Shown piece after piece: positions 1 through 64,000 of a DNA stretch of 64,000 nt (position 1 is its first letter; every line of letters begins with the position of its first letter). The notes under the pieces are model-generated. The model was not told the DNA's origin and ran no database searches. It saw only the letters and a program-made list of their open reading frames with translations. The stretch lies in NCBI GenBank assembly GCA_002269645.1, contig NIVC01000033.1:988689-1052688 (forward strand). The letters run 5' to 3'. A program made the translations under genes and the position numbers. The DNA comes from Macrostomum lignano (lineage: Eukaryota).

Positions 1-192
1 AGAATGCCCTTTAATTTGACTGATTGATTGATTGATTGAACTGCCTGAGTGACTGGCTTGGAAGTTAAGAGGAACGGAAGAGGAGCCAGTGGGTCCTGGC
101 TGGGCTCAAATTTCTAATTACGATTTAAAAAAATTTTTCCGGATGGCTCCGTCTCTTGAACAGAAAATATGAATATCAATAATGAGAGTATC

Positions 193-505
193 TGGGTATC
201 TTGAGAGTCACTGGGTATCTTGAGAGTCACAGGGTATCTTGAGAGTCACTGGGTATCTTAGGAGTCACTGGGTATCCTGAGAGTCACAGGGTATCTTGAG
301 AGTCACTGGGTATCTTGAGAGTCACTGGGTATCTTGAGAGTCACTGGGTATCTTGAGAGTCACAGGGTATCTTGAGAGTCACTGGGTAGCTTAGGAGTCA
401 CTGGGTATCCTGAGAGTCACTGGGTATCTTGAGAGTCACTGGGTATCTGGGAGTCACAGGGTATCTGGGAGTCACAGGGTATCTGGGAGTCACTGGGTAT
501 CTTGC
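193..505. repeat. 19-bp minisatellite GGGTATCTTGAGAGTCACT
   Basis: About 16 tandem copies; intronic. Confidence 0.9.
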
Positions 506-613
506 TTAACTGGATATCGGAATCACTAGATGTCCTAAGTGTCATTGGGTATTTGAGCTGTTAAAACTTATCAAAGAATTATGAAGTCCCAGACTCTGTC
601 CCTCATCGCTCAC

Positions 614-928
614 CTTCTGCTTGAGTCCGAAGTTCTCCCGGCGGTTCTCCTCGTCCTTCTCCTCGTCGTGGGCCACGCGGGACTGCAGGTCGCAGACCTC
701 CTTGCACAGCTTGCCTCGCTCAGTGTCCAGCATCTTCACCTGGCGACGGAGCTCCTGCAGCTCACGCTTGGCCTCCACCCGGGCCTTCTCGACCTCGCGC
801 AGGTTGCCGCGAAGGTCGGCGACCTCCTTGCCGAGGGCGGCCTTCTGCTCCTCAAGCACGCCGATGCGCTGCTTCTGCTCGGCGATAGATCGGTCGCGCT
901 CGATGCGCTCGGCCTCCATCTCCTTGAT
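614..928 (-). CDS. CROCC: Rootletin exon (IKEMEAERIE...ENFGLKQK); gene continues beyond base 1
   Basis: Acceptor CCCCGCCCAG, donor GTGAGC, 315 nt. RRQVKMLDTE and ENFGLKQK resemble the rootletin mid-rod. Confidence 0.9.
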
Positions 929-959
929 CTGGGCGGGGACAGGGGTGCGGACTGGGCTG

Positions 960-1430
960 GTCTCACCGGTTCTCACTTCTTGTCTCACCGGTTCTCACTG
1001 CCTGTCTCACCGGTTCTCACTGCCTGTCTCACCGGTTCTCACTGCCTGTCTCACCGGTTCTCACTGCCTGTCTCACTGGTTTTTACTGCCTGTCTCACCG
1101 GTTCTCACTGCCTGTCTCACTGGTTTTTACTGCCTGTCTCACCGGTTCTCACTGCCTGTCTCACCGGTTCTCACTGTCACTCTCATCGGTTCTCACTGTC
1201 ACACTCATCGGTTTTCACTTCCTGTCTCACCGGTTCTCACTGTCTGTCTCACTGGTTTTTACTGCCTGTCTCACCGGTTCTCCCTTCCTGTCTCACCGGT
1301 TCTCACTGCCTGTCTCACCGGTTCTCACTGCCTGTCTCACCGGTTCTCACTGCCTGTCTCACCGGTTCTCACTGCCTGTCTCATCGGTTCTCACTGCCTG
1401 TCTCACTGGTTCTCACTGTCTCCTTCACTA
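960..1430. repeat. 22-bp minisatellite CTCACCGGTTCTCACTGCCTGT
   Basis: About 21 copies filling a rootletin intron. Confidence 0.9.
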
Positions 1431-1472
1431 GTCCTCACTACCTGTCCCAGCCTTGGCCATCAGACCTCTCAC

Positions 1473-1889
1473 CTTTTTCCTCAGCTCCTCGTTGCTCTTC
1501 TCCACGGCTTCCCGGGCGCGGCCCTCCTCGGCCAGCTGGCGTTTGAGCTCGAAAATCTCGCGCTTCTGGGCGTCCAGCGCCTCCTCCTGCTCGCGGATCC
1601 GGCGATTGGCGTCGATGAGCTCGCGGCGCAGGTTGTCCCTGGCGTCCTCGGCCATGCGCAGCTGCACCTTCAGCTCCGCCACCTCGCGGCAGGCGGCCTC
1701 GCGCTGCTGAGTGAGCTCGTTAATCTGCTCATTCAGCTTGCGCACCTCGGCCTCGTGCTCCTCCACTGTCTGCTCGAACTGGTCGCGGAATTTCTTCAGC
1801 TCGCCGTTCAAACTGTTGATAGTCTCCTTGTCCTGCTGCTGCTTGGCGGCCGCCTCGCGCCGGGCGCGGTCCAGCTCAGAGGCGACGGT
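1473..1889 (-). CDS. CROCC: Rootletin exon (TVASELDRARRE...NEELRKK)
   Basis: Acceptor CTCTCCCCCAG, donor GTGAGA, 417 nt, phase 0/0; coiled coil. Confidence 0.9.
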
Positions 1890-1995
1890 CTGGGGGAGAG
1901 AGGGACGAGCGAACGGGGATCGGGTGACGTGGTAGCGGGGGGAGGAGCTTTCTTAGAATGGACCAACTGTGGCTTGGACCAACCCCCCCCCCCCC

Positions 1996-2130
1996 AAAGC
2001 ACAGTGAAGTTTACATGACTAACTATAAATAAAGTTAGGGTCGCTGTACACTCCTGTGTGAGTGTGTGCCTGTGCTTGTGTGCCTGCTCAGGGGAGTCGC
2101 CGGTTGTGTGACAATGTCGCTTAAAGTGCC
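1996..2130 (+). mobile_element. Partial copy of the SINE-like repeat in a rootletin intron
   Basis: ATAAATAAAGTTAGGG.CGCTGTACACTCCTGTGT and GACAATGTCGCTTAAAGTG are shared with 54135-54262. Confidence 0.65.
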
Positions 2131-2211
2131 CCTGGCCATAAGAAAACAAGCCATAAGCATAGATAGAGATTCACGCCTAGCAACTAAGAGATCAAGTGAC
2201 TAAACTCGCAC

Positions 2212-2463
2212 CTGCAGCTCGGCGTGCGTGTTGCCCAGCCGCTCCAGAATGGTGGACTTCTCCTGCTCCACAATGCTCAGCGCCTGCTGCTTGTCATTCT
2301 CGGCCAGCATGAGGCTCTCGTCCCGCTCGCGCTGGCAGGCGGCGATCTCAGTGTGCAGCTGCTCGCGTTCGCGCTCGAACGAGCTGACCATCTCCTCGCG
2401 CTCCATGTTGTTCTGGTGGATCGTCTCCTGGCGCTGGTTTTCGTATTCGGCGCGCTGGTTGTC
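2212..2463 (-). CDS. CROCC: Rootletin exon (DNQRAEYE...ESLMLAENDKQQALS...AELQ)
   Basis: Acceptor GTCCCGCAG, donor GTGCGA, 252 nt. ERDESLMLAENDKQQALS is a rootletin/C-Nap1 family motif. Confidence 0.92.
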
Positions 2464-2526
2464 CTGCGGGACAGATGGGATTGAGAGGGAGGATGTTACC
2501 GGACTTCCTGACAGCTTTGAGAATAG

Positions 2527-3050
2527 AAAAGAGTCACGTTACGCTCTCACAGTCACCAAGAAAAGAGTCACGTTACGCTCTCACAGTCAAGAAGAAAAGA
2601 GTCACGTGACGCTCTCAGAGTCATCGAGAAGAAAAGAGTCACGTGACGCTCTCAGAGTCATCGAGAAGAAAATAGTCACGTGACGCTCTCAGAGTCATCG
2701 AGAAGAAAAGAGTCACGTGACGCTCTCAGAGTCATCGAGAAGAAAATAGTCACGTGACGCTCTCAGAGTCATCGAGAAGAAAAGAGTCACGTGACGCTCT
2801 CAGAGTCATAGAGAAGAAAATAGTCACGTGACGCTTTTAGAGTCACCAAGAAGAAGAGTCACGTGACGCTCTCAGAGTTATCGAGAAGAGTCACGTGACG
2901 CTCCCAGAGTCACCGAGAAGAAAAGAGTCACGTGACGCTCTCAGAGTCACCAAGAAGAAGAGTCACGTGACGCTCTCAGAGTTATCGAGAAGAGTCACGT
3001 GACGCTCCCAGAGTCACCGAGAAGAAAAGAGTCACGTGACGCTCTCAGAG
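2527..3050. repeat. 35-37-bp minisatellite containing GTCACGTGAC
   Basis: About 14 copies; intronic. Confidence 0.9.
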
Positions 3051-3109
3051 AGTTACTGAGCGGTTGATAATGAGTTAAAGCATCACAAAAAATCCAGAAA
3101 TTAGCTCAC

Positions 3110-3279
3110 CTTCTCCTTGGTCAGCCTCTCCAGATCGTCTTCATGAGACTGCTGCTCCTGAGCCAGGGCGTGCTTCAGGTCGCGCTCCATCTGCTGCATC
3201 TTCTGCTGCAGATTCTCGCGCTGTCTGGTGAGCTTGTCGCATTCGACCTCGAACTCCTTGGTGATGCGGCTGATCTCGG
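3110..3279 (-). CDS. CROCC: Rootletin exon (AEISRITKEFE...LERLTKEK)
   Basis: Phase 1 acceptor CTGCTGCAG completes the Ala codon; donor GTGAGC; 170 nt. Confidence 0.9.
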
Positions 3280-3431
3280 CTGCAGCAGTGAGGGTTTGAG
3301 ATATTCGAGCTCAGAGTTGACAGAACAGATTTATTAAAAAGAGAGGCAGTCTGCTTGAACAAGAGGGCAGGCCTTAGCAATGATAAGCTTGAGCAAACAG
3401 CGACTGAGTGGCTATTGGCCATGCAGCTTAC

Positions 3432-4437
3432 CAGTGAGATTCTCCTTCTTGATGATCAGCTCCTGGTTCTCGCCCTCCAGCTGGCCTTTGCGAGTCTCCA
3501 GCTGGACGATCAGCTCCTGGGCCTCGTGCAGCGCGTCCTCGAGCTGGTCCTTGTCAGCCCGCAGCCCGGAGGCCAGCTCGCCAAGGCGGCGAATCTCCCG
3601 CTCGCAGGCGGTGAGCTGCACAACGAGCTCGCCCTTCTCCTTGGTGAGGTCCTCCTTCTCCTTGGCAACTCGGAGGACGGTGTTGGACGCCCGCTCAGTC
3701 TCCCGGCGCGAGGCCAGCAGCTCCTCGGCCAGGGCTCGCTTCTGCCTGCCGATGGCGTTCAGCTGCTCGGCAAGCTCCAGCCGCTCCCGGTTGATTGACT
3801 GCAGCTCGTCTTCCAGCTTCTCGCGCGACATCTCGCTGAGCTCGAGTGTCTGATATAGGCCGGCCTTCTCGTTGTCCAGCTCCATCTTCTCCTGCTCACA
3901 GCGGAGCAGCTCCTCGCGGATGCCGTACTTCTCCTGCTCGAGGGCCTGCTTCTCCCCTGACAGCTGCGCTTTCTCGTTCTCGTACATCATAAGGATCTTG
4001 TTCAGCTCCACCTTGTCGTGCCCAAGGCCCTCGTTCAGCGACTGCATCTTTAGCAGGGCGTCCCGTAGGGCAGCCTCCTCGCTCTTCATCTTGTTGAGCT
4101 CGAGCTCCAACTCGGCCTTGGCCAGCTCGCTGCGGGACAGCGCGTCGGAGACTTCGGCCTTTTCCTGGTCCAGCACCTCCTTCTCCAGACAGGCCCGGTT
4201 GAGGTTCTCCTTGGTCTGCACCAGGTCGGACTTCAGGTTGCTCAGCTTCTCCTCCAGCTGGTCAATGCAGCGCTGGCACCGCTCGTTCTCCTTCACCTGC
4301 CTGTCCAGGTCCTTCTTCTGGTCGGCCTTCTGATCTTCGAGGCAGTCGCGGCAGCGCTGCAGCTCGCTGTTGGCCTGCTGCAGCCGGTCCAGGTCCGCGT
4401 GCAGCGACTCGATCTGCTCGTTCAGGGCCGAGCGGAC
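3432..4437 (-). CDS. CROCC: Rootletin large coiled-coil exon (VRSALNEQ...KENLT)
   Basis: Acceptor GTCCCGCAG, donor G|GTAAG, 1006 nt, phase 0/1; continuous coiled-coil ORF. Confidence 0.92.
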
Positions 4438-4479
4438 CTGCGGGACAAGCCGGGTTTCGATACATATCGGCTGAACTTT

Positions 4480-4930
4480 GTCGCTTATCTACTTCTCTCA
4501 CACTTTTATCTCCTATCTCATCTTTATCTACTCCTCTCACACTTGTCTACTTCTATTGCATCTTTATCTACTTCTCTATCACCCTTATCGACTTCTCTCT
4601 CTTACCTTTATTTACTTCTCCCTCACATCTACATACTTATATCTCTCTCCTCTATATACTTCTCTCACACTTATCTACTTTTCTCTCACATTTATCTATT
4701 TATATATCTCTCCTTTATCTACTTCTCTCTCTCATTTATCGACCTTTCTCTCACCTTTATCCACTTCTCTCTCAACCATATCTACTTCTCTACCTAACCC
4801 CTATATACTTCGCATTGACTGCATTCTACCTTCTATTCATAGTCTATCTACTTCTACCTTAAAACGAAATCTCACTCCTATTTATTTCTCACTGCTATCT
4901 ACTTTCGTTCATCTCTATCTCAGCTAGTTT
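4480..4930. repeat. Degenerate CT-rich low-complexity repeat
   Basis: Recurrent TTTATCTACTTCTCTC. Confidence 0.75.
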
Positions 4931-5038
4931 AAGCTCCATCTTTCAGTCTTGCCCCATGCCCCCAGAATCCCAGTCTGCCCCTTGCCCCATGCCCCAGAAT
5001 CCCAGTCTGCCCCTTAAATCTCCTCTCCCTGGCCGCAC

Positions 5039-5266
5039 CTTCTCCAGTTGGCTCCTCTCCTGCTCGCGGGCGGTCAAGGCGGACTTCAGCCGTTCGTAGT
5101 CGCGGCCGCTATCGGTCTGCGCCCTCTGCACTGTGTCCAGCTCCTCGCGCAGGCCCAGCACCTGGTGCTCCAGTCGTCGGCGCTCGTTCTCAGACTCGTC
5201 CAGCTGTCGGCGTATGTTGTCCCCGGCGTCCTTGGCGCTGGCCAGCTTGCCGCGCAGCTCCTGCAC
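5039..5266 (-). CDS. CROCC: Rootletin coiled-coil exon (VQELRGKL...RSQLEK)
   Basis: Acceptor GTCTGCAG, donor GTGCGG, 228 nt, phase 0/0; heptad-like E/R/Q/L sequence. Confidence 0.9.
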
Positions 5267-5384
5267 CTGCAGACACATCGGAGCGGCATGGGGGTTGGCA
5301 GTGATGCAATGCCGGACTAGGAGACCAGTCGCCAATGGGAAACGGGACACCGTGAGACGCGAGGTGTAAATAAGGATAGGTATA

Positions 5385-5910
5385 AAATATGGGGGCGCCA
5401 ATGGGAAAATGGGAGGCGCTAATGTGAAAGGAGGCGCCAATGAGAAGATGGAGCGCCAATGCGGAAATGGGGCGCCAATGGGAAAATGGGGCGCCGATGG
5501 GGAAATCATGGGGGCGCCAATGGGAAAATCATGGGGGCGCCAATGGGAAATTCATGGGGACGCCAATGGGAAAAATCATGGGGGCGCCAATGGGAAAATC
5601 ATGGGGGCGCCAATGGGAAAATCATGGGGGCGCCAATGGGAAATTCATGGGGACGCCAATGGGAAAAATCATGGGGGCGCCAATGGGAAAATCATGGGGG
5701 CGCCAATGGGAAATTCATGGGGCGCCAATTGGAAAATCATGGGGCGCCAATTGGAAAATCATGAAGGCGCCAATGGGAAAATCATGGGGGCGCCAATTGG
5801 AAAATCATGGGGCGCCAATTGGAAAATCATGAAGGCGCCAATGGGAAAATCATGGGGGCGCCAATGGGAAAATCATGGGGGCGCCAATTGGAAAATCATG
5901 GAGGCGCCAA
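5385..5910. repeat. 23-24-bp minisatellite ATGGGGGCGCCAATGGGAAAATC
   Basis: About 22 copies; intronic. Confidence 0.9.
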
Positions 5911-5969
5911 AGGAGCACCGGTGCACAGCGGCCTTCATCAACTCAGCGTGAAAGTCACCAGGCGCCTAC

Positions 5970-6227
5970 CTGCAAGGCCCTCTTGTTCAGCGCGGCCTGT
6001 ACGGCGCTGTAGGTGGAGTCAGCGAACGCAGGAGACCGCGAGCGCTGCCGACCGGCCGGCGAGCGACCGCCGCGACCGACCGGCGACACGGAGCGACCCC
6101 GACCGGCGTCCGAGAAGTCGCGGTACCCGTCGGCGTCGCTGATGACGGCCTGGGCAATGTCGCGCAGGCTCTGGTGCATGGCCTCGGTCTCCTCGATTAG
6201 CGCGCGTGTGGCCGCGTCGTCAGCACC
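5970..6227 (-). CDS. CROCC: Rootletin exon (GADD...RSRSPAFADSTYSAVQAALNKRALQ)
   Basis: Acceptor CTCCCAG, donor GTAGGC, 258 nt, phase 0/0. RS/SP-rich segment followed by AVQAALNKRALQ, as in rootletins. Confidence 0.9.
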
Positions 6228-6259
6228 CTGGGAGTTTGAGTCCGAGAGGAATAAATTAG

Positions 6260-6600
6260 ATATTGATCTCATTGATCTCAAATAATCTCACCTCATAGAT
6301 TAGACTTACACGTAAATCCCAAATAATCTCACCCATTAGATTTGATATTGATCTCAAATAATCTCACCCATGAGATTTGCTATTGATCTCAAATAATCTC
6401 ACCCATGAGATTTGATATTGATGTCAAATAATCTCACCCATTAGATTTGATATTGATATCAAATAATCTCACCTATGAGATTTGATATTGATCTCAAATA
6501 ATCCCACCCATGAGATTTTATATTGATATCAAATGATCCCACCAATGAGATTTGATATTAATCTAAAATAATCTCACCCATTAGATTAGATATCGATGCT
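6260..6600. repeat. 36-bp minisatellite TGAGATTTGATATTGATCTCAAATAATCTCACCCA
   Basis: About 9 copies; intronic. Confidence 0.85.
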
Positions 6601-6706
6601 AAAATAAACTAACCGCATAAACAATCTCCTACACTGACAAATCTCAAGCATCCGCATACTCAGACTCAGGAGATCGCAGCAGACCTCAAGCCTGAGAGAA
6701 ACTCAC

Positions 6707-7355
6707 CGGTGGCTCGGCAGATTGCGAGCGACTTGCGCTGCCGCCGCCGCCGCCGCCGCCGCTGCTGCGCAGCCGCTGCAGGTGGGACAGGGTTCGATCC
6801 TTCTCGGCCAACTGGAATTTCAGCTTCTCGTTCTGCACCGACAGCTCGTTGACCCGGCCGCTCAGGTCGGCCTGATGCGCCTCGAACTTGGCCTGCAGGT
6901 CCTGCAGCTCCCGGGTTCGTTCGCGGAGCGCCGATTCCAGATTGGCGCGCCCGGAGCGCTCCTGATCCAGCGCCACGGCGCCCTGCGTCTCGGCCGATTT
7001 CAGGTTGGCATTGAGATTCTGGCAGGCCGCGTGGACGCCGCGGGACTGGCGGGTCATCTCGTTCTTGAAGTTGTTCAAGTCGCGCTCGTTGGCGGTCTTC
7101 AGCTCGTTGAACTGGCGCCGGAAGCTCACCAGGTTGCGCCACAGCGACAGCAGGCGGTTGTGCTCGGACGAGAAGTACTCGGAGAAGCTGGCCTCCTCAT
7201 CGCGCCATTCGGACTCGCGGCGCTCGAGGTCGGACCGGGTGCGCTGGAAGTCCTCGCTGAGCCGCTTCATGTCCTCCGTGAGCGACTGGTTCACCTGGGT
7301 GGCCTGGTCCAGCTGCTCCCGCAGCATCGCGTTCACGTGGGCCAGGGAGGCCGAT
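6707..7355 (-). CDS. CROCC: Rootletin exon (SASLAHVNAMLREQLDQA...AEPP)
   Basis: Phase 2 acceptor CCCGCCCAG completes the split Arg codon; donor GTGAGT. VNAMLREQLDQA and YFSSEHNRLLSLWR are rootletin motifs. Confidence 0.93.
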
Positions 7356-7449
7356 CTGGGCGGGGCGTTCGGGTCGGTGGTAGACAGGGACTTGAATGCT
7401 AAGGACGTTGCTAAGCATCCTATAAACTTTTATGAACTGAACTCGGGTT

Positions 7450-7900
7450 TATTCACATATCTCAGCCTTGATTCACATATCTCAATATTGATTCACATAT
7501 CTCAGCCTTGATTCACATACTTCAGCCTTGATTCACATATCTCAATCATGATTCGCATATCTCAGCCTTGATTCACATATCTCAATCTTGATTCACATAT
7601 CTCAGCCTTGATTCACATATCTCAGCCTTGAATCACATATCTCAGCCTTGATTCACATATTTCAGCCTTGATTCACATATCTCAGCCTTGATTAACATGT
7701 TTCAGTCTTGATTCACATATCTCATAATTGATTTATGTCTCTCGGCCTCGATTCACAAATCTCACTCTTGATTCACGCCTCGCAGCCTTGATTCACAAAT
7801 CTCACTCTTGATTCACGCCTCGCAGCCTTGATTCGCATATCTCGGCTTTGATTCACGTCTGGCAGCCTTCATTCACAAATTTTACTCTTGAGTCACGCCT
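7450..7900. repeat. 20-bp minisatellite TTGATTCACATATCTCAGCC
   Basis: About 22 copies. Confidence 0.9.
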
Positions 7901-8714
7901 GTCAGTACGTGACTTAACCTATTACTCCCGTTCTCATACTATTACTACCCTATATTCGTTCACAAGTCCAAACGTTGATTGACATTCACACCCATATTCT
8001 TCTTCTTTCGATTTTTCCCACTTGATTCCCATTCCGTTGAAATGCCCATTTCTCAGCCATGATTCACAACCACTTTGTTCGTGTACAAAATCTGTCACTA
8101 CCGATTCACAATCAAATATTCCACGTTCACAAGTGCGCTCATGGGTGGCTTGAGCACAGAGCGCAACAAGCACAAGAAGGCAAAACACCGCCCTACTCAG
8201 CAGGGTTGAAGCCTCATACAAGAGAGCGGGGCAGGCAGGCAGTGGAGGGTAAAGATGCGCTGCACTACTCTCACAAACTCTCTCATAAACATTTCTGATG
8301 TTTTTACAACTGCGCCTTGCCTCTCTGCCTCCCCAGCCTTACAAAACATTCTTGATGAAAACATTGAGCGGGCAAACTCCCCACCTCATGCTGCCCCACT
8401 GCATTCCATCTTGTTTTATGAGCACGGGACAGGGCAGTGGGTAGTAGGGAGAGCGCCGGGTGTACAAATGGAAACAATTGATAATACACATTGCTAACTG
8501 AAAATTTTTATGGCGACTCATCGGTGGTACGGGGAGCGAGTGAGTGGGATAAACTAGGGGGATGATAGAGGGCGAGTTGGTTGCCGCGTTGGGTGGGACA
8601 TGGCTGAGTAATAAGATCGGTTATGGGCAGGAATGGCATATCAAGTGGTGCTAAAAAGAGACAAACGGAAGTTTAAAGTGCAGAAATAAAAAGGAAGATG
8701 GAATGCAAAAAAGA

Positions 8715-9745
8715 TGGGGGTGGGGGGACGGAGCAGATGATGGATAGAGCGGAAGAGATAGGGAGTAGAACGGAAAAGATAAGGGTAGGGGCGGAAGTGA
8801 TGAGGGTAGGGGCGGAAGAGATGAGGGTAGGGGCGGAAGAGATGGAGAGTAGGGGCAGAAGTGATGAGGATAGGGGCGGAAGAGATAAGGGAGGGGCGGA
8901 AGTGATGACGGTGGGGGCGGAAGTGATGAGGGTGGGGGCGAAAGAGATGAAGTAGCGGCGGAAGAGATAAGGGCGGGGGCGGAAGTGATGAGGGTGGGGG
9001 CGGAAAAGGCGAGAAAGAGAGCGGAAGAGATGAGGGAGGGGCAGAAGTATTGAGGGTGGGGCGGAAGTGATGAGAGTGGGGGCAGAAGTGATGAGGGTGG
9101 GGGCGGAAGTGATGAGAGTGGGGCAGAAGTGATGAGGGTGGGGCAGAAGTGATGAGGGTGGGGGCGGAAGTGATGAGAGTGGGGCAGAAGTGATGAGAGT
9201 GGGGGCAGAAGTGATGAGGGTGGGGCGGATGAGAGGAGGGTGGGGGCAAAAGAGAGGAGGGTGGGGGCGGAAGAGAGGAGGGTGGGGGCGGAAGAGATGA
9301 GGGTGGGGCGGAAGAGAGGAGGGTGGGGGCAAAAGAGAGGAGGGTGGGGGCGGAAGAGAGGAGGGTGGGGGCGGAAGAGATGAGGGTGGGGCGGAAGAGA
9401 GGAGGGTGGGGGCAAAAGAGAGGAGGGTGGGGCGGAAGAGAGGAGGGTGGGGGCGGAAGAGAGGAGGGTGGGGGCGGAAGAGAGGAGGGTGGGGGCGGAA
9501 GAGAGGAGGGTGGGGCGGAAGAGAGGAGGGTGGGGGCGGAAGAGATGAGGGTGGGGCGGATGAGAGGAGGGTGGGGGCAAAAGAGAGGAGGGTGGGGCGG
9601 AAGAGAGGAGGGTGGGGGCGGAAGAGAGGAGGGTAGGGGCGGAAGAGAGGAGGGTGGGGGCGGAAGAGAGGAGGGTGGGGGCGGAAGAGAGGAGGGTGGG
9701 GGCGGAAGAGATGAGGGTGGGGGCAGAGCAGATGACGGATAGAGC
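8715..9745. repeat. 20-21-bp G-rich minisatellite GGGTGGGGGCGGAAGAGAGGA
   Basis: About 48 copies. Confidence 0.9.
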
Positions 9746-10168
9746 GGAAGAGATAAGGAATGGCGGTGCGTGGATGCCAGAGTTCAGTGCAGAGACACTC
9801 AGTGAAGGGCAACGAGAAGCAAGCTTATAAAAGCTGGTGGAAAAGGGCGAGGATTTGCTCCGAAGAGCAGACATCGTGCTCAAAGCTGCTCCCAAAATTT
9901 CTCCCTAGGCGGCACTTGAATCCCCCTGGAGGACAGCAGCAACTGGCTGCAGACTAGAATAACAATGAGAGGAAACACGCAGTACCGGCTCAGTCCCAGG
10001 AACTAGGGGGAAATTAATAATTCTTCAGCAGAATGCCGGTGTCCGCCACCCCCCGCAATTTCCTCATCAGGGATGCTGGCTGCGTGTTGCATCGCTTGCT
10101 GAGACAATATTGGACTTTGTGGGGCAGGGGAAAAACTCCCTAAGTAAAAAGCACCGCTGCTTGCCCAC

Positions 10169-10284
10169 CTCTGCTGCTCCTCCTCAAGGCGGATGAGGGC
10201 AGACTCCAGATCGCTTGAATGGTCTTCATCGCCTCCAGAGCGCAGGCGAGTCTCAGAGTCCAGCTTGAACTGGTAGCTGTCGTT
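10169..10284 (-). CDS. CROCC: Rootletin exon (NDSY...DHSSDLESALIRLEEEQQR)
   Basis: Acceptor CTGTTGCAG, donor AG|GTGGGC, 116 nt, phase 0/2. DLESALIRLEEEQQR is a conserved rootletin motif. Confidence 0.92.
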
Positions 10285-10516
10285 CTGCAACAGCGGGAGC
10301 GCAAATGAGAAAAAACTGATCAATGCTTGTGCAGCATTGGAATAACTGACCGCAGCACGCCAAGTAAAATTTGGATGCCATGGCACCGAATAAAAAACCG
10401 CTAGAGAGAGTCCGCGTTTGTTAAATTAAAATAGCTGCGATTGCAGGTTAAATAAGCTGGCTGTGCATGCAGTTTCTCTGTGCTGCGCGAGACAGGGACA
10501 AATATCACGGCCTAGC

Positions 10517-11127
10517 CCAGTCCCCCACTATACCCCTGCCCCAGTCCCTCACAATACCCCTGCCCCAGTCCCTCACAATACCCCTGCCCCAGTCCCCCAC
10601 AATACCCCTGCCCCAGTCCCCCACAATACCCCTGCTCCAGTCCCCCACAATACCCCTGCCCCAGTCCCTCACAATACCCCTGCCCCAGTCCCTCACAATA
10701 CCCCTGCCCCAGTCCCTCACAATACCCCTGCCCCAGTCCCCCACTATACCCCTGCCCCAGTCCCCCACAATACCCCTGCTCCAGTCCCCCACAATACCCC
10801 TGCCCCAGTCCCTCACAATACCCCTGCCCCAGTCCCTCACTATACCCCTGACCCAGTTCCTCACTATACCCCTGCCCCAGTCCCTCACTATACCCCTGCC
10901 CCAGTCCCCCACAATACCCCTGCCCCAGTCCCTCACTATACCCCTGCCCCAGTCCCTCACTATACCCCTGCCCCAGTCCCTCACTATACCCCTGCCCCAG
11001 TCCCTCACTATACCCCTGCCCCAGTCCCTCACAATACCCCTGACCCAGTCCCTCACTATACCCCTGACCCAGTCCCTCACAATACCCCTGCCCCAGTCCC
11101 TCACTATACCCCTGCCCCAGTCCCTCA
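10517..11127. repeat. 24-bp minisatellite CCCTGCCCCAGTCCCTCACAATAC
   Basis: About 25 copies. Confidence 0.92.
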
Positions 11128-11463
11128 CAAGACACCGCCATACCCCTAAATGTACAAGTGCCACGCCACGGACAAGTTTTAAAATTTCAATCTATAATAA
11201 GAATATTTCTAAAAGCTGCTACTTAGCAGAAAACAGTTAAATCAATAAGATGTTCTAAAAACATACAGATTATGAAATTAGACAGGTGCAGAATTATTGG
11301 TAGACAGCAGCAAACACGGTGCAGAACGTAAATCCGCAACTCCGAGAGGATTATAGTCGGGTTTGGATAAAACGGACAGCTAATGTGCTGTTGCTATGGC
11401 TACGAAATCAACGTTTGTGCTTTTGTTTTAAACACAAAAGTCAAGCCGTCAGCTTGGACTCAC

Positions 11464-11541
11464 GCGTTTGCGGTCAGCTTCCTGCTCCATCACCTGCACT
11501 TTTGCCTCCATCTCGCTGCACTTTTTCTTGTATTGCAGCAC
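11464..11541 (-). CDS. CROCC: Rootletin exon B (VLQYKKKCSEMEAKVQVMEQEADRKR)
   Basis: AAG acceptor at 11542 and donor GTGAGT at 11463; 78 nt, phase 0/0. Matches the recalled human ILQYKKRCSELE. Confidence 0.8.
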
Positions 11542-11832
11542 CTTCGCGTAGGTTTGAAATCATTTTGGGAGAGTTTGTTGTGGGGAAATGATTGAACAGC
11601 ACCGTGGTGACAAGTTAGGCACGGCAGCACAAAACAGAATTCGCGCATTATTCGCGTGGATAATGTTAAATCAGTGGTAGAATGTACTTTTAAACTCGTC
11701 AGAAGCAAACCCGGCATGCGGCTAAGGCAGCGAATAAACACGGATTAGATTGATTATAAGTAGTGCAATCTAGCATGGGACTCTCCCTGCGGCATGCCAA
11801 ACAGATCAAATCTGCTTCAAGACTTTAATCAC

Positions 11833-11916
11833 CGATTGCTTGAAACTTCGCAGCTGAGTCTTCAGCCGCTGGTTCTCAAGGTCACTCTCGGACACCTTCT
11901 TCTTGTAGGCCAGTAC
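11833..11916 (-). CDS. CROCC: Rootletin candidate alternative exon A (VLAYKKKVSESDLENQRLKTQLRSFKQS)
   Basis: Acceptor AAAATTAG at 11917 and donor G|GTGATT at 11832; 84 nt, phase 0/0. Paralogous start to exon B. Confidence 0.55.
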
Positions 11917-12339
11917 CTAATTTTTATAGGTCATTGTTGAAAAAGCAAATACGCATTCTAATTCTGCACAATACGATGACTGAGAACGTGTCCTAAATTT
12001 AGTGCCAAATCTTAAACAGATCTTCATCCGGTTTGTGACAGTGGAGCTTAGGTGAAAAATGAGTAAATGATGGCAAAAAAGTCATTCAATTGGTTTTAAC
12101 TAGTGAACTGCATGTAGTTACAAGTAACCAATTCAAAACATATTTAATGCATTTTGGGCTAAAAAATAATGACAGGAAACCGCAAAGGATCCTGCAGATG
12201 ATTAGTAAATTAGCAATAATAGGAAGGAGATGCACGGAGGTGGCGCTAAATCACGAGCGTGCCAGCAAGCACTGAAATTTAACTGCTGCGGAGGCAATAG
12301 CGGGGGATTGATGGGATTGAAGGGATAAAAGGGAACAAA

Positions 12340-12690
12340 GGGGATGAAGGGAACAAGAGGGGATGTAGAGGATATAGGGGATGAGGGATAGAGGGGATAG
12401 AGGGGACTGAGGATGGAGAAAATAGAGGGATGGAGGGCATGGAGGGGATGGAGGGGACAGAGGTGATAGAGGGCATGGAGGGGATGGAGGGGACAGAGGG
12501 CATGGAGGGGATGGAGGGGACAGAGGGCATGGAGGGGATGGAGGGGACAGAGGGGTGGAAAGGACAGAAGGGATGGAGGGTATAGAAAAGGGGATAGAGG
12601 AGGGGATAGGGGGTATATAGGATGGGATGGAGGGATGGAGGGGACAGAGGGGATGAAGAGGATAGAGGAGGGGATGAATGGATAAAAGGA
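12340..12690. repeat. GA-rich repeat (GAGGGGATGGAGGGGACAGAGGGCATG)
   Basis: Purine-rich tandem units. Confidence 0.8.
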
Positions 12691-12852
12691 ATAGAGGTAA
12701 CAAATCAGATGCGGGGAGCACAGGTGATATAAGGGAATACATGGGTAACTGAGACAGCAGTTTCTAGGCAAAGCATTGGCCCAGTGGCGGCACAGGTAAG
12801 CCATAGGCATAGGCATAGAAATACGCCAATCAGACAGACAGGCGGCACTCAC

Positions 12853-13020
12853 CTTGGCCTGCAGTTTCTGCACCAGCTGGGCCTGTCGCTGCTGGCCCTC
12901 CTGGTACGTGGCCAGCTTGCGCTTGTAACTCTGCTGCTCATCGTCCAGGCGCTTGCGGAGGTCCATGTTCATCTGCATGAGGCCCCTGGAGCCGGTATCG
13001 TCACCGGGGTCCTCGTGCTG
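12853..13020 (-). CDS. CROCC: Rootletin exon (QHEDPG...QQRQAQLVQKLQAK)
   Basis: Acceptor CCCTGTTTTCCAG, donor GTGAG, 168 nt, phase 0/0. LRKRLDDEQQSYKRKLATYQEGQQRQAQLVQKLQAK is the rootletin signature (human recalled as ASYRRKLQAYQEGQQRQAQLVQRLQ). Confidence 0.93.
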
Positions 13021-13822
13021 CTGGAAAACAGGGGTGGCGAGGTGGCTGGAGTTAGCGGACTCCCGGCAGTAGTCCTCGGGGTCGGAGTTGTCGTAGCCGC
13101 TGTCCGGGCAGGAAGCGGTGCCGATCGATGCGCCAAGAGCGGCGCTGGCGGCTGTGAGGTTCCGGACTCGAATCCGGGGCGCAGCCTGGCTGCTGCAGTT
13201 CTGGCAGCCAAGCAGAGCAGCCTGGCAGCTTTTGTCCTCGAAGGACGGCTGCTTCTGCTGCTGCTTCTGCTTGCTGGTCAAGCACACCTGGGAAACTGCC
13301 TTCTTCATCAACATCGACGTTTCTAATGTCGATGAATGAGCCGACCTGACAGCTGCTTCCATAGCAACAGAGCTAGCAGTTGACGCTAGCAGGCAGTTGT
13401 GAGAAGCGACTCGATTTGAGGAATTGGAGGGGCGCTGCTTGCTGGCCGGGGGCGGCATTTTGTCTGCCGCCTTCTTCACCGGCAGATTTCTGGGCCGAGC
13501 AAACATTCTCAAAGTTTCCCCTGGCTGGCAGGCGGTTCTGCTTTCTCACAAATTCTTCACTCAGCTCGGGCGGTCAAGCTCCATTCGGTTTTGAGAAGTT
13601 TTTTAAACCCCAATTTAAGAGACAGGAAGCGGCAGGGAACGCGCAGGACTTCCAGTTCGGTGAGAAATCGAAATGGAAAGCCTCTCTGCTAATTAGTTAA
13701 TGCAGTGAGCGAGTCGGTGAGGGGACCCGCGGCACAGGAAGCTGGTGAAGTATATATATGCGGATGTCTGACTGCGGCTATGAAATTCTAACTCTAAGAA
13801 ACAGGGCGCGCACAGCACTTAC

Positions 13823-13858
13823 GCGGTAGTCCACGTAGTCAAAACCGTCGTCTGTCAT
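13823..13858 (-). CDS. CROCC: Candidate alternative first exon of rootletin (MTDDGFDYVDYR)
   Basis: ATG at 13858, 12 codons, then a consensus donor GTAAGTG in phase 0, compatible with the 13020 acceptor. X-box-like repeats lie immediately upstream. Confidence 0.5.
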
Positions 13859-13892
13859 TGCTTAGCAACCGCTTAGCAACGCGTTGCTTAGG
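13857..13892. promoter_or_regulatory. Cluster of X-box-like sites (ATTGCTTAGCAAC, GCTTAGCAAC, GTTGCTTAG)
   Basis: Three TAGCAAC/GTTGC half-sites within 36 bp, next to a candidate first exon. Confidence 0.45.
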
Positions 13893-14622
13893 GATTAAAA
13901 TGGATCAGATTAACTAAAATCGGTCGGTGCTACTGAGTCTGGGCAGTGGGAGCGGACCGACCACCTGAGAGGCGAACTGGAGGCTGACAGAAGAAACAGA
14001 AGTTTGCAGATGATGAAGCAGAAGAAAGACAGAGAGACTGTGGGCGTCTAATATAATAGGGAGGCTGGGGTGGCGGGGGGGGGGCAGCCTCGGGCTCTGT
14101 GCTGCAGAGTAGTCGGGCAGTTTGGCAGACAACGGAGCCAAATGGAGGTTAGAGAGCGCGATGGAGATGCGGGGGAGAGAGAGGCAGAGAGCAAATAGGA
14201 CCGGGGCACTCGAGCACACGCAGACAGGAGAGGCTTGGCAGGGCCGCAGCCGAGGACGAAGGCAGATACGGTAGGCAGACGGGCGAGAGAGAGAGAGCGC
14301 TTAAAGAGTTCTTCAGTTTTCTTGGCAGCCAAATGACCAGACAAAACTGCAGGGCGAGCCAGCCCCAGTAGCACCGACTCAAAGAGCAAAGACCCCTTGC
14401 ACACACACGCGCTAAGCAGCCGGTAATAAACGCATCCATCAGGCCATTAGCCCCTCTCACCCTCTCTCATCGACCTCTTGTCCGCCGTTTCAACCCCCCC
14501 CCCCTATCCAACCTCGCAAGCAGCAAACTCAGTCGGGTTTTTAACACTTCGCCGCCGTTCGGTGCTTCGAACCCCACCCCCCCTCCTGCACCCCCACTCT
14601 ATAGCATAGCCTAGCCTACACC

Positions 14623-14636
14623 GTCGCCATGACAAC
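14623..14636. promoter_or_regulatory. RFX X-box-like GTCGCCATGACAAC
   Basis: Near-palindromic X-box with one deviation from consensus. Confidence 0.5.
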
Positions 14637-15225
14637 AATGCGCTTACGGAGCTGTGAAACAGGTATAGACACACACAGAGCAAGCATCGACACTGCTCCA
14701 AGACAGTCCGAAGCAGCAGCAAGGTGGAGAGGAAGACCATAAAAGCCGTAAATTAGGTCTCGCATTGCGCTGGCTTGTTCTGTATGAATTTGCTCGCTAC
14801 AAGCTGTAAGCTGCATATCGCACTCTGTTATCAACCTGCTACCGCACTGTTCCAAGCCTCACCTTGGCGGCAATTGCAGCGCCAATTTCACCTCATTAGG
14901 TGCCGCAAGCCAAATGAACCGCATAAAAAAGCGGATGAAAAGTTTGGCGAATTTTTATACCTCCTTGCAATTTTTTCAGTGCTTAGCAAACTGATGAAGC
15001 ACCAAATGAGCTTCATAGAGTAGGAAAAGACTGGCCCAGCTTCCAGCCGCCTAAATTGAAGCACGCGATAGCGGCATAGATGCAGTAGGCAGCTCTGAGT
15101 TGACACGGGGCAAACAGTTATTCAATATGCGAGATCGAGCGGCGGCTGCTGCCGTACCCTCACCTGCTTCCCCGCGGCTGGCTGCTCTGGATGGCGAGGA
15201 GTGGAGGGGAGGCCGAGAAAACACG

Positions 15226-15239
15226 GTAACCATGGCAAC
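15226..15239. promoter_or_regulatory. RFX X-box GTAACCATGGCAAC
   Basis: Matches the X-box consensus. Confidence 0.55.
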
Positions 15240-16254
15240 AGCATGTTGACAGAGCAGCGGCCCAACTGGCATCATCGGTGGCGCCTCCACTGGCGAGCAA
15301 CAAGTCGATATTAGAAGAAAAAGATGATAAAAGTTTTTATTGGAATTGTTGACTCGAGAGAGGCTGCGGCTCTCTGCCCCCGAAACCTTAATTGGCGAGA
15401 ACAGTGAAATTCGATAGGCAAAGCTGTGCTCGAAGCTTCTATGGAATTTCTGCTTTGCTATTATCTGGCATGTCTGGCACGGTGGGAACCGCATACAAAA
15501 CTCTGAAGAGCTTTGAGTCTTTTGGTGTCTGCTCAAATAATTCATCGTCATTTTCTTAAAGAATTATTTTCCGCATCGATGACTTACGGAGAGGCGAGTT
15601 CAATTAAGGACATCCAACAACCCGCTTGTTGAGGAAACTTAAGTGAATTTTTCTATCAAGAAAGCTCTGCCATCCGGTGAATAATGAAAAGTTTTAAAAT
15701 GACCAGAAAATGACCTGGCGTGTGAAAATTAACAAAATATCTTCCAACATGTAAATTTTAACAAAACAAATTAAATCAAACGAGACCTTGGTGAAATCGA
15801 AATAGAAAACAATATTAAAATTGATTTCCGTGTGATAAACTAAAAAAATGCTTCGGCACTACTTACCCAGAGTAGTGTTCAATAATAGGCTAATATAAAT
15901 TCTTCAGAGCTGCTCAAAAGCACCTAAACAAAGGTGATTCGATAGACAATAAGAATTTTATATACAGAATTGCTGCAAAATATGAATGTAACAGAAATGA
16001 ACACCTGCCAGTTGATCGCAGCCTCCTGCAGCTGCATCTCTTGTTGGCGCTAAATATTGCCAAGCAAGGCACCGCTAATTCAATGCAAATATTATGCCTG
16101 CATAGTACTTGACCCGACTTGGAAACTGCTCGCTGAGGCGCATTGCTTCACTTTCCTTGCTTGCAAGAGAAAATTTCCTGATTGACTTCATTGCACAAAG
16201 CCTTTCTTGACACACTACAGTGATTTCTTAACGCAGTTAGAGCGCAAAAAAGCG

Positions 16255-16268
16255 GTTACCATGGCAAC
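16255..16268. promoter_or_regulatory. RFX X-box GTTACCATGGCAAC
   Basis: Exact match to the X-box consensus GTNRCC-N(0-3)-RGYAAC, in an intron of a ciliary gene. Confidence 0.6.
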
Positions 16269-16469
16269 CAAGTGGAGGTTTTCTATACCAAGGAAGCATT
16301 TCAAAGTCTGGGCAGAAAGTAGGGAAAATCTCGGAAATTTCGAAAGCTGGATTTGGTAATAAAATTCACCCTTGAAGCTGATATTTGGTGAGATATAAAT
16401 TTAGGAGGGTGAAATTGGGAATGCTGATTTAGGGACCTTCGAGAGAGGTGCGATGAGAATTTCATGAGG

Positions 16470-17630
16470 ATTAGGGGTGATAAAATTAGGGATAATGAGG
16501 ATTAGGGACGATGAGGATTAGGGACGATGAGGATTAGGGACGATGAGGATTAGGGATGATGAGGATTAGGGATGATGGGGATTAGGGATGATGAGGATTA
16601 GGGATGATGAGGATTAGGGATGATGAGGATTAAGGAGGATGAGGATTAGGGAGAATGAGGATTAGGGACGATGAGGATTAGGGAGGATGGGGATTAGGGA
16701 CGATGAGGATTGGGGATGATGGGGATTAGGGATGATGAGGATTAGGGAGGATGAGGATTAGGGACGATGAGGAATAGGGATGATGGGGATTAGGGATGAT
16801 GAGGATTAGGGATGATGAGGATTAAGGAGGATGAGGATTAGGGAGGATGAGGATTAGGGACGATGAGGATTGGGGACGATGAGGATTAGGGACGATGAGG
16901 ATTAGGGAGGATGGGGATTAGGGACGATGAGGATTGGGGATGATGGGGATTAGGGATGATGAGGATTAGGGAGGATGAGGATTAGGGACGATGAGGAATA
17001 GGGATGATGGGGATTAGGGATGATGAGGATTAGGGATGATGAGGATTAAGGAGGATGAGGATTAGGGAGGATGAGGATTAGGGACGATGAGGATTAGGGA
17101 CGATGAGGATTAGGGACGATGAGGATTAGGGAGGATGGGGATTAGGGACGATGAGGATTAGGGATGATGGGGATTAGGGATGATGAGGATTAGGGAGGAT
17201 GAGGATTAGGGACGATGAGGATTAGGGGTGATAAAATTTGGGATAATGAGGATTAGGGATGATGAGGATTAGGGAAGATGAGGATTCGGGATGATGAGGA
17301 TTAGGGACGATGAGGATTAGGGACGATGATGATTAGGGATGATGAGGATTAGGGATGATGAGGATTAGGGAAGATGAGGATTCGGGATGATGAGGATTAG
17401 GGACGATGAGGATTAGGGACGATGAGGATTAGGGACGATGAGGATTAGGGATGATGAGGATTAGGGAAGATGAGGATTAGGGACGATGAGGATTCGGGAT
17501 GATGAGGATTAGGAGGATGAGGATTAGGGACGATGATGATTAGGGATGATGAGGATAAGGGATGATGAGGATAAGGGATGATGAGGATTAGTGGCAATGT
17601 GTATTAGTGGCGATGAGGATTAGGGACGAT
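16470..17630. repeat. 16-bp minisatellite GATGAGGATTAGGGAY containing TTAGGG
   Basis: About 70 copies. Confidence 0.92.
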
Positions 17631-19074
17631 GATGATTAAGGGCGAAGTCTTACAGTCGAAAAGCCAAATGAAAGGTGGACATGTTCTTCTCCCAAAATAT
17701 AATTGGGATAAACTGAAATTGATCGAGCCGCCCAGTAACTCACACTGTCCGAGTCGATCAAAACATCCCCATTGTTATCCTCCAGATCCGGCGGGATCTC
17801 GGTCGGGCTGTCCATTCCAGACGATGGCTTCAGTGGGAGTCCCTTCCGCTTATGACTATTGAGCTGGGTTGCAAAATGAAATTCCTTAGCGATACTCAGC
17901 CCAGGTAACGGGGAGTCGGGCGTTAAATACCCCAGCTGTCACGCGGCTGAAATATCCGCCCCAGGGCTAATCCGCGTATCCGCGCGGAGTTGGGAGGCCG
18001 GCTTAGCAACTCCCCATCCCCTTGCACCGGCTTCTCTCCCAGTCCTGCACCCTGCTGGGCCAATTCTCCCCTACTTCTAAAAGAGCTAGCGGATGACTGG
18101 GCGATTTCAAATCCGCCACCACAGGGAGGCCAGCTTCCCTCTCTCCACAGCTCTTACAAGCCTCTTCAAGCCTCCGTACTGTCCTGCCCAGTTCTGTGCA
18201 ACTTTCTTGCTCCCCTGTCCCCATTGGCTGTTGCTCCCTGGCAACCAGAACAGAGGGAGGTGGGCGGGGGATCGCGGAAGAGGAAAACGGGGAGCAAGGC
18301 TGAGACAAGCAGATGAGGAGAGGATTTTCACTTCGAAGCGGGAGTTCCCAACAAGGGAAATCGTGAATCCTAAGCGCCCCCACCCCACCCTAGTGGGGGG
18401 GGGGCAGCGGGGGTGGGGGCGTTTCCCAGCCTCCGTCTCATCCGCCAAAATGGGGAAAAAACTTCCAACAGGAACATTCACTGGCCCGACTAGCTAGGAA
18501 GGGAGTCAAAGGAAGAGACGCGTTTAGTCAGGCAGCACAAGTCTGAGTAGTCAGCTGTGAATAATGCGAGAGGCAAGGCCTCCCTCTTTGCTAAAGCATC
18601 GCCTGAGAGGATTTTGAAAGACAAGAAATAAAGAATTTGACAAAGGCGGCGGCGGCGGCGGCCGTGGCGCCAATTCTCAAGCAAAAAACCTGAGCATAGC
18701 CTGAGCAGACTTAAGCTGACATATTAGGGCACAACACTGGAGGAGGCATACGAAGAGAAAAGTAAAGAGAACAGACAGTTCCCCAGCTGCACTGCACCAA
18801 CAATGCCTCACAAAAATGACTTGCGCCGCCCATGAACCGCTCAAAGCAAACAGAAAGCAGCTGAGAATTTCACTTTTGCAAGGTTGAAACACCTGAAAGA
18901 CACAGAATTTCTCGTTTTCAGGCACAGTGCACTGTAATTGGACTGGCAACTAAAAATCATCTAAGCTTAAGCTAACTCAACTAACTGCAACCTGCATTGG
19001 TCACTCTTCTCCCAACTCCACCACCTTAACCCTGAGTCGTCGGCCAACATAAAAGCAGAGAATTTATGAGAACC

Positions 19075-20001
19075 TGACCCAGTGTGAACAGCTGGCACTC
19101 CAGATTCTGGATCCAGATCACCTGACCCAGTGTGAACAGCTGGCACTCCAGATTCTGGATCCAGATCACCTTGACCCAGTGTAAACAGCTGGCACTCCAG
19201 ATTCTGGATCCAGATCACGACCCAGTGTGAACAGCTGGCACTCCAGATTCTGGATCCAGATCACCTTGACCCAGTGTGAACAGCTGGCACTCCAGATTCT
19301 GGATCCAGATCACCTTGACCCAGTGTGAACAGCTGGCACTCCAGATTCTGGATCCAGATCACCTGACCCACTGTGAACAGCTGGCACTCCAGATTCTGGA
19401 TCCAGATCACCTGACCCAGTGTGAACAGCTGGCACTCCAGATTCTGGATCCAGATCACCTTGACCCAGTGTAAACAGCTGGCACTCCAGATTCTGGATCC
19501 AGATCACGACCCAGTGTGAACAGCTGGCACTCCAGATTCTGGATCCAGATCACCTGACCCAGTGTGAACAGCTGGCACTCCAGATTCTGGATCCAGATCA
19601 CCTTGACCCAGTGTGAACAGCTGGCACTCCAGATTCTGGATCCAGATCACCTTGACCCAGTGTGAACAGCTGGCACTCCAGATTCTGGATCCAGATAACC
19701 TTGACCCAGTGTGAACAGCTGGCACTCCAGATTCTGGATCCAGATCACCTTGACCCAGTGTGAACAGCTGGCACTCCAGATTCTGGATCCAGATCACCTT
19801 GACCCAGTGTGAACAGCTGGCACTCCAGATTCTGGATCCAGATCACCTTGACCCAGTGTGAACAGCTGGCACTCCAGATTCTGGATCCAGATCACCTTGA
19901 CCCAGTGTGAACAGCTGGCACTCCAGATTCTGGATCCAGATCACCTTGACCCAGTGTGAACAGCTGGCACTCCAGATTCTGGATCCAGATCACCTTGACC
20001 C
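19075..20001. repeat. 48-49-bp minisatellite with palindrome TCTGGATCCAGA
   Basis: About 19 near-identical copies. Confidence 0.92.
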
Positions 20002-20509
20002 AAGGCTAGTGCTCAGAGTTGCACAGGCAGCGCAGCAGAATTTTGCTTGCGTCACAATCTAGCAAGCAGGCGGCTGGTCTGCAGCACCGCTAAATTATTA
20101 ACCAGGCGAAAAACTGCAACAGTGCGTCAGCAGTCCCAGCCTGCACAGCCTTCGCCCGTTGTCCCACTGCCAAAGGCACGCAAACTTCAGTCAGTCGCTC
20201 CGCCCCAGTGCCACTGACTTGTTGAAGCGCCAACCAAAACTGCATGCGGGGCGTTGTTTATGATGATGTAAAATATTTTTTGTGGCAGGAAAATGGCAGC
20301 CTGCAAGCTGGGAGCCCAGAAATTCTCAGACCAATTTCCGTGTTGAAGTTAGCAACTGTTTTTGGAACAAGTCCACGCGAACAGGCGCCTTTGCTCATCA
20401 GATCTCTATGGAGACGGGGCGGAAACAGGGGAGAGTTGCTTGGGAGAGGAGACGTGAACAGGTGAAACTAACTTCGGATTGGCATCTAGAGACAGGTTGG
20501 CATTAGAAG

Positions 20510-21430
20510 TAGATGGGGGGAATCAGGGATAGAAGTAGATTAGGGGGAGAAATGAGGGGTAGAAGTAGATTAGGGGGAGAAATGGGAGATAGAAGTAGAT
20601 TATGGGGAGAAATGAGGGATAGAGGTAGATGGGAGAAATGAGGGATAGAAGTAGATGGGAGAAACGAGGGATAGAAGTAGATAGGAGAAACGAGGGATAG
20701 AAGTAGATGAGAGAAACGAGGGATAGAAGTAGATGGGAGAAATGAGGGATAGAAGTAGATGGGAGAAACGAGGGATAGAAGTAGATGGGAGAAACGAGGG
20801 ATAGAAGTAGATGGGAGAAATGAGGGATAGAAGTGCGCTCGTAGATGGGAGAGATGAGGGATAGAAGTAGATGGGAGAAATGAGGGATAAAAGTAGATGG
20901 GAGAAATGAGGGATAGAAGTAGATGGGAGAAACGAGGGATAAAAGTAGATGGGAGAAATGAGGGATAGAAGTAGATAGGAGAAACGAGGGATAGAAGTAG
21001 ATGGGAGAAACGAGGGATAGAAGTAGATGGGAGAAATGAGGGATAGAAGTGCGCTCGTAGATGGGAGAGATGAGGGATAGAAGTAGATGGGAGAAATGAG
21101 GGATAAAAGTAGATGGGAGAAATGAGGGATAGAAGTAGATGGGAGAATCAGGGATAGAAGTAGATGAGAGAAATGAGGGATAGAAGTAGATGGGAGAAAT
21201 GAGGGATAGAAGTAGATAGGAGAAATGAGGGATAGAAGTAAATAGGAGAGATGAGGGATAGAAGTAGATGGGAGAAATGAGGGATAGAAGTAGATGGGAG
21301 AAATGAGGGATAGAAGTAGATGGGAGAAATGAGGGATAGAATTAGATGGGAGAAATGAGGGATAGAAGTAGATGGGAGAAATGAGGGATAGAAGTAGATG
21401 GGAGAAATGAGGGATAGAAGTAGATGGATA
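20510..21430. repeat. 26-bp purine-rich minisatellite GAGGGATAGAAGTAGATGGGAGAAAT
   Basis: About 35 copies. Confidence 0.9.
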
Positions 21431-22734
21431 GAAACATACTACTTGAAGTAGCTGCAAAGGCGCCAAGAGATGTGCAACAAGGTAATAACAGGCAATAAAA
21501 TAATTTATGCGGACAAGCAGGTAGTCAGAAAAATCAATCAGAGATAACAGCCGCCCTCTCACAGCACTGCAGCCAATTAGCAATTTGAAATTTCTGCAGC
21601 TCTATAAAAGCTCAAGCGACAATAAAATCCGGTAAGCCCAAATTATGAGCAGTTTTATGTCGGCTGCAGAGTGCGCTGGGCGTTGCAGAAGCAGCTGGGA
21701 GACGGTTCCCGGGAAACTCCCCACTCATTCCTAAAACCCCACGGAGTAAAAGAGGGCGTGGACTGCAGGAGCAGGGGACCGGGCGAGCGCTCAGCCTCAG
21801 CCATTATTGCCAAACTCCATCAGGCCTAAGTGCATTTTAGGCTTTTGTGAATTTTCCAAAGCATTATTCTCTTTTTTCTCACTTCTCCAGCAGCCAAGAC
21901 CTGCCGGACCAGGTGCTCCGCTTCTCAAACTGCCTTGCACTGCCTGCATTTAGACAGCAAAAAAAGCAAACAGCGTGGAGGCGAAGAAGGGCGGATGGAT
22001 GGGGGAGAGGAGGCTGAGCAGCGGTAAAGAATCCTGTATCCACGAGCGCTTTAAACACGATCGCTGCCTGCCTATCCGGCATGCACTTTTTATGCGAATA
22101 ATAAATTGACAATCTGCAGATTTCATAATCAGGAGCTGCACTGTGCACATTGGACAATGAGAAAGTCGTACAGTTGTCTGCAATTGAGACACAGCGGCTG
22201 ATTGAAAACTGACTACAGACTCCACTAAGTAGACCCAGGAACCAGCTTCTAACCTGTACAAACTCAAAGCCTAATAAATTATAAAATTTAGAAATTGGAC
22301 AATGAAAAGCTATTGCAAAATGCAATACATTTGTGAGTTAGAATCCCAGAATGAGACAAGCAGCAGAAGGTAGGTAGGCATGAGAACTGCTTCCGCAAAG
22401 CAATGCTACGTAGATGAGCCCGGGGCTGTGTAAACTTTTAGAATTGCCAAGTACAAGATCAGGGTAGTGGAGCCAGACAGACAGACGGGAAAAAAGTTAG
22501 TTCGGAAACTTGCACTCCAGAGAATACTTCTGGGACAAATTCTTATTCAATTAGATGACCTTGACTTGATCCACGACCATGTGACTAAAAGACATTGACT
22601 TCGCGGTCTTGCACTTTTAAGCATCGATAACTTGAGGGACCACAGAATATACATGTACAATCCGCAAGTGCGGAATCACGCGCATTCTGAAGGACGCCAT
22701 TGCGATCACTTAAACTAAAAAGCAACCCTGGAAT

Positions 22735-22950
22735 TACGTGACCTACAGAAGCAACCTTGGGATCACGTGACCTACAGAAGCAACCTTGGGATCACGTGAC
22801 CTACAGAAGTAACCTTGCGATCACGTGACCTACAGAAGTAACCTTGGAATCACGTGACCTACAGAAGTAACCTTGGGATCACGTGACCTACAGAAGCGGC
22901 CTTGGAATCATGTCAACTATAGAAGCGACGTTGGGATCACGTGACATACG
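22735..22950. repeat. 29-bp minisatellite AGAAGCAACCTTGGGATCACGTGACCTAC
   Basis: About 7 copies. Confidence 0.88.
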
Positions 22951-23007
22951 TAATTTTGAATAAGTAATTTTGCAGGTTTCAAACATTTAAAAAAATTGAA
23001 AGCTCAC

Positions 23008-23319
23008 CCGCTCAGATAGGGCATTGTAGCGAATCGACAGCTGATCTCTCTCGGCTCGCGTATCGGCGAGCGCCTCCTCCAAGCGATTCAGCTCTCGCTG
23101 GAGGCGGGCGACCTCGTCGCCGGAGCCGACTCCGCCGCCTGAGCCGACGCGCCCACCGACGCCGCTCCAATCGGCGACGCCGGAACCGGTTCCAACCGGA
23201 TCGTCCAGGTTTCTAGTTATCGAGTCTCGAATTCGAGCTGAAACTCGCTCCCGTCCGCCGGTGCCTGTGCGCAGGTAGCCGCCTGATTGACCTTCTTTGA
23301 GCACCGACTGTTCCAGTCT
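23008..23319 (-). CDS. CROCC: Rootletin N-terminal coding exon (RLEQSVL...NALSER)
   Basis: Acceptor CCCCTAACAG at 23320 and donor GTGAG at 23007; 312 nt, phase 0/0. RLEQSVL, RIRDSITRNLDDP and LQRELNRLEEALADTRAERDQLSIRYNALSER match the recalled rootletin N-terminus (TLESSVL, LIREIVTRNL, SRAERDELAIKYNAVSER). No in-frame ATG, so an upstream coding exon must exist. Confidence 0.85.
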
Positions 23320-24474
23320 CTGTTAGGGGAGCGCGGGCTGCAGATTTTAGAGTTTTCGAAACATATTGGATAAAATAATCCTAACAGTCAGTTTCAATAA
23401 CGATAGAATTATTTCATAAATAAACGACATTTTCGATACATATCGGCTACATATGTTATACCAGCAAACTAATTACTGAATCATAGGTCCATTCGATACA
23501 TATCGGCTTTACTCGAATCAATAGCTACACACTAACTGCATCCAGGTTCTACTATTTCGATACATATCGGCTACCTAAAACCACAGATACTATAATAACT
23601 TATTAATAATAGCTTATTATTAATAATAACTATAATAACTTATTACGAGTATAATACCCATACTAACTTAATTATTATAGTACCTGTGCGTAAAACTAAA
23701 CACTGATCGCATCCGGCTAAAAAAATTTCGATACATATCGGCTACCTGCAACTACACACGATTATATTCGACTAAAACAGTTTCGATACATATCGGCAAG
23801 ATAAAATACTCCAAACTAATTGTTATGAGATTTGATCTCGCTAAAACTTACAATTTTTATTACTTACCCGCAAAGTAACTCAACTGTTGAAATAAGTTTT
23901 TTAAAAATCTTTTTTTACTGAAATTTACTGTTATGAAGTTGGATCAGTTCGAAAGCACAGCAAACAGTGCATTATATGCAGTTTATTTATTTGGCTTCTT
24001 CTAACCATCCTCGCCGCAGCACCAACCCCAGCCACAAAGACAGCCTGCTTGAAGGAGACTCGGGCAAAAGCAGATGCCCACCTCACTCCCGCAGCTGAGA
24101 ACTGCCTGCCAAAACTCGGCCCTTGCGGCAGACAGACATCATAGTTCAGTCTGGGCCCGGACTTGCTTATTAAAGCTGTTCACCTGCTCTAAAATAGTTT
24201 TTTATGCGCCAGACTGCTTGCCTCTGCATGCGCAGTTGAGCTCGAAATTGCACTCGATGCCTTACTCAATTCTTTGCGAGACTTTTCTATTAGCTGATAT
24301 TAGTAAAATTGAAACTCGGCACTGGACAGTCGGCTGCGCAATAAAAAACTGGAGAGCTGATACCGAATTCTGGGGCACGCGCAACTAGCGGCTGTGGATT
24401 TCATTTGTCTGTTTTATTAAATAAGAATGAAGTGGAAAAAATAAAGTAAGAACAAAACGCGACTGGTAAAAGGA

Positions 24475-25560
24475 GAGTGGAGAGGGTAGAGGGAGAGTAT
24501 GGGATAGAGGGAGTAGAGTAGAGAGAGTAGAGGTAGATTAGAGGGTAGAGGGAGAGTAGAGGGTAAACGGAGAGTAGAGGGGTAGAGGGAGAGTAGAGAA
24601 CGTAGTAGAGCAGAGAGGGTAGAAGGCGAGTAGAGTGGGTAGAGGGAGAGTAGAGGGTAGAGGGAGAGTAGAGTGGGTAGAGGGAGAGTAGAGGGTAGAG
24701 GGAGAGTAGAGTGGGTAGAGGGATAGTAGAGGGTAGACGGAGAGTAAAGGGTAGAGGGAGAGTAGAGAAGGTAGTAGAGTAGAGAGGGTAGAAGGCGAGT
24801 AGAGTGGGTAGAGGGAGAGTAGAGGGTAGAGGGAGAGTAGAGAGGGTATAGGGAGAGTAGAGAGTAGAGAGTAGAGTGTAGAGAGAGTAGACAGTATAGG
24901 GAGGGTAGAGTTTAGAGAGAGAGTAGAGTGTAGAGGGAGAGTAGGAGTCGACGGAGAGTAGACATTAGAGGGAGTATGGGGTAGAGGGAGAGTAGAGAGG
25001 GTAGAGGGAGAGTAGAGTGGGTAGAGGGAGAGTAGAGGGTAGAGGGAGAGTAGAGAAGGTAGTAGAGTAGAGAGGGTAGAGGGAGAGTAGAGGGGTAGAG
25101 GGAGAGTAGAGAGGGTAGAGGGAGAGTAGAGGCTAGGGGGAGTATGGGGTAGAGGGAGAGTAGAGGGTATAGGGAGAGTAGAGAGTAGAGTGTAGAGAGA
25201 GAGAGAGTAGACAGTAGAGGGAGGGTAGAGTTTAGAGAGAAAGTAGAGTGTAGAGGGAGAGTAGAGTCGACGGAGAGTAGACATTAGAGGGAGTATGGGG
25301 TAGAGGGAGAGTAGAGAGGGTAGAGGGAGGGTATAGAGGATGGAACGAGAGTAGAGAAAGTATTGGAACAGAAAGAGAGGAGTAGAGGGGATAGAGGGAG
25401 AGTAGAGGGGATAGAGGGAGAGTAGAGAGGGTAGAGGGAGGGTATAGAGGATGGAAGGAGAGTAGAGAAAGTATTGGAACAGAAAGAGAGGAGTAGAGGG
25501 GATAGAGGAAGAGGGGGATTAGCAGGAGAGGGAAAGGGCAGGTGGAGATGGAAAAAATAG
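24475..25560. repeat. AG-rich low-complexity repeat (GAGTAGAGGGTAGAGGGA)
   Basis: Almost purely purine with interspersed T. Confidence 0.85.
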
Positions 25561-26469
25561 AGAAAGAGGGTAGAGAAAAGAGAAGTAGAGGATAAGCGTA
25601 GGTTAGAGGGGAAGAGCGGGACCCAACAACTCTTGCACAAGAGCCAGCCCCCAAGGCGCAGGTTGTGCACTGTCTGATTATGGAAAAGTCAGGGCACCCT
25701 GTACACCCTGCGAGCGCGTGCTCAGCGGGAATGGGCGGTGTTTGCTCAGCCTGAGCAGCATACTCGCAGTAGCACATTAGGACCTGCACTCTCACACACG
25801 CGCAGAGAGCTCACAGCTGGCACAAGGCAGACACAAAAACAGAATAACAAGAAAGAAGTTAAAGAACTTGAAAAACCTCGTCAGTCCCTCCCTCCCTCCC
25901 TACACTACTGTCTGTCTGTCTGTCCGGCTCAGTTTAACGGTGCCAAGCGCTTAGTGAATACGAACGAACTCCCTCGCTTAAAGCTCAGCTCAAAGCCCCT
26001 TGGCAACCCAGCAGAGAGACAGAATGGCGATACACGAGTAGATATGGAATTGTCTTCTGCTCAGCCAAAACCTTCACAGACTTAAAAACACAATATGAGC
26101 TCAAACTACAGCGGAGGGTTGGGGGCTGAGAGCTGACAGCATAACGCCCCGGCAAAAGCTCGTCAGGTCTTCATTCTTCAAGAAACCGAATACCTACCTA
26201 ACAGCAGACAAGGCGCTCAGAATGGCAGTGTTAGAAATTCAATTTCATGCTTCATATCGCACAATATTTAAAGACTGCAGGTCAAAGTTGCTCGGCTGTG
26301 GCTGCAGTACAATGCTCTTACTGATCATTTATCTAAACCGTTCTCTAGCGTCAAAGCCTACTACTCACTTGAGAAGCTCGCTATGGAGCATATCCAACTT
26401 AACTTGGTTTTTGATGTGTTAAAACCTACAGACTCGCTATATGTACCCTAAGTATCCCTAAATATCTAC

Positions 26470-26900
26470 TAGAAAGCCTACTGGATTCACTTTATCTACC
26501 CTAAAACCTACCCGATTCGTTGTATCTACCCTAAAACCTACCCGATTCGCTGTATCTACCATAAAACCTACTGGATTCATTTTAACCACCCTAAAACCTG
26601 CGAGCACCGGATTCACTATATCTACCCTAAAACCTACCCGATTCGCTGTATCTACCCTAAAACCTACCCGATTCGCTGTATCTACCCTAAAACCTACCCG
26701 ATTCGCTGTATCTACCCTAAAACCTACCCGATTCGCTATATCTACCATAAAACCTACCCGATGCACTTTTTCTACCCTAAACCTACCCGATTCGCTGTAT
26801 CTACCCCAAAACCTACCCGATTCGCTATATGTAACCTAAATATCTACCAGAAAAAAACCTACCGGATTCACTTTATCTACCTAAAATACCTAAAACCTAC
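26470..26900. repeat. 30-bp minisatellite TATCTACCCTAAAACCTACCCGATTCGCTG
   Basis: About 13 copies. Confidence 0.85.
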
Positions 26901-29879
26901 CAGATTTGCTATATCTACCCTAAAATCTATTGGAATCGCTATAGATATTCTAAAGGTTACTAAACTTGCAATGCCCTACTTTAAAACCTGCCATATCAAT
27001 CTGCCTACCCTTTAAGAATAATAAGTTTGGGGTATCTACCAAAAAGCAGTACTCACCGAGATAACAGTCTACTCAAGTTGTAACTTATCTGATAAAACCT
27101 GATTTGCTTACTTAATCCATTAGAGAAACCTCACAAATCTGCATAGAGATGTTTCCTACTAATCAATGATTCCATAAAAATACATTAAAGTTGCAAACGA
27201 TACTACTTACAGTAAAACATTAAAGAAATGACGATATAGCCTATAAAACAAATATTGTATAATCGTGAAAAGCCTAACTCACGTGAATAACTTTTTCCAG
27301 TTTTTGATCCCGCTCTCCTGATGTCATAGCATCAGCAATGTAAAAATGAACACTTCAATTGAGCTGAGTCACAGAAGCTTTACCTTAAAGAATCAAATCT
27401 TGGCCATTGATCAAATATTATCATAGGAAATTATTGGTCAAGGAGATAAAGTTTAATAGGTCTAATCAACTTAAGTTATTAATTCTAGAGGGATAAAATA
27501 AGAAATAGCCTACACAGTTTTATATAGCATTTTGGCCATTTTGATTAATTTTCAGGCCTTAATGACTTAATATAACAAGCCCATGTGATAACTGTCAGTC
27601 AATGCCAAAAATGTTTGAATAAATCCATCACAAAAAAAAATTCCCAAGTATACTTTGAATTAAAAGGTATTGAATTGTAATATATCATAGAAAAAGTAGG
27701 AATATACATAAGGCTAGTTTAGTGTTCAGTATATTTAGTGGCACACTTCATATTATAACAAATATAAGTTCTTTGGGTTCACATAAGATAATTAGTCATA
27801 TTTCAAATTACAATTATAGCCAAGCTAAAAAGGTAACCAAACAAATTTTTGCCAAATATACCTTACCCCTTGTAGCTTAGATTTATATAAAACTTATATG
27901 CTAGAAAACATTCTTCCTTAGCCTTGACATCTTAGCAATCCCTCCATAACTATTGATATCTTAGCCATTCCCCTAAAAACCTTGACATTTCAAAAACTTC
28001 CCTTGTAATCATTGACATATTAACAATCCCCTATAAGCTTTGGTACCTTAGTAATTCTCTTTAAAAGTCACAGAATTGTGGCAATTTGCAATTTTGCCAA
28101 GCATTAATATCTTAGCAATTCTTAATGAATCTTTTATATTTGATATAATGGTTTTTTTATGCTAGACACAATGCTCATTTTATTTCCAACATAACATTTT
28201 ATATGCTTGGTATGATATAATATACTACTTTGTTATTTAACATACCACTTTTTAATTTCAACATAATAAAAGCCTTTAATAAAGAAATCTTACATTAGTA
28301 AGATTTGAACCACAGTTGTTACATTATCAATTCAGTCTATTCACATTTAGTCTAGGCCTAGCTCTTATCAATTTGATAACATAAATTGTAGCACTAATAT
28401 TTTAATATTTATACTAAGTTATTTAGAATAAGTCACATGAAGCAATCATAACATAATCAATTAATCAGATACTCAGTATTAGTCTCTATCTAAGTTTAGA
28501 AGAACACAATTTAGCCAGTAAATAAAAAGAAATAAAAAGCCTAGTATACTGTGATCTTTACTTTGTTAGAATTAGAATTTAGCCTAATAATTTTTTCCAA
28601 CATTTGTTATAATGAATTTCAAGCTGAAAAAGTCTATTAAACCTTGCGAAAAGCATAATTTTCAATGATTTAATCATTTGAACATTGAGCAATTTCTTAG
28701 CTATGACATATATACTAAATACTATTATATGAAGAGTACAAGTTTCACAAAAATCAGTCAAGCCATTTTTATTAAAAATTAATATACGAACATATAGACA
28801 AACCATTCTTAGTAAATTTAGGATCTTAGAAACATAGTAAAGGTAGATAGATTGATCCCATTATTAACCTTAGTTTAGGCTAAGTACATTATATCATTCT
28901 ATCAAATATTAAATAGGCCTAGTTGTAAAGTATTAATAATAGGTCTAAGCTAATTGTAAATTCAATAGATTAAATCTAAAAGTTTACAAAGATCATTTTG
29001 TATTATAAGATCTTTATTATTCTTGCTAGCAGATTTGGGCTAGCAAATTTTGGCTAGCAAACTAGGCAATAATTTCAGTTTATTAGATATGAACTAGGCA
29101 AAGCAATTTTTAAACTTAAACTTCTATAAAAAAACAAATAATATACTAGGCTAGTAATCTAATTAGAGCCTACATACATGTGCAACTTTAGGAATCACCT
29201 TGCTATTTCTATTGGCAGCATATACATGTAAGTTGCTATTGGCTGAGAGCAGTCATGTGACTACTATTCCGTCTAATAGCAACTTACATGTGTATGTTGC
29301 CAATAGAAATGGCCAAGTGAATCCCAAGGTTGCTCCCAAGCATGAAGGCCTATAAGCCATAAGATATAGTCATATAAGTAAAAACATAAAATAAAACATG
29401 AAATGATTTACTGCTATAAGGTCTTAGCTAGGCCTAAGTCTAAGTAGTAAGAACTAATATCAATATGTTAAATTTGCATTGTCTATTTTATATTACCCAA
29501 ACTATTGTATCAATGTAGTGTCTAGGTCTAGGACTAGGTCTAATAAAAGTATATTATTAGTAACAATTATTATTTTATCTTCAGCTTCTTTAACTTTGAA
29601 CACCAACTATAACACACAGTTGGTATACAGTATCTATAACTAGATAGGCCTACATGTATATCCAAAGTACAATTTACTATAGCTATATGTATTGTAAATT
29701 TATAGATATTTTCCATCAATTACGATACAGTTTACATAGTAAAAACTCTAAAGTAAAGTAATTAGAGCAATTAAGCACAAATTTATTTGTTCTGCATGAT
29801 AAGTCCTGCAAAGTTTCTTGCTAAATTGGACAAGAAAAATTGTCTCTAGCAAATTACAACTTCGTAAATTGCTGCTTGC

Positions 29880-30155
29880 CAGTTTTGGTTAGATTATCGC
29901 TAGCAGATTTTGGCTAACAAAATTCCTGTTAGCAGATTTTGGCTAGCAAAATCCTCACTAGCAAAATTCCTGCTAGCAAACTTCAGTTAGTAGATTTTGG
30001 CTAGCAAACTTTGTCTAGCAGATTTCGGCAAGCAAATTTTAGATAGCAGATTTTGGCTAGTAGATTTTGGCTAGCAAACTTCGGCTAGCAGATTTCGGCT
30101 AGCAAATTTCTCGCTAGCAAACTTCGGCTAGCAGATTTCCTGCTAGCAAATTTCA
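29880..30155. repeat. Short GCTAGC-centred repeats (TTTGGCTAGCAAA/GAT)
   Basis: About 17 units; a smaller cluster at 29020-29080. Confidence 0.8.
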
Positions 30156-30429
30156 TAGACCCATTTCAATCCCCATAATTATACCATAGAATCTAATAAT
30201 AAATCTAGTAACTTAATATTAGTACAAAAGAAGAAATAATTAATAGTAATTCAAAAGGCGCTGCATTAAATTAAGCCATCACTAAAAAATCACTAAAAAC
30301 AATCACTCAAATTACCCTAAATATATGCAATTAAATTTAGGCCTGATTTAATTTATTAATGAAAATATTTTGTAGTGGGCCCCTAGCTCGAATTAATAAT
30401 AATTAATAATAATAATAGCAGTACAAAAA

Positions 30430-30760
30430 ATATCATTTCGCGTCCTGCTTCTTGTTCTCTGTTACACAGTAGCACCGACATGAGACTGAGAGGGTCAGGT
30501 CGGAAACCACCACAGAGAGGAGAGTCAAAAGTCAAAAAGGGTGAAATAATAGAAGTTGAATTCGGTAGTACATATAAGTCAGCGCGAAACGTTTAGCGAC
30601 GGAATCTTAGCAAAGCGCTATGCAAAACTTCTTCTAAGTTTTTAAATAAAGCTTTTAGTACAAATACGGCCTTTGTTTTTTTTTATTGCGTGAAAAAACT
30701 AAATAAGCTTAAAAATTGTTTTATTTCCATTGTCGCGTCATGTCAAATATCTAGGAAACA
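30430..30760. promoter_or_regulatory. CpG-retaining island; candidate (bidirectional) promoter with E2F-like sites
   Basis: About 15 CpG in about 320 bp (eye count) within a CpG-poor AT-rich region. GCGCGAAA at 30582-30589 and TTTCGCG at 30436-30442. Lies between the divergent rootletin and MDM1-like genes. Confidence 0.35.
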
Positions 30761-31483
30761 AAAATTTTAAAGTCACATTTTAGTCGCATTTAATATTAAT
30801 TACTAGTTATTGTATTTTTGCCGAATCTAAACCTAGTTTCTTATCTCTAATGGATTACTACAACAGTGTCCTTTGCATTTTTTTCTAATTCAGTTTCTTT
30901 TACCAAGGACTTGGATGAATTTTTGACACCCCACTGGACCAGTTGTAGTGGGTTTATTATAATTGTCATCCATTTTGTTAATTGATTGGTTGATAATAAA
31001 CATTATAAGTATCCAGCTATAGATTAGTTGTTTAGTTGTTTTGGTAATAAGAAATTTCAGTAATAGGCCTTAGTCATTTCAGTGATAAGCAAAAGTAACT
31101 TTGGTGACAAGCCTAGACCCTTGCCTTTGATATCATTTCAATTAGAATTAGAGATATATTAATTAAGTAAAAAAGCTTGAAAGTCTCTAGCTTTTATTTT
31201 GAGGTCTGCCAAAATATTCAAGTTAAGTTTTAGTTAACTTTGATGATTTTTTAGAACAAAAGTGTTGCGATCTTTGATATTGTACATAGGTTTACAATCT
31301 TCCTTTGAATATTTCTTGTGCACTTTTCTCAGTATGTATTTTATAATTAGAAACCTTGTGCTTTCACTTTAGGTTAAATCTGTTTAAAAATACAGCAATG
31401 AGTCAGTTTAATTTTTTGTTCAATAAGTTTTTTAGTGTTAACAAAATAGCTAAAAATGGATTATAAATGAAATGCATAGGCCT

Positions 31484-32808
31484 ATCATTAAAATGACCAC
31501 TAACCAAATATTCCCTGGCATTCTTTCGTTATAGAAGACCCAAAAATGCATGACTTTCGTAATGGGAGACCCATGGAAAAGGGGAAGAAATCAATCGAAA
31601 AACAAGCATTCACTAACAAAATGAAAGTGTAGCAAAAGTTAATTCTACACAAAGTTGATGCTTTAATCGACAGTGCTTAATTTCACACAAAGTTGTTATA
31701 CTGTAATCGCAAGCGTTTATTCTACCAATCTCATACGCAGCCTGTCAAACTATAATACACTAGTGCCATGAGGTCTCTATATATATACACTTTTGTTTTA
31801 GAAGACCGCAAAATAGGAATATTGCTTGTGGGTCTTGTGAAACGAAAGTAAGAAAGAAGCATTGAGCTATCATACGCCAGTGTTACTCAAGAGACACATT
31901 ATCCCACTTAATATTAAAGAGGCATTGATTGCATGTCATGGGTGCAATACTCAGTGGGTAGACCATGCAAAGTTGCTGGAAGAATGACTTGATAAGATCA
32001 CCACAAAAGTGAAAGCGGAACATTGTCTCCACAGTACGAGTACAAAAGATTCAGAAATGCATAAAAGCAGCATACGCACGCACCCCCCCCTCACCTTCGA
32101 AAAAGAAGACCCAACTCATTTCACCTAAGTATTTACAACATGGAGGTCTTGCATTACGAAAGTAAGAGACCTTTATGTTAAACTTACTTCTGTGGAATTT
32201 CCAACAGGTAACCGACAATGAACATCGTGATGTCCATTGGGTGCAGTTTCTGTTTCTATTGTTTTTGTTGAATTTCTAGACCACAATAGATTGCTTTTCT
32301 TCCATATCTCTACTTTCGTTTCGGAAGACCTTTAATGGATGCTTAACATTGTTGGTCTTTTAAAACAAAACTGTATATATCAGACATTCATAGAAAATGT
32401 ACCCAAGGCTGACACAGGAAAACAAATCATCTAAACCCTGTTTCTGCAGCTTTTGTTGCTGCCACCCCTACTACCTTTGTTTTGGAAGACCTTCAATGAA
32501 ATAGTAGCTTGACGGTTTTCTAAAACAAAACTATAATATAAACTGTAATAAAGGACACACAAAGCCATTAAGAATAAACAAACAAAATAATAGACAACAA
32601 TTCCTATGTTCCTATTCAATTCCTATGAGCAGCTTCCTATGTTTTAGGCGGGTCTTTTTTTTCAAAACTGCCAGCTTCCTATTTGATACATAGAGGGTCT
32701 TCTAAAACGAAAGAATGCATATTCCCTTTTGTCTAAGGCAAAATGTGTTTCTCATATACATGAGCAACTTATTCGGTATTTGAAAGAGATTTGGTCATTT
32801 TATATGAT
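31484..32808. mobile_element. Non-autonomous DNA-transposon-like element with inverted ends and paired subterminal repeats
   Basis: 24-bp inverted repeat with 1 mismatch (31518-31541 vs 32695-32718) and a weaker outer IR (31484-31499 vs 32792-32808). About 11 copies of a CTTTCGTTTTAGAAGACC-like motif in both orientations. No ORF. Confidence 0.5.
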
Positions 32809-34202
32809 TATTTATGGCTAATTTCTTATTAATCACTTTTCATTCTTTATAACAAAAGTGAATATGATAATTTAGATTAACAACCTATAGTTAACTCTTG
32901 GAATATCATTTTAATAAATTAGACTTTTTATAGTGTTTAATTTTGATGGTTTTTTATATTTAAATGTTTTTCAGGTTTCTAATAAAGCTAATTGACTTGA
33001 GTTATTTCTTTTCTATTAAATCTAATATTAATAGGTTGTAGCCTAGTGATTAGAGTATTGGACTTGAAACATAGAGGTTGGGATATTTGTTTCTTGATCC
33101 TACTAAAATAATTTATGTCCTTAAGTAAGACATTTAACTATTCATTACTTCAGTTCCGCAGATATAAAATGGGTGCTAGCAATAGCTAGGGTAATTAAGG
33201 GTATATATGATGACTCTCTAGTCCATGGACTGAACAGCTATATGCTATTTTTAGTTAGAGCTCTGCCTTTCTTGCCCAGTCTATCTTGCTCTCCTTGGTC
33301 CATCTGCTATCTCCTCTGATTGTCTCTGCCCTTGTGTCTTGGCTCCCATCCTGACAGTGGATTGGAGTCTTGGGGTTGATGTTTGTCCCGAATTGGGGAT
33401 ACTGGCTGAGTCTGGGTCCTTTTGCTCTGTGCCCCTTCTCAACCCCTTGGCCTGGCCTCCAATATTGAGCTGAATAGGTGATGCCCTTGGGCTTGCAGCC
33501 CTATAGGTTTTCTGGTGGCCTGATAGGAGTCTTGCCCTTGGAAACAAGCCTTCCAGACTCACTCCAAAATTAAGCCATTTCTGAGACTTTGGGGTCTCCC
33601 TGCTCTTGGACTGCTTTTAGTAGTATTTCAAGATTTTTCTGATTCTTTTTTTGTGCACTCCTGGGATTTATCTGCTGTTAGGCAGTGTCTTAGTCCATAG
33701 GTTTGGGTTGGCAGATTCCCCTGGTCCAGATGTCAAGGTCCAATCTCAGGGTATCTCAGGCTATATGCCCTTGGTAGTGCCGCTCAGCGGCAGAGCCCCT
33801 CTCAGGGCTGATCTGCAGGTAGCTCCCGGCTTCCCACTCCCATTTAACAACAACAAGCAGCCTTTAGTTGCACTGTACAATAGCTGCAGCTAAGCTGTTT
33901 GTTGCACATCTGGTCCAAGTGAGACAGGTGTTTCAAATATTATTATTATTATCTCCTATTGTATAAAAATTTAGTTTTTAGATCGGCCTTTAGGATTTTT
34001 AGCCTTATAGATCATAGATTCCTAAAATAGTTTCTTAGCTGCTACAATGTGTTCATAAACAGCTGCTATATGCATGTGAATAAGTGCAGAGACAACTAGA
34101 TAGTATTTTTTTAACTAGAGTTTCAGCAGCATAGATTCAATTTAGCAGTCCTTGGCTAGATATAATAGCACAGTGACTACTTTCTTCCCCACACTGATTT
34201 GC

Positions 34203-34580
34203 ATGCCCCACCAAGCCATGCTCGAAGCGTCCCGCCCAGCCGCCCGTTTCGCCGGCGCATCCGAGTACGACCGCAGCTACAAGTGGAACGAGTCCAACAA
34301 GAGCGCCAGCTTCTTCCCGAGTGGCGAGCAGCTCCGGCCCACCGCGGGCATCGAGTCGCTGCGTCGCTACAACGTCATGGAGCCGCCGCTGCAGCGCAGG
34401 AAACGCGTCGAACACGTCCAGGACAGCGTGAAGCTGGGCGTGCCGGAGACCCCCACCGAGGACAGCTTCCTTTTGGCCGGGCAGAAGTCAGACAAGTTCG
34501 CGCCATCGCAGGCGCACCCCAACTACGCCAAGGAGGCGCACAAAAAGCGCAGCCTCAGCCTGGCAGCTCAGCGCGAGCAG
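34203..34580 (+). CDS. MDM1: MDM1-like centriolar microtubule-binding protein, coding exon 1
   Basis: In-frame ATG at 34203 or 34218. RFAGASEYDRSYKW and AGIES...EPPLQRRKRV resemble the recalled MDM1 N-terminus (RFKGLSEYQRNFLW; AGLRS...EPSFISKRRV). Donor CAG|GTCTGT, phase 0. Confidence 0.75.
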
Positions 34581-34603
34581 GTCTGTTTCTTCTGTGTTAA
34601 ACA

Positions 34604-35152
34604 AGTCTGACTCTCGTGTCTCCACACGTCTGACTCTCGTGTCTCCACACGTCTGACTCTCGTGTCTCCACACGTCTGACTCTCGTGTCTCCACACGTCT
34701 GACTCTCGTGTCTCCACACGTCTGACTCTCGTGTCTCCACACATCTGACTCTCGTGTCTCCACACGTCTGACTCTCGTGTCTCCACACGTCTGACTCTCG
34801 TGTCTCCGCACGTCTGACTCTCGTGTCTCCACACATCTGACTCTCGTGTCTCCACACGTCTGACTCTCGTGTCTCCACACATCTGACTCTCGTGTCTCCA
34901 CACGTCTGACTCTCGTGTCTCCACACGTCTGACTCTCGTGTCTCCACACGTCTGACTCCCGTGTCTCAACACGTCTGACTCTCGTGTCCCCATATGTCTG
35001 ACTCTCGTGTTTCCACACGTCTGACTCCCGTGTCTCGACACGTCTGACTCCCGTGTCTCTACACGTCTGACTCCCGTGTCTCTACACGTCTGACTCCCGT
35101 GTCTCTACACGTCTGACTCTCGTGTCTCTACGCGTCTGACTCTCGTGTCTCC
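34604..35152. repeat. 23-bp minisatellite GTCTGACTCTCGTGTCTCCACAC (MDM1 intron 1)
   Basis: About 24 copies. Confidence 0.92.
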
Positions 35153-35437
35153 ACGATCCATAGTTCGATTCAGTACGCTTAAACATTCATTTGAGGCTTT
35201 TGTTCACGAAACATTGGCCCGGGGTTGCCATGTGTTTCACATCCACGATGGCCTGACAATTAGAAAGTCAAGGCCGCTGTACACCCTGTGTGAGCGTATG
35301 TATGAGTGTCGTGCCTGCGTACGGTATTGGTTCGCTTGCATATGCTTCGGAGTTGGCGGAATGGGGTCGAATTGCCGTCAGCGTTGGTTGTGAGATGATG
35401 TCACCGAAGGCCACGTGTCTGTCTGTTGCTCTCGCAG

Positions 35438-36031
35438 GAGAGGCTCGAGCAGGAGCAGCGCCAGCGCGACCGCAAGCTGCGCCTGCAACAGAAAGGCGGC
35501 ACAGAGGCCGCGCAGAAACCCGCCGTGAACGGCGGCGGCGGCGGCGGCGACTTCTTCACTGACGACGACGAGCCGCCAGTGGCGACGCCGGAGACGCCGC
35601 GCGAAGTGAAGCGGCAGCTGACCATGCCGGACCGGCAGCGGAAGCAGAGGGAGAAGCAGCGGCAGCAGCAGCAGCCCCCAAAGCGCCATCACCGCCGGCG
35701 CCGTCACCGCAGTCAGGAGGCCGCCGCGCCAGCCGAAGCGTCCGTCTCAACCAAGGAGCTGGAGGCTCAGCTGGCCAAAGCCCGCCGGGAGTCCCGACGC
35801 CTGGAAGCTGAGGCCCTGATGAGGCGCGGCGAAGGCGGCGGTGGGGCAGCTGAGCCGCCGGCCGCTGTCGAGCCGCCGTACCAGCGGCCGAAGACGCCGC
35901 CGTTCTACAGGGACCTGCAAGCGGATCCGTACGCCGTGCGCGACCCCGACTACGCCAAAAAGCGGCAGCTGGGCCTCGCCGATGCCAAACGGCCCCAGGG
36001 CAACAAGCCGACTAAGGCGAGCGAGTACCAG
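35438..36031 (+). CDS. MDM1: MDM1-like exon 2 (ERLEQ...KASEYQ)
   Basis: Acceptor CTCTCGCAG, donor CAG|GTGAGG, 594 nt, phase 0/0. Ends in an SEY repeat that continues as LSY in the next exon. Confidence 0.8.
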
Positions 36032-36803
36032 GTGAGGGGTGGGGTATGTCTCACAGGTGAGGTGTGGGGGATGTCTCACAGGTGAGGGGTGGGGTATGTC
36101 TCACAGGTGAGGGTGGGGTATGTCTCACAGGTGAGGGTGGGGTATGTCTCACAGGTGAGGGTGGGGTATGTCTCACAGGTGAGGTGTGGGGGTGTCTCAG
36201 GTGAGGGGTGGGGGTGTCTCACAGGTACAGGTGAGGGGTGGGGTATGTCTCACAGGTGAGGGGTGGGGTATGTCTCACAGGTGAGGTGTGGGGGATGTCT
36301 CACAGGTGAGGGTGGGGGTATGTCTCACAGGTGAGGGTGGGGGTATGTCTCAGGTGAGGTGTGGGGTTGTCTCACAGGTGAGGTGTGGGGGTGTCTCACA
36401 GGTGAGGTGTGGGGGTGTCTCACAGGTGAGGGGTGGGGGTGTCTCACAGGTGAGGTGTGGGGGTGTCTCACAGGTGAGGGGTGGGGGTGTCTCACAGGTG
36501 AGGTGTGGGGGTGTCTCACAGGTGAGGGGTGGGGGATGTCTCACAGGTGAGGGTGGGGTATGTCTCACAGGTGAGGTGTGGGGGATGTCTCACAGGTGAG
36601 GGGTGGGGTATGTCTCACAGGTGAGGTGTGGGGTATGTCTCACAGGTGAGGTGTGGGGGATGTCTCACAGGTGAGGGGTGGGGTATGTCTCACAGGTGAG
36701 GGTGGGGTATGTCTCACAGGTGAGGTGTGGGGGTGTCTCACAGGTGAGGTGTGGGGGGTGTCTCACAGGTGAGGTGTGGGGGCGTCTCACAGGTGAGGGG
36801 TGG
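36029..36803 (+). repeat. 24-25-bp minisatellite GTGAGG(G/T)GTGGGGTATGTCTCACAG (MDM1 intron 2)
   Basis: About 30 copies starting exactly at the splice donor. Confidence 0.93.
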
Positions 36804-37022
36804 GAGGGGTATGTCTCAACTACTTTGGCTTCTTTTTGTCCCGACTCGACTCTTCCCCTACCACTAAACTTGACGGAGCGGTCAGGCTGGCTTCTGACAC
36901 TCGAGACCTCAAATTTTCCGAGTTTGATTGGGCGATCGCAATAATCTTGAGCTCAATTACTCGAGTTCAGCCAGCTGCTCGGCCGCAAAGCTCAAACTAC
37001 TCAATCCCCAACCGCCCTCCAG

Positions 37023-37619
37023 TTGAGCTACGCCGCCGCCGCAGCCGCTGCCGCCGAAGCCTCCGAGCATCAGCGCCGTCGCGAGCGGCAGCGGGCGGCG
37101 CTGGCGGAGAACCGGGAGGCGGCTCACCGCTCCCACCTGGACGTTGTGAACTCGGCAGCTGCTGCTGGGGCGAAGAAAGCAGCAGCCGCAGTCAGCACGC
37201 AGACGGGCGGCCCGGGTTCGAAGCCGGTGGCAGTTCCTGTGACTACTGAGTACAGGCGGCAGTTCCGGTACAAGCAGCCGGATGTCCGGTCCCCAGCCGT
37301 TGGCCTCGTGCCGTCAAGGAAATCGATGACAACCCAGCAGCAGCAAACCGTGGCCGGTCCGCAGCCGCCCAAGGTGAAGGTGGCCGGCCGGGAGTTCAAG
37401 CCCGCCGAGACGCTGAACCCGCAGCGGATGTCCTTCCCGCTGGGCAGCTACGGGCCTCTCGAAAGCGAGTACCACCGCGCCTTCGGCGAGGCCGCCGCCA
37501 ACGGAGGCGAAACCGACTGGCAGCGCCGCCTGCGGGAGGCGCGCGAGCTGCGACAGCGGGCCGCTCAGTACCGGCTGCGCGCCTACGGGACCCATTTCTC
37601 AAGGCAGCACCTGGCTCAG
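37023..37619 (+). CDS. MDM1: MDM1-like exon 3 (TTEYRRQF, ESEYHRAF, ...AYGTHFSRQHLAQ)
   Basis: Acceptor CCCTCCAG, donor GTGAGG, 597 nt. Contains (S/T)EY..xF repeats and ARELRQRAAQYRLRAYGTHFSRQHL, matching the recalled MDM1 ELREKAEFYRKRVQGTHFSRDHL. Confidence 0.88.
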
Positions 37620-37749
37620 GTGAGGCTCTCGGTGTTTGCAGATCTTCAGGACCGGTCAGCCTTAGTTACCTTGGTATTAGTATCATCGTGACTTTATCAC
37701 TGTGACCTCACTGTGACCTCCCCACTGCAACCCCATCACCGCAATCCAG

Positions 37750-38296
37750 GTTTACGCTCCGAACTTGGACGCCTGGCAGCCGCTGGACTCCGCCCGTTCC
37801 GCCGACGACAACAACGAGCGGCCTCGCACGGCCCCGGCGCAGCACCCGCAGGCCGCCTGGGCCAGCGACCCGGAGGACCTCGCCGCCGCATCGCCCGATG
37901 ACGGCGACGACGTCGAGCTCGACGCCGATGGCAACGGCGACGACTACGGCGAGAATTACCAACGGCGCCGGGACCAGCGGCAGAAGCCGCGGCGTAGGCG
38001 CCGAGCTCGCAGCACCACCGGCGCGGGCGCCGCTGCCGATGCCGTCGTCCGGCGCCGCCTGCCGGAGAGCGAGACGGTCGGGCGCTACGGCACGCCGCGT
38101 GTCCGGGACCGCGCCCGCCAGGGCTTCGTCAGGCACCACTACGACAGAACTACGCCGAACTTCGGCGGCGTGCTGGTCGGACGGCCCGACGCCCCAGTCG
38201 GCAACGACGGACAGCCGGAGATCGACGACGACGAAGCCGCCGTTCAGGTTGCGGCTGCCGATAGCGATGGCGAGCAGATGCTGGACGATGCCGAGG
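37750..38296 (+). CDS. MDM1: MDM1-like exon 4 (VYAPNLDAW...DDAE)
   Basis: Acceptor AATCCAG phase 0; donor G|GTGAGG phase 1. Confidence 0.75.
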
Positions 38297-38376
38297 GTGA
38301 GGAATTTCTCTGGGACGATTCCATTATGGACTTGTCAGTAGTGCAGACCGCATCCGCACCCGCAATCCGCCCGCAG

Positions 38377-38831
38377 ATCTCGGCCGGCCACTCGGCGGCC
38401 GCAAGCCGGTCGGCCGGATGATCCGCGAGTCGCGCCAGCTGCTGCGCGCCGCCGGCCGCCGCCAGCCCGGCCGCCAGCGGTCTCCCGCCGAGTTGCCGCC
38501 GGCCGGCCTGCCGACGCGCGACGTGGCGCCGCTGGTGGACGAGACGGCCAGCCACGACACCCAGCTGACGCTGTCTCCGAGGGCGCCGCAGCAGCAGAAG
38601 GCAGTCATTCAGCGCCGCCGCGACGAGCCCCGCGTGAACGGCTCGGAGCTGTCGGCAGCCACGCCGCCGCCGCCGCAGCAGCAGCAGCCGGCGCCGCTGG
38701 ACGACACGCAGTTCAGCGACGGCTTCTTCAGCGACACGGCCTCGCTGGTGAGCAGCTCCACCATCAGCCTGGGCTCGCAGACCCTGGAGCGGGCCAGGCA
38801 GCGGCAGGAAAGCTTCTGGGGCCGGAAATGA
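38377..38831 (+). CDS. MDM1: MDM1-like last exon (...SQTLERARQRQESFWGRK stop)
   Basis: Phase 1 acceptor CCCGCAG resolves the frame change between ORFs 37765-38421 and 38418-38831 (80-nt intron). The C-terminus matches the recalled MDM1 QTLARAKKRKENFWGK. AATAAA at 39166-39171. Confidence 0.85.
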
Positions 38832-39771
38832 ATTCGGCCGCTGCGCCGCCAAGGCGGGGGAGGGGGGGAGCCAAGACTTGCTGGCCAAGGACCGGCTGCC
38901 CCAGCCCACTGTGAATCTGCGCGGCATGGTTGGAACACCTTCTTTCGAACAGTAGAGAGAGCCTGACCTCACCGAGTGCATGGCATCAATGAAGCGTTAG
39001 GCGAGCCTCATTTATTATCGAATTTGTGTTCATCTATTCCAATATTTATTCCAGTATCCGTCCTTAGTTAATAGCAATTCATTCTCATTGGCAAGGCTAA
39101 AACTGAGTTTGTCCTTAGTTGTCTACTTGAAATTCGCTAAAAAAATGAAATGTTGTTTTTTTACAAATAAAACTTTAACTTCTCTTTTATTGAAGTTGGC
39201 TGTGAATTAAAATTTTTCTGTGCGGCTCTCACGCCTCCGTCCCAAGCTCGCCTATTTTCTGTTTCATATTTTAATTGTTGTGAAATTTTTACTGCTAAAT
39301 TTGCGAAATATGACAAAATTTTTTCCTCGTCTCTCTGCGCGTCATATGCTACTCATCAGTCTAGTATAGTAGACTACATTGATTTATTAGTTTATTTATT
39401 AGCTCCCGTCCCTCCTCCTAGCAACCTCAGCTTTGACAGGCCGCAAAGTTTGGTGGAGTAAAAAATATTAATTCCTATCTGCAGGATTAGCATTGACTGT
39501 TTTGCGTCATTGGCTGCTGCACCAAATTTAACCCAAACTCGCCAGGAATTTTTTTCTAAGCTCTAGCAACTATTTATCCTAAATCTTCTAGAATAAGAAT
39601 ATATTATTTATCCTTTGTATGCAAAGTGTTTTGCTGTCTCCACTGGCAAATTCACTTGTTTTTTGTTTTTTTGCGCCTGCTTTTTTCTATGAAATTAAAT
39701 CTGAGCTCAGCAGACTTTGAGCAGCTTTGGCTGAAGTGGGTTGCATGGCTAATGGCGCTCCAACAGGGATC

Positions 39772-40295
39772 TAGCCATGGTAATATTCTAGTTGCTATGC
39801 GGCTGGTGCACCTGTAGCCATGGTAATATTCTAGTTGCTATGCGGCTGCTGCACCTGTAGCCATGGTGATATTCAAGTTGCTATGCGGCTGCTGCACCTG
39901 TAGCCATGGTAATATTCTAGTTGCTATGCGGCTGCTGCACCTGTAGCCATGGTAATATTCTAGTTGCTATGCGGCTGCTGCACCTGTAGCCATGGTAATA
40001 TTCTAGTTGCTATGCGGCTGGTGCACCCGTAGCCATGGTGATATTCTAGTTGCTATGCGGCTGGTGCACCTGTAGCCATGGTGATATTCAAGTTGCTATG
40101 CGGCTGGTGCACCTGTATCCATGATGATATTCAAGTTGCTATGCGGCTGGTGCACCTGTATCCATGGTGATATTCAAGTTGCTATGCGGCTGCTGCACCT
40201 GTAGCCATGGTAATATTCTAGTTGCTATGCGGCTGCTGCACCTGTAGCCATGGTGATATTCAAGTTGCTATGCGGCTGCTGCACCTGTAGCCATG
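39772..40295. repeat. 43-bp minisatellite, left part (interrupted by the LTR element)
   Basis: TAGCCATGGTAATATTCTAGTTGCTATGCGGCTGSTGCACCTG, about 12 copies. Confidence 0.93.
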
Positions 40296-41195
40296 TGTAG
40301 TGCATGCGCCCTTGTCAGTTGGCAGGGCGCGTTGCACTTTGGGGCTGGTTGGGGGGGTTGGCGGGCGTGGCAGGGTTTGGCCGCCGGCCGGGCTTTGCGC
40401 GTGCCCCTCCCCAGCCGTGCCCCTGCCCCGTGCTCAGGGCTGGTTGGCTGCGGCCGGGCCAGCTTTGGCGCGGGTGCTGCCCCTCCACCCTTAGGCGGGG
40501 TTTTGATTGGCTGGGCCGGCGTGGTTTGTTTTGGTGAGCTTAGCCGGTGGGGCCGTCTGCCCCAGGGTTTGGGTGCTATTTATGGTGCGACTCTGGCTCT
40601 TGCCCACCACCTGCGTGCTTTTTGTGTTTTGGTGTGCTCCGAGAGTGCAAGCGCGAGACCTGATAAAAGAAACAGCAACATTAGCTACTTCGATAAAAGA
40701 AACAGCAACATTAGCTACTTCGATAAAAGAAACACAATAGCCTAATTGAGAAGAGTCTTGGAGAATTAAGAAGAAGTCGGAAACTGCGCTTGAGACCTGC
40801 GAATAATAAACGGTGAACAGTCATCTGGCCGCTGGTAAGCCGCCTGCTGTTTGAGTCCTTTCTTTTCGGGAAGCTTGCTAGGCCGAATTCTTGCCAGAGC
40901 GTCATAACGCCGGGAGACCATATAGCTTCTGTAGTACGGTACCGTTTACCATATATATTGCGTACGCCCTACGGTATAGAGAATAGAAGCACTCGAGAGT
41001 GTCACCACACCTCGAGCCGCAGCGTGAACTCTGAGTGTCACAACACCAGAGGGATCGAATTATTATCGCAGAGCGTCGCCACGCCTGCTCGTCGTATTCA
41101 TAAAAGTACAGACAGAGCGTCACAACGCCTGTTATATCACATATAATATATATTGTACTCGGGACTGGGCACCCAAGCCGACCCGGGTTACAACA
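40296..41195 (+). repeat. 5' LTR (900 bp)
   Basis: Starts TGTAG right after the TSD and ends ACAACA 3 nt before the PBS. Its last 43 bp recur identically at 49147-49189. Confidence 0.85.
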
Positions 41196-41198
41196 AAT

Positions 41199-41216
41199 TG
41201 GCGCCCGAACAGGGAC
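41199..41216 (+). other. Primer binding site for tRNA-Lys(UUU)
   Basis: TGGCGCCCGAACAGGGAC is the 18-nt complement of the tRNA-Lys3 3' end. Confidence 0.92.
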
Positions 41217-41440
41217 CCTGTCCCCAAAGATTGAAAGTCGGCTCAGTTGCTTTCTTTGAAAATTGCTGTCATATTGTGAGCGTTTTTTCTTATTAAAACG
41301 ACTTTTGCTTATCGCCTGCGGCTATTGCCCTACCGCAAAAGACATTAATCACGGTGACAGACAACTGATTGGTTATCAGAGATTGATAGCTATCACCACC
41401 TCAGAGTAAAGAGTAGCAACGGTATTCAGTGACTTCGGCC

Positions 41441-42361
41441 ATGGGTGATCAAGCTATGGACCAACTGATCGATGCGCTGGCTGCGCGCCTCAGAGCCAAC
41501 GCCGACCGAGCAGCGCCACGACTCTCGAAGCCGCCCAAGTACATACCAACGATGAATTTCAGCCTATGGCTGCAGAGTTTCAACGAGTACTGCGAGGCTG
41601 TCGGTATAGAAGAAGAAGCCAGGCGGCCGCACCTGATCGGCCTACTCGACCTCACAACAGCCTACGCTGCCGTTGATAAGCTGGACTTGGCAGACGACAT
41701 CGAGTACGGGGAATTCACGGATACACTGCTGGCGCGGTTCACCATGAACAGAACAGCCCAGGACTACCGTTTTGAATTATCGAATCGAGATCAGCTAGAC
41801 AAGGAGTCTGTGGAGACCTACGGGGACGAGCTGCTGGAGTTGGTGCGCAATGCCTTCCCCACCGCGGATGCCGACACCAGGACAGAGCTGGCGAAAGACA
41901 GATTTCTAAAAGGCGTTCGAGTAACCGACACTGTCCGAGAAAGACTGTACCTGCAGCAGCCGGCCAACCTCACCGATGCCATTCGAACAGTAAGACAACT
42001 TGAAGCAGCCCAGAAGGCGTCTTCGACCCAGTCCAAAGCCAGACCCAGGGCTGGGCTGAATGCCTTTGCCACCGAAACGTCGACAGGTGACACCGGCAAA
42101 GACGAGGAGCTACGGCAACTGCGTCAAAAAGTAAAGGAAATGGAAGAAAAGATCCGACGGATGGAGCAGATCCAGCAGGGCCAGCAGGAGCCGCCCGAAC
42201 CCGGTCTTCAAGACAAGCAACAATCCAAGCAGGCGGCTCCGTCCAGCTCGAAGCAGCGTAGCGGTGTCAAGTGCTACAACTGCGGGGAGATAGGCCATCT
42301 CTCATTCCAGTGCCCAAAGCCGGGAAAAGGCAAGAGGGGCCCACCAGCTGGAGGCAAGTGA
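41441..42361 (+). CDS. gag: Gag with CCHC zinc knuckle
   Basis: Open ORF from ATG 41441; CYNCGEIGHLSFQC (CX2CX4HX4C); capsid-like segment Q...ESVETYGDELLELVRNAFP. Confidence 0.92.
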   Translation: MGDQAMDQLIDALAARLRANADRAAPRLSKPPKYIPTMNFSLWLQSFNEYCEAVGIEEEARRPHLIGLLDLTTAYAAVDKLDLADDIEYGEFTDTLLARFTMNRTAQDYRFELSNRDQLDKESVETYGDELLELVRNAFPTADADTRTELAKDRFLKGVRVTDTVRERLYLQQPANLTDAIRTVRQLEAAQKASSTQSKARPRAGLNAFATETSTGDTGKDEELRQLRQKVKEMEEKIRRMEQIQQGQQEPPEPGLQDKQQSKQAAPSSSKQRSGVKCYNCGEIGHLSFQCPKPGKGKRGPPAGGK

Positions 42362-43596
42362 GCCCCTGCAATTCGTCAGCCTCCGAACAAGCCGTCATCT
42401 CATCTCATCATCATCAAACGCCCGGTACCGCATCTCATCAGCCTCCAGTGTCCGGTACTTCATCTCATCAGCTTCCAGTGTCCGGTACAGTGCCTCATCA
42501 GCATCCAGTGTCCGGTACTTCATCTCATCAGCCTCCAGTGTCCGGTACTGCGCCTCATCAGCATCCAGTGTCCGGTACTGCGCCTCATCAGCATTCAGTG
42601 TCCGGTACTGCGCCTCATCAGCCTCCAGCGTCCGGTACAGCGTCTCATCAGCCTCCAGTGTCCGGTACTGTGTCTCATCAGCATCCAGTGTCCGGTACAG
42701 TGCCTCATCAGCCTCCAGTGTCCGGTACTGCGCCTCATCAGCCTACAGTGTCCGGTACTGAGTCTCATCAGCATCCAGTGTCCGGTACTGCGTCTCATCA
42801 GCATCCAGTGTCCGGTACTGCGGCTCATCAGCATCCAGTGTCCGGTACTGCGCCTCATCAGCATCCAGTGCCCGGTACAGCGTCTCATCAGCCTCCAGTG
42901 TCCGGTACTGTGTCTCATCAGCATCCAGTGTCCGGTACAGTGCCTCATCAGCCTCCAGCGTCCGGTACTGCACCTCACCATCAACTAGCCGGTTTTGCAC
43001 AGTCGCAGCGCCCAATCACCGTCAACGCACCTCAGTCAATTCAAATCAATCCTGCGTCGATATATGTTACGGCCTCAATCGCAGGGCGGAGGGTGAACGC
43101 GCTAGTGGACTCGGGAGCTTCCTGCACCATTATCTCACGGGAAGCCTACCAAAGTATGCCGAAACAGAGCGTCAGAGATTTGGCCGGTGCTGAAGGCTAT
43201 GTTAGCTTAGCAAACGGCAGCCCGATCGAAATCGAGAGAACAGTCCTGTTGCGACTGTCAATCGCTGATAAAGTAATAGATACTCCAGCCTTGGTAGTCA
43301 GCGGAGTGAAGTACCAACTGGTATTGGGATCCGACTTCTGCAGGGACAACAGTTGCGTCATCGACTACAAGACAGCTGTCTTTTCAGTGCAGGACACTGC
43401 AATCCCGTTCCGATGGCAAGCTGAGCGCCCGATCGTTTGCAGAATTTTGGCGACAAGGTCCAGCACAATACCGCCAGGTCATCAAGCAGTTCTGTCAGCA
43501 AGGCTGGAGAGCAAAGGACGACGGAACAGAGGGTGTGTCGGTCTAACTGAGAAGCGAACGATTTGGCAGCTGGCCGCTGGCTTGCTAAGGCCTTAG
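42271..43596 (+). CDS. pro: Aspartic protease ORF (-1 frame relative to gag) with a 10-aa repeat insert
   Basis: ALVDSGASCTII catalytic motif and LVLGSDFC flap-side motif; overlaps the end of gag. Confidence 0.88.
   Translation: MLQLRGDRPSLIPVPKAGKRQEGPTSWRQVSPCNSSASEQAVISSHHHQTPGTASHQPPVSGTSSHQLPVSGTVPHQHPVSGTSSHQPPVSGTAPHQHPVSGTAPHQHSVSGTAPHQPPASGTASHQPPVSGTVSHQHPVSGTVPHQPPVSGTAPHQPTVSGTESHQHPVSGTASHQHPVSGTAAHQHPVSGTAPHQHPVPGTASHQPPVSGTVSHQHPVSGTVPHQPPASGTAPHHQLAGFAQSQRPITVNAPQSIQINPASIYVTASIAGRRVNALVDSGASCTIISREAYQSMPKQSVRDLAGAEGYVSLANGSPIEIERTVLLRLSIADKVIDTPALVVSGVKYQLVLGSDFCRDNSCVIDYKTAVFSVQDTAIPFRWQAERPIVCRILATRSSTIPPGHQAVLSARLESKGRRNRGCVGLTEKRTIWQLAAGLLRP
42422..42983 (+). repeat. 30-bp in-frame tandem repeat (VSGTAPHQHP) inside the retrotransposon pro ORF
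   Basis: About 19 copies. Confidence 0.92.
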
Positions 43597-46500
43597 TGAT
43601 CCCAAATAGCGGCAGCCGTCTGCCGACTCGACTCATCAATATCACGGAAGAGCCAGTCAGAATTCGCCAAGGTTGTACGCTCGGGTGGTTCTGCCCCCTA
43701 GAATCCACCGAACCGTTGAACACCATCAAGCTCTTAGCCGTAGAGTCAGGAGACGATCCACAGGAAGAGCCGAAGGTCCAAGGCAGCAACAGCCCTTCGG
43801 AAGCAGACTTGCTACCAAACTCGTACGGCGACTGTGGACTGTCGACGAAAGAAGACGAAGAATTTAGAATCCTTGTCCGGAGTTACAGCGATGTGTTCAC
43901 GACCAAGCAGACTTCAAGCAAGTTAACTACCGTGGTGGAGCATGAAATTAACACCGAGAATGCGCGCCCAATCAAGATCCCACCGCGTCGTCTGCCTCCC
44001 CACTTACAGCCAGAAGTAGATCGTCAAGTCAATGAGTTGCTGGAAAAGGGGCAGATCGAAGAAGCACAGTCACCATGGTGCTTTCCTTTGGTGTGCGTAA
44101 AGAAGAAATCAGGGGAAATGAGGATGTGCGTCGATTATCGGAAGTTGAATGAGGTCACCGTCAAGGATGCAGTGCCGATGCCGAGGGTCGATGATGCGCT
44201 GGAGGCAGTACACGGCGCCAAGATCTTCTCGACAATGGACCTTCACAGCGGGTTTTGGCAAGTAGGGGTGAGACCTCAGGATCAGGACAAGACGGCGTTT
44301 GCAGTGCCGCATCGCGGACAATTTCGATGGAAGGTTATGCCGTTCGGCTTAGTGAACAGCCCAGCAACATTCACCAGGTTGATGGCAGCCGTTCTGGACA
44401 AGCAGATGTGGAAAACCTGTCTCGTCTACATCGACGATCTACTGGTTTGGTCAACCGACGTGGATGAACACCTGAGAAGACTGGAGGAAATATTCAGCAA
44501 GTTGCGGCAAGCAAATTTGTGCCTGAAGCCCCAGAAGTGTCACTTTTTGCAAAAGCAAGTGAAATTTCTCGGTCACACGCTGTCGGCTGCTGGCATCAGT
44601 ACCGATGAGGAGAAAGTTCAAAAAGTGAAGAACTGGCCAACACCGCGATCCTCGACGGAGCTGCATTCATTCTTGGGCCTGTGTGGCTATTACAGAAAGT
44701 TTATTAAAGATTTCGCCGCAATAGCAGCGCCTCTAACTCGATTGACAACAAAAGACGCAAAGTTTGAATGGAAAACGGAACAGCAGCTGGCGTTCGAAAC
44801 ATTGAAGGAACGAATGACAAGTTCAGAGGTTATGGCTCATCCGGATTTCTCCCCGGATGCCGGAGAGTTTATCCTCGATACTGATGGCAGTTCGAAGATG
44901 GGCATAGGAGCGGTACTTTCTCAAGTCCAGCCAGATGGAGCAGAACGAGTGATCGCCTATGGGTCCAAGACACTAAATCAAGCCGAACGCAACTATTGTA
45001 CGACTCGTTTAGAACTACTAGCGGTTGTGACTTTCATCATGAAGTTCAGATACTATCTGCTTGGAAAAGCGTTCTGTCTGCGAACGGACCACAGCAGCCT
45101 GCAATGGTTAAAAAACTTCAGTGACGCCGAGGGACAGGTTGCTCGCTGGTTGGAGAAGTTGGCTCCATTTCAGTACCGCATCGTTCACAGACCAGGTCGA
45201 TCGCATGGCAACGCGGACGCAATGTCGAGGAAGCCAGTACGGAGACATTTCGGAGCGGAGACATGCCCGGCATGTGCGCAACATCCAGAAGGACTAAATG
45301 CAGTCGAATTTGAACGATTCTCAGCCGGCAATCTGGCAAGCGAGCAGGATCAAGACGACGATTTGAGAACAGTAAAGGAAGCGCTTGGCTCAAACCCAGT
45401 TCCAGATAAAAGCGAGACAGCTTGGAGTCCACTGGCTAGAGCCGTCTGGACTCGAAAAGACGACCTGGTGCTGCAAGAGAACGTGCTCCTTGTGAGAAAC
45501 AAAGACAGGCGCGATGAGTATCAAATGGTGCTGCCACGAAAGGCATTGGATCGTATCTTGAAAACCCTACACGAGAGAGTGGGAGGTGGCCACATGGGCT
45601 TTGCGAAGACAAAATTTAAAGTGCTTCAGCGCTACTGGCGTCCAGGATTGTCTCGTGCCATTGAAGAATATATTCGCGGTTGTGCCACCTGCTGCAAGTC
45701 AAAGCCGGGCAAGCGAAACCGAGCACCCCTGCAACCGTTGACATTCGCAGCACCATTCGATTGCGTCATGATGGACATTGTCGGGCCGCTACCGCGGAGT
45801 AAGGCTGGAAACATTTATCTCCTGACAGTCCAAGATTCGTTTACGAAGTGGCCTGACGCGTACCCGCTTCGCAACCAGAAGGCAAGGACGGTGGCAAGGG
45901 CGCTTTTCAATCGATGGATTAGCCAGCATGGGTGTCCGAGTACTTTGCACAGCGACCAAGGAAGAAACTTCGAATCGCAAGTGATGCGCGAAATGTGCAG
46001 GATACTCGAGATCCGCAAGTCCAGAACAACAGCTTATCATCCGAGCGGAAATGGACAAGTAGAAAACTTCAATAAAAGTTTAAAATCCATCCTCAAGTGC
46101 TGCCTAGAGGACTCAGGACGAAACGACTGGGAAGAATTCGTCAGCTCTGCGTTAATGGCGTACCGATCAAGCGTGCATCGAGCAACGGGTTATACTCCCC
46201 ACTACATGGTCTATGGCACGGAGATGCGCCTACCGATAGACTTGACTGACCAGCCGCCACAGCCTGTCGATTCGCATGTAAATTTCGTCAAGGAGCTAGA
46301 AGACAAATTGCAGACAGCTCATCGCGCTGCTCGACAGCAGTTGAATACTTATCAGCGGCGACAGAAGGACCAGTACGATAAAAGAACCCGAGGATCCGAT
46401 ATTCAGGAGGGTGACCATGTCTTCGTCTACAGCCCCGCCCTGAAACCAGACGAAGCCGCAAAGTTTCACGTAAGCTGGCTCGGCCCAGTGAAGGTGCTCG

Positions 46501-46871
46501 AAAGAAGATCCGAGGTGCTCTTCAAAGTGGAAAACCCGTCAAATCGTAAAAAGTCGAAGTTCGTCCACTTCAACAACCTCCGGAAGTTCGCTCGACCGGC
46601 CGCCCTGGAAACACCAGTTAGGACCGCGGCACCGCCGGAAGTGGTCGACGAGACGGACTCGGAGGCAGATGCGGAAGGCGAGACTTGGACTCGGCCTCAA
46701 CTGATGCCGCCACAGGACGCTGAGGAAGTCGCCGAGGTGCTGGAAGAGCAGATGGAGTTGGTTGACGACCCGCAGCCTACTCATAACCCGGTGGAAGCTG
46801 CACCTGAGCCTCGAAGGTCCGGAAGGTTGCGACGGCCGCCGGATCGCTATGGCCAGCCAGTGACATTCTAA
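43563..46871 (+). CDS. pol: Pol: RT, RNase H, integrase
   Basis: RT motifs RMCVDYRKLN, MPFGLVNSPATF and YIDD; RNase H motifs LDTDGS, ELLAVV and TDHSSL; integrase H..H..C..C, MDIVGP, HSDQGRNF and GQVE, with a GPF/Y-type tail. Confidence 0.96.
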   Translation: MAAGRWLAKALVIPNSGSRLPTRLINITEEPVRIRQGCTLGWFCPLESTEPLNTIKLLAVESGDDPQEEPKVQGSNSPSEADLLPNSYGDCGLSTKEDEEFRILVRSYSDVFTTKQTSSKLTTVVEHEINTENARPIKIPPRRLPPHLQPEVDRQVNELLEKGQIEEAQSPWCFPLVCVKKKSGEMRMCVDYRKLNEVTVKDAVPMPRVDDALEAVHGAKIFSTMDLHSGFWQVGVRPQDQDKTAFAVPHRGQFRWKVMPFGLVNSPATFTRLMAAVLDKQMWKTCLVYIDDLLVWSTDVDEHLRRLEEIFSKLRQANLCLKPQKCHFLQKQVKFLGHTLSAAGISTDEEKVQKVKNWPTPRSSTELHSFLGLCGYYRKFIKDFAAIAAPLTRLTTKDAKFEWKTEQQLAFETLKERMTSSEVMAHPDFSPDAGEFILDTDGSSKMGIGAVLSQVQPDGAERVIAYGSKTLNQAERNYCTTRLELLAVVTFIMKFRYYLLGKAFCLRTDHSSLQWLKNFSDAEGQVARWLEKLAPFQYRIVHRPGRSHGNADAMSRKPVRRHFGAETCPACAQHPEGLNAVEFERFSAGNLASEQDQDDDLRTVKEALGSNPVPDKSETAWSPLARAVWTRKDDLVLQENVLLVRNKDRRDEYQMVLPRKALDRILKTLHERVGGGHMGFAKTKFKVLQRYWRPGLSRAIEEYIRGCATCCKSKPGKRNRAPLQPLTFAAPFDCVMMDIVGPLPRSKAGNIYLLTVQDSFTKWPDAYPLRNQKARTVARALFNRWISQHGCPSTLHSDQGRNFESQVMREMCRILEIRKSRTTAYHPSGNGQVENFNKSLKSILKCCLEDSGRNDWEEFVSSALMAYRSSVHRATGYTPHYMVYGTEMRLPIDLTDQPPQPVDSHVNFVKELEDKLQTAHRAARQQLNTYQRRQKDQYDKRTRGSDIQEGDHVFVYSPALKPDEAAKFHVSWLGPVKVLERRSEVLFKVENPSNRKKSKFVHFNNLRKFARPAALETPVRTAAPPEVVDETDSEADAEGETWTRPQLMPPQDAEEVAEVLEEQMELVDDPQPTHNPVEAAPEPRRSGRLRRPPDRYGQPVTF

Positions 46872-46908
46872 TGGGTTACTCGTCATCGTGAAGTCTCATC
46901 AGTTTCAT

Positions 46909-49101
46909 ATGCGATTATCGTTAAAAGCCAGAAAAATATTTCGCGAATGCGTCATTCATCATAAATACGAGTACTTCATCAACGCCCTCAACCTTCGCGA
47001 TCCGCTCTACCGTCCGCCGAAGCGGCCACCGCGGCGCTACTACCGCGCGCTCAGAGCCACCGATACGCAGCGTCGCTTTGCTAGCGCCTTTAACACCGCG
47101 CTGGGCGACAAGCGTGGAAGTGCCGAGTATGCGGAAGTGTGCGCTGCAATCAGAACCGCCGCGGAGCAAGCAGTCCCGATGATGCAGCCGGCTCAACGTG
47201 GGCAGCCGGTCTGGCAGGACGACCCCGCGATTCAGGCAGCGAGGGAAGATCTGGAGAAGCTCCGCTTGAGCAGGCGACCAACCCGCGAGGCAGAGGCAGC
47301 TCTGGCAGCTGTCTACCTGCAGCGCCAACAAGCGGCTGTCGATGACGCCATTCAGGCTGTCTCTGCCGCTGGGCCCGATGCCAGAGGGCGCGTGGCCTGG
47401 TCCGCCATCAACGCTCTGACGGGACGAAAGCGGCGCAATCCGCTGAACCTGGCTGGTGACACGCCGGACGAGCGTAGGAACGAGCTGCGCGAGTTCTTCG
47501 CCGCCATCGTCAACGCGCCGCCACCCCCGCTGCCAGACAGTCTGACGCTGCCGCCGGAGACGCCGCTGCCGGCAGAGGAGAGTTTCAGCGTAGCCCCAGT
47601 CAACGCAGCCGACGTTGTCAAGCTCGCCCAGCAGTCACCGGGCGGGAAAGCGCTGGGTCCGGACGAGGTGCCCATCGAGGCGCTGCGCATCCCCTGTGTG
47701 GCCGCTGAGGTCGCCAGAGTGATGAACCGCGTGCTCTTCGGTGAGGCGGCGCCCAACGAATGGACCACGGCGCACATCGTTGCTGTTCCAAAGAAGCCGG
47801 GCACCACTAGGCTTGAAGACCATCGAGGCATCTGCCTTCAGTCCTGTGCAGCGAAGCTGTTCAACCGGATGCTGCTTTCGCGGTTGCAGCCCGTGCTGGA
47901 TCCGTACCTGCGCCCAGAGCAGAACGGGTTCCGGCCCCATCGCGGCACAGTGGCGCAGATCCTGGCTCTTCGCCGAGTCATCGAGGAGGCGCGGATTCGT
48001 CAGTCGATACTGATTTTAATCTTTATTGATTTCAAGAAGGCATTCGACTCGGTTGTCAGAGCCGTGCTTCCAATGGTGCTCCGCGCGTACAACGTGCCTG
48101 AGCAGCTGATCTCCGCCGTCATGGCGATGTACCGTGATACGACAGCTGCTGTGACAACACCGGACGGCCTATCGGACTCCTTTGAGACATCCTCCGGAGT
48201 GCTTCAGGGAGATACGCTGGCGCCGTTTCTGTTCGTCCTGGTGCTTGACTGGGTGCTGCGGACTGCTCTTCCTACCGACGACGACGGTTTTCTGCTGCAG
48301 CGACGCGTGGGTCGACGTCAACCGGAGAAGCGGCTCAGCGTGCTTGGCTACGCCGACGACCTCGCCCTGCTGTCCTCGACCGTCGAGGGCGCCCAACGGC
48401 AGCTGGACAGGCTGGTTGCCGTTGCGGCGAGTGTCGGCCTGGTGGTCAACACGCAGAAGACCGTTGTGCTCTGCGTGCCGGACGACATCGAGGCTGCAAT
48501 ATTTTGCCGAGGCGCTGACGGGCAGGCGACCGAACTCCCGCGATGTCAGCAGTTCGTCTACCTCGGCGGTCTGGTTCCAGACGCTCGCGAGGACCTGCGA
48601 CGCCGCCGCGGGCTTGCCTGGGCTGCCTTTCGTTCTGTGAGGGCAGTCCTGCAGTCCGAGGCCCTACCGGACCGCCAGAGGGCGGCGCTGTTCCAGGCGG
48701 TAATCGAGACCGTCCTGCTGTACAACGCCGAGACCTGGACGCTGACGGACTCACTCGAACAGCAAGTCGATGCGGCGCACGCTGGTCTGCTGCGCGCCGC
48801 CTTCAACATCGGCGTCGAGCGAGTCACCAACGCGGCACTCTATCGCCGCGCTGGCCTGCCACGTCCAAGTGATCTACTGCGCCGTCGGCGACTCCAGCTC
48901 GCAGGCCATCTCATCCGCGCCGAGTCGTACTGCCCACAGCCGGTGCAGGAGGTGCTGCTGCTCACGCTGCAGGCACCCTACCGGCGAGGTCAAGCGCGAA
49001 CTCGGCGTTATGTCGACTGTCTGCTGGCTGACGCCGGCGCCCCGGACACTGCCGGTGGCGCGGCCTTTGTTCGCGCCCAAGCCATGAAGCGCGCCCTGTG
49101 A
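46909..49101 (+). CDS. Non-LTR (RTE-like) reverse transcriptase ORF lacking endonuclease
   Basis: KALGPDEVP, EQNGFRPHRGT, FIDFKKAFDSV, GVLQGDTLAPFLF, LGYADD, FVYLG and YNAETWTL, all uninterrupted. In-frame ATG at 46909 lies in AT-richer sequence upstream of the LINE-like part. Confidence 0.9.
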   Translation: MRLSLKARKIFRECVIHHKYEYFINALNLRDPLYRPPKRPPRRYYRALRATDTQRRFASAFNTALGDKRGSAEYAEVCAAIRTAAEQAVPMMQPAQRGQPVWQDDPAIQAAREDLEKLRLSRRPTREAEAALAAVYLQRQQAAVDDAIQAVSAAGPDARGRVAWSAINALTGRKRRNPLNLAGDTPDERRNELREFFAAIVNAPPPPLPDSLTLPPETPLPAEESFSVAPVNAADVVKLAQQSPGGKALGPDEVPIEALRIPCVAAEVARVMNRVLFGEAAPNEWTTAHIVAVPKKPGTTRLEDHRGICLQSCAAKLFNRMLLSRLQPVLDPYLRPEQNGFRPHRGTVAQILALRRVIEEARIRQSILILIFIDFKKAFDSVVRAVLPMVLRAYNVPEQLISAVMAMYRDTTAAVTTPDGLSDSFETSSGVLQGDTLAPFLFVLVLDWVLRTALPTDDDGFLLQRRVGRRQPEKRLSVLGYADDLALLSSTVEGAQRQLDRLVAVAASVGLVVNTQKTVVLCVPDDIEAAIFCRGADGQATELPRCQQFVYLGGLVPDAREDLRRRRGLAWAAFRSVRAVLQSEALPDRQRAALFQAVIETVLLYNAETWTLTDSLEQQVDAAHAGLLRAAFNIGVERVTNAALYRRAGLPRPSDLLRRRRLQLAGHLIRAESYCPQPVQEVLLLTLQAPYRRGQARTRRYVDCLLADAGAPDTAGGAAFVRAQAMKRAL

Positions 49102-49150
49102 CGCTGACTTTTACCATCATGACAGCGTATTTTGTTGTTGTTGTTGTTGT
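46990..49150 (+). mobile_element. 5'-truncated RTE-like non-LTR retrotransposon with (TTG)n tail; 5' boundary approximate
   Basis: Non-LTR RT motifs; no AP-endonuclease domain; short 3' UTR followed by (TTG)6 at 49132-49149. Confidence 0.85.
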
Positions 49151-49189
49151 ACTCGGGACTGGGCACCCAAGCCGACCCGGGTTACAACA
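49147..49189 (+). repeat. 3' LTR remnant (43 bp, U5 end)
   Basis: Identical to 41153-41195 and followed by the CATG TSD. Confidence 0.93.
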
Positions 49190-49786
49190 CATGGTAATAT
49201 TCTAGTTGCTATGCGGCTGCTGCACCTGTAGCCATGGTAATATTCTAGTTGCTATGCGGCTGCTGCACCTGTAGCCATGATGATATTCAAGTTGCTATGC
49301 GGCTGCTGCACCTGTAGCCATGGTAATATTCTAGTTGCTATGCGGCTGCTGCACCTGTAGCCATGATGATATTCAAGTTGCTATGCAGCTGCTGCACCTG
49401 TAGCCATGGTAATATTCTAGTTGCTATGCGGCTGGTGCACCCGTAGCCATGGTGATATTCTAGTTGCTATGCGGCTGGTGCACCTGTAGCCATGGTGATA
49501 TTCAAGTTGCTATGCGGCTGGTGCACCTGTATCCATGATGATATTCAAGTTGCTATGCGGCTGGTGCACCCGTAGCCATGGTGATATTCGAGTTGCTATG
49601 CGGCTGGTGCACCTGTATCCATGGTGATATTCGAGTTGCTATGCGGCTGGTGCACCCGTAGCCATGGTGATATTCGAGTTGCTATGCGGCTGGTGCACCT
49701 GTATTCATGGTGTATCCAGGATGATATTCGAGTTGCTATGCGGCTGGTGCACCTGTATCCATGGTGATATTCTAGTTGCTATGCGG
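49190..49786. repeat. 43-bp minisatellite, right part
   Basis: Same unit resumes in register after the TSD; about 14 copies. Confidence 0.93.
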
Positions 49787-50058
49787 CTTTAGGCGCTGCC
49801 CGCAAATCAAGAGCGACGGTGGACCCGCAGCCCAACTGCAGACCCCTGAACAAGCACACGGATGCGCTCACAGCAGGCCGCGAACCCCAAGTTAATTGGG
49901 GCCGGCGGCAGCGCATGGAATCGAACCCGGGGTCTTCGGAGATCGAGTCTGGCGATGCGCTACCGCTGCCAGCTGTCTGCTGGAATTTATCCGCCAATTC
50001 CGAAGGCCTGAAGCGAAGGACTTGCATTCGAACTGTAAACATGCAGTGTTTGATCGAC

Positions 50059-50071
50059 TCTCTCTCTCTCT

Positions 50072-50116
<45 letters not shown>
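50059..50116. repeat. (CT)n microsatellite
   Basis: Direct observation. Confidence 0.95.
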
Positions 50117-50119
<3 letters not shown>

Positions 50120-50614
50120 TTGTCCTCTAGGTGTATATCTGCTGCCTCCGAATCTCGCTGAACCATCTGCAGTCCGCTGCTTATTGCTTCTAATCTGCCC
50201 TCCAGGGTCATCAATCATTTCAGTTTGAGTGACAGGTGCGCAGATAATCTGGTTTGACCATTTGACCTTGAACTGGCGCGCTAACACAGTGCCACCGGAA
50301 TACCTACTGCACTGCCGGCCGGTCCGCTGCAATGGAGTCAAGCTTTATGGATTGGATTCGGGCTGGCAACTCGCCCATTTCTCTAAACTGAACACTTGCG
50401 CTGTTCGCCGATGTACTTTAGCCATGGCCGTCTGTCACCCGCAGCGGTAATAGACAGCTGTGTACGGCCTCACCTGTCTTCAGAATAGGAAGAGCCATTC
50501 ATGATTTGCCTGAGAGGACATGATTTACTAGTCATTTCCAATGGATCTGGCATCTCATCTGACCCATAAGAATGCTGCATCACCCTTCCAGATCCTTGCG
50601 GTTGCTGGGCCAGC

Positions 50615-51842
50615 CTCCCATCTCCTCAGTTGCTGGGCCAGCCTCCCAGATCCTCAGTTGCTGATCCAGCCTCCCAGATCCTCAGTTGTTGGGCCAGCCT
50701 CCCAGATCCTCAGTTGCTGGGCCAGCCTCCCAGATCCTTAGTTGCTGATCCAGCCTCCCAGATCCTCAGTTGCTGAGCCAGCCTCCCAGATCCTCAGTTG
50801 CTAGGCCAGCCTCCCAGATCCTCAGTTGCTGGGCCAGCCTCCCAGATCCTCAGTTGCTGGGCCAGCCTCCCAGATCCTCAGTTGCTGATCCAGCCTCCCA
50901 GATCCTCAGTTGCTGGGCCAGCCTCCCAGATCCTCAGTTGCTGGGCCAGCCTCCCAAAACCTCAGTTGCTGGGCCAGCCTCCCAGATCCTCAGTTGCTGA
51001 GCCAGCCTCCCAGATCCTCAGTTGCTGATCCAGCCTCCCAGATCCTCAGTTGCTGGGCCAGCCTCCCAGATCCTCAGTTGCTGGGCCAGCCTCCCAGATC
51101 CTCAGTTGCTGATCCAGCCTCCCAGATCCTCAGTTGCTGGGCCAGCCTCCCAGATCCTCAGTTGCTGGGCCAGCCTCCCAAAACCTCAGTTGCTGGGCCA
51201 GCCTCCCAGATCCTCAGTTGCTGATCCAGCCTCCCAGATCCTCAGTTGCTGATCCAGCCTCCCAGATCCTCAGTTGCTGATCCAGCCTCCCAGATCCTCA
51301 GTTGCCGAACCAGCCTCCCAGATCCTCAGTTGCTGATCCAGCCTCCCAGATCCTCAGTTGCTGATCCAGCCTCCCAGATCCTCAGTTGCCGAACCAGCCT
51401 CCCAGATCCTCAGTTGCTGATCCAGCCTCCCAGATCCTCAGTTGCTGAACCAGCCTCCCAGATCCTCTGTTGCTGAGCCAGCCTCCCAGATCCTCAGTTG
51501 CTGATCCAGCCTCCCAGATCCTCAGTTGCTGAACCAGCCTCCCAGATCCTCTGTTGCTGAGCCAGCCTCCCAGATCCTCAGTTGCTGGGCCAGCCTTCCA
51601 GATCCTCAGTTGCTGAGCCAGCCTCCCAGATCCTCAGTTGCTGAGCCAGCCTCCCAGATCCTCAGTTGCTGAGCCAGCCTCTTAGATCCTCAGTTGCTGG
51701 GCCAGCCTCCCAGATCCTCAGTTGCTTAGCCAGCCTCCCAGATCCTCAGTTGCTTAGCCAGCCTCTTAGATCCTCAGTTGCTGGGCCAGCCTCCCAGATC
51801 CTCAGTTGCTTAGCCAGCCTCTTAGATCCTCAGTTGCTGGGC
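50615..51842. repeat. 28-bp minisatellite CCAGCCTCCCAGATCCTCAGTTGCTGGG
   Basis: About 43 copies. Confidence 0.93.
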
Positions 51843-52281
51843 CACCACCGCCCCCTCCAGCTCCGAGGCTGGTGGACCACCCTAACAGAAAAAAAGTCGC
51901 AAGTGACAGAACTTTCTACTAGCTACTACTAAATAACTTCAATAAACAATGCATATTTATGTACATTGTATGCATTCGGTCCGCAGCCACCCCAAAGTCG
52001 CCAATGCGAGTTGCCAGGGCCGGGCACGCATTCGCAGTACCGCAGCCCCCCCCCCGCCCCGCATTCTGGCTGCGACCAGCCGCCCGCCAGAGCCCCGCCA
52101 GCGCGCTGATCTATCAGATAGCGCAGCAGCCCTTAATAAATTGTCGGTCCAATTTTTTTCAATCAGTTTCAATCTGCCTACAGATTTTTCGCTCCATTCA
52201 GACGATCGCGCAGCCAAATTTAAGTTTATTCGCACCAGCCGAGGTCTTCAATCAGCGACTAACTGCAGACAGCTCCTGGCG

Positions 52282-52402
52282 ATGTCTGGCAGCCGAGCTC
52301 CACCAGGCGTCGGCTTTGGCGCAAGCCTGCCGCTGCTGCTGCTGCTGCTGCTGCTGTGCCTTGCCGGGACTGCCGGAGGGCAGGAGGAAGAACAGCAGAG
52401 CA
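52282..52402 (+). CDS. Signal-peptide exon of a secreted protein (probably the mucin-like gene)
   Basis: MSGSRAPPGVGFGASLPLLLLLLLLCLAGTAGG-QEEE has a Leu core and a small-residue cleavage site; donor A|GTAAGT, phase 1. The link to the downstream repeat exon is inferred. Confidence 0.6.
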
Positions 52403-52514
52403 GTAAGTTTGCCCTGCTTCACTGGGCTTCTTCTAGGGGAGGGGATCGTGGTGGACTTGCAGATTAGCTAAATGAAATCAAATTATTTTAATAAACGAAT
52501 TACTTACGGACTGG

Positions 52515-53170
52515 TCTACCCGACTCCACCAATCTGTCCACCAACTTGTCTACCAGACTCTCCAACAATCTGTCCACCAATTTGTCTACCCGACTCTCCA
52601 CCAATCTGTCCACCAATTTGTCTACCAGACTCTCCAACAATCTGTCCACCAATTTGTCTACCAGACTCTCCACCAATCTGTCCACCAATTTGTCTACCAG
52701 ACTCTCCAACAATCTGTCCACCAGCTTTTCTACCCGACTCCACCAATCTGTCCACCAATTTGTCTACCAGACTCTTCACCAATCTGTCCACCAGATTGTC
52801 TACCCGACTCCACCAATCTGTCCACCAGATTGTCTACCAGACTCTTCACCAATCTGTCCACCAGCTTTTCTACCCGACTCCACCAATCTGTCTACCAGCT
52901 TGTCTACCAGACTCTCCACCAATCTGTCCACCAGCTTGTCTACCAGACTATCCACCAATCTGTCCACCAGCTTGTCTACCAGACTCTCCACCAATCTGTC
53001 CACCAATTTGTCTACCAGACTCTCCACCAATCTTTCCACCAGCTTGTCTAACAGACTATCCACCAATCTGTCCACCAGCTTGTCTACCAGACTCTCCACT
53101 AATCTGTCCACCAAATTGTCTACCCGACTCTCCACCTATCTGTCCACCAATTTGTCGTCAACCAGACTGT
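52515..53170. repeat. 36-bp (3 x 12-bp) minisatellite CCACCAATCTGTCCACCAATTTGTCTACCAGACTCT
   Basis: About 18 copies, downstream of the signal-peptide exon. Confidence 0.9.
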
Positions 53171-53989
53171 CGACCAGTCTAAACCATAATGTCTACGAAT
53201 CTGTCTATAAAAAAGAATGTCTTAGAATTTCTATGTAAACGGATTTCAGAATGATTATTAAAACTTCTGTCAGAATGATTAATAAAATGTCTCTCAGAAT
53301 ACCCTGGAACGTATCTGGGATTGCATTTCAGGATTTCAGAGATAGAATATCCTTCTAAAACATGTCTTGAATTTTTCTCTCGGACATTAGCTAGCCGAAG
53401 TGAACAGGTGCCACGGAATCGGTTTTGTCAGGTTAGAAACGGTGCAGGAAAAGTACCCAAGATTCTGCCAGGTATTTACGAACTCTAAGAGTACCGACAA
53501 AATTAGAGGTGACAACGATCGCAAATTGTTCTATTTTACGAGATTGCGGCTCGCATATCTGACAGAAGCACTCAATAAAGTTATCAGCAAGCAGGTGAAA
53601 GTAATTATTGTCTAGCCGTAAAAAGCTTGATGGCAGCCAGCAAGTTGGGTGCAAAACTGGCATTGGCAGACACAGCAGCCACCCAACCGGACCCAGAGGT
53701 CAAACTGTCTGGGCCGCATTGAAGTGGCCAGAATTACCAGCCTGACCAGAACCAGTTTATCTGGCGGCTAATCTCCTTGGGGTTCGCTCGCTTCCAATTA
53801 GCTTGAATACGCACAGGTGTATACAGTATGATCTGCACGACGGTCTCTTTAAACTTTGCCGGCTAAAACGGGTGTTGAAATGAAATAAAATTCTTAGTAA
53901 ATCAATATTGAGACATACGGATTTTAGTCCACTTATATCTTATGGACGATTTTAGTAGGCATCTCGATATCTCGCGTCGCACTTTTATG

Positions 53990-54262
53990 CCAGCGGCCCA
54001 GGTTCGAATCCAAGCTGGAGAGGGCCGTCGCATTAATTTGGAGCTAAATTGAAATCTTGGCTTGGCTCTGCTCTTGCAATTAACACCCTTGAGAGCCAAC
54101 CTCCCAAGGCGCAGTGAAGTGTACATACCTAATGATAAATAAAGTTAGGGCCGCTGTACACTCCTGTGTAAGTGTGTACCTTTGGGTGTGCCTGCTCAGG
54201 AGAGTCGTTGGAATGGGCAGCAATGCCTCTCGCCGGTTGTTTGACAATGTCGCTTAAAGTGC
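53990..54262 (+). mobile_element. Dispersed SINE-like repeat with a tRNA B-box-like head
   Basis: GGTTCGAATCC at 54001-54011. The body recurs at about 1996-2130 (+) and 54808-54983 (-). Confidence 0.55.
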
Positions 54263-54531
54263 GTTAGGGTGCACAAAGCCCTTGCCTATACACGTACGCT
54301 CGTACTTAAATTAGGAATTGAAGGCGATTTTAGCGTGACCTTTTGGCCCGGCGGGCAGAAAATCCGGCGCGTTTATCGTCATAGAAACTCTGGCTGCCAA
54401 TTAACAGCCAGCAAATCAGTGAGTGGCTGCAAATTTTCAATTTAACTTTCAATACTTCAAGTAGTCTATCGTCGCCAATGTCGCTTAAACGGCGCCCTCT
54501 GATTCTCAACTCACCTTTCTTTTTTGTTCAG

Positions 54532-54555
54532 ATGTTGGTTCTACCCATCATACAA
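54532..54555 (+). CDS. Candidate 24-nt microexon of the mucin-like gene
   Basis: Strong acceptor CTTTCTTTTTTGTTCAG and donor GTGAGT; phase 1/1 continues the signal-peptide exon (NVGSTHHT). Confidence 0.4.
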
Positions 54556-54807
54556 GTGAGTCCTCCAGGAGTCAGTTGCTCAGGCCTTCTCAAGGATTTT
54601 AGCTCGTCAGTGGGGGCTGGTTGCTTTGTGGAGCTAAGGGACTGCGAACGAATTCTCATTATGATTTGCATTGCTCGGCTCAGCACACCCAGCTTAGTGG
54701 ATCCGCAGTCTGTCTCAGTCTCTCGACCACAGGCGGGGAAGAAAACCACGAAATGAACCGCATGCAAACACTTGATAACTTTTTATTAGAGACTTATTTT
54801 GAGTGAA

Positions 54808-54983
54808 ATTGTCACACACAAACGGCGAGAGGCATTGCTGCCCATTCCACCGGCTCCCCTGAGCAGGCAGCGGCCCAAACTTTATATATCGCTAGGCATG
54901 TACACCACACTGTGCCTTGGGGTTAATGGCGTTAATTGCACGAGCAGAGCCAAGCCGCCGAGATTTGACTGCACCTGGGCCGT
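54808..54983 (-). mobile_element. Inverted copy of the SINE-like repeat
   Basis: Reverse complement contains GGCTTGGCTCTGCTC, AAAGTTTGGGCCGCTG, TGCCTGCTCAGG and GGAATGGGCAGCAATGCCTCTCGCC, as in 54050-54250. Confidence 0.65.
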
Positions 54984-55718
54984 TTGGAACATAAAAGCGC
55001 CGCGCCAGACCAATAGACTGCGCCCTAAACACTCGTGAACAGGTCTTCACGTGGTCTATTCACCTGTTGTTCCTGTCTCTTTCGCGCAATTTTCCTGAAT
55101 GAGTTTTGACTATCGGGAGACCCCATTTAGGGTTATACAAAAAACGAATATTTTCGACATCAATTAGATAACACAGCTGTTTTTGAGTAAACTCTAATTT
55201 TGTAGATGCTTCGAATGTTTCCTTCGAAAACTTGCAAGTAGGCCTTGGGAAAAAATTCCTTCCTTCATTTTGGAACTTTCGAAAGTGAGGTTTCATTTCT
55301 TCTTCCTATATACTAATATTGGTCTGTCTCCATTTAGGTATCTGATCTATGCGATTTATTTTAGCGAAACGGCTCAATTCTATGCTGAAAATGAACGAGT
55401 GGAAGAGTCTTTTCCACTCTTTGAAATATCCGGATCCATTCGTCTTCAAATAGACAACTATAAAAAAAAACATGCTCCAAATCGACATGCTAATTCAAAA
55501 GCATGTAATTTAGCTTCAAAACCGTGTTGTCCATTCTAGTCTCAATTGTTCGCACTTACGCTCGTAAATAAGGACGAATATAACCTTTCTCCGCTGCAGC
55601 CGGATTTCAAAACACATTCAAAATCATCATCAAGCACTGCTGCGAAGAGTGCAAGGCAAAAGAAAAAAACGTAACACAGCATCTGAAAGACCCTAAAAAA
55701 GGAACTAAAGAGTTCTTT

Positions 55719-58700
55719 GTGCACTTTTTGCAACACCTAACCGCGTTCAACAAGCTGATCGACTGTTGTACCGCCTGTCACAATGACAGTTGGGACGATA
55801 CTGAAATTGACGAAGAAAAAGCCAAGCCAACGAAATCAACAGACGAAAAAACAACAACTTCGAAACCAATATCCAGAACGACAAGCACTGAACAGGAAAC
55901 TACTGCTTCAACATGGAGCACCCAAGTAAAAAGCGCCACGACACAGACAGTTGAGAGCTCGACCGTGAGTGGCGCGACGCCCAGCAGCGAGGCCGAGACT
56001 GCGAGCACTGCGTCTGCGTCTACTGTTTCCACTGCGGAACCGGAAGCCACAAGCGCCGCCAGTGTCGAGACGCCGAGCGTGAGTGTACCAGAAGCGACAG
56101 GCCCGACATTGAGCACGGAGTCGACACAGACAGTCGAGAGCTCGACCGTGAGTGGCGCGACGCCCAGCAGCGAGGCCGAGACTGCGAGCACTGCGTCTGC
56201 GTCTACTGTTTCCACTGCGGAACCGGAAGCCACAAGCGCCGCCAGTGTCGAGACGCCGAGCGTGAGTGTACCAGAAGCGACAGGCCCGACATTGAGCACG
56301 GAGTCGACACAGACAGTTGAGAGCTCGACCGTGAGTAGCGCGACGCCCAGCAGCGAGGCCGAGACTGCGAGCACTGCGTCTGCGTCTACTGTTTCCACTG
56401 CGGAACCGGAAGCCACAAGCGCCGCCAGTGTCGAGACGACGAGCGTAAGTGTACCAGAAGCGACAGGCCCGACATTGAGCACGGAGTCGACACAGACAGT
56501 TGAGAGCTCGACCGTGAGTGGCGCGACGCCCAGCAGCGAGGCCGAGACTGCGAGCACTGCGTCTGCGTCAACTGTTTCCACTGCGGAACCGGAAGCCACA
56601 AGCGCCGCCAGTGTCGAGACGCCGAGCGTGAGTGTACCAGAAGCGACAGGCCCGACATTGAGCACGGAGTCGACACAGACAGTTGAGAGCTCGACCGTGA
56701 GTGGCGCGACGCCCAGCAGCGAGGCCGAGACTGCGAGCACTGCGTCTGCGTCTACTGTTTCCACTGCGGAACCGGAAGCCACAAGCGCCGCCAGTGTCGA
56801 GACGCCGAGCGTGAGTGTACCAGAAGCGACAGGCCCGACATTGAGCAGGGAGTTGACACAGACAGTTGAGAGCTCGACCGTGAGTGGCGCGACGACCAGC
56901 AGCAAGGCTGAGACTGCGAGCACTGCGTCTGCGTCTACTGTTTCCACTGCGGAACCGGAAGCCACAAGCGCCGCCAGTGTCGAGACGCCGAGCGTGAGTG
57001 TACCAGAAGCGACAGGCCCGACATTGAGCACGGAGTCGACACAGACAGTTGAGAGCTCGACCGTGAGTGGCGCGACGCCCAGCAGCGAGGCCGAGACTGC
57101 GAGCACTGCGTCTGCGTCTACTGTTTCCACTGCGGAACCGGAAGCCACAAGCGCCGCCAGTGTCGAGACGCCGAGCGTAAGTGTACCAGAAGCGACAGGC
57201 CCGACATTGAGCAGGGAGTCGACACAGACAGTCGAGAGCTCGACCGTGAGTGGCGCGACGCCCAGCAGCGAGGCCGAGACTGCGAGCACTGCGTCTGCGT
57301 CTACTGTTTCCACTGCGGAACCGGAAGCCACAAGCGCCGCCAGTGTCGAGACGCCGAGCGTGAGTGTACCAGAAGCGACAGGCCCGACATTGAGCCGGGA
57401 GTCAACGCAGACAGTTGAGAGCTCGACCGTGAGTGGCGCGACGCCCAGCAGCGAGGCTGAGACTGCGAGCACTGCGTCTGCGTCTACTGTTTCCACTGCG
57501 GAACCGGAAGCCACAAGCGCCGCCAGTGTCGAGACGCCGAGCGTGAGTGTACCAGAAGCGACAGGCCCGACATTGAGCACGGAGTCGACACAGACAGTCG
57601 AGAGCTCGACCGTGAGTGGCGCGACGCCCAGCAGCGAGGCTGAGACTGCGAGCACTGCGTCTGCGTCTACTGTTTCCACTGCGGAACCGGAAGCCACAAG
57701 CGCCGCCAGTGTCGAGACGCCGAGCGTGAGTGTACCAGAAGCGACAGGCCCGACATTGAGCACGGAGTCGACACAGACAGTCGAGAGCTCGACCGTGAGT
57801 GGCGCGACGCCCAGCAGCGAGGCCGAGACTGCGAGCACTGCGTCTGCGTCTACTGTTTCCACTGCGGAACCGGAAGCCACAAGCGCCGCCAGTGTCGAGA
57901 CGCCGAGCGTAAGTGTACCAGAAGCGACAGGCCCGACATTGAGCAGGGAGTCGACACAGACAGTTGAGAGCTCGACCGTGAGTGGCGCGACGCCCAGCAG
58001 CGAGGCCGAGACTGCGAGCACTGCGTCTGCGTCTACTGTTTCCACTGCGGAACCGGAAGCCACAAGCGCCGCCAGTGTCGAGACGCCGAGCGTGAGTGTA
58101 CCAGAAGCGACAGGCCCGACATTGAGCAGGGAGTCGACACAGACAGTTGAGAGCTCGACCGTGAGTGGCGCGACGCCCAGCAGCGAGGCCAAGACTGCGA
58201 GAACTGCGTCTGCGTCTACTGTTTCCACTGCGGAACCGGAAGCCACAAGCGCCGCCAGTGTCGAGACGCCGAGCGTGAGTGTACCAGAAGCGACAGGCCC
58301 GACATTGAGCACGGAGTCGACACAGACAGTTGAGAGCTCGACCGTGAGTGGCGCGACGCCCAGCAGCGAGGCCGAGACTGCGAGCACTGCGTCTGCGTCT
58401 ACTGTTTCCACTGCGGAACCGGAAGCCACAAGCGCCGCCAGTGTCGAGACGCCGAGCGTGAGTGTACCAGAAGCGACAGGCCCGACATTGAGCACGGAGT
58501 CGACACAGACAGTCGAGAGCTCGACCGTGAGTGACGCGACGCCCAGCAGCGAGGCCGAGACTGCGAGCACTGCGTCTGCGTCTACTGTTTCCACTGCGGA
58601 ACCGAAAGCCACAAGCGCCGCCAGTGTCGAGACGCCGAGCGTGAGTGTACCAGAAGCGACAGGCCCGACATTGAGCACGGAGTCGACACAGACAGTTGAG

Positions 58701-59690
58701 AGCTCGACCGTGAGTGGCGCGACGTCCAGTAGCGAGGCCGAGACTGCGAGCACTGCGTCTGCGTCTACTGTTTCCAATGCGGAACCGGAAGCCACAAGCG
58801 CCGCCAGTGTCGAGACGCCGAGCGTGAGTGTACCAGAAGCGACAGGCCCGACATTGAGCACGGAGTCGACACAGACAGTCGAGAGCTCGACCGTGAGTGG
58901 CGCGACGCCCAGCAGCGAGGCCGAGACTGCGAGCACTGCGTCTGCGTCTACTGTTTCCACTGCGGAATCGGAAGCCACAAGCGCCGCCAGTGTCGAGACG
59001 CCGAGCGTGAGTGTACCAGAAGCGACAGGCCCGACATTGAGCACGAAGTCGACACAGACAGTCGAGAGCTCGACCGTGAGTGGCGCGACGCCCAGCAGCG
59101 AGGCCGAGACTGCGAGCACTGCGTCTGCGTCTACTGTTTCCACTGCGGAACCGGAAGCCACAAGCGCCGCCAGTGTCGAGACGCCGAGCGTGAGTGTACC
59201 AGAAGCGACAGGCCCGACATTGAGCACGGAGTCGACACAGACAGTCGAGAGCTCGACCGTGAGTGGCGCGACGCCCAGCAGCGAGGCCGAGACTGCGAGC
59301 ACTGCGTCTGCGTCTACTGTTTCCACTGCGGAACCGGAAGCCACAAGCGCCGCCAGTGTCGAGACGCCGAGCGTGAGTGTACCAGAAGCGACAGGCCCGA
59401 CATTGAGCACGAAGTCGACACAGACAGTCGAGAGCTCGACCGTGAGTGGCGCGACGCCCAGCAGCGAGGCCGAGACTGCGAGCACTGCGTCTGCGTCAAC
59501 TGTTTCCACTGCGGAACCGGAAGCCACAAGCGCCGCCAGTGTCGAGACACCGAGTTTGAATGAGACTTCACAATCAGTAACTACGCCAGAAATAGAAACT
59601 GAGAGTTTTACAAGAGTCGGCCAAACTGCACCAAGTAAAGTCGGAGAGGAAAGTACCGTGGAAGAGCCGAAGTACAGCAGAAAGAGACTG
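55719..59690 (+). CDS. Mucin-like Ser/Thr/Ala/Glu/Pro repeat domain, about 20 x 61 aa; repeats continue with indels to the window end; exon start not resolved
   Basis: Long ORF of TQTVESSTVSGATPSSEAETASTASASTVSTAEPEATSAASVETPSVSVPEATGPTLSTES units. The commonest copy-to-copy variants (GTT/GTC, GCC/GCT, GTG/GTA) are synonymous in this frame. Confidence 0.7.
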
Positions 59691-62600
59691 CAGCACTGCG
59701 TCTGCGTCTACTGTTTCCACTGCGGAACCGGAAGCCACAAGCGCCGCCAGTGTCGAGACGCCGAGCGTGAGTGTACCAGAAGCGACAGGCCCGACATTGA
59801 GCACGGAGTCGACACAGACAGTCGAGAGCTCGACCGTAAGTGGCGCGACGCCCAGCAGCGAGGCCGAGACTGCGAGCACTGCGTCTGCGTCTACTGTTTC
59901 CACTGCGGAACCGGAAGCCACAAGCGCCGCCAGTGTCGAGACGCCGAGCGTGAGTGTACCAGAAGCGACAGGCCCGACATTGAGCACGGAGTCGACACAG
60001 ACAGTCGAGAGCTCGACCGTAAGTGGCGCGACGCCCAGCAGCGAGGCCGAGACTGCGAGCACTGCGTCTGCGTCTACTGTTTCCACTGCGGAACCGGAAG
60101 CCACAAGCGCCGCCAGTGTCGAGACGCCGAGCGTGAGTGTACCAGAAGCGACAGGCCCGACATTGAGCACGGAGTCGACACAGACAGTTGAGAGCTCGAC
60201 CGTGAGTGGCGCGACGCCCAGCAGCGAGGCCGAGACTGCGAGCACTGCGTCTGCGTCTACTGTTTCCACTGCGGAACCGGAAGCCACAAGCGCCGCCAGT
60301 GTCGAGACGCCGAGCGTGAGTGTACCAGAAGCGACAGGCCCGACATTGAGCACGGAGTCGACACAGACAGTGAGAGCTCGACCGTGAGTGGCGCGACGCC
60401 CAGCAGCGAGGCCGAGACTGCGAGCACTGCGTCTGCGTCTACTGTTTCCACTGCGGAACCGGAAGCCACAAGCGCCGCCAGTGTCGAGACGCCGAGCGTG
60501 AGTGTACCAGAAGCGACAGGCCCGACATTGAGCACGGAGTCGACACAGACAGGTGAGAGCTCAACCGTGAGTGGCGCGACGCCCAGCAGCGAGGCCAAGA
60601 CTGCGAGCACTGCGTCTGCGTCTACTGTTTCCACTGCGGAACCGGAACCCACAAGCGCCGCCAGTGTCGAGACGCCGAGCGTGAATGACTTCACAATCAG
60701 AACTACGCCAGAATAGAAACTGAGAGTTTTACAGAGTCGAAACTGCACAGTAAAGTCGAGAGGAGTACCGTGGCGAAGACCGAGCAGCAGAGAGACTGCC
60801 AGCACTGCGTCTGCGTCTACTGTTTCCACTGCGGAACGGAAGCCACAAGCGCCGCCAGTGTCGAGACGCCGAGCGTGAGTGTACCAGAAGCGACAGGCCC
60901 GACATTGAGCACGGAGTCGACACAGACAGTCGAGAGCTCGACCGTGAGTGGCGCGACGCCCAGCAGCGAGGCCGAGACTGCGAGCACTGCGTCTGCGTCT
61001 ACTGTTTCCACTGCGGAACCGGAAGCCACAAGCGCCGCCAGTGTCGAGACGCCGAGCGTGAGTGTACCAGAAGCGACAGGCCCGACATTGAGCACGGAGT
61101 CGACACAGACAGTTGAGAGCTCGACCGTGAGTGGCGCGACGCCCAGCAGCGAGGCCGAGACTGCGAGCACTGCGTCTGCGTCTACTGTTTCCACTGCGGA
61201 ACCGGAAGCCACAAGCGCCGCCAGTGTCGAGACGCCGAGCGTGAGTGTACCAGAAGCGACAGGCCCGACATTGAGCACGGAGTCGACACAGACAGTCGAG
61301 AGCTCGACCGTGAGTGGCGCGACGCCCAGCAGCGAGGCCGAGACTGCGAGCACTGCGTCTGCGTCTACTGTTTCCACTGCGGAACCGGAAGCCACAAGCG
61401 CCGCCAGTGTCGAGACCGAGGTGAATGAGCTTCACAATCAGTAACTACGCCAGAATAGAAACGAGAGTTTTACAGAGTCGCCAAACTGACAGTGAAGCTC
61501 GGAGAGGAGTACCCGAAGACGAGCAGCGGAGACTGCAGCACTGCGTCTGCGTCTACTGTTTCCACTGCGGAACCGGAAGCCACAAGCGCCGCCAGTGTCG
61601 AGACGCCGAGCGTGAGTGTACCAGAAGCGACAGGCCCGACATTGAGCACGGAGTCGACACAGACAGTCGAGAGCTCGACCGTGAGTGGCGCGACGCCCAG
61701 CAGCGAGGCCGAGACTGCGAGCACTGCGTCTGCGTCTACTGTTTCCACTGCGGAACCGGAAGCCACAAGCGCCGCCAGTGTCGAGACGCCGAGCGTGAGT
61801 GTACCAGAAGCGACAGGCCCGACATTGAGCACGGAGTCGACACAGACAGTCGAGAGCTCGACCGTGAGTGGCGCGACGCCAGCAGCGAGGCCGAGACTGC
61901 GAGCACTGCGTCTGCGTCTACTGTTTCCACTGCGGAACCGGAAGCCACAAGCGCCGCCAGTGTCGAGACGCCGAGCGTGAGTGTACCAGAAGCGACAGGC
62001 CCGACATTGAGCACGGCGTCGACACAGACAGTCGAGAGCTCGACCGTGAGTGGCGCGACGCCCAGCAGCGAGGCCGAGACTGCGAGCACTGCGTATGCGT
62101 CTACTGTTTCCACTGCGGAACCGGAAGCCACAAGCGCCGCCAGTGTCGAGACGCCGAGCGTGAGTGTACCAGAAGCGACAGGCCCGACATTGAGCACGAA
62201 GTCGACACAGACAGTCGAGAGCTCGACCGTGAGTGGCGCGACGCCCAGCAGCGAGGCCGAGACTGCGAGCACTGCGTCTGCGTCTACTGTTTCCACTGCG
62301 GAACCGGAAGCCACAAGCGCCGCCAGTGTCGAGACGCCGAGCGTGAGTGTACCAGAAGCGACAGGCCCGACATTGAGCACGGAGTCGACACAGACAGTCG
62401 AGAGCTCGACCGTGAGTGGCGCGACGCCCAGCAGCGAGGCCGAGACTGCGAGCACTGCGTCTGCGTCTACTGTTTCCACTGCGGAACCGGAAGCCACAAG
62501 CGCCGCCAGTGTCGAGACGCCGAGCGTGAGTGTACCAGAAGCGACAGGCCGACATTGAGCACGGAGTCGACACAGACAGTGAGAGCTCGACCGTGAGTGG

Positions 62601-64000
62601 CGCGACGCCCAGCAGCGAGGCCGAGACTGCGAGCACTGCGTCTGCGTCTACTGTTTCCACTGCGGAACCGGAAGCCACAAGCGCCGCCAGTGTCGAGACG
62701 CCGAGCGTGAGTGTACACAGAAGCGACAGGCCCGGACACGGAGCGGAGTCACGACAGTAGTGGAGAGAGCTCCCGTGAGCGCGAGCAGCGCGAGGCCGAG
62801 ACTGCAGCACTGCGTCTGCGTCTACTGTTTCCACTGCGGAACCGGAAGCCACAAGCGCCGCCAGTGTCGAGACGCCGAGCGTGAGTGTACAGAAGCGACA
62901 GGCCCGACATTGAGCACGGAGTCGACACAGACAGTGAGAGCTCGACGTGAGTGGCGCGACGCCCAGCAGCGAGGCCGAGACTGCGAGCACTGCGTCTGCG
63001 TCTACTGTTTCCACTGCGGAACCGGAAGCCACAAGCGCCGCCAGTGTCGAGACGCCGAGCGTGAGTGTACCAGAAGCGACAGGCCCGACATTGAGCACGG
63101 AGTCGACAACAGACAGTGAGAGCTCGACCGTGAGTGGCGCGACGCCCAGCAGCGAGGCCGAGACTGCGAGCACTGCGTCTGCGTCTACTGTTTCCACTGC
63201 GGAACCGGAAGCCACAAGCGCCGCCAGTGTCGAGACGCCGAGCGTGAGTGTACCAGAAGCGACAGGCCCGACATTGAGCACGGAGTCGACACAGACAGTG
63301 AGAGCTCGACCGTGAGTGGCGCGACGCCAGCAGCGAGGCCGAGACTGCGAGCACTGCGTCTGCGTCTACTGTTTCCACTGCGGAACCGGAAGCCACAAGC
63401 GCCGCCAGTGTCGAGACGCCGAGCGTGAGTGTACAGAAGCGACACCCGACATTGAGCACGAGTCAGTCGACACAGACAGTGAGAGCTCAACCGTGAGTGG
63501 CGCGACGCCCAGCAGCGAGGCCGAGACTGCGAGCACTGCGTCTGCGTCTACTGTTTCCACTGCGGAACGGAAGCCACAAGCGCCGCCAGTGTCGAGACGC
63601 CGAGCGTGAGTGTACCACCAGAAACGACGCCCGACATGACTGGAGTCAAGAGTCGAGACTCACCAGTAGAGTGGGAGAGGCCCGCAGGCGAGAGCCGGAG
63701 ACTGCGAGCACTGCGTCTGCGTCTACTGTTTCCACTGCGGAACCGGAAGCCACAAGCGCCGCCAGTGTCGAGACGCCGAGCGTGAGTGTACCAGAAGCGA
63801 CAGGCCCGACATTGAGCACGGAGTCGACACAGACAGTCGAGAGCTCGACCGTGAGTGGCGCGACGCCCAGCAGCGAGGCCGAGACTGCGAGCACTGCGTC
63901 TGCGTCTACTGTTTCCACTGCGGAACCGAAGCCACAAGCGCCCGCCAGTGTCGAGACGCCGGCGTGAGTGTACCAGAAGCGACAGGCCCGACATTGAGCA
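55941..64000 (+). repeat. 183-bp coding tandem repeat with periodic linker
   Basis: Period 183 bp (ACACAGACAG at 55941 and 56124); about 40 copies; linker variants near 59550, 60680 and 61415. Confidence 0.95.

Follow-up and report, generated by a model that had tools for sequence, protein, structure and literature searches.

A LINE in place of the 3' end of a gypsy element in Macrostomum lignano, and the J-domain ORF3 of its sister copies

In the flatworm Macrostomum lignano, a young LINE probably replaced about 3 kb of the 3' end of an integrated gypsy element, likely by way of one insertion-mediated deletion. The locus lies in the window analysed here, a stretch of 64,000 nucleotides of contig NIVC01000033.1, for which a sequence-only reading had left open a selected or replicating chimera with two reverse transcriptases (RTs). 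Nested LINE insertion with deletion of the target is a known kind of accident, and the window locus is a further instance of it. It offers a clean non-mammalian example of a kb-scale LINE-mediated deletion, with a pre-insertion state that can be read from 25 sister copies. The deleted part matters more, as it corresponds to a J-domain ORF3 that appears conserved in several gypsy families.

Structure of the locus and order of events

The gypsy copy in the window fits Ty3/gypsy in the order of gag, protease (PR), RT, RNase H and integrase and in its LTR, primer-binding site and TSD. The parts of the locus, in window coordinates, are as follows.

39772..40295, no strand: left part of the 43-bp minisatellite array, the host target, which runs on without a break at the empty sites (L171/L201 and L172)
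40292..40295, + strand: left TSD, CATG, 4 bp, the TSD length in 12 of the 14 sisters whose two ends were located, out of 19 pairs tried
40296..41195, + strand: 5' LTR, 900 bp, TG...CA, with a 94-99% match to sister 3' LTRs and mismatches mostly inside a 30-bp repeat
41199..41216, + strand: primer-binding site, identical or near-identical in families B and C
41441..42361, + strand: gag with CCHC knuckle (ORF and Pfam)
42262..43596, + strand: protease frame, discontinuous with the RT frame in this copy (break near 43550-43600)
43551..46871, + strand: RT-RNase H-integrase frame in Ty3/gypsy order (Pfam), with its TAA stop at 46869-46871
46872..46982, + strand: remnant of the apparently non-coding pol-ORF3 spacer, holding ATG 46909 of an unconstrained 47-codon frame
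46909..49101, + strand: chance fusion frame of spacer and truncated LINE ORF, ending at TGA 49099-49101
46983..46985, + strand: 5' junction, three bases that differ from each parent at one position, and an imperfect TCATC similarity just upstream
46986..49149, + strand: 5'-truncated young single-ORF APE+RT LINE with residues 335-1037 of 1037, 3' UTR and TTG tail, (TTG)6 at 49132-49149
49147..49189, + strand: final 43 bp of the 3' LTR, identical to 41153-41195 at the end of the 5' LTR and including a 4-nt TTGT overlap with the LINE tail
49190..49193, + strand: right TSD, CATG, 4 bp
49190..49788, no strand: right part of the 43-bp minisatellite array, then flank as at the empty sites

We take the primer-binding site to resemble tRNA-Lys; no tRNA gene was found in the 64-kb window.

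The state of the element before the deletion can be seen in its relatives. A query with the 3' end of pol gave 28 candidates, all of which were scored. Each of the 25 near-identical sisters runs from pol into the family's own 3' region and holds no LINE sequence, and two diverged candidates have the start of ORF3 at the corresponding place. For 19 of the near-identical sisters and one diverged copy 8 kb was fetched, and the PPT and a full 3' LTR, both missing from the window copy, are present in all 19 complete sister 3' ends. The 3' LTR begins 1.84-2.31 kb past the junction point in 18 of these 19, the remaining one having a further insertion. Set against the sisters, about 1.84-2.31 kb of internal DNA and 857 bp of LTR are gone from the window copy, or about 2.7-3.2 kb in all. 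The sequence-only reading had proposed a LINE insertion with a deletion of at least 860 bp after integration; the model is supported, with a loss of about 2.7-3.2 kb in place of that figure. Its observation that the PPT, U3, R and most of U5 are gone while the CATG TSD is intact is confirmed by comparison with the sisters, as is the 4-bp TSD of the family. The TSD length was tested on sisters because CATG is part of the host 43-bp minisatellite. As paired LTRs of the gypsy family differ by only 0-9 bases, this family is young too.

Both junctions were then looked for at other loci with different TSDs, as the earlier reading had suggested, and each was found at the window locus only. The 3' junction pattern has this one match in the 764-Mb assembly and the 5' junction pattern likewise has one, with one mismatch allowed, whereas the native U5 sequence has 121. 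Two further loci have the left flank (99% and 91% identity), and these empty sites have the minisatellite uninterrupted, share the right flank and hold neither LTR nor LINE sequence. Given the empty sites and the 4-bp TSD of the family, the gypsy element was complete when it integrated, in a single event, and its 3' part was lost later. The chimeric structure is thus a one-off and not a two-RT element.

The junction structure as described here rests on one assembly. Assembled contigs of four public runs over 46600-49260 show the two parental sequences at the 5' junction, and neither junction is bridged by any contig listed, but they differ from the window at six further places and rare variants are dropped from such contigs, so they are no evidence either way. 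Three types of repeat meet at the locus, and a misassembly of unrelated repeat copies could be suspected for that reason. However, two empty sites have collinear sequence on both sides and the 4-bp TSD agrees with that of the family, which a random misjoin would not restore, and we regard misassembly as highly improbable. PR and RT lie in different frames in the window copy and in a single open frame in 10 of 16 sisters; the frame breaks may be real or may be assembly indels. Four pol sites are private to the window copy, and base 47781 of its LINE differs from all 29 other copies that cover it; these private sites reflect slight age or assembly error.

The frame that suggested a two-RT element begins at ATG 46909, which lies 37 nt after the pol stop and opens 730 codons, in agreement with the ATG about 40 nt past the stop and the ORF of about 730 aa first described. 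The start is indeed element-derived, but over about 25 codons (46909-46982) and not about 30, with the LINE starting at 46983-46986. In 23 of 25 sisters the same ATG opens a frame of 47 codons. Compared with a diverged copy this frame has a pN of 0.118 and a pS of 0.096, against a pN of 0.058 and a pS of 0.163 for the adjacent pol end (few sites and rough counting in both), and by these substitution patterns it appears to behave as non-coding spacer. The real ORF3 starts about 380 nt downstream of ATG 46909 in the sisters and is deleted in the window copy, so ATG 46909 cannot be assigned to the env/ORF3 position as had been proposed. One of the two ATGs of the spacer is open up to the junction, and the in-frame join of ATG 46909 to the LINE is a matter of chance, at 1 in 3.

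A selected or replicating chimera with the LINE RT in the ORF3 slot would be in keeping with the in-frame ATG of the 730-aa open frame and with the intact 5' LTR, hence possible read-through transcription. Several observations speak against it. Both junctions are unique in the assembly, against 121 native U5 matches, none of the 25 sisters holds the LINE, the ATG frame is unconstrained with a frame match of 1 in 3, the real ORF3 start is deleted, PR and RT are not in one frame, and the LINE frame is open because the LINE is near-identical to full-length copies. The window copy has, moreover, neither a PPT nor a 3' R. In LTR-type replication, minus-strand transfer needs the 3' R and plus-strand priming needs the PPT. 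Because both are missing, the window copy, which is without ORF3, PPT, U3 and R, is predicted to be a dead copy. A replicating two-RT element was rejected, as the same junctions are absent from other loci of the assembly and the N-terminus is without coding constraint; the chance that the chimera is selected or replicating seems to us close to nil. A literature search found no description of a replicating LTR/LINE two-RT chimera. In principle LINE machinery could mobilize a read-through RNA of the window copy, and the second 5' junction expected from such a move was not found in the assembly.

The LINE family and the mechanism of replacement

The LINE family is young and abundant, and the window copy is 5'-truncated like most copies. 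A 186-bp query from the 3' end gave 1,889 candidates, of which 40 were scored, all at 100% identity. One ORF of 1037 aa is present in six of seven fetched full-length candidates, with Exo_endo_phos and RVT_1 as its only Pfam domains and no RNase H. The window LINE is the 3' 2.16 kb of the family (residues 335-1037) and differs from full-length copies at 1-5 places in 2150 nt (99.8-99.95% identity). The RT was originally described as endonuclease-less, and RVT_1 is indeed the sole Pfam domain of the 730-aa frame; at all 19 other loci recovered with the 5'-junction query of the LINE, the sequence extends upstream far enough to include the final motif of the APE domain. The 5' truncation and the youth of the LINE therefore explain why the endonuclease is missing and the frame is open.

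The 3' end of the window LINE is typical of its family. A tail of (TTG)n type terminates 30 of 30 copies, and 5' truncation falls within 1.7 kb of the tail in 22 of the 30. TSD-like repeats surround 16 of these 22 truncated copies (two of the 16 in tandem repeats) versus 11 of 462 mismatched pairs, and no such repeat of 7 nt or more was found around the window LINE. As had been noted from the letters, its (TTG)6 tail joins the last 43 bp of the LTR through TTGT, which is seen directly, and in 7 of 30 copies, by an eye count, TGTA stands where the tail meets the flank, as it does in the window copy. About 0.6 LINE hits would be expected in 26 gypsy copies of 9 kb (a rough figure from the density of candidates, which are not copy numbers). 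One hit in the gypsy family is therefore unremarkable, being about what LINE density predicts, and has little significance by itself.

Replacement of the 3' end likely took place in a stepwise manner. A complete gypsy element integrated into the minisatellite first. The LINE endonuclease may then have nicked the U5 of the 3' LTR, where annealing of the (TTG)n RNA tail to TTGT could have primed reverse transcription, with cDNA synthesis halting after about 2.2 kb. The cDNA end would then have joined not the DNA beside the nick but a break in the pol-ORF3 spacer, 2.7-3.2 kb upstream. With the cDNA joined to a distant upstream break, no TSD would have formed and the intervening DNA would have been lost. 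What is observed is an intact LINE 3' end and tail at the U5 breakpoint, no TSD, and about 2.7-3.2 kb of target missing relative to the sisters; at the 5' junction there is no clean microhomology, each parent differing from the three junction bases at one position. L1-mediated deletions are described as ranging from 0.5 kb to Mb, with an intact tail, no TSD and, in 75%, a 5' microhomology of 1-5 nt (PMC7058536). Joining of the LINE 5' end by the annealing route is reported to yield long deletions often (PMC4760211), and pairing of tail and target is reported for RTE elements (PMC6007223).

The sequence is compatible with nick-primed insertion and with the patching of an existing break alike. 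In the latter case, the 3' half of the gypsy element would have suffered a double-strand break or a resected gap, and LINE cDNA would have bridged it in an endonuclease-independent manner, as a one-off after integration. Such patches often lose the tail. Here nothing is missing from the 3' UTR or from the tail, whose border resembles that of ordinary insertions of the family, so that a patch appears unlikely, even if the lack of a TSD, the kb-size loss and the odd bases at the 5' junction would all suit it and an endonuclease-independent pathway is described for L1 (PMC1920257).

The same end state, with the right TSD and flanks, could also follow from two LINE insertions, one in the spacer and one in U5, that were later fused by genomic recombination or by assembly collapse, as copies more than 99.7% identical recombine or collapse easily. 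However, this would require two hits in the same orientation within 3 kb at a density of about one candidate per 0.4 Mb, and neither junction has a half-TSD matching element sequence. A check for a haplotype switch within the LINE had only five variable sites at its disposal, too few to show one. We consider such a fusion very unlikely, and continue to favour a single insertion-mediated deletion.

The J-domain ORF3 of the sister copies

The DNA lost from the window copy includes an ORF3 that, in the sisters, encodes 315 aa in sense orientation between pol and the PPT. The protein is made up of a J-domain, an acidic (SIM-like) linker and a five-helix domain. Its J-domain is recognized by Pfam DnaJ with an E value of 5.5e-18, and the predicted model of this domain matches solved J-domains with an rmsd of about 1 A. 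The HPD motif is invariant in the five ORF3s aligned and is absent by deletion from one further copy (L106). The C-terminal domain is modelled with confidence (pLDDT 85), and comparison of its fold with PDB and viral libraries gave no clear match (highest Z 9.0 over 46 residues; all Foldseek E values at 0.001 or above). A lead to DnaJ-X (PF14308) had an Atlas score of 0.77, within the chance range, and 12 members gave no Pfam match to it.

Homologues of ORF3 that are about 30% identical over the full length were found by a protein search of the genome. Two sets of 20 loci were fetched, and in these the homologues follow pol at 12 and at 14 loci, respectively, the remaining loci being host J-protein genes or fragments without pol, and paired LTRs surround them in eight of nine cases tested. 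One gypsy family adds a chromodomain to ORF3. The ratio dN/dS is 0.09-0.24 in eight comparisons, with dS saturated in three more. By these measures the J-domain ORF3 appears to be conserved across several gypsy families. Outside this genome, a profile of the C-terminal part matched nine proteins among 1.84 billion; seven were inspected, one of them a Macrostomum lignano gene model, and two weak multi-stretch ones were left out. In a separate protein search with ORF3, one full-length relative was found beyond generic J-domains. No splice to ORF3 was seen in contigs of four putative RNA runs, which cover the sister pol end and ORF3 without a joint or loose end.

In the open-access literature searched, a 2020 classification paper aside, no LTR retrotransposon was found to be described with a J-domain ORF. 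The main text of PMC12801592, on LTR elements of M. lignano, has no DnaJ, Hsp40 or J-domain, and in its supplements DnaJ occurs only in a gene expression table. Likewise, J-domains and chaperones are unmentioned in the main text of PMC5408684, on bdelloid elements.

ORF3 may recruit Hsp70 against silencing or for particle assembly. Under this scenario, the accessory gene of this gypsy lineage, not found in the literature searched, would be its own Hsp70 co-chaperone, built of the J-domain, the acidic SIM-like linker and the five-helix domain, with a chromodomain in one family, and would remodel silencing or particle complexes by means of the host's Hsp70; the copy in the window would then be a natural ORF3-less derivative. 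We give this proposal an even chance.

Comparison with known systems

The window locus is like L1 insertion-mediated deletions as described in PMC7058536 in having a 5'-truncated LINE whose tail is intact at the 3' breakpoint, in the lack of a TSD and in an upstream loss of kb size. Unlike those deletions, it lies in a flatworm genome and inside another retrotransposon, and its LINE is RTE-like and ends in a TTG tail. The junctions also differ from that account, as the 5' junction of the window copy has only an imperfect similarity while its 3' junction has a 4-nt microhomology with the tail. With LINEs of the RTE clade as presented in PMC6007223 the family shares a single APE+RT ORF, the lack of RNase H, a (GTT)n-type tail and an overlap of tail and target. 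The likeness rests here on domain content and tail, and the (GTT)n examples in that source are plant elements.

If it is true that ORF3 recruits Hsp70 to chromatin or to the particle, it would represent a new route by which a retrotransposon uses or evades its host. Viruses are known to encode J-domains, for example the polyomavirus T antigen, in which an HPD-bearing J-domain encoded by the virus is joined to other modules. ORF3 and T antigen are thus both J-domain proteins of mobile elements in which a J-domain with HPD is joined to other modules; the elements are of different classes, and the likeness is that of the J-domain. Closer in element class are Juno and Vesta of bdelloids, described as Ty3/gypsy elements with a non-env ORF3 of DEDDy or GDSL type (PMC5408684). 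Shared with these is a sense, non-envelope third ORF between pol and the PPT in the sister copies. The ORF3 of the sisters differs from those of Juno and Vesta in combining a J-domain with an acidic linker and a five-helix domain, and it is this ORF that was deleted in the window copy.

The third ORF of the window's gypsy family

In the near-identical sisters of the window's Ty3/gypsy copy, pol is followed by a third ORF:

L056:587-1531 (= G000:C3853:8789-9733), sense: ORF3, 315 aa, in the sister locus L056 and also in the sisters of L056

The layout of ORF3 is a J-domain at the N-terminus, an acidic linker and a C-terminal five-helix domain, the linker carrying a SIM-like I-L-I-S-D-D-D motif. 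Among 19 sisters, ORF3 is 315 aa in 10, longer by read-through in 4 and shorter in 5. The window copy lacks ORF3, which was deleted between 46985 and 49147.

The ORF3 of this family is present in public databases but is mis-annotated, since UniRef100_A0A1I8G8I7 (P0022), a gene model of 3375 aa named 'J domain-containing protein', fuses pieces of the family's pol, ORF3 and flanking DNA into one model.

The gypsy locus and its repeats

Two further versions of the gypsy locus occur in the assembly at 99% and 91% identity (G000:C3131 and G000:C3132; fetched as L171, L201 and L172), and both are without the gypsy element. These versions are duplicated or allelic regions of the assembly.

Several tandem repeats accompany the elements. 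A 30-bp repeat lies within the gypsy LTR (window 40662-40734) and ranges from about 1 to more than 50 units across sister LTRs; even within a single copy, its length can vary from one LTR to the other. In the protease frame, another 30-bp unit is repeated 19 times (window 42403-42971) and encodes a Pro/His/Ser-rich decapeptide repeat. The 5' end of the full-length LINE is a 17-bp tandem array of very variable length (L196:1440-1746, L199:535-1835). Elsewhere in the window, 44 copies of a 183-bp unit occupy 55939-64000, with an open frame of 1535 codons at 55584-60191; this array may be a repetitive coding exon.

ORF3 across gypsy families

At least three more gypsy families with paired LTRs have homologues of ORF3 after pol. 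In two sets of 20 fetched loci, 12 and 14 respectively show pol homology upstream of the homologue:

L100, L104, L107, L173-L175 and others: ORF3 homologues after pol, full-length, ~30% identity
L107:6995-7978: ORF3 with a chromodomain (Pfam E 1.4e-12)
Window 46872-46982; sister spacers L056:173-586 and L104:6581-7000: repeated TGCGTCA (bZIP-site-like) motifs between pol and ORF3

In the L107 family, the chromodomain sits between the J-domain and the C-terminal domain, and the primer-binding site is unlike that of other families. ORF3 dN/dS was 0.09-0.24 in eight comparisons; three more were saturated.

The spacer holds three TGCGTCA motifs in family A, five in family C and none in families B and D (shuffled mean <0.15, a control that overstates significance as the motifs lie within short tandem repeats). 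In families A, B and D, the ATG of ORF3 comes immediately after an AG. Judging from these motifs, the spacer is a possible internal promoter.

By sequence comparison, ORF3 looks to have been exchanged as a cassette between gypsy families, because the pol DNA of L069/L138 (G000:C94:922400-939273) is 92% identical to that of the window family, but 59% of synonymous sites differ in ORF3 versus 16% at the pol end.
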